NCBI GenBank assembly: GCA_964016885.1
Contig: OZ024748.1
Location: forward strand, 10,416,001-10,480,000
Source: Eledone cirrhosa
Lineage: Eukaryota
Direction: 5' to 3'
Length of the DNA stretch: 64,000 nucleotides
Both the position numbers and the translations under genes were made by a program. This document shows positions 1-64,000 of the stretch, in pieces. The notes beneath the pieces were generated by a model that saw only the letters and a program-made list of their open reading frames with translations, made no database searches and was not told the origin of the DNA. Position 1 is the first letter of the stretch. The number at the start of each line of letters is the position of its first letter.

Positions 1-2173
1 TGAACTCCTCTGTTATAGCCTGAAGGGCAATAATAAATAAGAGGGGGCTAAGGACAGAGCCTTGATGAACGCTAACTTTTACACTAAATTCTTCACACTA
101 TTCATTGTTAATTCTAACCTTACTGACTGTTTCATTATACATAGCTTGTATAGCTCTCACAAGCCATTCATCTACACCTAGTTTTCTAAGAGCCCACCAG
201 ATAATGGAGCAGGGGACTCTGTCAAAAGCTTTCTCCAGGTCTACAAAAGCTAAGTAGAGGGGTTTACTTTTAGCTAGGTACTTCTCTTGTAGTTGTCGTA
301 CAAGTAAAAGAGCGTCTGTGGTACTTTAACCTGACACAAACCCAAACTGCATTTCATCTAGATCAATTTGCTCTCTGATTAGTTGCGCTATAACTCTTTC
401 TGTGACCTTCATGACCTGGTCAACTAACTTAGTGCCTCTATAGTTTCCCCTATCTAGAGCATCCCCTTTACCCTTGTAGCAGTTAATGATGATGCTGCTA
501 CGCCAGTCTTTTGGTATGACCCGATTCTGTATTACTTGGTTAACTATACGGGTGACCATAGTGTGTCCCACCATACCAGATGCCTTCAACATCTCAGCAA
601 CTATCTCCGAAGGCCCAGCTGCCTTGCCTGTCTTCATATCTTTGATTGCTTTACTTATTATACTACCTTTAACTTGCACCACTGGTCCTTCTATTGGATC
701 GATTTGGGGCAGACTATCTTTTTCCCATTTATTCTCCTCATTTAATAGTCTCTCGTAGTGACACTTCCAGGCTATCTTCTTATTAGTATCAGTGAGCGCA
801 AGTACAGCATTATCATTACGGACACACTTCTCCCCGACAATATCACGGTTTTCCTTGACACATTGTCTAGCAATCCTGAACACCTCACGTTTTTGGTCCT
901 CACGTTGTAGAACATGCTTGAACTTTCTATCCTCTGCTACCCTTTATGCAAGGTACACTTGTCTCCTAGTTTCTCTCCTGCCCACTTGATAGTGCTCTCT
1001 ACTTCCCCCATCCTGCCATACTTTCCAAGCCTGCTTTTTGGCCTTGATTGTCTCTTCTACCTTACTGTTCCACCACCAAGTTACTCTCCTCCTGCCAAAA
1101 GGTCTGCTCCAGCCACAGATTTCATCCGTTGCTTTCAGCAGGTTCACTTTCAAGAATTGCCACTGTTCCTCTATATCGCACGTCTCTAATTGCTCTTCCT
1201 TATTGTCAAAGGCATCAAGTAATAAGATTTTAAATTTGTCACTGGCTATGGGGTCCTTCAACTTCCATATTCTTCTCCTCTGTCGTCGAGTACGTCTATT
1301 CCTGACTACTAGGCTATATGGGGAGGTGTATTCTTCACGGGGGAGGGATTTAGTGTTTACAACAGACATTTTGTCCCGTCTTCTAGTAAGGATATAATCT
1401 ATCTGGCTGGCGTGTTCCCTTGATCTATAGGTGATCAAGTGGTTTTCACGTTTTTTGAAGTTTGTGTTACAGATAGTTAGGCTATTTGTGTCACAGAATT
1501 CCAGGATTCTGAAACCCTCCTCATTTCTATTTCCAACCCCATAGCCTCCATGGATTCCATCATCGCCATCACTATGTTGTTCAACGTAACCGTTTAGATC
1601 GCCAGTAATAATTAAGTAGTCACTGTCGGTTATTTGGGAGGTAGTGTGCATTAGCATCTCATAGAACCTGTCCTTTATAACATCAGGTAGACCAGATTGG
1701 GGTGCATAAGCAGATATTATTGTCACAGTAGTTCTATTTAGAACTAGTCTTAATTCAATTATTCTGTCATTCACTCTGTTTACGTAAATTACCTTATCTA
1801 CCCATTTTTCAGCTAACATAATTCCTACACTACCCTGTCCGCTGTCATTTCTCACCCAGAAAAGTTTATAGCATCGTTTTTTACCCACGATGAATCTGGC
1901 AGACCCCCCTCTCCACTTAGTCTCTTGAATACAACAAACATCAACTTCTTTACGTTCAAGAATCTCTACAACCTCATTTGAGCGACCTTTCAATGTGCCT
2001 ACGTTCATGGTACCAACTCTGAAGTCGGAAGGGTGGGATGGATGGGCTGGAGGGGCAGGGAGGGGTGTGGGAGACGGGATTTTGTTGGTCATCTGTGTCT
2101 GAAATAAAGAGGGGTCCTTATATTCTCGTCTTGCAGCGGGAGGTGAATTTATCTTTATCTGTGACATAGTCAT
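1..2173 (-). mobile_element. RTE-clade LINE, APE endonuclease + N-terminal reverse transcriptase, inactivated by two in-frame stops; continues beyond window start
   Basis: APE motifs (GTMNVGTL, CIQETKW, SAYAPQ, GDLNG, QIDYIL) in ORF 944-2173. The same frame continues past TAA at 944-946 into RT (KAAGPS, YKGKGD..NYRG, QFGF) and past TAA at 326-328 (TTDALLL..LQEK..FVDLEKAFD..QGSVLSPLL). Closely similar to the copy at 62044-64000. Confidence 0.93.
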
Positions 2174-2367
2174 TGAGTGCTTACACTTTTCAAATCTCCG
2201 CAGTCAACCCATCTAACAGGTCTAAACTTAAGGAGTAGTAACCGGAGTGGTAGCTTTGCTATACTGATTTGTTAGAGAACTTACTAAAGCCGCTGAGTTA
2301 TGATTGGACCATATAGCAATGGTGGTGTGTGGGGGTGGGATGGCAGGAAATGGGTGACTTTAGGAGA

Positions 2368-2860
2368 AGTTTAGTTTTTATGAAGGGTCCAACAGATTGA
2401 GACATATTAAAAACATGTAAAATAATAATTTAAAATCAGAGAGGAAAATGGAGAATTTGAATTTTAGAGTGGTATAAATAAGAGTTAAAAACACTGCTTA
2501 ATTGAGGAGACTACGGAATAAAGAAAAGACAGGTATTGCTTACATTCTCAAAATCGACAGATCACCCGTAAGATAGTTTGATAGATAAATTCTGTCGTTG
2601 GGAACCACCAAGATTTATTTTATACTTGCGATCAGGCGGGGTGGGGGTGAGAGAAAGAGCAAAGTGTTTACAAAGTTTGCGAGCGAGATGCAGGAAGGTT
2701 CTAGAATAATTATTTAATAACAATACTAGAAGGTTAGTTTTTAGAAAGGGTCCAACAGAAAGAGACATATTATTAAAAATATATAAAATATTAATTGAAG
2801 ATCCGAGAGGAAAACAGAGAATTTGACTTCTAGACTGCTATAAATAGGAGTCTAAAACAT
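2368..2860. repeat. Diverged ~135-bp direct repeat (~2368-2495 and ~2729-2860) upstream of the RTE ORF, probably LINE 5' UTR
   Basis: Both copies read aag(t/g)ttagttttta..aagggtccaacaga..gagacatatt..gagaggaaaa..gagaatttga..tataaata.gagt. Confidence 0.6.
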
Positions 2861-3032
2861 ATATATATATAAATATACATACATATATATATCATCATCA
2901 TCATCATCATCTTCGTTTAACATCTACCTCCACGCTAGCATGGGTTAGACGGAAGTTATCCCACTTGAGGCAAGGTTGGTCGGGTGACCGTGTCTCGCTC
3001 ACATAGGACTATCATATATATATATATATATA

Positions 3033-4140
3033 CTAGCAGAGGTACCCGGCGTTGCTCGGATATTAAATAGCAGGTGTGTATACCATTTATGTCAATACTT
3101 CAGTGCTGCTTCAAAAACTATACTTTTACAAAATCATCGGCTTTTTCCAAAAAGGGGTTCCTGCCCCCAGGGGTCCCCTACCCAATATGTGCCAATTCTG
3201 AGAGTTCACATTCATCTGTAGGACAAACGTAGCCCATGTGTCAAGTTTTGTGAAAATCGGTTGCGAACTCCAGAAGTTATGACGTTTTGTTGCATTGCAC
3301 TGCAGTGCTTCAGTCGACTCCAAGGAAATGGTTAAAGGGGTTATCTGCCGGGAGGCCCTATAATCAATATCTGGAAAAATGACAGTGCCCATGACCATCC
3401 GGAGTACATAAGTTTGGTGAAAATACTGTAGAAATGTATAAGGTTTATACATACACGCGTGCGTGTGTGTGTTTGTGTGTGTGTGGGGTGGGTGGGGGTG
3501 GGGGTGTATGTATTTGTGTGTGCGTATGTATGTGTATGTCCGTCGGGGCATACGTATGTACTGGCCTAAATCTTCACTATTTACTTTTACTATTTTAATA
3601 ACCTCTGTCATTTTCGTTTTCAATTTTTTTTACATCATTTTTAAACTCCGGGGCTGGAAATCATTCTGTTATTTTAAATAGAATATTAGTCTAACGACTC
3701 CATTTATACGATAAACTTGGTCTTGTCTTTGCATAAAATTGTTCTTCACGCTCCACATAACGACGTATTATCCTCGCTTTTTTCCTGTTCATTGCCAGGG
3801 AACGTCTTCACGAACCAAAATATAGTCTTCCTGTTTTCGTTCGGTTGCAACGTTTCTCGAAATAATTACTTCTGCGTTCACAGATTACTCTCAGTTCAAT
3901 TTGAATGGGAAATTCCTGTTTCATCGATTTTCTCCGTAACTATGGAAGATTGTAGCTTGAAAGTCGAAGTGTCTTAATTCTACTTTTGAAAAGCATGAAC
4001 TGTGAAACCGGTAAAGGAAACAAATAAATATTCTTAAAAAGACTCCAGTTAAAACTTTCGATTTCTTTTTCTTATACTTTCATTCGTGTAGGACATCTCA
4101 TTTTTTTTCATTTAAAAAAAACCTCATTTTCTTATATATA
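3033..4140 (-). mobile_element. Non-autonomous Helitron-like element
   Basis: Minus-strand 3' end ccgagcaacgccggg (hairpin)-tacctctg-CTAG|T at 3033. A TATATAAGAAAATGAGG-type 5' region lies near 4140; the 5' boundary is approximate. Confidence 0.6.
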
Positions 4141-4242
4141 TATATATATTTATATACACACACACATATATATACACATATATATATATATGTGTAAATA
4201 TGATAATAATGATGGCTGCCCGTTGCAAATAGTGGTGCATAT

Positions 4243-5030
4243 GAAAAAGTAAGTCCTTCATCAGTGACCCTCCAACCGTCCCAGGCATTTCATCGCTTTA
4301 AGGGCCATATGCCTCAGGTTGGTGCGAACAACGGCTAAAAAAAGTCGTTGGGACACGTAAATAAAGGGGACGTTAGGGTAACAAACAAAATGGTTTAAGC
4401 AACGGAAAGTGAGAAGAAATAGACAAGTCCCAGATCTCTATGAATATAAACTCGTTGAAATGTGAGAAAGGAAGGAATTTCGCACAAGTCTAACGGGGGG
4501 GAAGAAGAAGAATAAGAAGAAGGGGTCTGGTCTACGAATTCGGTAAACATAAGTTTTGTGAAGTCGCAGACGAAAGAGAGAGCACTTGGCTTTCCATGCT
4601 AGCATGGGTTGGACAAGGAAGGAGGGATGTGTGTGTGTGTATATTTTTTTTTCTCTCTCTCTTTCGTCTGCGACTTCACAAAACTTATGTTTACCGAATT
4701 CGTAGACCAGACCCCTTCTTCTTCTTCTTCTTCTTCTTCCCCCCCGTTAGACTTGTGCGAAATTCCTTCCTTTCTCACATTTCAACCAGGTTTGATGGTC
4801 TTTTGTCTCTTGTTCACGATTTCATCGAGTTTATATTCATAGAGATCTGGGACTTGTCTATTTCTTCTCACTTTCCGTTGCTTAAACCATTTTGTTTGTT
4901 ACCCTAACGTCCCCTTTATTTACGTGTCCCAACGACTTTTTTTAGCTGTTGTTCGCACCAACCTGAGGCATATGGCCCTTAAAGCGATGAAATGCCTGGG
5001 ACGGTTGGAGGGTCACTGATGAAGGACTCA

Positions 5031-5037
<7 letters not shown>
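4243..5037. repeat. Long inverted repeat (arms ~4243-4582 and ~4652-5037, ~70-bp spacer)
   Basis: aagtccttcatcagtgaccctccaaccgtcccagg at 4251 is the reverse complement of the sequence ending near 5028. The arms match throughout except a ~35-40 bp indel and (GAA)n length. Confidence 0.9.
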
Positions 5038-5074
<37 letters not shown>

Positions 5075-5115
5075 TATATATACATATATATATACACACA
5101 AACATATATATATAT

Positions 5116-5443
5116 GGAGGCACATGGCTTAGTGGTTGGAGCATTGGCCTTGCAATCGAAAGGTTGTGAGTTCAATTCTCAGACCGGGTGATGTGTTGTT
5201 TCCTTGAGCAAGACACTTTATTTCACATTGCTTCAGTTTACTCAGCTGTAGAAATGAGATGATAGGGACTGGGTTCCCTATCATTCCACTGCGAAGTGGA
5301 CATGTAGGCGCCACGGCAAAAAAGCACCCAGCACTCACTGTAAATGAGGTTGGTGTTAGGAAGGGCATCCAGCTGTAGAAATCAAGCCAGAATCAGTTCC
5401 CGTCCCACCCTTGCAAGCAGGGAAAAGCGGACATAAAATGAAA

Positions 5444-5447
<4 letters not shown>
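5116..5447 (+). mobile_element. tRNA-derived CORE-type SINE with RTE-derived 3' tail
   Basis: A box TGGCTTAGTGG, B box GAGTTCAATTC, CORE-like ccttgagcaagacactttatttcac..ctcagctgtagaaatgag, then a tail matching the RTE 3' UTR at 61741-61990. Confidence 0.85.
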
Positions 5448-5511
<64 letters not shown>

Positions 5512-6756
5512 TATTTCAAAAATTAAAATAAAAACAAATACCTTACACCCACTCTCATCTGAAACAAGAAACTTTTTCATTGAATAGAAATCCTAAAGGT
5601 TTTGCACCCAACACCTAAGTAACACACATATATACACATTTATATATATATCATCATCATTATCATTGAAATGTATAGAAAATAGAAATGGAATAGTAAA
5701 AGTTTTGCACACAACACTAAATTACACACATACACACACACATATATATATACACATGTGTGTATAGAATATAGAATAAAGAAGACCTTTCTAAAATACA
5801 AAGTGTTTATAATTGTATAATTTACAATTTTGAAAGTCTTGAAACGAAAGGCATTGGAATTCAAATCCTCATACACAAAGAAAAGACAGAAAGAAAGAAA
5901 GAGGCAAAAGAGAAGTTAATATTTTAAAAAAAAATTTTTTAAACCCCATTCCCACTCACAAGGCTGCATCCTCCCCTAAAAAACAACATAAAAACAAAAA
6001 TCTCTAAAACTGAAAGATTTCTTCACATTTATCCCAGGTAAGAAATTATGACATCTTAATTCAAGGTGAATTCTCAGGTAATAACTATGCAACACTATAT
6101 AGTGCTGATATCAATGTTTGTTTTTCTTTACTGTATGTATACATAGTGATACATACACATACAAATACACACATATATATGTATATAAATATATATATAC
6201 ATACATTTATTATATATTAAATATATATATATATATACGCATATATACACATATATACACACACACACACAAATATATATATATATATATACATACGTGT
6301 GTGCGTACACACACACGTATCAAGAAAAGACACCAGCACATCATACACAAATAAACCACACAAACACTTATGTAAACTCTACTTCAGTATTGAGTACTTT
6401 TTAACACGTCTGTCAATAATACACACATGTATATCATCATCATCATCATCATCATGAATTAACATTGGTTTTCTTTAGCCCACCTCTAAAGTGTTTACCT
6501 TTAAGTATTACAACTTTCTTATCTGCTCTGTATGTGTATAATTAGGTATATGTGGGTGGGAAGGGGTGTGTGTGTGTGTGTGAATGAGTGTGCACATGTG
6601 TCCGTGTGTGCGAGTATACACACACATATATATATATATATGTATATACATTATCCTCACCTTTTAAGTCATTTTTCCATTATGATATATATATATATAT
6701 CCAAACCCATGCAAGCGTGGAAGATGGACGTTAAACGATGATGATGATATATATAT

Positions 6757-7520
6757 ATCATCATCGTTTTACATCCGTTCTTCCACGCTAGCATGGGTTA
6801 GACGGGTTGTCCTGTTGTGGGCAGTGTCCAGTCGGCTGACTTTGCCTTGCTCATACAGGAACTGATTCTGGCTTGATTTCTACAGCTGGATGCCCTTCCT
6901 AACACCAACCTCATTTACAGTGAGTGCTGGGTGCTTTTTTTTTCGTGACGCCTACACGTCGACTTGACAGTGTGGGCTGGGTGCTTTTTTGCCATGGCAC
7001 CTCCACGAGCACTTTCGAGTGGGAGGATGTGGGGGCATATTGTCTATATGCTTCAGCTTGTTCCTGTGGGAAGTTGGGTCTTCTGTATTACTGCGTGATG
7101 CCAGAGGTCACAGTCGTGTGTCATTACCCTTGAGAGGTGCAATTGGGGAAGGTCAACTTTTATCACCTCATCCCTGGTCTTCTTGGGTCACCCCTCTCCA
7201 CGGCTTCCATCGACTTCTAGTACTCTGCACCTTTTTATTCAGCTGTCATCCTTCATATGCATCACAAGTCCATACCAACATAACTTCCTCGCCTGCACAC
7301 AGCATTTGATTCCTCTTATGCTCATTCTCTCTCTCAATTTGTTTATGCTTTACTGTTCGCGTATATTACTATTACACATCCATTGGAGCATGCAAGCTTC
7401 GTTTCTTTCTAATCTGTGCAAGTTTTCTACAGACAGCGCCCAGGTCTCACTACCATGTAACATTGCTGTTCATATACACGCATCATACAGTCTGCCTTTC
7501 ATTTTGAGGGAAAAGCCTTA
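6757..7520 (-). mobile_element. 5'-truncated RTE LINE (degenerate ORF C-terminus, 3' UTR, (GAT)n tail)
   Basis: Collinear with 61741-62510 (GRLYDAC, LERNEACML, LVWTC/RWYGHV region). Confidence 0.85.
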
Positions 7521-7536
7521 TATGAGGGAAAAAACC

Positions 7537-7572
<36 letters not shown>

Positions 7573-7630
7573 GCGATATATATATAAATACATACACACA
7601 CATATATATATATATATCTGTATCCCAGGC

Positions 7631-7750
7631 CAAGAAGAAGAAGAAGATGAAGAAGAAGAAGAAAAAGAAGAAGAAAAAGAAAAAGAAAAAGAAAAAGAAA
7701 AAGAAAAAGAAAAAGAAAAAGAAAAAGACGAAGACGAAGAAGAAGAAGGC
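7631..7750. repeat. Polypurine microsatellite (GAA)n/(GAAAAA)n
   Basis: Directly visible. Confidence 0.9.
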
Positions 7751-9015
7751 AAAGAATCTACATAATCACGGACTAGATCCCATAATTACATCAATAATGT
7801 ATCATAATCTATAAAGCTCAGTGTATGGTCAAGTTTCTTTGTTATAGAAATCTACGATATAGAATTTCTTCAATTGAAATTTACAATTCAGTATTCGAAA
7901 TAGCTTCGATTGGGTCTTGGCACATATAATTTTTTCAATTTCACCCACAATTACGCAAAAAATCGATAAAACTCAATATTTTACGATTTTCCTCTCTCAT
8001 TTCAACTGCTAAACTCTTTCCATTACCATTCAAAATCTATACAACTTCATACGTTCTGCTACTTTCTCTTTACAAGCTGAAACAACTATTCTTTTCATTT
8101 TACATTGTTCATGTTGATGGTGATACTGTCCGTTTTACTCTCTCACTCATACACTTTACAGACTAAACAACAAAAACGTACAATTTCGCCACATTAACGT
8201 ACAATTTCGTTTATTCTAAATGTGAGTCTTCAAACCGATTTATTTATTTGAAAACACATACAAACACACACTCACATCAAATGAATAATTAAACTTTAAA
8301 TCAATTTAACCACATGCCGGATTTCTAACCACACATACACACTTCATTAACAAATAAAAATTCTAATTTGCGACAATTATTTTCTTTCAATCGTAAACTC
8401 AAACGACATAATTATTTTCATTTCTGGTTGTCAATCTTCATGGCGATAATACTACCCTTCCATTTCACATCATGTGAGTTAACAAATAATTTTTTAAAAC
8501 ACTATTCGCAGACTTCCTTAAACAACAAGATCAATTGCGTAGCCGGTATTCATTATGTAGCCGGTAAAGCTATGTAGCAGGTAAAAGGCTATGTAGTCAG
8601 TACGATGTTATATAGCATAAAAAGTTTATATAACCGGTAAATGTTATGTCGCCGTTAGCATGTGTGTGTATATTACCGTCAATACACACGTGTGTGTGTG
8701 CGTGTTTCACTGTAGTTTTCGTTAACAATGACGAGAGTACAATCGCGCCAGAAACAATTCAATTTCTCATTCTTAACTGCTAGGGACGTTCACAGGTTCA
8801 TTAAGTACTTTCAGTAAGGAATAAAAAAATTAGGGATTGAACCAAAAACCACGACATAAACAGGCACCAACAAACGTTTTCTTTGTCCTGTCAAAAAGTT
8901 ATTGATCCTATTCCTTTCACCTACGACCTCAGTTAGGTCAGGCGAAAGTCAAATAGACAGGGGATCACCTATGTAGGTACAAACTCTGCTGCGGTATGTC
9001 TATTTTTTTAGCTAA

Positions 9016-9115
9016 TATATATATATATATATATATATAAACCGTGTATAAAAATATAACATAAATTCATTTAACACAACTGAAACTGGATTTTAGTCTT
9101 CAAATTTATTATTAT

Positions 9116-9188
<73 letters not shown>

Positions 9189-9333
9189 ATATTCGTATAC
9201 AGATATTTTTGCATACACAGTAACAACATATAAACAAACGCATTTATTTGACGAGGCTCGATAAGGATAAATATATATCAAATATATAAGAACCCTAGAG
9301 CAAATCCCGAGCAATGCCGGGCCATTCTGCTAG
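9016..9333 (+). mobile_element. 3' part of a non-autonomous Helitron (same family as 18022-18852)
   Basis: accctagagcaaatcccgagcaatgccgggccattctg-CTAG|T, nearly identical to 18811-18853. 5' boundary uncertain. Confidence 0.7.
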
Positions 9334-9715
9334 TCTAACATATGTACATGATCTTTACTTTGTGGACTTGCATAATTGCTGATAGTTATATTACATTGAT
9401 CTTATTCATATCTTGATATCACTTAAGTGGATACCTCCATTTGTAATTCAATTCTTTATCATCATCATTGTTTAATGTCCAGTTTCGCTGCTAGCAAGGG
9501 TTGGACGGGTCTTTATATATATACCTAGTGTGGGCACATGTGTTTGTTTGTATGCATGTGTGTGTGTGTGTTTGTATGTATGCATGCACATGTTTGTATG
9601 CATGCGCGTGTGTGTATGCATGTGTGTGCATACACACACACACACATATATATACACACATATATATACATACACACACACATATATATATATATATACA
9701 CACACATATATATGT

Positions 9716-9754
<39 letters not shown>

Positions 9755-9757
9755 TGT

Positions 9758-9823
<66 letters not shown>

Positions 9824-10243
9824 CTATATATATATAAATCTATATATATATAAATCACTGGGAGAGATGACCCCTCAGCCTTTGTCAAGGCAGAATTCTA
9901 GGAGAAGGAAAACTCTGATATAACACCTGCAACTCTGATGGTATCCAATGATGTTGACTTGTTCTTCTTTTTGGTAAATATCATCTTGGTTAAGAGAGTG
10001 GGACTGGCTTTGTGCAGTGCCTTTGCTCACTATAAAAGCTTCACGGCACAGGCATTGCTTTATATCTGGAGATCTCTCTGCACTTGTCGTCACATGGTAC
10101 CATGGGCCTAGCACTGTGTCAATAATTGTCACAGGTGTAGTGTTTGTACCAGAGTTTGTCACAGGTGTAGTGTTTATACCAGAGTATATATATATATATA
10201 TACGATATTAAACAAATGGAAACTATATTTATAAAACCATATT

Positions 10244-10309
10244 TATTTCATTATACATATTTCAGGGATACCATATTAAAAATATGGCATGCCTTCGTCA
10301 GATAAAATA
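10244..10309 (-). ncRNA. Minimal type-I hammerhead ribozyme motif (mirror copy in the palindrome)
   Basis: Exact reverse complement of 10447-10512. Confidence 0.78.
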
Positions 10310-10446
10310 CAATATATAAACAGTTTTATAAATAATTTTGACGTACCATAATATGAGCGACCATTAAATTAGGAGGCAGCCTCCTAATTTAATGGTCGTT
10401 CATATTATGGTACGTCAAAATTATTTATAAAACTGTTTATATATTG

Positions 10447-10512
10447 TATTTTATCTGACGAAGGCATGCCATATTTTTAATATGGTATCCCTGAAATATG
10501 TATAATGAAATA
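10447..10512 (+). ncRNA. Minimal type-I hammerhead ribozyme motif
   Basis: TATTTTAT - CTGACGA - stem II AGGCATGCCATATT/TTT/AATATGGTATCCCT - GAAA - T ATGT A - TA (AUA cleavage triplet) - ATGAAATA (pairs with 5' stem I). Confidence 0.8.
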
Positions 10513-10640
10513 AATATGGTTTTATAAATATAGTTTCCATTTGTTTAATATCGTATATCTACTCCAAAAACTTGTCGAGTGCTTTATATCAGTTATAAAA
10601 TATTTACTTGTTGTAACCCAACAATTTTAAATAAAACTTT

Positions 10641-10697
<57 letters not shown>

Positions 10698-10913
10698 ATA
10701 TATGAGTATGTATACGTACATACATATATGTATACAGACGTACAGTAGTATGTATATATATACATGCCTGCACACATATATATATGTACGTATGGATTCA
10801 CCGAACATTTATTATAATGCTTGGTGTGTTTGTAAACAAACATCCTGAATTAAGCCGTACAGTGTCTAGCAACCATCGTTGCTCATTTGTTCAACACTGA
10901 CAAATGAACGGTG

Positions 10914-10944
10914 TACTAGTTTCAAGCTTATTAGCTATCGTCAG
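10914..10944 (-). ncRNA. Degenerate hammerhead core
   Basis: CTGACGA-T-AGC-TAATAA-GCT-T-GAAA-CTAG-TA on the minus strand. Stem I is not formed. Confidence 0.4.
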
Positions 10945-11099
10945 ATGTATATATATGTATATATATATATATGTATATATGTGTTTGTGTATTTATGTGT
11001 GTGTGTATGTATGGATATATATATATATATATATTAATTCAAAATATTAACAAAAATAGACATTCGTGTGATCAAGTATATTTTATTATACATATTTCG

Positions 11100-11763
11100 A
11101 ACTAAGGAATAAATTAGAGATAAGAGGGATCAGATGTTGTTTACTCGAGAGAAGGCTACGTTGGTATGGACACGTGATGCGCATGAAAGTCGATAGCTGT
11201 ATAACAAAGTGCAGGGCAATAAAGATAGACGGTAGTCACGGAATAGGCAGACCTAGAAAAACCTGGGACGAGCTGATAAACTCCGACATCACACACTTAC
11301 ACCTCTCCAAGACAATGTCACTGGACCGAGACCTTTGGCGGTACTCAGTAACAGAGAGGACCCGCCTTACCTAAATATATAGTAAAACCTACTCCAGCCA
11401 GTAGGCATCTCTAACAAATACACCCCGTCCCACCACCCCCACCCGATCCACACCACCCCGTTCTATGTAAAGTTATGTTGGTGCCGCGCCATCGAGGCCG
11501 AAACAAATGAGATCGTGTAGGTGTCACGACAAAAAAACACACAGTCCACGCTGTAATGTGGCCGTGTAGGCAACACGGTAAAAACCTCCCAGACCCACAC
11601 TGTAAATGTGGTTGGTGTTAGGAAGGGCATCCAGCCGTAGAAAACCTGCCAGACAGTCCTATGCGAGCAAGACAATCACTCTTGCCTCAAGTGGGACTAC
11701 CCCCGTCCAAACCCATGCAAGCGTGGAACATGGACGTTAAACGCTGATGATGATGATGATGAT
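11100..11763 (+). mobile_element. 5'-truncated RTE LINE 3' end (second subfamily) with (GAT)n tail
   Basis: RLRWYGHVMRM..GRPRKTW..DRDLWR, then a 3' UTR ending cccatgcaagcgtggaacatggacgttaaacgctgatgatgat. Further 3'-UTR copies at 12765-13245 (+) and 55036-55187 (-). Confidence 0.85.
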
Positions 11764-11813
11764 TTCAGAGGTACTGAGCTATCTTCAACAGTACCTCCTC
11801 ATCAGATAAAATA
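11763..11813 (-). ncRNA. Truncated type-I hammerhead motif (same stem I as 10447 and 20905)
   Basis: Minus strand TATTTTAT-CTGATGA-GGAGGTACTG/TTGAAGATAGCT/CAGTACCTCT-GAAA, then cut off by the adjacent RTE tail. Confidence 0.6.
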
Positions 11814-12531
11814 AGATGATGCATGACATACCCTGACTTAGTAGATGGTTAAGATTCAGTCATGGTAAACCAAATATGTGGAGTGCTTCCAATCTATTGT
11901 AAAACTCATTTGATTTATTCATTGAACCTTGTTTAACCTTTAAATATATATATATAAATGTGTGTGTGTGTATGTATGTATATGTGTGTGTGTGCGTGTG
12001 TGTGTGTGTGTGTATGCGTGTGTGTGTGTGTGTGTGCGCGTGTGTGTTTATCTACTTTTATATTTATTCTTTTTCCTTTCCTTCTTCCTTTTCCAGCCTC
12101 ACTTTTATATAGATTGTATTTTTGTTTTTAAAATCCACTGTCAATAAATACACCAGGATTTTTTCATTCTGATGACTGAAAGCAAATTTTGTTTGCTTTC
12201 AAGAAACCACTGGTAAATGGAATAATTGCCTTATGTTGTTTATTACATAACTATTAAGCTCTGTTACCTACATAGAGCACTCTTTTTTCCTGAACTTTTC
12301 CGACGGAATTACTTCATATATATATATATATATCATCATCATCATCATCATCACCGTTTTACGTCCGTTCTTCCACGCTAGCATGGGTTAGACGGGTTGT
12401 CCTGCTGTGGGCAGTGTCTGGTCGGCTGACCATGCCTTACTCATACAGGAACTGATTTGGCTTGATTTCTACAGCTGGATGCCCTTTCTAACACCAAATA
12501 TATACATATATACATACATACACACATATGT

Positions 12532-12574
<43 letters not shown>

Positions 12575-13279
12575 GTCCTTTAATGATAATGGTGTCGGTG
12601 TACCCAGTGGCGTGACATCATTAGACAGCTTCTTACATAATAAAGTTATGTTCCCGAGGCAATCCAGATTGAATCGACAAGGGAATGGGCAAAGCGGGTG
12701 TTCTTGAATCCTTTGGTCGTTCCCTTCCCTTATATATATATATATATATATATAAATACAAAGTAAAACCTACTACAGTCAGTAGGCATCTCTAACCCCC
12801 CCCCCCCCCCCCCCCCCCATCCACACCGCCCCTTTCAATGTAAAGTTATGTTGGTGCCACAACATCCAGGCCGAAACAAATGAGATCGTGTAGGTGTCAC
12901 GACAAAAAACACACAGTCCACGCTGTAATGTGGCCGTGTAGGCAACACGGTAAAAACCTCCCAGCCCCACACTGTAAATGTGGTTGGTGTTAGGAAGAGC
13001 ATCCAGCTGTAGAAAACACGCCAGACAGTCCACGCTGTAATGTGGCCGTGTAGGCAACACGGTAAAAACCTCTCAGCCCCACACTGTAAATGTGGTTGGT
13101 GTTAGGAAGGGCATCCAGCTGTAGAAAACCCACCAGACAGTCCTATGCGAGCAAGACAATCACTCTTGCCTCAAGTGGGAAAACCCCCGTCCAAACCCAT
13201 GCAAGCGTGGAACACGGACGTTAAACGTTGATGATGATGATGATGATATATATATATATATATACACACACATATATAC

Positions 13280-13560
13280 AACAAAGTATAGATAAATGGC
13301 TTGTGAGAGCCATACACGTTATATACAAAGATACTATCAGTAGCAGTAGAGTTAATAGTGAGTACAGCAAATAACTTAACATGTAGGTAAGGTATCCAGC
13401 CATCAGAGTTTGGTTCTCACTTCTCAGGCCATAGCAGAGGAGTATAAAACTGGCTCTCCATGGGAACCCATTTACACTGATGACCCAGTTCTCATGGCTG
13501 AATCTATCAAAACATTTAGGTAAGAAATTCCAAACATGGAAGCCAAACCTATAATCAACA
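13280..13560 (+). pseudogene. Degraded RTE reverse-transcriptase fragment
   Basis: Translates with stops to IDKWLVRAI..YK..SRVNSEYS..QAIAEEYKTGSPWEPIYTDD, homologous to the 62044-63669 ORF. Confidence 0.7.
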
Positions 13561-13599
13561 GGCCTCAAAATAAATCTAGCAAAATAACAACAATAATAA

Positions 13600-13830
13600 T
13601 AAGAAGAAATGTTGAAGACAGAAACAATACCTATAATTATAGGAGCTCTGGGAATGATAAAAAAGCACACAGACAAATACGTAACCAAACCTCCAGGACT
13701 CACAAATATATACAACATACAGTAAAATAGTACTACTAGGCACCGCACATATATTACAAAAAGTATTCTCAATACAATAGAACAAACACCACCAAAAATC
13801 ACACTGCACTCGGTAGTGCAATGATAACGT
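13600..13830 (+). mobile_element. C-terminal fragment of a REL-endonuclease (R4/Dong-like) non-LTR element
   Basis: LKTETIPIIIGALGMIKK..IVLLGTAHILQKVF motif. A related fragment is at 21370-21570 (-), VIAVVIGALGP. Confidence 0.6.
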
Positions 13831-13844
13831 GCAAAATAATAATA

Positions 13845-14320
13845 ATGATAATTGTTTCTACTTTTGACACAAGGCCAGCGATTATCCCAGTGCATTACTG
13901 GTACTGTATTTTATCGACCCTGTAAGGATTACAGGCAAAGTTAACCTCGGCGAGATTTGAACTCGGGCCGTAACTCTATGCTGCAAAGCATGGCGTCCGA
14001 CCCTCTACCGATACTGCCAATCCAATAATAATGATAATAATAATAATTGTTTCTACTTTTGGCACAAGGCCAGTAAATTCTCCAGTGTATTACTGGTACT
14101 TTATTTTATCGACCCTGTAAAGATGAAAGACAAAGTTAACCCCGGCAGGATTTGAACTCAGAATGTAAAGGACTGTAACTCTCTGCTGCAAAGCATGGCG
14201 TCCGATCCTCTACTGATACTGCCAAACCAAATGACAATAATAATTGTTTCTATGTTTGGCACAAGGCCAGCAATTATCCCAGTGCATTACTGGTACTTCA
14301 TTTTATCGACCTCTTGATAA
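13845..14320 (-). mobile_element. Head-to-tail array of a second tRNA-SINE family (octopus OK-like)
   Basis: Minus strand ggattggcagtatcggtagag (A box)..gagttcaaatc (B box)..gaggttaactttgcctttcatccttacggggtcgataaaataaagtaccag..ggccttgtgccaaaagtagaaacaattatt. Other clusters: 20980-21985 (+), 27110-27580, 34520-35190, 40685-41085, 52100-52740, 57590-59300 (-). Confidence 0.8.
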
Positions 14321-14766
14321 GACCTGACAGGAGGTCAGCTCTTGTGACAGGTCAATAGAAAAGTATCACAAAGTCAGTGAGAAGTCAGTACATATGACAG
14401 CAGGTCTCTGTAAGCAGTAAGAAAAGCTGTGATGTTCCTATTGTGGTTATCTCCAGTTCATTAACGACAATAAAAACACCCAACACTTCCTGTAAGGTGT
14501 TCATGCTGATGACACAATGAAAAAGTACCCAGTTCAACCTGCCATTTGGTTGTTTTGGTGCCACGATAAAAAGCTGTAAATGCGGTTGCCATTAGGAGGG
14601 ACATCCAGCCATAGAAACAAAGCCAGAAACAGTTCTGTATGAGCAAGACATAGGCACCTGATCTGACTTGTTTCACAATGGGACAACTCATCTAACCCAT
14701 GCAAGCATGGAAAATAAATGGATGTTAAACGATAAAGATGATATAGAAATATATATATATATATGC

Positions 14767-15283
14767 ATATAGGCAGCTGTTTTTCATCCTCAGTGTATAC
14801 TGATTAATGTTCAGAGCCATCCTCAGCATTCTCGTGTAACACCCATCCACCATCTGAGTGAGTTTCTTGGTCAGTGTCCTAGTCTCAGACCCATACAGCA
14901 GCACAGACTCCACTACAGCAATGAAGAGGCGGATTTTCAGGTCTCTACGAACATCCGACTTCCACACCGATCTCAAGCTGTGGCACGCCGCCCAGGCCTT
15001 GCTCTTCCTCTCAACCAAAAGTCAGCTCAAAAGTGACACAGAGGAGACTGAGGTTAGCTGGACGACATGCTCACCGACATCCAGAGTTGACATTGCACTC
15101 AGTGCTCCTTTGGGAGCCCCTACATGGACACACTAGAAGAGGAAGACCAAGGTTAACGTATGTTGATGCCCTAAGGACAGACACTGGTCTGTTGGAGACG
15201 CAGGACATGGCAGCGATAATGAGGGACAGAACTCGTCCATGGATCTCGGGAATTTTACCCGCCTTAGAATATAGGCAGCTGTT
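14767..15283. mobile_element. Internally rearranged RTE-type LINE 3' fragment
   Basis: Minus strand KIRLFIAVVESVLLYGSET..RMLRMAL (14767-15018) abuts plus strand QRRLRLAG..RGRPRLTY..RDR (15020-15240). Confidence 0.75.
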
Positions 15284-18021
15284 ATAAAATATGGCATGTC
15301 TTGGTCATTTAAACCTGGTCAGACCACAATGGATTTCTTCCAATAAAAGTTGGAACGAGATATAGAGGAAGAATCAAGCCGAGAATCAACCAGACTCATA
15401 CTTATTTATCAACTGTAAAACAATGAAAGGCAAAGTTGACTCCAGCGAGATTAAAACTTAACTCAAAGCACAACGCATGCTATCTGATGATCTAAAGAGT
15501 CTGCCAATTCACCACTACACACACATGTGCATATATGTGTGTATGTATGTACATATGAACGTATGTATGTATATGTTCAGCAGAAATATCAACAAGAAGA
15601 AAGATCACTCTATATATGCAAACAGAGTTAATATTCATCTATTATGATTTGTACATACACAATAATCCATTTGTAACCAATGATTTCATGAGCAATGAAA
15701 GCCTGCATAAGTGTGAGCTTTGGTTGATAGTCATATCTTCAGGTAATGTGCATACAAATCACTGAATAATTTTGCCAAAATAAAAACGTATCATGGGAGA
15801 GTAAATATGAGAAAAAAAACATGAAACATGAAATGACAGAGAGAAAGTAACCCTTGTATAGAAAACATCTTTCTTTGGAGAAAAAAGCAACAAGTATCAA
15901 AAGTTAGTCTGTCAGCTTGGATGTTTTAACAATAGGTTTACAGTCCTGTCATACACACATATACATATGTTGTTACTGATCACACCTATGCAGGTTTAGC
16001 TGGCCTCCTACAAGGTTGTATCCCATAGGAGGTTTCTTGGGTGTTTTAATGATATGGGGCCCCAATCTTATCATACACACACACACATATATGTTGTTAC
16101 AGCTCACACCTATGCCAGTTTAGCTGGCTCCCTAAACACATACATATGTTGTTACAACTCACATCTATGCTGGTTTAGCTGACCTCTTACATAGTTGTAC
16201 CTCATAAAAGGTTTCTTGGATGTTTTAATGATAGGGGTCCCCAATCCTATCATATACACATACATACAATGTTACAGCTCACACCTATACAGGTTTAGCC
16301 AGCCTCTTCTTGGGTGGTTTAATGATAAGGTACTCACCCAATCCTATCATGAAAGGCAATATGAAAGGAAGCAGCTTGCTCAAGACTTCAACATGTCAAT
16401 TAGTTCAGGGATCAAACCCATAATCTTATGATTGTGAGTCCAACACCCAATCTATAGTCCATACATCAACAATTACTACATATATCTACTAAAATGACAT
16501 ATTCCCACCCAACCCAAATATGTTAATTTTCTTCCGTGTAAAGACTTACCTCTACAGCAATTACACCTATTAGAAATATTTTAAAATTCTTTTTCTTTTT
16601 ATTTATTACATTCCACATTCTATTTTTAATTACCAACTGCTTTTGTTCATTATATTGTTCTCAGTGTGTCTGTATGTGTATGTTTGTGTCAATATGGGTG
16701 TGTGTGTGAGTGTGAACATATGAGTAATTTGACATGGTTTTGCATGAATGCAAACACACATGTATGATCATATATGTGTGTGTGTGCATCAATTACTTTT
16801 TTCCTTTGCATGTAAACAATTCATGCATGTGCATGAATTGTTTACATTCTGTGTGTGTATGTATGTATTCATGCATGAATACATACACACACACATGTAT
16901 GTATACATGCATGAACCTCTCTCTCTATATATATATATGAGTGTGTGTATATTTCTGTCATTGTTCTACAATATATATCATCTGTCTGTTTTTAATACTC
17001 AACAACATGTAATACGATACTTCCATGAAATCTAATTTTGCTTTGCTTTTCTCGTTAGTAAAATAAGTTGGATTACTTTGAATAAATAATGCTTTGAATA
17101 AATAATGAATGAATATTACATAATTTATCTACTAAATTTCGTAAAAATAAATAATTTAAAATTGACTTCTTTTCAAAGTTGCACTTCCGGTATATCGTTG
17201 CCACCACCACCACTTCAACTACCATATATATATAGAAAGAGAGAGTGTGTGATGTCAACACTTCCGGTGGCGATCACTTAAATAAACATACTAATTTTTT
17301 CCTAATGCAGTTTATATATAATATCGTCTTTTTTTAATGTATCATGGATTACTTTACTGATTACATAAGACAATGTAACAACGTTTCAATTTCTGTTTAT
17401 AGTGTCAATTACGATTTTATTTTTGATGTATCATATCTACATGTATATATACTTGCGTATAATATCAATGTACACACTACACATGCTAGCAGAAAACCAC
17501 CCTAAGGGTGGTTTTTCTGCTAGTAAATATAATGAAGACATAACAGATTGTCCATTTATTATATATATATATATAAAATAACAAATGTGAATTTCTGTGA
17601 GTGCGTCCACCCATGTGGCTTTCTGACTTCAGCAAAAATAAGTATTGGAAATGAACCACGAAATCAAGGCATTAAAAGCTTATATCGTTTTCGGAATCAC
17701 AAATAAATTTCACTCATAAAGTGATGAGAGTTGATAAAATGATAACAATAAATAACTGTTTTATTTAAGAATCAGTACAGGTTCAAACTTGATCAAAGAT
17801 GTTGTACCAGGCTATTTCAATCATACCTCCGCCTATTGCTGGTTTATATCCCGTTTTGCTTAACACTTTAGCATTTAAAATGGCCAAAATTCTCTCACCT
17901 CTTTCTGTTCAAACTGGCCATAACTAACCACTCGTATTGACATTAACGTATTGTTCTCAAAATAAATAATGTCAAAATCTTGTAGATTCTATATTATGTG
18001 AGATAAGACATTGTCATATTA

Positions 18022-18852
18022 TCTATATTACTAAAACAGAGAATAAAGAAATATATATTACTAAAACAGAGAATGTCTGTTTGTCTGTCTGTCCGATCAC
18101 TAAAACTCGTGAACCACCCAACCGATTGTTTTCAAACTTTACACACGTAATACTTATGGTCCTATTGAGTGTTCTGAGCAAAAAAAAATTCAAATTTTCA
18201 ATGCCCTAGAGACCGCATTAGGCGATTTAGCGATCTCTTTCTCTCTCTAGATAGATACATAGATATAATGCCGCGCCCTTATAATATCTGTCTGTATGTC
18301 TGCATTATGTCATTATGACGCGGTGTGTGTGTGTGTGTGTGTGTGTATGTATATATATATATATATATATATATAGTGTGTAACGTTTTTCGAAATATTT
18401 ACTTCTGCGTTCACAGATTTATTATTTTAGTTTCAGAAGATCCCGTTAAAGGTGAAAGCAGCGATTCTTTGCTTAAACTTTAAACTGTTATTTTAATATA
18501 TATATATATATATATATAATTATATATTCATGTACAGATATTTTTGCATACACATATAAACAGAAGTATTTATTTCGCGATAAAGTATTGATTTTCTTCG
18601 AACGGAAAAAAACCTGGGTAATGTACAACAAACTTTTTTTATAAGCACAAAATGTAGACACCAACCCAAGGCCGAAGTATTCCGTACTTTTCTGTACTGT
18701 TATTTATATATTCGTGTACAAATATTTTTATATACCCAATAACAAAATATAAACAAACGTATTTACTTCACGAGGCTTGAGAAGGATAAATATATATCAA
18801 ATATATAAGAACCCTAGAGCAAATCCCGAGCAACGCCGGGCCATTCTGCTAG
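18022..18852 (+). mobile_element. Non-autonomous Helitron (complete ends)
   Basis: A|TC 5' end (tctatattactaaaa), (GTCT)n subterminal repeats, 3' hairpin cccgagcaacgccggg then CTAG|T; no TSD. Confidence 0.8.
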
Positions 18853-19529
18853 TATTAACTAAACCACTAGATGAAGTGTGTAGTTTTCCACTTGCATACA
18901 TTTATATTCATTGATAGATACAGTGTGAAAGCGCGTGGCTAAGTGATTAGAGAATTGGATTTGCAATCCTGAGGTTGTGAGTTTGATTCTTGGACTGGAT
19001 GATATTTATGTCCTTGGCCAAGACTCTTTATTTCACGTTGCTCTTTCTACCTGGAGTTGCGACCGATAGATAGTATTAGCAATTGGAAAGACCAATGGAA
19101 ACATTGTTTCCTCAGTCTGATTTGACAGTCGATCGATTGTCGATAGACACAGTACAAAATAGATGCAAGCACACATACTCTGACTGGAATACAGCCCTAA
19201 AAGTCTAAACCCTGTCTGGAGCCTAGAGGCTCCTAAGACCAATGTTTATCCCTGTTTCTGTGACATGAAGTGACAGAGAATACCAGACTCCTCCCGGGAC
19301 AGGACACCATTCCATTGTAGGGTTAAACCCCCAGCTATTACTGGTACTCACTTTCAGCTGAGTATACTAGAAGAATGTGAAATGAAGTGTTTTGCTCAAG
19401 AACACAACACGCAACCCAGTTCAGACATTATGTTTGTAAGTTCAACACTCTTATCACAAGGCCACAGACCTCCACAGAAATACTGCCAAGGGGACAGTAT
19501 TTCTGCTATGATTATAAATTGTACTCTGG

Positions 19530-19585
<56 letters not shown>

Positions 19586-20008
19586 ATGCATGTGTTTGCA
19601 TGTGTAGGCATGTGTAGACGTGTGTGTGTATATGTATATATATATACATAGATGCACACACACACGTCTACACATGCAAACACACACGTCTACACATGCA
19701 TACACACACATATATATATAGAGAGAGAAAGAGAGAAGGGGGGAGAAACAGCGAGAGAGAGTGTGAAAGAAAGTTTTGGGAAGAGACAGGGGTGAAATGA
19801 AAAAAAAATGGTGTGCTAATTCTCTGGACTGGATTCAACATGTCTTGTCTACTTTTACTAAACTAAATAACTTTATCAACAACTGAGAAGGGCTACTAAT
19901 AATATACAGAAAGCAGAATCACATATTTTTTAGTGTCAGGTTACTGATAAATTCCCATCCCTCCACCCCCGAAAACAAAACCCATTATTTTTAACTCAAA
20001 CAAATATA

Positions 20009-20109
20009 CTGGGTGTCCCCCCAAAATGTATACATACTTTGATTACCTGTCCAGGCAATATTTATTAGAATGCTGTTGAAGTCTGTATGCATTTTTTAGG
20101 GACACCCTG
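20009..20109. mobile_element. Tc1/mariner-type MITE
   Basis: TA-ctgggtgtccccccaaaatgtatac ... gtatgcattttttaggggacaccctg imperfect TIRs. Confidence 0.6.
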
Positions 20110-20133
20110 TGTATATATATATATATATGTATA

Positions 20134-20515
20134 TCATCATCATCATCGTTTTACGGCTGTTCTTCCACGCTAGCTTGGGTTACACGGTTCGTCCTGCTGT
20201 GGGCAGTGTCCGGTCAGCTGACCTTGTCTTGCTCATATGGGAACTGATTCTGGCTTGATTTCTACAGCTGGATGCCCTTCCTAACACCAACCTCATTTGC
20301 AGTGAGTGCTGGGTGCTTTTTTTTTTTGTGGCGCCTACACGTCCACTTTACAGTGTGGTCTGGGTGCTTTTTTGGCGTGGTACCTCCACCACCACTTTGC
20401 AGTGGAATGATGGGGACCCCAGTCCTATCATCTCATTTCTACAGCTGAGTAAACTGGAGCAATGTGAAATAAAGTGTCTTGCTCAAGGAAACAACAAACC
20501 ACCTGGTCCACGAAT
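20134..20515 (-). mobile_element. 5'-truncated CORE SINE carrying the full RTE 3' terminus
   Basis: CORE segment at 20430-20500 joined to a tail matching 61741-61990 without the internal deletion seen in other SINE copies. Confidence 0.75.
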
Positions 20516-20904
20516 TGGTGTGTGTGTATATATATATATACACAGTCTACAAAAGACACTGAATTTATTTCAGCAATTTCCAACCATGACCCACTCACTC
20601 AATGAGATAATAAGCCTGGAGTTGTGAAACTACATCTTAAAATAAATTTTCATGTTAAATATCATGTCACATAATATTGAATCTACAAAGTTTTGATGTT
20701 ATTTATTTTGAGAACAATACAACATTGTTGCAAGCATTCTACAGGAATGTTTCCCTAAGTCGGTTCCTATATATATAATGTAGGAGGTGAGTTTTATTGT
20801 AGCAATGTTGATTTTTGTAACAATGTTGATTTTATTGTAGCACATATGTTGATTTAACACTTCACTGCTCGCAAGTGTTTTTTAAGCTTCATATCATGTC
20901 TCCC

Positions 20905-20975
20905 TATTTTATCTGATGAGAACGCAAATATCATCCCATGATGATATTTGTTTTTGAAATGCGCATAATAAAATA
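20905..20975 (+). ncRNA. Minimal type-I hammerhead ribozyme motif
   Basis: TATTTTAT-CTGATGA-GAACGCAAATATCATC/CCAT/GATGATATTTGTTTTT-GAAA-T GCGC A-TA-ATAAAATA. Perfect 8-bp stem I and palindromic stem III. Confidence 0.8.
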
Positions 20976-22500
20976 CGGTTTGAGTTCAAATCCCGTTGAG
21001 GTTAACTTTGCCTTTCATCCTTACGGGGTCGATAAAATAAAGTACCAGTAATACACTGGAGTAATTGCTGGCCTTGTGCCAAAAGTAGAAACAATTATTA
21101 TTATTTCTTTGGCAGTATCGGTAGAGGGTTGGACGCCATGCTTTCTAGCATAGTTACGTCCCTTTACAGTCTGAGTTCAAATCCCGCTGAGGTTAACTTT
21201 GCTTTTCATCCTTATGGGGTCGATAAAATAAAGTACCAGTAATGTACTGATTAATTGCTGGCCTTGTGCCTAAAGTAGAAACAATTATTTCTTTTGTTAC
21301 ACAGTGTAGATGGAAAATGCACTGGAGTATTTATTTAATTATACGTCAAGTCGCAACAAAGACATCAGATCAGATAATGCTTTCTTTTAAATGTGTGCAG
21401 TGCCTAGCAAGGCGGATTGTTTGTATGACACCAATCTTGCATGCTATTCTCAACCGCTTTAAGAAGTCTTGCAGTTTCAATGGGATTGGCCCTAATGCCC
21501 CAATCACAACTGCTATCACTTTTACATTACTCTCATCCCTTCCAAACAGTTTTGCCATCTCTACTTTCAATTATTGGCAGAATCGGTAGGGCATCGCACG
21601 ACGTGTTTTGTGGCATAGAGTTCAAATCCCGCCGAGGTTAACTTTGCCTTTCATCCTTATGGGGTTGATAAAATGAAGCACCAGTAACATACTGGAGTCG
21701 ATTTAATTGATTTCCCTTCCCCCCAAATTACTGGCCTTGTGCCTATACTAGAAATCATTATTATTATTGGTGCTGATTACAATGGAGTGCCTACTCTTTT
21801 GCTTTAGTATCGGTAGAGGGTCGGACGCCATGCTTTCCAGCATAGTTACGTCCCTTTACGATCTGAGTTCAAATCCCGCCGAGGTTAACTTTGCCTTTCA
21901 TCCTTACGGGGTCGATAAAATAAAGTACCAGTAATGCACTGGGTAATTGCTGGCCTTGTGCCTAAAGTAGAAACAATTATTATTATTGGTGTTGATCACA
22001 ATGGAGTGCCTACTCTTTTGCTTTTTGGTGGAAGGGACACGTTCCAATGATCAGACAGTTCATCTGCTGTTAACAACTGCTACGTGGAGGACTTGGTGCG
22101 CCATGGCCTATGATACACAAATAGGCACTGAGTCTACATCAACAGTGCTTCCTTAATGGTGAACAGATGTGGTCACCATTTCACCAACTTCTCTCCTTGA
22201 CAGAGCTGCAGTCTTGGGTCAAGCAAAGACCATCAAATGCTCATAACCCTCAACTAGTTGGGCACTGCAATCAGTAGAAAATACACCTTGGCATTCTATA
22301 GAGGGTTAGGGCTGTCAATGAAAATCAATTAGCCACTCTTTTCTGGAGAACTTCCAGAAATCCTTGGTGTGGCAGTGCTATTGGGAAACATTGTTAGTTT
22401 GATATAAACCCTACAGACATCATAATGCTGGCAGCTGGTCCTGTCCAAGATGTATGCAGGGCAACAAAACTGTCCTGCATGCACATGTTCAGTCATGAAG

Positions 22501-22531
<31 letters not shown>

Positions 22532-22744
22532 CACACATATACATATATATATGTATATATGTATGTGTGTATGTATGTATGTATGTATATATATGTATGT
22601 ATGTATGTATGTATATATATATATAATACATTCTGTATAGCTCTACACCTCGACACTGAAGTGAACCTAAACATTGAGTGCTCACCCGAGTGAACCTACA
22701 GTAACTCCAAGTTACACTCCCTGGATATATATATATATATATAA

Positions 22745-22775
<31 letters not shown>

Positions 22776-23369
22776 ATCATATTTTTCAATCATATTTTAT
22801 TATTTGTTTGACCTGAATAGCTTGCTCGCTTCTATGGCTTTGCAGTTAATGGTTTAACCATTGCTTCAGTGTGTTTGACCTTTTAACGTATGTTTATTGC
22901 TCTAGTTCACTCGCTTCTATTGAGCGCTTGCCACACATTTCGGAAGTTATTTTTCGCTAATTTCCAATAGCCGAAATGCGATTCTCGCTAATTTATATTT
23001 GTATATATATATATATTTGCATGTTATTCTATGTACTATACATGCACCTTTGACGAGTTGTAGTGCACCTGAGCACTTTACACGATAATTACATTATTAT
23101 TCTTGACTTTGCCTTTCATCCTTACGGGGTCGATAAAATAAAGTACCAGTAATGCACTGGGTAATTGCTGGCCTTGTGTCTAAAGTAGAAACAATTATTA
23201 TATATGTATGAATGTAATATGATGCTTGTACATTTTATATAATCTGTCCATTGTATGGAGTCTATGTTTATGTATGTACAACAATTTCCTATTTTCTGTT
23301 GCTTTTCCTTTTGTATTTAAAATCCTAACAAGTTTGCCTGTGTTTAACTGGGTGGATTCTGTTGTTGAG

Positions 23370-23690
23370 ATAGAGGGGGGAGATGGAAAGCAGGAGGTGG
23401 AGAGAGAGGAGGGGGATAGATAGATAGAGAGATAGTGAGAGGGGGAGACATGGAGAGAGAGAGAAAAAGAGAGGCAGTGAGAGGGGGAGATTGAGAGACA
23501 GGAGAAAGGGGCCGGGAAGTGGAGAGGGTGAGAGAGAGAGAGCGAGCGAGCGTGTGTGTGATAGAGGGGGGAAATGGAAAGTAGGAGGTGGAGAGGGAGA
23601 GATAGAGAGAGAGGAGGGAGAGGGAGAGAGTGATAGAGAAAAGAAGACAAAATGAGAAAGAGTTAGAGAAAGAGAAATTTAGAGAAATTT
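23370..23690. repeat. Purine-rich (GA) low-complexity tract
   Basis: About 320 bp almost entirely G/A on the + strand. Confidence 0.85.
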
Positions 23691-23835
23691 AATGCAATTT
23701 AGCCCATCTACACACACACACACTACATTCACTACACACACACAGTTCACAGATTTCTCAACTAATTATATATCATTTGTTTTGTTCATTTCTTGTATTA
23801 TTTTCTCTTCTCCAACAGACACCATACTCCAGAAA

Positions 23836-25551
23836 ATGTTGCAGCATCTACTGATCATCACTTGGCTATTTGGTGCCACATTAACAACGATGGTAGCAGC
23901 ATCAGATATTGTGAAATATTCACCAGATAGTTCACAACTGAGATGTTTTGACTTCAACATGACCAATGAAATATCCCTTGAGAACTGTTCACTTGGCAAT
24001 GTTACCTCTCTTCAATTGTCTCACAATAATATCTCCTCTGTTTCACTTGTTAATGACAGCGTGCTTCAAATATATATCACCTCGCAAAACCATCTCAGTT
24101 TCAACTTAGATTCAATGGTCAATTTTCAAGAGTTAGATATATCCCACAACTTGTTGACAGATATTCCATACAGTTTGCTCGTTCATCAGACATGGAAAAA
24201 ACTAGATTTTTCTTTCAATAGAATCGTTAACATCACAAAACCTCTTGTAACAAACTGCCAAAGTCTACATCTACAGAGTAACAAAATACAGCAATTGTCT
24301 GATGGGATTTTCCAAGACTGTCCATACCTGGAAGAACTGGATTTGTCTGACAACAATTTACAGCAGATAAATCTGAAAACATTTGACAATCTAAAAAATC
24401 TTTCAACGTTAAATTTATCAAAAAATCAAATTCAGACAGTTGATGGCTCTTTGTCACTTTCAAAACTTGAACGTTTGGATCTCTCTCAAAATTCAATCCC
24501 AACTATCTCAGAAACCACATTTAGTGGAGCACCATTATCCCTAGGTGAACTTAACCTCAGCCATAACAAATTCACTAAGATTCCATCTGGAGTTTTCACC
24601 AAACTTTTATCACTGAAAAATATTTCTCTACAAGGGAACAATATGACAAAATTTATAAACTCTCTCCAGTTGCCATACCATTTAGAAAAGCTTGACTTGA
24701 GTAACTGTTCTCTCGAGAAAATAGATCAGTGCACATTTCGAATTCTGAAAGACATCCAAGATTTTAACCTCATGCACAACTCACTGTTATGTAACTGTGA
24801 TTTGTTGTCAATCAGAAATACATTTGGTTCTTCAGTTCACATCGATACCTGCAGGAATTCGAGCAAAGAGGGCAACAAAATAAAGATTAAAAATTTGAAA
24901 CTGAAATGCAAGTTTCAAATTTGCAAGGACAGGAATTTTCTGAATGTTGACTCTGATAGTTCTTCCAACTTAAATGTCAGTGCTGAAGTGGAGAAAGGTC
25001 GGGTGAGAATAACATGGATGACAAGTCTGGTTGTCAACAGATTCTATGTTTCGATCAAAGATTCCTCGCAGAAGCAGATAGAGGATGTCCAATTGAGGTA
25101 TGAACACGAGTACTCCTTTGACTCAGAATCCGCATTCAGCACCTACCACATATGTGTTGACGCACTCAACAATGATAATGATGCCATTTCGAAAAAGTGC
25201 ATCAAAGTCTTCATAAAGGATGCCAACATGATTACGGGGATTGTGGCAGGGTTAATAGCACTGATACCTTGTGTTTTCGGATTGATTTACATCACATGTA
25301 AAGATCGACACTATGATAGAATAGATGGTAAAATACACAGCTGTGCAATACCAGAGGTGAAAGTTCCTCTTCCAGAAAGTAATGACAAGAAAACACCAGC
25401 TAAATTGGCACCAGTCAAAGAGAAGCACAATAAGGCATTCCAACCAGATGATGACAAGCCCACCTTGAATCATCAAAATCTAGAGAAACCACCTCACACC
25501 AGTATAGAAATTCCAGCAAATGCTAACAACTCCCAGTGTACGAATCTCTAA
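23836..25551 (+). CDS. Leucine-rich-repeat, FN3-like single-pass membrane protein (571 aa, single coding exon)
   Basis: Acceptor ttttctcttctccaacAG at 23817-23818 precedes ATG 23836. Signal peptide MLQHLLIITWLFGATLTTMVAA, ~10-11 LxxLxLxxN repeats, LRRCT (NSLLCNCDL), FN3-like segment, TM ITGIVAGLIALIPCVFGLIYITC, ~85-aa tail with no TIR domain. Confidence 0.9.
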   Translation: MLQHLLIITWLFGATLTTMVAASDIVKYSPDSSQLRCFDFNMTNEISLENCSLGNVTSLQLSHNNISSVSLVNDSVLQIYITSQNHLSFNLDSMVNFQELDISHNLLTDIPYSLLVHQTWKKLDFSFNRIVNITKPLVTNCQSLHLQSNKIQQLSDGIFQDCPYLEELDLSDNNLQQINLKTFDNLKNLSTLNLSKNQIQTVDGSLSLSKLERLDLSQNSIPTISETTFSGAPLSLGELNLSHNKFTKIPSGVFTKLLSLKNISLQGNNMTKFINSLQLPYHLEKLDLSNCSLEKIDQCTFRILKDIQDFNLMHNSLLCNCDLLSIRNTFGSSVHIDTCRNSSKEGNKIKIKNLKLKCKFQICKDRNFLNVDSDSSSNLNVSAEVEKGRVRITWMTSLVVNRFYVSIKDSSQKQIEDVQLRYEHEYSFDSESAFSTYHICVDALNNDNDAISKKCIKVFIKDANMITGIVAGLIALIPCVFGLIYITCKDRHYDRIDGKIHSCAIPEVKVPLPESNDKKTPAKLAPVKEKHNKAFQPDDDKPTLNHQNLEKPPHTSIEIPANANNSQCTNL

Positions 25552-27645
25552 TAAACATTTTTTTACTCTCCCTCCCCCTCTCCCGAACAACTTTGAACAT
25601 CGAACCAAAGACAGTTCTTGTTTAAACCTTGAGCATTCATGATATTAACATTCACACTGTGAGACAATAAAATATGCACAGCCACTCCACACTTTAAAAT
25701 CAGTCATAAAGTGAATTAATTGGTAAACAAATTCCTCTTCTAACAACAAATCTTGTCCCTTGTCATAAAATATCTTTAGACATTGTTTCACTGTTACCCA
25801 ACAGATGATAAAACCCATGAAAAACATGGAAAGTTTACCAACTATCAGCTGAAATATCTGAATGAAGAAATTCATAAAGATCTAATAGAAACACTATCTA
25901 TCTTAGTATCTATAAATTTGCTTTTTTTTACAAAACTCTTGCAAACATATATAAAAAAATATATATATATTTTGAAACATAAAAAAGAATTTGCTGGATA
26001 AAGAACTGACAAAAACAAATCACATTAAAAAAAATGACATAAAAGAAATTTAAAAAATACATAACATGTGTAGATAAAAGAAAATTACAGTTGTGAATGA
26101 GAGGAGTTGTTAAATGGGATTGTCATCAAGTGAGGTGTGGCTGTATTCATATAGAGTAGAGTGTCTTATCTAAGATCTCACTGTTCATATTATAGTAGCT
26201 GATGCTGTTAGATATGTTATATACATAATGAAATGATATGAAGTATAACATAATTTCCTTAATAATTAAACCCTTTTTTATAACAACCCAGCCATAATAC
26301 AGTGTGTTTGCTTTCTATGCGAAGATGTATTCGTGAAGGCGGCGCATAAAACAAATTTGTGTAATTCAAGTCCAATATTTCTGATAAATAAAAAACTAAA
26401 AAAACCATATAGCGCATTATTCGCGCAAAATGAATATTTGATATTTTTTCAAGAGGCGTTAACGCAAATTCGTGTACTTCAAGTTCGCGTAAAAAGCGAA
26501 CAGACTGTAATATTTTAAAGCTTTTTTTATACAAACTATCCATATTTAGTAACGAAATAAAATTATGAATAATTTTAGTAAATCTCTCAAAATTCTCCAT
26601 TAATTAATTAATTGAAATAGAGTGTATTTCATTAGAGAAAAGTTCATGAAAGTGTTTAAGAGGGACTGGGTGGCTGCAAGTGATGGTGATGTACTCATTA
26701 TAAGGTCTATATAAGACCAGTTTGAACAAATACGACTGACTTTATAATAACTGAACTCAACATATCTTAAATGTTACAAAGTCACATTAGAACATTCCAA
26801 AGAGAAGTTAATCACACAAATAAGAAAATAAAACAGTATCATCATCATTTTACGTCTGCTTTTCCCTGCTTGCAAGTATATCTAAAACAAATAAATTTCT
26901 TCTAAAATTTTGTTTTTTATTCTTATTTTATCTTTTCTGACTGCTGCTGATCATCATCCTCACAATTATCATCATCACAATCATCATCATCACAATCATC
27001 ATCACAATCATCATCCTCACAATCATCATCATCACAAGCCACCACACATCATGCACATACCAGATATACGTGGTGGTGATAATGATGATGATGAAGGTAA
27101 CAACAATAATAATTGTTTCTACTTTTTGGCACAAGGCCCAGTGTATTACTGGTACTTTATTTTATCGACCCCGTAAGGATGACAGGCAAAGTTAACATCG
27201 ATGGGATTTGAACTCATAATAATGGTTTCTGATTTAGGCACATGGTCAGCAATTTTTGGGGAGGGGAAAGTCGATTAAATCAATCCCAGTGCGTTATTGG
27301 TACTTTATTTTATTGATCCCTGTAAGGGTAAAAGGCAAAGCTAACCATGGCAGGATTTCAACTTAGAACATAAAGGACTGTAACTATATACCACAAGGCA
27401 TGTTGTCCGACGCTCTACCGCCCTAACAACAACAACAATAATAATACTGTTTCTACTTTTGGCACAAGGCCAGCAATTACCCCAGTGTGTTACTGGTACT
27501 TTATTTTATCGACCCCGTAAGGATGAAAGGCAAAGTTAACCTCGGTGGGATTTGAACTCAGAACGTAAAGGGCTAAACTCTGTGCTGATAATAATATTAA
27601 TAAGGATTATAAAGTAAGTGCGAGATTACTAAGTAAGGTACTTAC

Positions 27646-45785
<18,140 letters not shown>

Positions 45786-46491
45786 CTTTACGCAACAGAT
45801 GAGTATGGAAAGTTTAGTTTGTCGATAGCTTAGATAAATATATTAGTTTTAAAACTAGTCGTCAGATACAGGAACTAGGAACTTTCTCAAACAGATCGGT
45901 AAAATGGGATTTTGTGACGTTCACACTTTCACTAAGGACATGAGCAACGTTAATGAAATGATTTATACTACAACTGAGTCAAAGAATCGTCTCGCCGGGA
46001 ACTGCCACTTCTTAAATCTGCGGCGTTCGGCGAAGGTTTTATATAAATTAATAGACAATAGTGGACAAAACAACACAAAATTGTGATTACACGGTTATAT
46101 CTGACGGTGAAAATCAAGTCATTTTGAACAGTGAAAACATAGATACGTATAGATATTATTTCCAAACCTCTGATATCGAAGTTCTGTGGTGTTTTCTATC
46201 TAAAAAGCAAAACAGAAACATTCAAAACAACGACATGTCGCCATGTTTTCTGCTGTCTTCAGAAATTGTAAACACCGCTAATAGAGCTAGTGTTAGTTTC
46301 ATATTTTTATTATCATTATTGTAATTGCCATTAGAACTTTTTAAGCTGTCAAATCAAATTTAATAATAATTCCGCATAATAAAAAGTTAATAATCACAAT
46401 TAAAAATTATCTTTTTTTGCTTTCGTGATATACGAAAATAAATAGTTGTAAAACTTTTCACCATCGCCACGGAAATAGACAACGCGACAAA
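45786..46491. promoter_or_regulatory. Putative bidirectional promoter between DHX38 and LRRC69
   Basis: 706 bp between divergent ATGs, free of repeats and locally richer in CpG. Confidence 0.65.
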
Positions 46492-47690
46492 ATGGTGACC
46501 CCGGTAATTGGTCGTGTGTTAAACAACAGAAGTAAAACTCTGGATTTGTCACGGAAACAAATGAAAAAGTGTCCAGACACCATATGTCAGCTACTTCAAC
46601 TAGAAAAAGTTATATTGACAAATAATAAGCTAAATGATATTCCAGACGATTTCGGGGATTTAAAACAAGTGAGCGAAAAATAAACAAACATAAGATTAAA
46701 TAATTCTTTCCTAACGTTTGGCAGAAGCTAGCAATATGGGTGAAGGGGAAGTCGATTACATCGATCATCAGTACTTAACTGATACTTTATTTTATCAACC
46801 CCGGAAGGATGAAAGGAAAAGGTTGACCTCGGCGGGATTTGAACTCACATAACGTATTCAATATTGCCATCATTCATTCATTAAAGCAATGCTTCCTATA
46901 ATAATTTTGGCACGGAACCTTTATCACTGAATATATACCCAATATCTTTAATGACAATCCCCCTTCAGCGCCTCAATTTAAATATGATATTAACCCATTT
47001 GTGGCTGTATTGTCTCTGGCAATAACATTTTTACCAGTATTGGTGGCTTATCTTATTGAATTATCAGGTGATTCTTATAAGGGTACTTGTCTCTTCCAGT
47101 ACCTCAGCCTCACTATCATCAGTAATAATGGTTTCTGATTTAAGCACAAGGCCAATAATTTTCTGAGGCGAGAAAAATCGACTCCAGTGTATTACTGGTG
47201 CTTTATTTTATGGAACCTGTAAGGATGAGAGGCAAAGCTAACCATGGTCCTCATCTGTTTTCAGAGAGGATGGAATTGAACAACTCTCCATCACCTACAA
47301 GTTGTAAAGGTTTCGAGAAAATATGAGAAAAATCTGATAAAGTTAAAACGCGAAAAATAATTGTGTCTTTAATAATACACACATAATATAGTGGTGTCTT
47401 TAATAATACACACACATACATAATATAGTGGTGTCTATAATAATACACACACACACATAATATAGTGGTGTCTATAATAATAATACACACACATACATAT
47501 ATATCATATTTGTTTGCTATTTTAATTCTACAGATACAATTTATCAATATATCTGGCAATGAGTTTGAGAAACTTCCATGCCAAATTCAACATCTTTCAA
47601 AGCTGAAGAAGTTGGTAGCATACAGGAATAAGATCAAGGTTTTACCAGTAGAAATATTCAGTAAGTATTCTAGAATACCAGAACAATTAC

Positions 47691-47721
<31 letters not shown>

Positions 47722-48929
47722 TATATAGAGAGAGGGGGAGAGAGATAAATAGATAGATATGGGCCTACTTTTTATAGTTACGGTGCATTAAAGTTGACAC
47801 TATTCACTGCAGTGCACATGGGACAGCTTCAGGACAAAATACACACATACATATTATGAAGATGTATTACACTGATGTGATGGTGCCATTGGTACAATTG
47901 TTTCACTGAGAATTGTATTCTCTGATCTTCAGCCAATGATACCATTTTGTAATGATAGAACACTGTTGAAGGAACATATATGTATGTAAAGTAGATTGTG
48001 ATAGCAAGTGCATCCAGCCATATACAACCCTGCCAAACAAAGAGTTGGGAAGTTTCTTCAGCTATGTCAAAGACATGACAACTTCCTTAATGCCATATAT
48101 ATATATGGGGATCCCTGACCTGCATAGAGGTTAGAAAAGGCTGCACTTGAATACTGACCGGTCTGTGATGACATCCAACCCTTGTTAGCAGGGAAAACAT
48201 GTTAAGTGATGATGATGATGATAATGTATATTTATATGTTTGTATATTGACAATAGGAAGGGCATCCAGCTATAGAAAACAAGCCAGAAACAGTTCTGTG
48301 TGAACAAAACACAGTCATCTGATCTGACTTGTATCACAACCAGACAACTTGTCTAACCCATGCTAGTGGGGAAAATGAACGTTAAACAATGACGATGATG
48401 ATATCATCATCATCATTTCATTTTACGTCCGCTTTTTCCCTGCTTGCAAGGGTGAGACGGGAACTGATGCTGGCCTGATTTCTACAGCTGGATGCCCTTC
48501 CTAACACCAACCTCATTTACAGTGAGTGCTGGGTGCTTTTTTGCCGTGCCACCTCCACGACCACTTTGCAGTGGAATGATAGGGACCCCAGTCCCTATCA
48601 TCTCATTTCTACAGCTGAGTAAACTGGAGCAATGTAAAATAAAGTGTCTTGCTCAAGGAAACAACACATCACTCGGGCTGAGAATTGAACTCACAACCTT
48701 TCGATTGCAAGGCCAATGCTCTAACCACTAAGCCATGTGCCTCCATCTATATATGTATCACAGGTTCAATCAGGGGTAACCACAGTAAGTAAGGTACTCA
48801 ATACATAATAGAGTATATACAATATTTAATATAGAAATGGCTTCTACAGGACTAGGACAGGGTTTTCCTGATGATTTCCTTCGAATGAAACAGTTCTATT
48901 CCTCCTGTAGAAGTCATTTCTATGTTAAA

Positions 48930-49025
<96 letters not shown>

Positions 49026-52000
49026 AGGATGGATATATTTGATTCAACAAAGTTTGCTTCCAGGAGGATTGAAAAACTTAACTGTGCTGAACCTAAATAC
49101 TAATGAACTCGTTGAGGTACCTGCTGAAATTGGAGGGTAAGTGAGGATAATGTTTACCACAGATATCATAATCTTGTGTTGATATACTAGGGGACACAGC
49201 ATGGCTCAGTGGTTAGGGTGTTCACTTCACAATCCTTAGGTCAACCCATGTTTGTGAGAGAATCTTGGTAGACGGTAACTGTTTGGAAGACCAGCAGATG
49301 GACTGTAACTGTAATTCAAAGAGCCAGCCTTGTCATTCAAACCCTGTGTTATGCCCGAATCTCCCTGAGAATTATGTGATGGGTACACATGTCTGTGAAA
49401 TGCTCAGCCACTTACACATTAATTTCATGAGCAGGCTGTTCTGTTGATAAAACAATTGGAGCACTCATTTTTGAAACCAATAGAAGGTCATTTCAATGAG
49501 ATACCGGTGATATGTGGGCAAATATATATATTTAATAAGGAGATCTATCTGATATAGAAACACAGCTATATGATATGTTTTATCTCTCCAAAATAGAAAC
49601 CAAGGGAGCCTGTAATAGTGTCGATCAATCTGCTAGATTTAGTAGTCAAATCTCTCTCAAATCATACCCTATCGTCTAAAATAAAGAACGTTGTATTGGA
49701 TAGTGTAGTCCAAGATATACAGATAGATGAAAGGGTCATGGTTGGACTACTTTTGTTTATAGATCTGGTTAATCAAGGTTTTATTGAGGCTAACCAATAA
49801 GTATATATTGGATTATGTATTCTCTGGTACATATATGAAGGGATGGCCATAGCTGGAGCCCCTTTAATCATAGGTCTAACCAGGGCTCAACAACAACAAT
49901 GATATATTAGATAATGTAGTCCAAGATATTAAAAAATGATGGCATGGCCTTAACTTGAACCCCTTCAATCATAAGTCTTATCAGGGTTTCCTCAGGGGTT
50001 AACAATGATACATTAAATAATGTAGTCCCAGTTATTAAAATATGAAGGGATGGTCATAATTGGGACTCCTTTAATCATAAGTCTTACCAGGGCTTAGCAA
50101 TGATATATTATTTAATGTGGTCCCAAATATTAAAAATATACACCTTATACCTTAGGATAGTCACCTTTAACCATAAGTCTAACAAACCAGGGTTTACCTT
50201 GAACTTAACAACAACAAATAACAATGTGAATGAAGACAAATAATAATGATGGTCTATTTTATTTTTTAGGTTAATTAGTTTGAAATACTTTAGTGCAGAA
50301 CACAACCAATTAAGAGGACTTCCTGATGGGATTTGTCTGTTACAACAGTTAGAAGAATTATGTTTGGGATACAACAATATTGTTACATTACCATTTCATA
50401 TAGGGCAGCTCCATCAACTCAAAGAACTTTATCTCCATAGAAATAATTTAAAAGAATTGCCAAAAGTAATAATTGAAATTTTGCCATATTCATTTTGTTC
50501 TTATTCTTTTTCTGAGGTTTGATTTCACTCCTTCGTTACCATATTTCTAATGAAAAACCACTGCTTATAATTTACAAATACCCAGGTCCCGTATTGATTT
50601 TGACTCGTTGATTTCAATTTCTCCTGGTCCAGTGTACCTTTGTTGTAGTGGCTCTGCAGTTGTTAGTTGATAGTGAAGGGCTTGAAACTTACCTGCATTA
50701 AATTGCGCTATTGTTGTCTTCAGCTCATCCATATAACTTTGATATTTGGCCAGTATTGGCCCAGGCCATGTCTAACTTTATAGTACCATCTGGCTATTGC
50801 ATCTAAATTGTGTTGTAAGAGAGTAATATCAGCGAGTTTCTTGATTGTCTGTGCTACTACTTTCATGTCATCAGCATAGCTTGTGAGGGAAGCTGTCTGT
50901 ATTAGAGAGGGCATGTCTGAGAGAGCCACCACAAATATTAGTGGTCCCAAAAAGGTTCTTTAAGGCATGCCAACACTTTCTTTGAGAGGGCCCCATTGGC
51001 TGCAACAGTATATTCATTATTGGCACAGATTAAAAGTTTAAGCAAACAATTTCTGCTTTCACCCTAAATGGGAAACAGGTAGTGATGTAACCACTACCCG
51101 CTAGTCAATATATCGATCTACCATGATCAATCAACCTTCTGAAATGATTGTAAAACAATGAACTAATTAACTACCTATCTCTGACACATGTTTTGTTTTC
51201 ATTGTTCAATACACACATACACACACATATGTATATATATCATATATTATCTTTGTTATATTTCCAGAGTATATCTAAATGTACTCAGTTGAAGGTTCTT
51301 GACGTTGCTTCAAATGATCTGAACATTTTCCCTCTTGAGGTAATAATCAGTTTTGTATTTTTGGTGGTGTTGGTGGTGTTGGTAGTTGTGTTGGTAGTAG
51401 TCATCATTGTCATCAAGGTAGTGGTGGTAGTGATAATGATGATGGTGATGATGATGACTATAATGATAATGGTGGTGGTGGTGATGGTAATGAGGATGAT
51501 GATAATGATATTTATCTTTAAATATGCAAACAATTACTTAATCAATAAGTATTTTGCTGTCACAACATATAATCATTAAGTCTTTCTTGCATATCATATT
51601 TACAGTTTGAGAAGTTACAATTGGAAAGGTTACACTATGAATGCAATCCACTTCTACAATTAGGTTCAAGTTATAATCAACCAGATATCAGCATCTTCCC
51701 ACTCAAGGTAAATTCTTTTGTCATCTTTAATTCTAATGTAACTCTCACTCTGATCGATTGACAAGATACCAGACCTCATTTGCTTGTTGAGTGAGGTGGA
51801 TCTTGTCAAATCAGACCAAGGGGACAATATTTCCATTGCTGATATTTTTACCAGTTGCAACTCCTGGCAGAAAGAGCATAAAGTGTCTTGCTCAAGGAGA
51901 CAACGCATCGCCTGGTCCGAGAATTGAACTTGCAACCTCACGATTGCGAGTTCTAAGCCATGCACCTTCACTCTAAAGCTCCCCAGGGGTTAAGGGATCT

Positions 52001-53265
52001 TTTCTTTTATCTAATGGCAGAAACTAGTAAAAGAATCAAAGTGTAAAAGACTCTTTGCTAAAATCTTTCACCTTTAAATAAAGATTACCTGATTATAATG
52101 GTTTCTGATTTAGGCATAAAGCCAACAATTTGTGGGGAAGGGAAAGTCGATTATATCAACCCCAGTGTGTTATTGGTACTTTATTTTATTGACCCCGTAA
52201 GGATGAAAGGCAAAGATAACCTCAGCAGGATGTGAACTTAGAACATACAGGGATGTAACTATGCCGTTAAGCATGCTGTCCGACGCTCTTCTGAATCTGC
52301 CAATCCACCACCTTTTACCTGATTAATAATGGTTTCTAATTTAGTTACAAAGCCAACAATTTGTGTGGAGGGAAAAGTCGATTGTATCAACTCTGGGACT
52401 TGAGTAATACATTATTTTATCAACATTGAAAGGATGAAACACAAATTTAATGTCTGCAGTATTTGACCTTAAAACAGAGTTCACGAAATACACCAATGCA
52501 TTTGATCCAACACACTAATGATTCTACTAATCCCACCAACCTCTGATTAATAATGTTTCTACTTTTGGCACAAGGCCAGCAATTATCCTAGTGTATTACT
52601 GGTACTTTATTTTATCGACCTCGTAAGGATTAAAGGCAAAGTTAACCTCGGCGGGATTTGAACTCAGACGATAAAGGGCTGTAATTCTATGCTGCAAAGC
52701 ATGGCGTCTGACCCTCTACCGATACTGCCAATCCACCGATAATTAATAATAACCTCTGATTAATAATATAACTTGAACTGATGTTTCCAAAATATATATA
52801 GAGAGACTGTTTTGTAAACACTGACATATCTTTCTCGTAGGAAATGGTTGTCAGATTTGCAGTGAACGAGATGAGGAGATAGTAAGTATGTCTTATTGAT
52901 TAAATACAATTAAATACAAATTTCTAACATTGGTAGATAGACATATATTTTAGAAGGGAGAGGGTCAGGATTCAACTGAGTTTATAGTACATTATATATA
53001 TATATCTCATCACTATTGTTTTATGTGTTTTTCTATGCTATATATATCCGTCCCTTCAATCTTTCTAATTTCTCGTTCTTTCTTCTGATGAAGGACTAGC
53101 ATCTGAAACGTTAAGACCCTCTTCCTGCTATTTCAAGCATTAAACTAATATATTCCTTCCGTATACTGTACCACTTGTGTTGTTATTTCTGTTTACCTTT
53201 TCTAACCCATGCTAGTGTGGAAGAATGGATGTAAAACGGTGATGATAAATGATGATGATACATGC

Positions 53266-53301
<36 letters not shown>

Positions 53302-54668
53302 CTATATATATATATAGAGACGTAAAATGATGATGATGTGTGTGTCTATATATATATATATATACATATATACAAAGAGAGAGAGAGTCGACCACTCCCC
53401 AGTATTGTATAGTCCAAATGTTTCTTTTGTTAGCTATCCTTCACAATGGAGTTATATGAAACAAATAAAAGAAGTCCAACAGATTCTCAAAAATGGCAAC
53501 CACTGTCTCGTCTGTGATGGTTTCTTTTCGGACATATGGTTTGAAACTGTTTCTTTTCTGACTGAAGATAAGGTATGTTTCTACACTCCTCCTCTCCTTC
53601 ATTACTAGACTAGAATTATATCTATGGAACTCCTGTAACCCTTTAGCATTTACATTACTCTATATTTACTATTGTAGTTTTGTGGTAAAGGCTTTATCTT
53701 ATATAATTATTTCACATAATATCGAATCTATGAGATTTAGATATTTATTTTGAGAACAATACCTTAACATCAATATGAGCAGCCCGTTACAGCTGGATAC
53801 AGCCAGTTTAAATGCTAAAGGGTTAAACTTTATCTATTAAGCTAACCAAACCTTGCCTTGACAATTTTAATAGAAAACCAATAGTTGTACAATACAAAAC
53901 TGTTTGTTATAACCCTTTAGGTACCCACTCGGCTCTGGTTCTATGAAACAAAGCCACTAATTTTAAAGGCTTCCTATGTAAGGTAAAATCTTCTAACATA
54001 ATTTTATATAAGAATTATATGCTCAGTTACTATCTTAGTAATGGAATTATTAATGATTTTAGTAAATTCTTCATAATTCTTCATAAATTAATTGAAATAA
54101 GGTATATTTTTTCAAAAACATTGTCATGAAATGGTTAAAATAAATATAGTTACTTATAAACATTCCTTCATAAGTTTTGTCAGAACCTTTGCTAAGTTAT
54201 ATTGCAGACATTATTTTAATAATGAGAAAGTTATATTACTAAATCCCTCCAAATTCTTGATTTATGTTTTTTAATGGTTTTAAAATCATAGGCAATGTCT
54301 TTCATTGGAAATCTGGTAATGAAGAGGTTAACCACAATCACATGAAAGCTGAACCATTACAAGATGTTAAATACTAACTAAAGTATTTGAGTTAACAAAC
54401 TTGCTTTTAGATATTTTCTGCTTTCCATTACACGATGTCAAGTATTAATTTAGAGGTTTGTTCATTGTAGAAAATGATGTCAGCAACACCAAAAGAAATG
54501 CATCAACTATCTAAGTCACCGGAGGGAATGATAAAAACACCAAAAGGGCCGATACCAATCCAAGTTTTACTTTGTTCTCAGCAATGTTTTAACAACAGAC
54601 ACAAATATGAAGATGAGCACATTGATTTCATACCAAGTCGGCAAACAGTAACCCTGGATCCAACATAA
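46492..54668 (+). CDS. LRRC69: Leucine-rich repeat-containing protein 69 (~374 aa, 9 exons)
   Basis: Exons: 46492-46668, 47534-47660, 49064-49136, 50270-50465, 51268-51339, 51606-51707, 52841-52881, 53434-53572, 54471-54668. GT-AG, phase-consistent. Intracellular LRRs followed by ECNPLL, CLVCDGFFSDIWFETVSF and PIQVLLCSQQCF, as in LRRC69. Confidence 0.85.
50690..51000 (-). pseudogene. Non-RTE LINE reverse-transcriptase fragment (CR1/L2-like)
   Basis: GPLIFVVALSDMP..SYADDMKV..LQHNLDAIARW. Confidence 0.65.
53081..53116 (+). ncRNA. Ultra-minimal type-I hammerhead-like motif in a dispersed repeat
   Basis: TCTT-CTGATGA-AGG ACTAGCA TCT-GAAA-CG-TT-AAGA. A decayed paralogue lies at ~61521-61556 with homologous downstream sequence. 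Confidence 0.5.
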
Positions 54669-55663
54669 TTTTATATAAGAATCATTTGTTGTTACATATA
54701 CATAATAATTAGTTTTTATAAATCTCTTCCAAATTCTTTATTAAGTGAAATGCAGTTTATTTCAATATAAATTTATACATTAAATACTTCAGAAACAATC
54801 TATCTACATATACACACACACACATATATATATATTGAATTGAGTAAAGTTATAACATAATTTTCATGAAAAAAATGCTATTATATATAATAAATTAAGA
54901 GTGAATAACACAATTTTTCTCTATGTACGTTTAAATGTATAACAGTTGGCCATACCTCAATATACAGTGGGCATTAGTCTGCTGGTCTACATATCTTCAG
55001 GAATTGGTAAACTCCAATATAACCGAACACACATATCATCATCATCATCAACGTTTAACGTCCGTGTTCCACGCTTGCATGGGTTTGGACGGGGGTAGTC
55101 CCACTTGAGGCAAGAGTGATTGTCTTGCTCGCATAGGACTGTCTGGCAGGTTTTCTACAGTTGGATGCCCTTCCTAACACCAACCACATATATATATAGT
55201 GGCAGAACACTGGAGGGTTATATCCAAAGTAATAGAGCATTCAGTCCATGGGACGAGTTTGGTAGAAATAGTTAGTACACCATTTCTGAGAACAATTTGT
55301 ACAAACTGTTGTGGAACTACCTCTCTCTCTCTATATATATATATAAATGTGTGTGTGTATATCTATGCACCCCCATGCATAAATGAAACAAATAAATATT
55401 TTAAATATTTTTTATTTTTACAAAATATTTACAGAAATATGAAAATATTTTATGCATATTTCGTGAATGATGTTTGAAAGAGAAATGGATTGAAAAAAAA
55501 AAAAATTAAAATAGTATCAATAACGTAAAAAAAAATACAGAAACAATATCACATTTATAGAATGTGAAGTACTGTAGTTATATATTTATACAATGAACAA
55601 GTAGGTAAGAGATACGGCAAAATATTACATTTTACCATGAATAAGTAGCAACTCACTCTAACA

Positions 55664-55800
55664 ATATCACATTGATATCATGAACAAGAGAGGATATACT
55701 GTAGCAGTACATCATATCACATTGATATCATGAACAAGAGAGGATATACTGTAGCAGTACAGCATATCACATTGATATCATGAAGACAGGATATACTGTA
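55664..55800. repeat. 50-bp tandem repeat x~3 with degenerate flanking units
   Basis: atatcacattgatatcatgaacaagagaggatatactgtagcagtac. Confidence 0.8.
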
Positions 55801-56904
55801 ACAATAGCATATTTATATGAACACAAAGTTATGAATAGCACCATAGCAACATCACATTTATACCATGGATATGATGAAACAATATCACATACTATGGATA
55901 CGAGGACAAGAGCTATATAGCCATACAACATTTATACTATAGGTGGACAGAATCTAAAAAGTCTAATATCTGTCTCAAGTCAATGCTTATCCCAGTATCA
56001 TGGTGTGAAGCAACTGACAATATAAGACTTCCCACATGGACAAGACACCAGTCCATTACAGGGTTAAACCCCGAGCTATAGCTGGTACTCATTTTCAGCT
56101 GAGTATACTGGAGCAATGTGAAATGAAGTGTTTTGCTCAAAAACACAACACACAACCCAGCCCAGGAAGCAAACCCACAATATTATGATCATAAGTCCAT
56201 CACCCTTACCACCACAAGACCATGGGCCTCATGGGTAGCCTAGTGGACAGAATCTAAACATAGCAATATCAGATTTAAACCATAGATAACAGGACAAGAA
56301 ATTTAATAAAACTAATTACAAACTAATTTCTTAATCAACTAAACTTCAATAAATAAATACATTGTACAACAGGGTTAAAACAAGAGCAACGTTAAATCTC
56401 AAACCTGGTAAAATAATATGACCAAATTTTTATTTTTTACTATGTACAAATTGTATTTCATTTTATATTTAAAAAAGGTATTGGAGTATGTCAATGCCAA
56501 AATTAATAACCTTGGCACCGACTTAGATTTAAAAGGCTAACCACTTTCTAAGTGTGTGTGTATATATATATATTTCCCCTCCATACACATGCACCCATGT
56601 GTGTGTTTGTGTCTGTGTGTGTATTATGACTCATACACTGTTCACTTTCCTGACATTTGTATATTATTCTATGTACTACACATGCATCTTTGATGAGTTG
56701 TAGTGCACCTGAGCACTGTACACAATAATTTTCATTATTATTATACATACATGAATTAACATAACCTCATAGAAAAGAGACAGCGAAAGAACAAAACAGG
56801 TGGTAGTGAAGCAGTGTTGGAAAAGACTTGACAACCCATACAAGAAAGGAAATATAGACATAAAAAGATGACGAAAAATACACACCACCACCATCATCAA
56901 TGTA

Positions 56905-57302
56905 TATATATTATGGTTAATGTCTTATAATATATATATATAAATATATTATGGTTAATGTCTTATAATATATATATATATAAATATATTATGGTTAATG
57001 TCTTATAATATATATATATATATAAATATATTATGGTTAATGTCTTATAATATATATATATATAAATATATTATGGTTAATGTCTTATAATATATATATA
57101 TATAAATATATTATGGTTAATGTCTTATAATATATATATATATATAAATATATTATGGTTAATGTCTTATAATATATATATATATAAATATATTATGGTT
57201 AATGTCTTATAATATATATATATAAATATATTATGGTTCATGTCTTATAATATATATATATAAATATATTATGGTTAATGTCTTATAATATATATATATA
57301 TA
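56905..57302. repeat. AT-rich ~38-42-bp minisatellite (~10-11 copies)
   Basis: atatattatggttaatgtcttataa(ta)n aa. Confidence 0.9.
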
Positions 57303-59605
57303 TTTTCATACAGATTAAAGAGTTAAGCAAACAATTTCTGCTTTTACTCTACATAGAGAGAGGAGAGACAGAGTTGCAGGTAACCAATACAACTACAATC
57401 ACAATAACACAAACTTAAGACATGACTAAAATATTAAATATTCTTCAAATTCTAAATTTTATTTTCTAGAAAATGACTTTTTTTTTCTTACTTTTTCGTT
57501 TTTAAATAAACATCATTTACACATACATTAAAAATATTTTGATATTTTGTACTTAGTCATGCAATATTAATGTTACTGATAATACTAATTAATGGTTTGG
57601 AATTTATGCACAAGGCCAGCAATTTAAGGGGTCGGAAAAGTTGACTGGTACTTTATTCTATAAACCCTAGGAGGAAAGGCAAAGTTTACCACAGCAGGAT
57701 TCAAACTCAATCATATCAAGCTGGAACAAACACCATGAAGTATTTTGTCCAGTATTCTACTGATTCCACACTCCAAAATTAATAACTGTTTCTACATTTG
57801 GCACAAGGCCAGAGGAGAAAGTCGATTAAATCGACCTCAGTGTGTCACTGGTACTTTATTTTATCAACCCGTAAGGATGAAAGGCAAAGCTCTGTGGGAT
57901 TTGAACTGAGAATGTAAAGAGCTGGAACTCTATGCTGCAAAGCATGTTGTCCGATGCTCTACCGATGTTGTCAATCTACCACCCTTTACACACTCCATAA
58001 CATTAACAATAATAACGGTTTCTACTTTATTTACAAGGCCAGCAATTTTGAAGCAGGTGAAAGTCTATTAAATCAATCCCTATATTTGTCTGGTGCAGTG
58101 GGTCTGCATCATAGCTTTCAATATATGCAGTTGGAAAATATATTTTTTAAATTGAGGAATGCTGAATAAGGGTCATGAATGTATGTGGTAAGGTTGGGGA
58201 ACCAACTAACCATGTTAAGATGAGGGGTTGCTGAACCTTATTTTATTAACCCCAGACTGATGAAAAGCAAACTTAATCTCGGCGGGATTTCAACTCAGAA
58301 TCTAAAGAGTTGGAACAAATACTGCAAGGTATTTTGTCTGATGCTCTAATGATTCTGCTAATCCCACAGACTCATTAACAATGGTTTCTACTTTAGGCAC
58401 AAGGTCAGCAATCTAGGGAAGCGATAAGTTGATTAAATTGACCCCAGTACTTGACTGGTACTTTATTTTATCAACCTCTGAAAGATGAAAAGCAGGATTT
58501 TAACTCAGAATGCCAAGGCCTCTTAACTAGATGCCTCTTTACCCGATGCATTAATAAACCTGTCTACCCACCACCCTAATAATAATAATTGTTTCTACTT
58601 GTGGCACAAGGCCAGCAATTACCCCAGTGCATTACTGGTGCTTTATTTTATCAACCCTGTAAGGATGAAAGGCAAAGTTAACCGTGGCGGAATTTGAATT
58701 CAGAACGTAAACAGCCTTAACTCTATGCTGCAAAGCACGGTGTCTGACGTTCTACAGATACTGCTAATTCACCCTGATAATAATAAGAATAATCTAACAT
58801 TGACACAAGGCCAGAAATTTAGGGGAGGGTGGGGAAAATCGATTGTTTCAACCCCAGAAGGATGAAAAATAAAGTTGGCAGTAGCAGGATTTGAACTCAG
58901 AACAAAGGAAGTTGTAACTCAATAATGCAAAGTATTTCATCTGATGCTCTACTGATTCTGCCAATCTATCACCCTCCTGATAATAATAATAATGATAATA
59001 ATAATTTCTGATTTAGGCACAAGGCCAACAATTTTTGAGAAAAGGAAAAGTCAATTAAATTGACCCTGAAAGGATGAAAGGCAAAGCTAACCTCGGCAAG
59101 ATTTGAACTCAGAACGCAAAGGGCCAAAACTCTATGTCGCAAAACATTAATCCGACACTCTACTGATACTGCCAATCCACCACCCGCTTGATGATAATAA
59201 TAATAATAACAACAATAATTTCTAACTTAAGAACGAGGACACAAATTTGGGTGAAGGTGTATAGTTGATTAAATCAACTCCTTGATTGGTATTTCATTTT
59301 ATTCTTCCCTGGGTGGGAAGAGGGAGGGGAGTGTGTTCCAAACCAAAGTCAACCTCTGGTAGATATCCCATTGGCAGTAAGACCAGAAATGTGTCAGGAT
59401 AGAGTCCATAGAACATTTAACTCGATTCACTGGTATATCACAAATATATACCCGAGTTGACCTATGATGAGATTGAATCCAGAACGTGGAGGGGTGAAAC
59501 TTTTGGTGTCTCACTTTACTGTTTATGACAACACACTCCCAACAACAGCAGCAACATTAACAATATTACTATTATTATTATCAATAATAATAATAATAAC
59601 CATTA

Positions 59606-61428
59606 TCACAGTTTTCGGTTTCGTTTGGCTTCTTCACCTGATAATGTAGTTTTCCTTTTTCTCATCCCTGAGTCCGGAAGATTTAAGCTTAAATTAGAGG
59701 AAAGAAAAAAAGAGAAATATCAACATTAATATTAATTAATTCTTGATAATAATCCACCCAAAACTACCCATTTCAAAGGGTTCCCATTTAAATTAAAAAC
59801 TTCCAACATAATTTCATATGTGAACTATTTATTTTATGTTACAAATACCATCTTAATAATGAAATAATTAATTTTAGTAAATTCCTTCACAATTTTCATT
59901 AATTAATTGAAATACAACACTCATTAGAAATATGGTCTTGAAAGAGTAAGAACTGTTGGGTAGTTTTTACTGTTTTTAGAGTATAAATTATTTCAGGGAA
60001 AATAAGGCTTTTCTACTACTACTACAATGGTCCCAGCTCCTAAGAGATGGTGGCAGTACCATTGCATACTAAACTGATCCCTAATACAAAGGGAAAGAAA
60101 AGTGATAAAAGGTTTTATTTACCTGGCCCTTAATGCAATAACTTCTGGGGGACAATACTCATCAGGTGTCTGTGGGCCTTCATTTGAAAGGTAAGCAGCA
60201 ATGTAATCAGGTCGAAGACACAGTACATTGTTACACAACAAAGTTTCCAAGTCACTCTGTCAAGATAAACAGATTATGTTTAACATTCAATCTATCTTCA
60301 ACTTCACAGAAAATGGGATCAGAGACAGAATGTATAGTTTACTTACAGTGGTGAGGTTGACTTTATTGATATCTATAAAGGCATGTGTGGCTGTTATTGC
60401 TTTGGTAAACGGTGGTCTAACAGAAAGAACCTTGGCACCACCTGCCCTCAAAAGGCGTTCAAAGTTGCTCTCTTTCTTCTTATCAGTACACAGAATAACA
60501 GACCAATCATCAAATGCCCCTTGGCATTTAGGCTTTTGCTGAAGGGGAAAAAAATAACAGAAATTATTGGGAAACCAAGAATTCATAATTTTTTATTAGC
60601 CCCAAAGGCTCAAGGACATTAATGGTGGTACAACACTGACAGAGCGGGGTTTTTTTCTTCAAATATGCCCCCCCCCCCCAAAAAAAAAACAAACAAAGTA
60701 GTAACGTGATTTGAAGGACATCTGGCTGCCATTTCTAGCATGGCAAGCGACTATATTGTGGCGTTTTTTGCTGACTTTGACTTAATATTTGTTTCTACTT
60801 TTGGCACAAGGCCAGCAACTACCCAGTACATTACTGGTACTTTATTTTATCGACCCCCGTAAGGATGAAAGGCAAAGTTAACCTCGACTTTGACTTAATA
60901 TTATTGTCCAAACACATTAGTAAGTAAATAAGCAACCAAGCAACCACCCACCCACCAATAACCAACTAACCAAACACACATTCAACAACCCACCCACCTA
61001 ACCAATCAGTTAATCTCCCACTCACTCACCTAACCATCCAACCTACCCAACCAATGATAATGATTTCTACTATAGGCACAAGACCCACAATTTTAGGGAG
61101 GGGAAAATCGAGTAAATCAACCCCAGCATATAACTGGTACTTTATTTTATCGACTCTGTAAGGATGACAGGCAAAGCTAACCTCGACGGAATTTTGAACT
61201 CATGATGTAAAGGGCCGTATCTCTATACCAAGAAACGTTGTCTGATGCTCTACCTATACTGCCAATCCACACCCCTACCCAATCAATTATAATAACAGTA
61301 CTTACCTTCTTCAGTTCCTGTATTTTCAGGCGCCATCTCAGTGCAGCAGCTGCCAAAGACTTCATATTAGGGTTGGCTGTGGCCAACACACTTTCTGTTG
61401 ACACACTGCCCCATTCATGTTTATCTTC
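59606..61428 (-). CDS. TOPBP1: DNA topoisomerase II-binding protein 1, last four coding exons (BRCT7-8 linker, BRCT8, basic tail); upstream exons outside window
   Basis: Exons 61306-61428, 60347-60538, 60123-60256, 59606-59687 (TGA 59606-59608). EDKHEWGS..LAAAALRWRLKIQ..GAFDDWSVIL..FERLLRAGGAKVL..ATHAF..CLRPDYIAAYL..EYCPPE..RKRK..KRNRKL* matches the TOPBP1 C-terminus better than SLF1. Confidence 0.88.
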
Positions 61429-61696
61429 CTGTCAACACAATAACACACATATCAGTATTAACTATATGAAGAGCAAATTATAAATATATATATACACACA
61501 TACCCTCTCCTTCAGTCTACCTTTTGATGAAGGACTAGTATCCAAAACACCAAAACTCTTTTCCAACTATATCAAATGTTAAACTAATATATCATTTTAC
61601 TGTATTGTTCTCCTGTGTTATTTTCCGTCGACTATATATATATGAACCTAATAAACCTTTATTTGTCTGCCTCTGTTTTGTTCCCGTCCAAATTTG

Positions 61697-61740
<44 letters not shown>

Positions 61741-61742
<2 letters not shown>

Positions 61743-64000
61743 TCATCATCATCATCATCACCGTTTTACGTCCGTTCTTCCACGCTAGCATGGGTTAGAC
61801 GGGTTGTCCTGTTGTGGGCAGTGTCTGGTCGGCTGACCATGCCTTGCTCATACAGGAACTGATCTGGCTTGATTTCTACAGCTGGATGCCCTTCCTAACA
61901 CCAACCTCATTTACAGTGAGTGCTGGGTGCTTTTTCGTGGCGCCTACACGTCCACTTTACAGTGTGGGCTGGGTGCTTTTTTGCCGTGGCACCTCCACGA
62001 CCACCTTGCGGTGGGGGGGGGGGGGGCATATTGTTTATATGCTTCAGCATGTACCCATGGGAGGTCGGGTACCCTGTATTACTGCGTGACGCCAGAAGTC
62101 ACGGTCGTGTGTCATTGACTTTGAGAGGTGTAGTTGGGTAAGGTCGGCTTTTATCACCTCATCCCAAGTCATCTTGGGTCTCCCCACTCCGCGGTTTCCA
62201 TCAACTTCTAGTGCTCTGCACCTTTTTATGCAGCTGTCATCCTTCATACGCATCACATGTCCATACCAGCGTAACCGCCTCTCCTGCACGCAGCATTTGA
62301 TTCCTCTTATGCTCAGTCTCTCTCTCAATTCATTTATGCTTTGTCGTTCACGTATATTACTGTTACACATCCATCGGAGCATGCAGGCTTCGTTTCTCTC
62401 TAATCTACGTAAGTCTTCCACCTTCAGCGCCCAGGTCTCACTACCATGCAACATCGCTGTTCGGATACACGCATCATACAGTCTGCCTTTCATTCTGAGG
62501 GAGAAGCCTTTTGCAGCTAGCAGTGGTAGTAGTTCCCTAAACTTCTTCCATCCCGTTCTTACCCTAGTTATTGTACTTTCTGAGCACCCACCTCCGTTGC
62601 TAATTCGGTCACCTAGGTAGCAGAAGCTGTCTACTGTTTCTACAGGGCCCTCCCAGAGATTGGTGGTACTTGTTTCCTGTGGCTGTTTGCTTGCTGTTTC
62701 AGCACAGCTGCTGCATGTGAATCCTACATTCTTAATTAAGCTTCCTGAGATCCCGCTACATCTCTTGTGTACCCATTGTTTGCATTTGGGGCAAAGAATG
62801 GAGTTCCTACCTACACCTTTCCTACATACTGAGCAAGGCCATTTCCCTGAGGGGATCTGGGTTCTGTTTTCTCGTCTACTTATAAGGACCTTAGTCTTTG
62901 TCATGTTGACTTTGAGGCCCTTTCTCTCTAGTCCCTGCTTCCAGGTTTGGAATTTATTCTCTAGTTCTACCATAGATTCAGCTATGAGTGCGAGGTCATC
63001 AGCATACAGGAGTTCCCATGGGCATCCGGTCTTAAACTCCTCCGTTATTGCCTGCAGGACTATGATGAACAGGAGAGGGCTAAGAACAGAGCCCTGGTGG
63101 ACCCCAACCTGTACGCTAAATTCCTCGCTATACTCATTGCCAATCCTAACTTTGCTGACTGCTCCCCTATACATGGCTTGTACCGCTTTCACAAGCCATT
63201 CATCTACTCCTAGTTTTCTAAGAGCCCACCAGATTACTGCACGTGGAACTCTGTCAAAGGCTTTCTCAAGGTCGACAAATGCCAAGTAGAGTGGCTTACT
63301 TTTAGCTAGGTACTTTTCCTGTAATTGCCTCACAAGGAAGAGCGCATCAGTGGTGCCTTTCCCTGGAACAAACCCAAATTGCATCTCGTCTATATTCACC
63401 CGGTCCCTAATCAGCTGTGCTATAACTCTTTCTGTTACTTTCATGACCTGGTCCATCAACTTTATACCTCTATAGTTTCCTCTATCTAGTGCATCGCCTT
63501 TACCTTTGTAGCAGTTGACAATGATGCTACTGCACCAATCTTTTGGTATGGCCCCCTCTAGTATTACCTGGTTAACGATACGTGTGGTTATAGTGTGACC
63601 TACAGACCCAGATGCCTTCAGCATCTCGGCAGCTATACCCGATGGACCGGTTGCCTTCCCTATCTTCATATCTCTGATTGCCTTACTTACTACGCTGCCG
63701 CTGACTTGTACTGCTGGTCCCTCTATAGGGTCTACGTGGGGTAGGGTCTCTTCTTCCCATGCATTCTCCTCATTTAGTAATCTATCATAATGACTCTTCC
63801 ATGCATCTTTCTTCTCAGCACTTGTGAGGGCAAGCTCACCTTTATCATTCCGGATACACTTCTCTCCAATGACATCACAACTATCTCTGACACACTGCCT
63901 CGCAATCTTGAATACCTCCTGTTTCTGGTCCTCACGTTGTAAAACATGCTTGAATTTTCTATCCTCTGCTTCCCTCCTAGCTAAGTATACTTGTCGCCTA
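61741..64000 (-). mobile_element. RTE-clade LINE with uninterrupted ORF (62044 to 63999, open to window end), 3' UTR and (GAT)n tail, inside a TOPBP1 intron
   Basis: RT motifs QFGF, FVDLEKAFD, GVHQGSVLSPLLF, YADD, YLG; PHD-like Cys/His insert; RLRWYGHV, GRPKMTW. I read no stop in frame from 63999 to 62047. Confidence 0.95.

What the first reader, a model, noticed from the sequence alone, without database searches (positions are those of the whole stretch)
20905..20975. Second hammerhead with the same stem I and a different stem II
Seen: same TATTTTAT-CUGAnGA start and AUA-AU(A/G)AAAUA end as the 10447 motif. Its unrelated ~16-bp stem II (one mismatch, two G-U pairs) still pairs, and stem III is palindromic (UGCGCA). 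Inference: conserved core and stem I with swapped but paired stem II is the covariation expected of a real ribozyme family, not a chance match.
Basis: partly seen in the sequence, partly recalled or inferred. Interest (0 to 1): 0.75.

Follow-up and report, generated by a model that had tools for sequence, protein, structure and literature searches.

The report
Hammerhead end of Hydra-type Penelope element
This is a real hammerhead-ribozyme fold, predicted to cut RNA only as a pair, left as the broken-off tail of a known kind of jumping gene (a Hydra-type Penelope element) whose relatives put over 50,000 such motifs in this genome; this one copy is likely inert.

Summary
The motif is there exactly as described (20905-20975): 8-bp stem I, intact core, stem II of 15 pairs plus one C.U mismatch, palindromic UGCGCA, AUA site. 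Its first 15 letters occur 51,825 times in the genome (control 259). Walking upstream from related copies leads to an 800-aa reverse transcriptase with a C-terminal GIY-YIG nuclease showing the Hydra-clade marks (DKT, CxCX5C, no CCHH, (TA)n targets); the hammerhead sits in the pseudo-LTR on both sides of this frame. The 10447 motif belongs to a sister Hydra family (47-59% amino-acid identity). Stem II is therefore not swapped but diverged in register: 7 of 9 pairs change on both sides across seven subfamilies, around a fixed C.Y mismatch. The window copy is a 134-nt, 5'-truncated end, joined to a scrap of an inverted arm, its outer end replaced by a SINE, antisense in an intron of a DHX38-like gene. 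Hammerheads in Hydra elements, an octopus one included, are published (PMC8557442); this family's motif is not in that paper's table. Earlier notes of this scan reported the same kind of element on other DNA of this genome. Cleavage is untested.

The parts
20768..20779 (.). short TA tract at the outer left end of the insertion (target microsatellite)
   Evidence: arms of related copies end in (TA)n
20780..20804 (-). last 25 nt of the element's 'tail', inverted: all that is left of the left arm
   Evidence: tail-end motif on the minus strand at 20791; loose end at 20802 continues as tail
20805..20842 (.). patchwork junction: short pieces from the inner ends of the two arms, alternating
   Evidence: the 10-nt start of the right arm recurs at 20805, 20823, 20846
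20843..20904 (+). last 62 nt of the element's 3' UTR / pseudo-LTR upstream of the hammerhead
   Evidence: 20843-20976 is 127-130 of 134 identical to ends of ORF-bearing copies
20905..20912 (+). hammerhead stem I, 5' strand
20913..20919 (+). core C3-A9 (CUGAUGA)
20920..20955 (+). stem II: 3 pairs, C.U mismatch, 12 pairs, 4-nt loop
20956..20967 (+). G12-A13-A14-A15.1, palindromic UGCGCA, U16.1-A17; predicted cut after 20967; 20959-20966 is an 8-nt self-complementary strand
   Evidence: homoduplex -10.5 kcal/mol
20968..20975 (+). hammerhead stem I, 3' strand
20977..21105 (+). 5'-truncated copy of an abundant SINE that replaces the element's normal 3' end; 3 letters at 20974-20976 fit both
   Evidence: I14-I18; missing end not found in the window; loose end at 20976
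10447..10512 (+). hammerhead of the sister Hydra family (right arm of an inverted pair, followed by its tail)
   Evidence: (I4)
10244..10309 (-). mirror copy of the 10447 hammerhead in the left arm
   Evidence: (I4: arms 10195-10377 and 10379-10561, 99%)

Best explanation
This is the type I hammerhead motif from the 3' pseudo-LTR of a Hydra-clade Penelope-like retrotransposon, stranded in a heavily 5'-truncated insertion, and it is predicted to cut RNA only when two copies pair through the 8-nt palindrome. Shown: the motif flanks an RT + GIY-YIG frame on both sides in full-length copies, 3.3-3.9 kb apart; copies end at two fixed places about 85 nt apart (short end, tail end) in (TA)n; back-to-back pairs nearly always join one end of each kind. 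Inferred: in a pLTR-ORF-pLTR transcript the two hammerheads would swap strands at stem III and cut after AUA, possibly helped by the element's protein; the enzyme likely nicks both strands of a TA tract and starts cDNA at the two RNA sites, and the two cDNAs are joined by end-joining. Here the tail-started cDNA left 25 nt, the other kept 62 nt upstream of the ribozyme and later lost its outer end to a SINE. This copy likely does nothing: it has no same-family partner nearby and the host pre-mRNA reads it antisense.
For: Genome count 51,825 vs 259. 75 of 92 sampled hits have the second half of the core and stem I; 67 of 75 have a self-complementary 6-mer. L215 holds hammerhead-ORF-hammerhead. 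Of 30 loci found by the protein alone, 24 have the hammerhead downstream and 11 upstream (10 in a pLTR position; L220 is probably a separate insertion); DKT in 26, CxCX5C in 27; 37 of 66 matches lie in open frames of 800+ codons. Window's own sub-branch: ORF upstream in 15 of 20 loci. 10447 family: ORF and hammerhead both in 18 of 20. Covariation. Forming stem III in one strand costs 3.5 kcal/mol; the two-strand duplex gains 10.5. Pairs: 19 of 21 classified are short+tail, 2 tail+tail, 0 short+short, p 8e-5. Literature: PMC4209133, PMC8557442, PMC11167929. Host gene on the minus strand on both sides.
Against: No cleavage was tested. The 10.1-11.1 pair is G.U here and A-U or G.U in all subfamilies, not the G-C called typical in PMC4209133, and PLE hammerheads cut weakly in vitro; in a Poseidon element cleavage was dispensable for insertion in vitro and no RNA reads ended at the site. 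The Hydra RWK motif reads RWI or RWT in this family. Pfam does not recognise the protein, and the Hydra assignment rests on motifs and a by-eye comparison with the paper's alignment, not on a tree. The covariation control keeps no account of relatedness and uses 8 rows that I chose. Three of 77 copies share a change at G12.
Confidence: 0.9

Rival explanations
1. The motif is a unit of a non-autonomous retrozyme (tandem non-coding hammerhead monomers that make circular RNA) rather than the end of a coding element.
For: Most copies are short and non-coding; retrozymes derive from PLE pLTRs (bioRxiv 10.64898/2026.07.22.740005); one locus shows a local head-to-tail repeat (L023).
Against: The window copy is single; longer copies run on upstream through a 1-kb UTR into an RT-EN frame with scattered 5' ends; pairs are back to back, not head to tail.
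Confidence: 0.04
2. This particular copy has been co-opted as a cis-acting ribozyme for the neighbouring plus-strand LRR gene or the host helicase gene.
For: Core and all stems are intact; an LRR open frame starts about 2.7 kb downstream on the same strand.
Against: It is 95-97% identical to ends of mobile copies, so intactness is youth; it needs a partner; its heteroduplex with the 10447 palindrome is only -1.6 kcal/mol; the DHX38-like pre-mRNA carries the antisense.
Confidence: 0.03
3. The paired stems are kept by DNA-level processes (hairpin or quasi-palindrome repair, protein binding to the DNA end) and the RNA never acts as a ribozyme.
For: The elements are rich in inverted structure; hammerhead cleavage was not needed for insertion in vitro in a related clade.
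Against: The catalytic boxes are unchanged in all seven subfamilies while stems vary; several subfamily-level pairs are G.U, which pair on this strand only; the 6-mer stays self-complementary through changes.
Confidence: 0.03

Closest known systems
Hydra clade of Penelope-like elements, incl. Hydra-1_Obim of Octopus bimaculoides (Craig et al. 2021, PMC8557442; passages, section 11, supplement parts 1-2 and search hits read)
   Same: Single RT + C-terminal GIY-YIG frame, DKT, CxCX5C linker, no CCHH, CxxC and CxH around the conserved E and N, (TA)n targets, hammerhead near the 3' end with a palindromic stem III and usually U before GAAA; inverted 5'-truncated arms and optional tail.
   Different: Different family: other hammerhead sequence (first 12 letters not in the supplement), unit 3.3-3.9 kb rather than under 3 kb, RWI/RWT/RWR for RWK, stem II of 10-15 pairs with a fixed C.Y mismatch rather than 3-7 pairs, tail about 85 nt rather than 30-40, and tens of thousands of copies.
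Dimer-type hammerheads of metazoan PLEs (Cervera and de la Pena 2014, PMC4209133; parts 1-2 of 4 read; Lunse et al. 2017 not held, known only from its title and the review PMC6765202)
   Same: Type I topology in pLTRs, short palindromic helix III, long helix II, many families per genome with compensatory changes, thousands of single truncated copies, some pairs on opposite strands.
   Different: No extra nucleotide after A9; R10.1-U11.1 in place of G10.1-C11.1; longer stem I (8 bp) that hardly varies between families.
Poseidon element of Anolis carolinensis (Frangieh et al. 2024, PMC11167929; parts 1-2 of 4 read)
   Same: Two fixed 3' ends defining a tail that runs on into the next unit; AT-rich target; hammerhead just upstream of the tail.
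   Different: Other clade; there the ORF starts inside the hammerhead, here the first Met lies 259-281 nt after its start.
Animal non-LTR retrozymes (bioRxiv 10.64898/2026.07.22.740005; parts 1-3 of 5 read)
   Same: Type I hammerhead related to PLE pLTRs.
   Different: Those are tandem non-coding units; this is a single truncated end of a coding element.

Membership tests
Type I hammerhead ribozyme | Core CUGANGA, GAAA and NUH in order | tested here: met
   core unchanged in 8 of 8 rows
Type I hammerhead ribozyme | Stems I and II pair, ends meet in stem I, covariation | tested here: met
   stem I itself shows only one-sided changes
Type I hammerhead ribozyme | Stem III formable (as dimer through a palindrome) | tested here: met
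   67 of 75 self-complementary; duplex -10.5 kcal/mol
Type I hammerhead ribozyme | G10.1-C11.1 pair typical of canonical motifs | tested here: not met
   G.U here; A-U or G.U in all seven subfamilies, paired in 70 of 74; many Hydra motifs in the paper's table also have U before GAA
Type I hammerhead ribozyme | Match to an Rfam hammerhead model | tested here: not met
   not a defining feature of catalysis
Type I hammerhead ribozyme | Self-cleavage after H17 | not testable with these tools
   needs an assay
Hydra-clade PLE | Single ORF, RT then C-terminal GIY-YIG | tested here: met
   YRDD in 29 of 30, GIY-YIG-like motif in 25 of 30; Pfam gave no hit
Hydra-clade PLE | DKT in place of DKG | tested here: met
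   26 of 30
Hydra-clade PLE | CxCX5C linker; no CCHH; CxxC and CxH flanking E and N | tested here: met
   CxCX5C 27 of 30; the rest read from the frame printed (my spacing pattern for CxxC..CxH was wrong and counted 0)
Hydra-clade PLE | N-terminal RWK motif | tested here: inconclusive
   RW kept, third residue I or T in 23 of 30, R in the sister family L125
Hydra-clade PLE | Hammerhead in pLTR, (TA)n targets, tail, inverted arms | tested here: met
Hydra-clade PLE | RT groups with Hydra in a tree | not tested
   published proteins could be read but not brought into the tools; compared by eye only
Non-LTR retrozyme | At least two tandem units each with a hammerhead, no protein | tested here: not met
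   single unit here; family tied to an ORF

The most novel reading that the evidence does not exclude
These Hydra families define a distinct hammerhead subtype: a nearly sequence-invariant 8-bp stem I and a fixed C.Y mismatch three pairs into a long stem II (unpaired in 73 of 74 copies) form a docking surface, either a new stem I-stem II tertiary contact or the site where the element's RT-EN protein binds and switches cleavage on. With dozens of open frames and thousands of two-armed insertions whose arms pair one short end with one tail end, the family would be a ready system to test what PLE hammerheads are for and how the inverted insertions arise.
Probability: 0.25. Interest if true: 0.5.

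Novelty: new member of a known kind. Interest (0 to 1): 0.22.

Why it matters
As a locus it is ordinary: one of tens of thousands of retroelement ends. As a family it adds an abundant, young Hydra-clade lineage with many open frames and at least seven hammerhead subfamilies that give a natural covariation series. The role of PLE hammerheads is still described as unclear (PMC8557442; PMC11167929), so the fixed C.Y mismatch, the invariant stem I and the short+tail pairing rule are concrete things to test.

Tried and rejected
Rfam: no hammerhead model hit in the window or the local stretch. GIY-YIG family search returned mostly elements with a CX4CxxC-type linker (Neptune-like, label from PMC8557442) and other hammerheads; none of 30 + 20 loci carried this motif as its own end, the one hit (L166) looks like a nested insertion. 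Pfam and PDB sequence searches do not recognise the Hydra protein. Protein atlas gave no result. Sequencing runs: no RNA holder listed, which says nothing on expression; contigs laid on the stretch show only that the repeat is present, none spans the locus, so presence or absence in other individuals is open. The element's missing 3' end was sought in the window and not found, so SINE insertion with deletion and later deletion cannot be told apart. No tRNA gene in the neighbouring SINEs. No helicase exon found between 1 and 27.7 kb among 79 minus-strand frames of 45+ aa (of 92 listed) or by motif; short exons may be missed. One search had a faulty pattern (0 rows) and was redone. Lunse et al. 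2017 is not held. Searches for an earlier description; the Octopus vulgaris repeat paper PMC13282606 has no mention of hammerhead, ribozyme or Hydra in its main text (term search only). Repbase, Dfam, subscription papers and the supplements of the bioRxiv preprint could not be seen and may already list this family.

Full report
Observation. The coordinates are exact. Stem I is 20905-20912 with 20968-20975, the core CUGAUGA 20913-20919, stem II 20920-20955, GAAA 20956-20959, UGCGCA 20960-20965 and U16.1-A17 at 20966-20967. Stem II has 3 pairs, a C.U mismatch and 12 more pairs, two of them G.U. The 10447 motif has the same frame and a mirror copy on the minus strand within a 183-nt inverted repeat (I4). 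A strict descriptor finds these 3 motifs and none in 100 shuffled windows. Stem II alone has z -5.8. Rfam has no hammerhead hit here.

Family size. The 15-letter start occurs 51,825 times in the 3.0-Gb genome against 259 for the reversed pattern. From the first 14 Mb of contig C1 (loci plus 40 fetched stretches) I took 92 distinct hits: 75 have GAAA-N6-UH and at least 6 of 8 stem I pairs, 17 do not; all 75 have UA at the site; 67 of 75 have a self-complementary 6-mer; 47 of 75 fold stem II better than 95% of 200 base shuffles, median z -2.45.

Covariation. I sorted 74 of the 75 (one with an 18-nt stem II dropped) into seven subfamilies by simple patterns. Counted inwards from the core, positions 1-3 and 5-10 pair in 597 of 666 cells (90%); slid by one or two, 43-56%. 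Position 4 pairs in 1 of 74: it is C.C, or C.U in the finding's subfamily. On an alignment of 8 representatives 7 of 9 stem II pairs change on both sides, score 0.464 against 0.263 +/- 0.031, 0 of 500 shuffles; stem I has 6 pairs that never vary and 2 with one-sided G.U changes; in the palindrome one pair changes on both sides and the innermost pair, which can form only between two strands, is U.G, C-G or U-A in 7 of 8. The control ignores relatedness, so it supports but does not prove. The five paired positions of stem II where the window differs from the majority of its nearest relatives all stay paired.

What carries it. Close copies end at two fixed places in (TA)n, a short end and a tail end about 85 nt further. 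Some run on upstream. [quoted passage not shown] L215 has hammerhead, tail, 5' UTR, ORF, about 900 nt of 3' UTR, hammerhead, short end, (TA)n: the tail is the start of the next unit, as in the pseudo-LTR model. With the protein as query, 37 of 66 listed matches lie in open frames of 800 codons or more; in the 30 fetched, the hammerhead is downstream in 24 and upstream in 11 (one of these, L220, probably a separate insertion), DKT is in 26, CxCX5C in 27, RW[IT] in 23; one locus gave no parsed frame. These are the marks given for the Hydra clade (PMC8557442 section 11), except RWK. By eye the protein follows the paper's Hydra alignment block by block and differs from Hydra-1_Obim; that element's hammerhead is another sequence. 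The window copy belongs to a sub-branch whose UTR search gave an ORF upstream in 15 of 20 loci, 71-91% identical to the first protein, with ends up to 130 of 134 identical to 20843-20976. The 10447 family has ORF and hammerhead in 18 of 20 loci, mostly 47-59% identical at protein level; a third subfamily flanks a further frame in L125.

Mechanism. Forming stem III within one strand raises the energy from -13.8 to -10.3 kcal/mol; the 8-nt strand pairs with a second copy at -10.5. Full-length copies hold two same-strand motifs 3.3-3.9 kb apart, so a read-through transcript could fold a dimer and cut after AUA. This follows the model in PMC4209133, which also reports low activity in vitro; in a Poseidon element the hammerhead cut only with the protein and was not needed for insertion, and the protein nicked and extended both DNA strands from two RNA start sites that define the tail (PMC11167929). 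Of 25 back-to-back pairs in my loci, 17 were scored short+tail automatically, 2 more by eye, 2 are tail+tail, none short+short; 4 were left out (3 look short+tail at their outer ends, 1 is tangled). 19 of 21 against 49% expected gives p 8e-5. It is inference.

This copy. From left: TA tract (20768-20779), 25 nt of inverted tail end (20780-20804), a patchwork of the two arms' inner ends (20805-20842; such templated patches are typical of polymerase-theta joining, recalled), 62 nt of UTR, the hammerhead, then a 5'-truncated SINE from 20977 in place of the normal end, which is nowhere in the window. DHX38-like helicase motifs (names recalled) lie on the minus strand from 37.3 to 27.7 kb, its N-terminus near 45.7 kb, and an OB_NTP_bind exon lies 26 kb beyond the window's start on the same strand (E 3.5e-4, over the cut-off). 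So the motif is antisense in that gene's intron. Its only same-strand neighbour is the 10447 motif, whose palindrome pairs with it at just -1.6 kcal/mol. Among 77 copies found without using the hammerhead, rare changes run at 0.4% in the core (4 of 924 cells) and 0.9% upstream (44 of 4711), too few to claim selection on inserted copies.

Novelty. Hammerheads in PLE pLTRs, in Hydra elements and in one octopus Hydra element are published. Six literature searches found no description of this family or of the fixed C.Y mismatch, but repeat databases were not available. Earlier notes of this scan describe the same kind of element elsewhere in this genome; none matched this sequence or place. Verdict: real, new member of a known kind, interest 0.22.

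Noticed in passing
window 45480-45842, 37305, 36957, 36273, 33186, 31718, 27738 (all minus); G000:C8:10389773-10389892 minus: Exons of a DHX38/PRP16-like DEAH helicase gene spanning most of the window and beyond (name recalled).
   Followed up: partly
window 23683-25551 +: Single 622-codon frame with leucine-rich repeats and a likely signal peptide and membrane segment, nested in the helicase intron on the opposite strand.
   Followed up: partly
L125:760-860, L215 minus 5290-5410, window 10560-10600: The tails of three subfamilies share a short ACTCCA...GAGTGCT hairpin-like motif just after the short end; a candidate for the enzyme's binding or start signal.
   Followed up: no
L161, L162, L174, L176: Neptune-like elements whose flanking hammerhead has the U3-A8 core variant and a CCGG palindrome.
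   Followed up: no
L005 minus 423; L175 minus 8298; L177 plus 9485: Further unrelated hammerhead types in the same genome.
   Followed up: no
L213 minus 416-1079; L215 minus 9058-9835; L165, L171, L039: More distant Hydra-like frames, 33-46% identical to this family's protein.
   Followed up: no
window 20977-21290, 21600-21990, 23105-23200 and about 19 copies on the other strand: Very abundant SINE with a B-box-like motif, often in short tandem runs (D8); it resembles Nin-domain SINEs (recalled).
   Followed up: no
window 28945-29812, 42541-42984, 56890-57371: Minisatellites with 28-, 48- and 40-nt periods.
   Followed up: no
window 326-2203 minus, 62090-63289: Broken LINE fragments with an AP endonuclease.
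   Followed up: no
window 20665-20725: A separate high-copy repeat just left of the insertion (depth).
   Followed up: no
L214:31-5312: A 5.3-kb imperfect palindrome (88%) that includes an ORF-bearing copy of this element.
   Followed up: no
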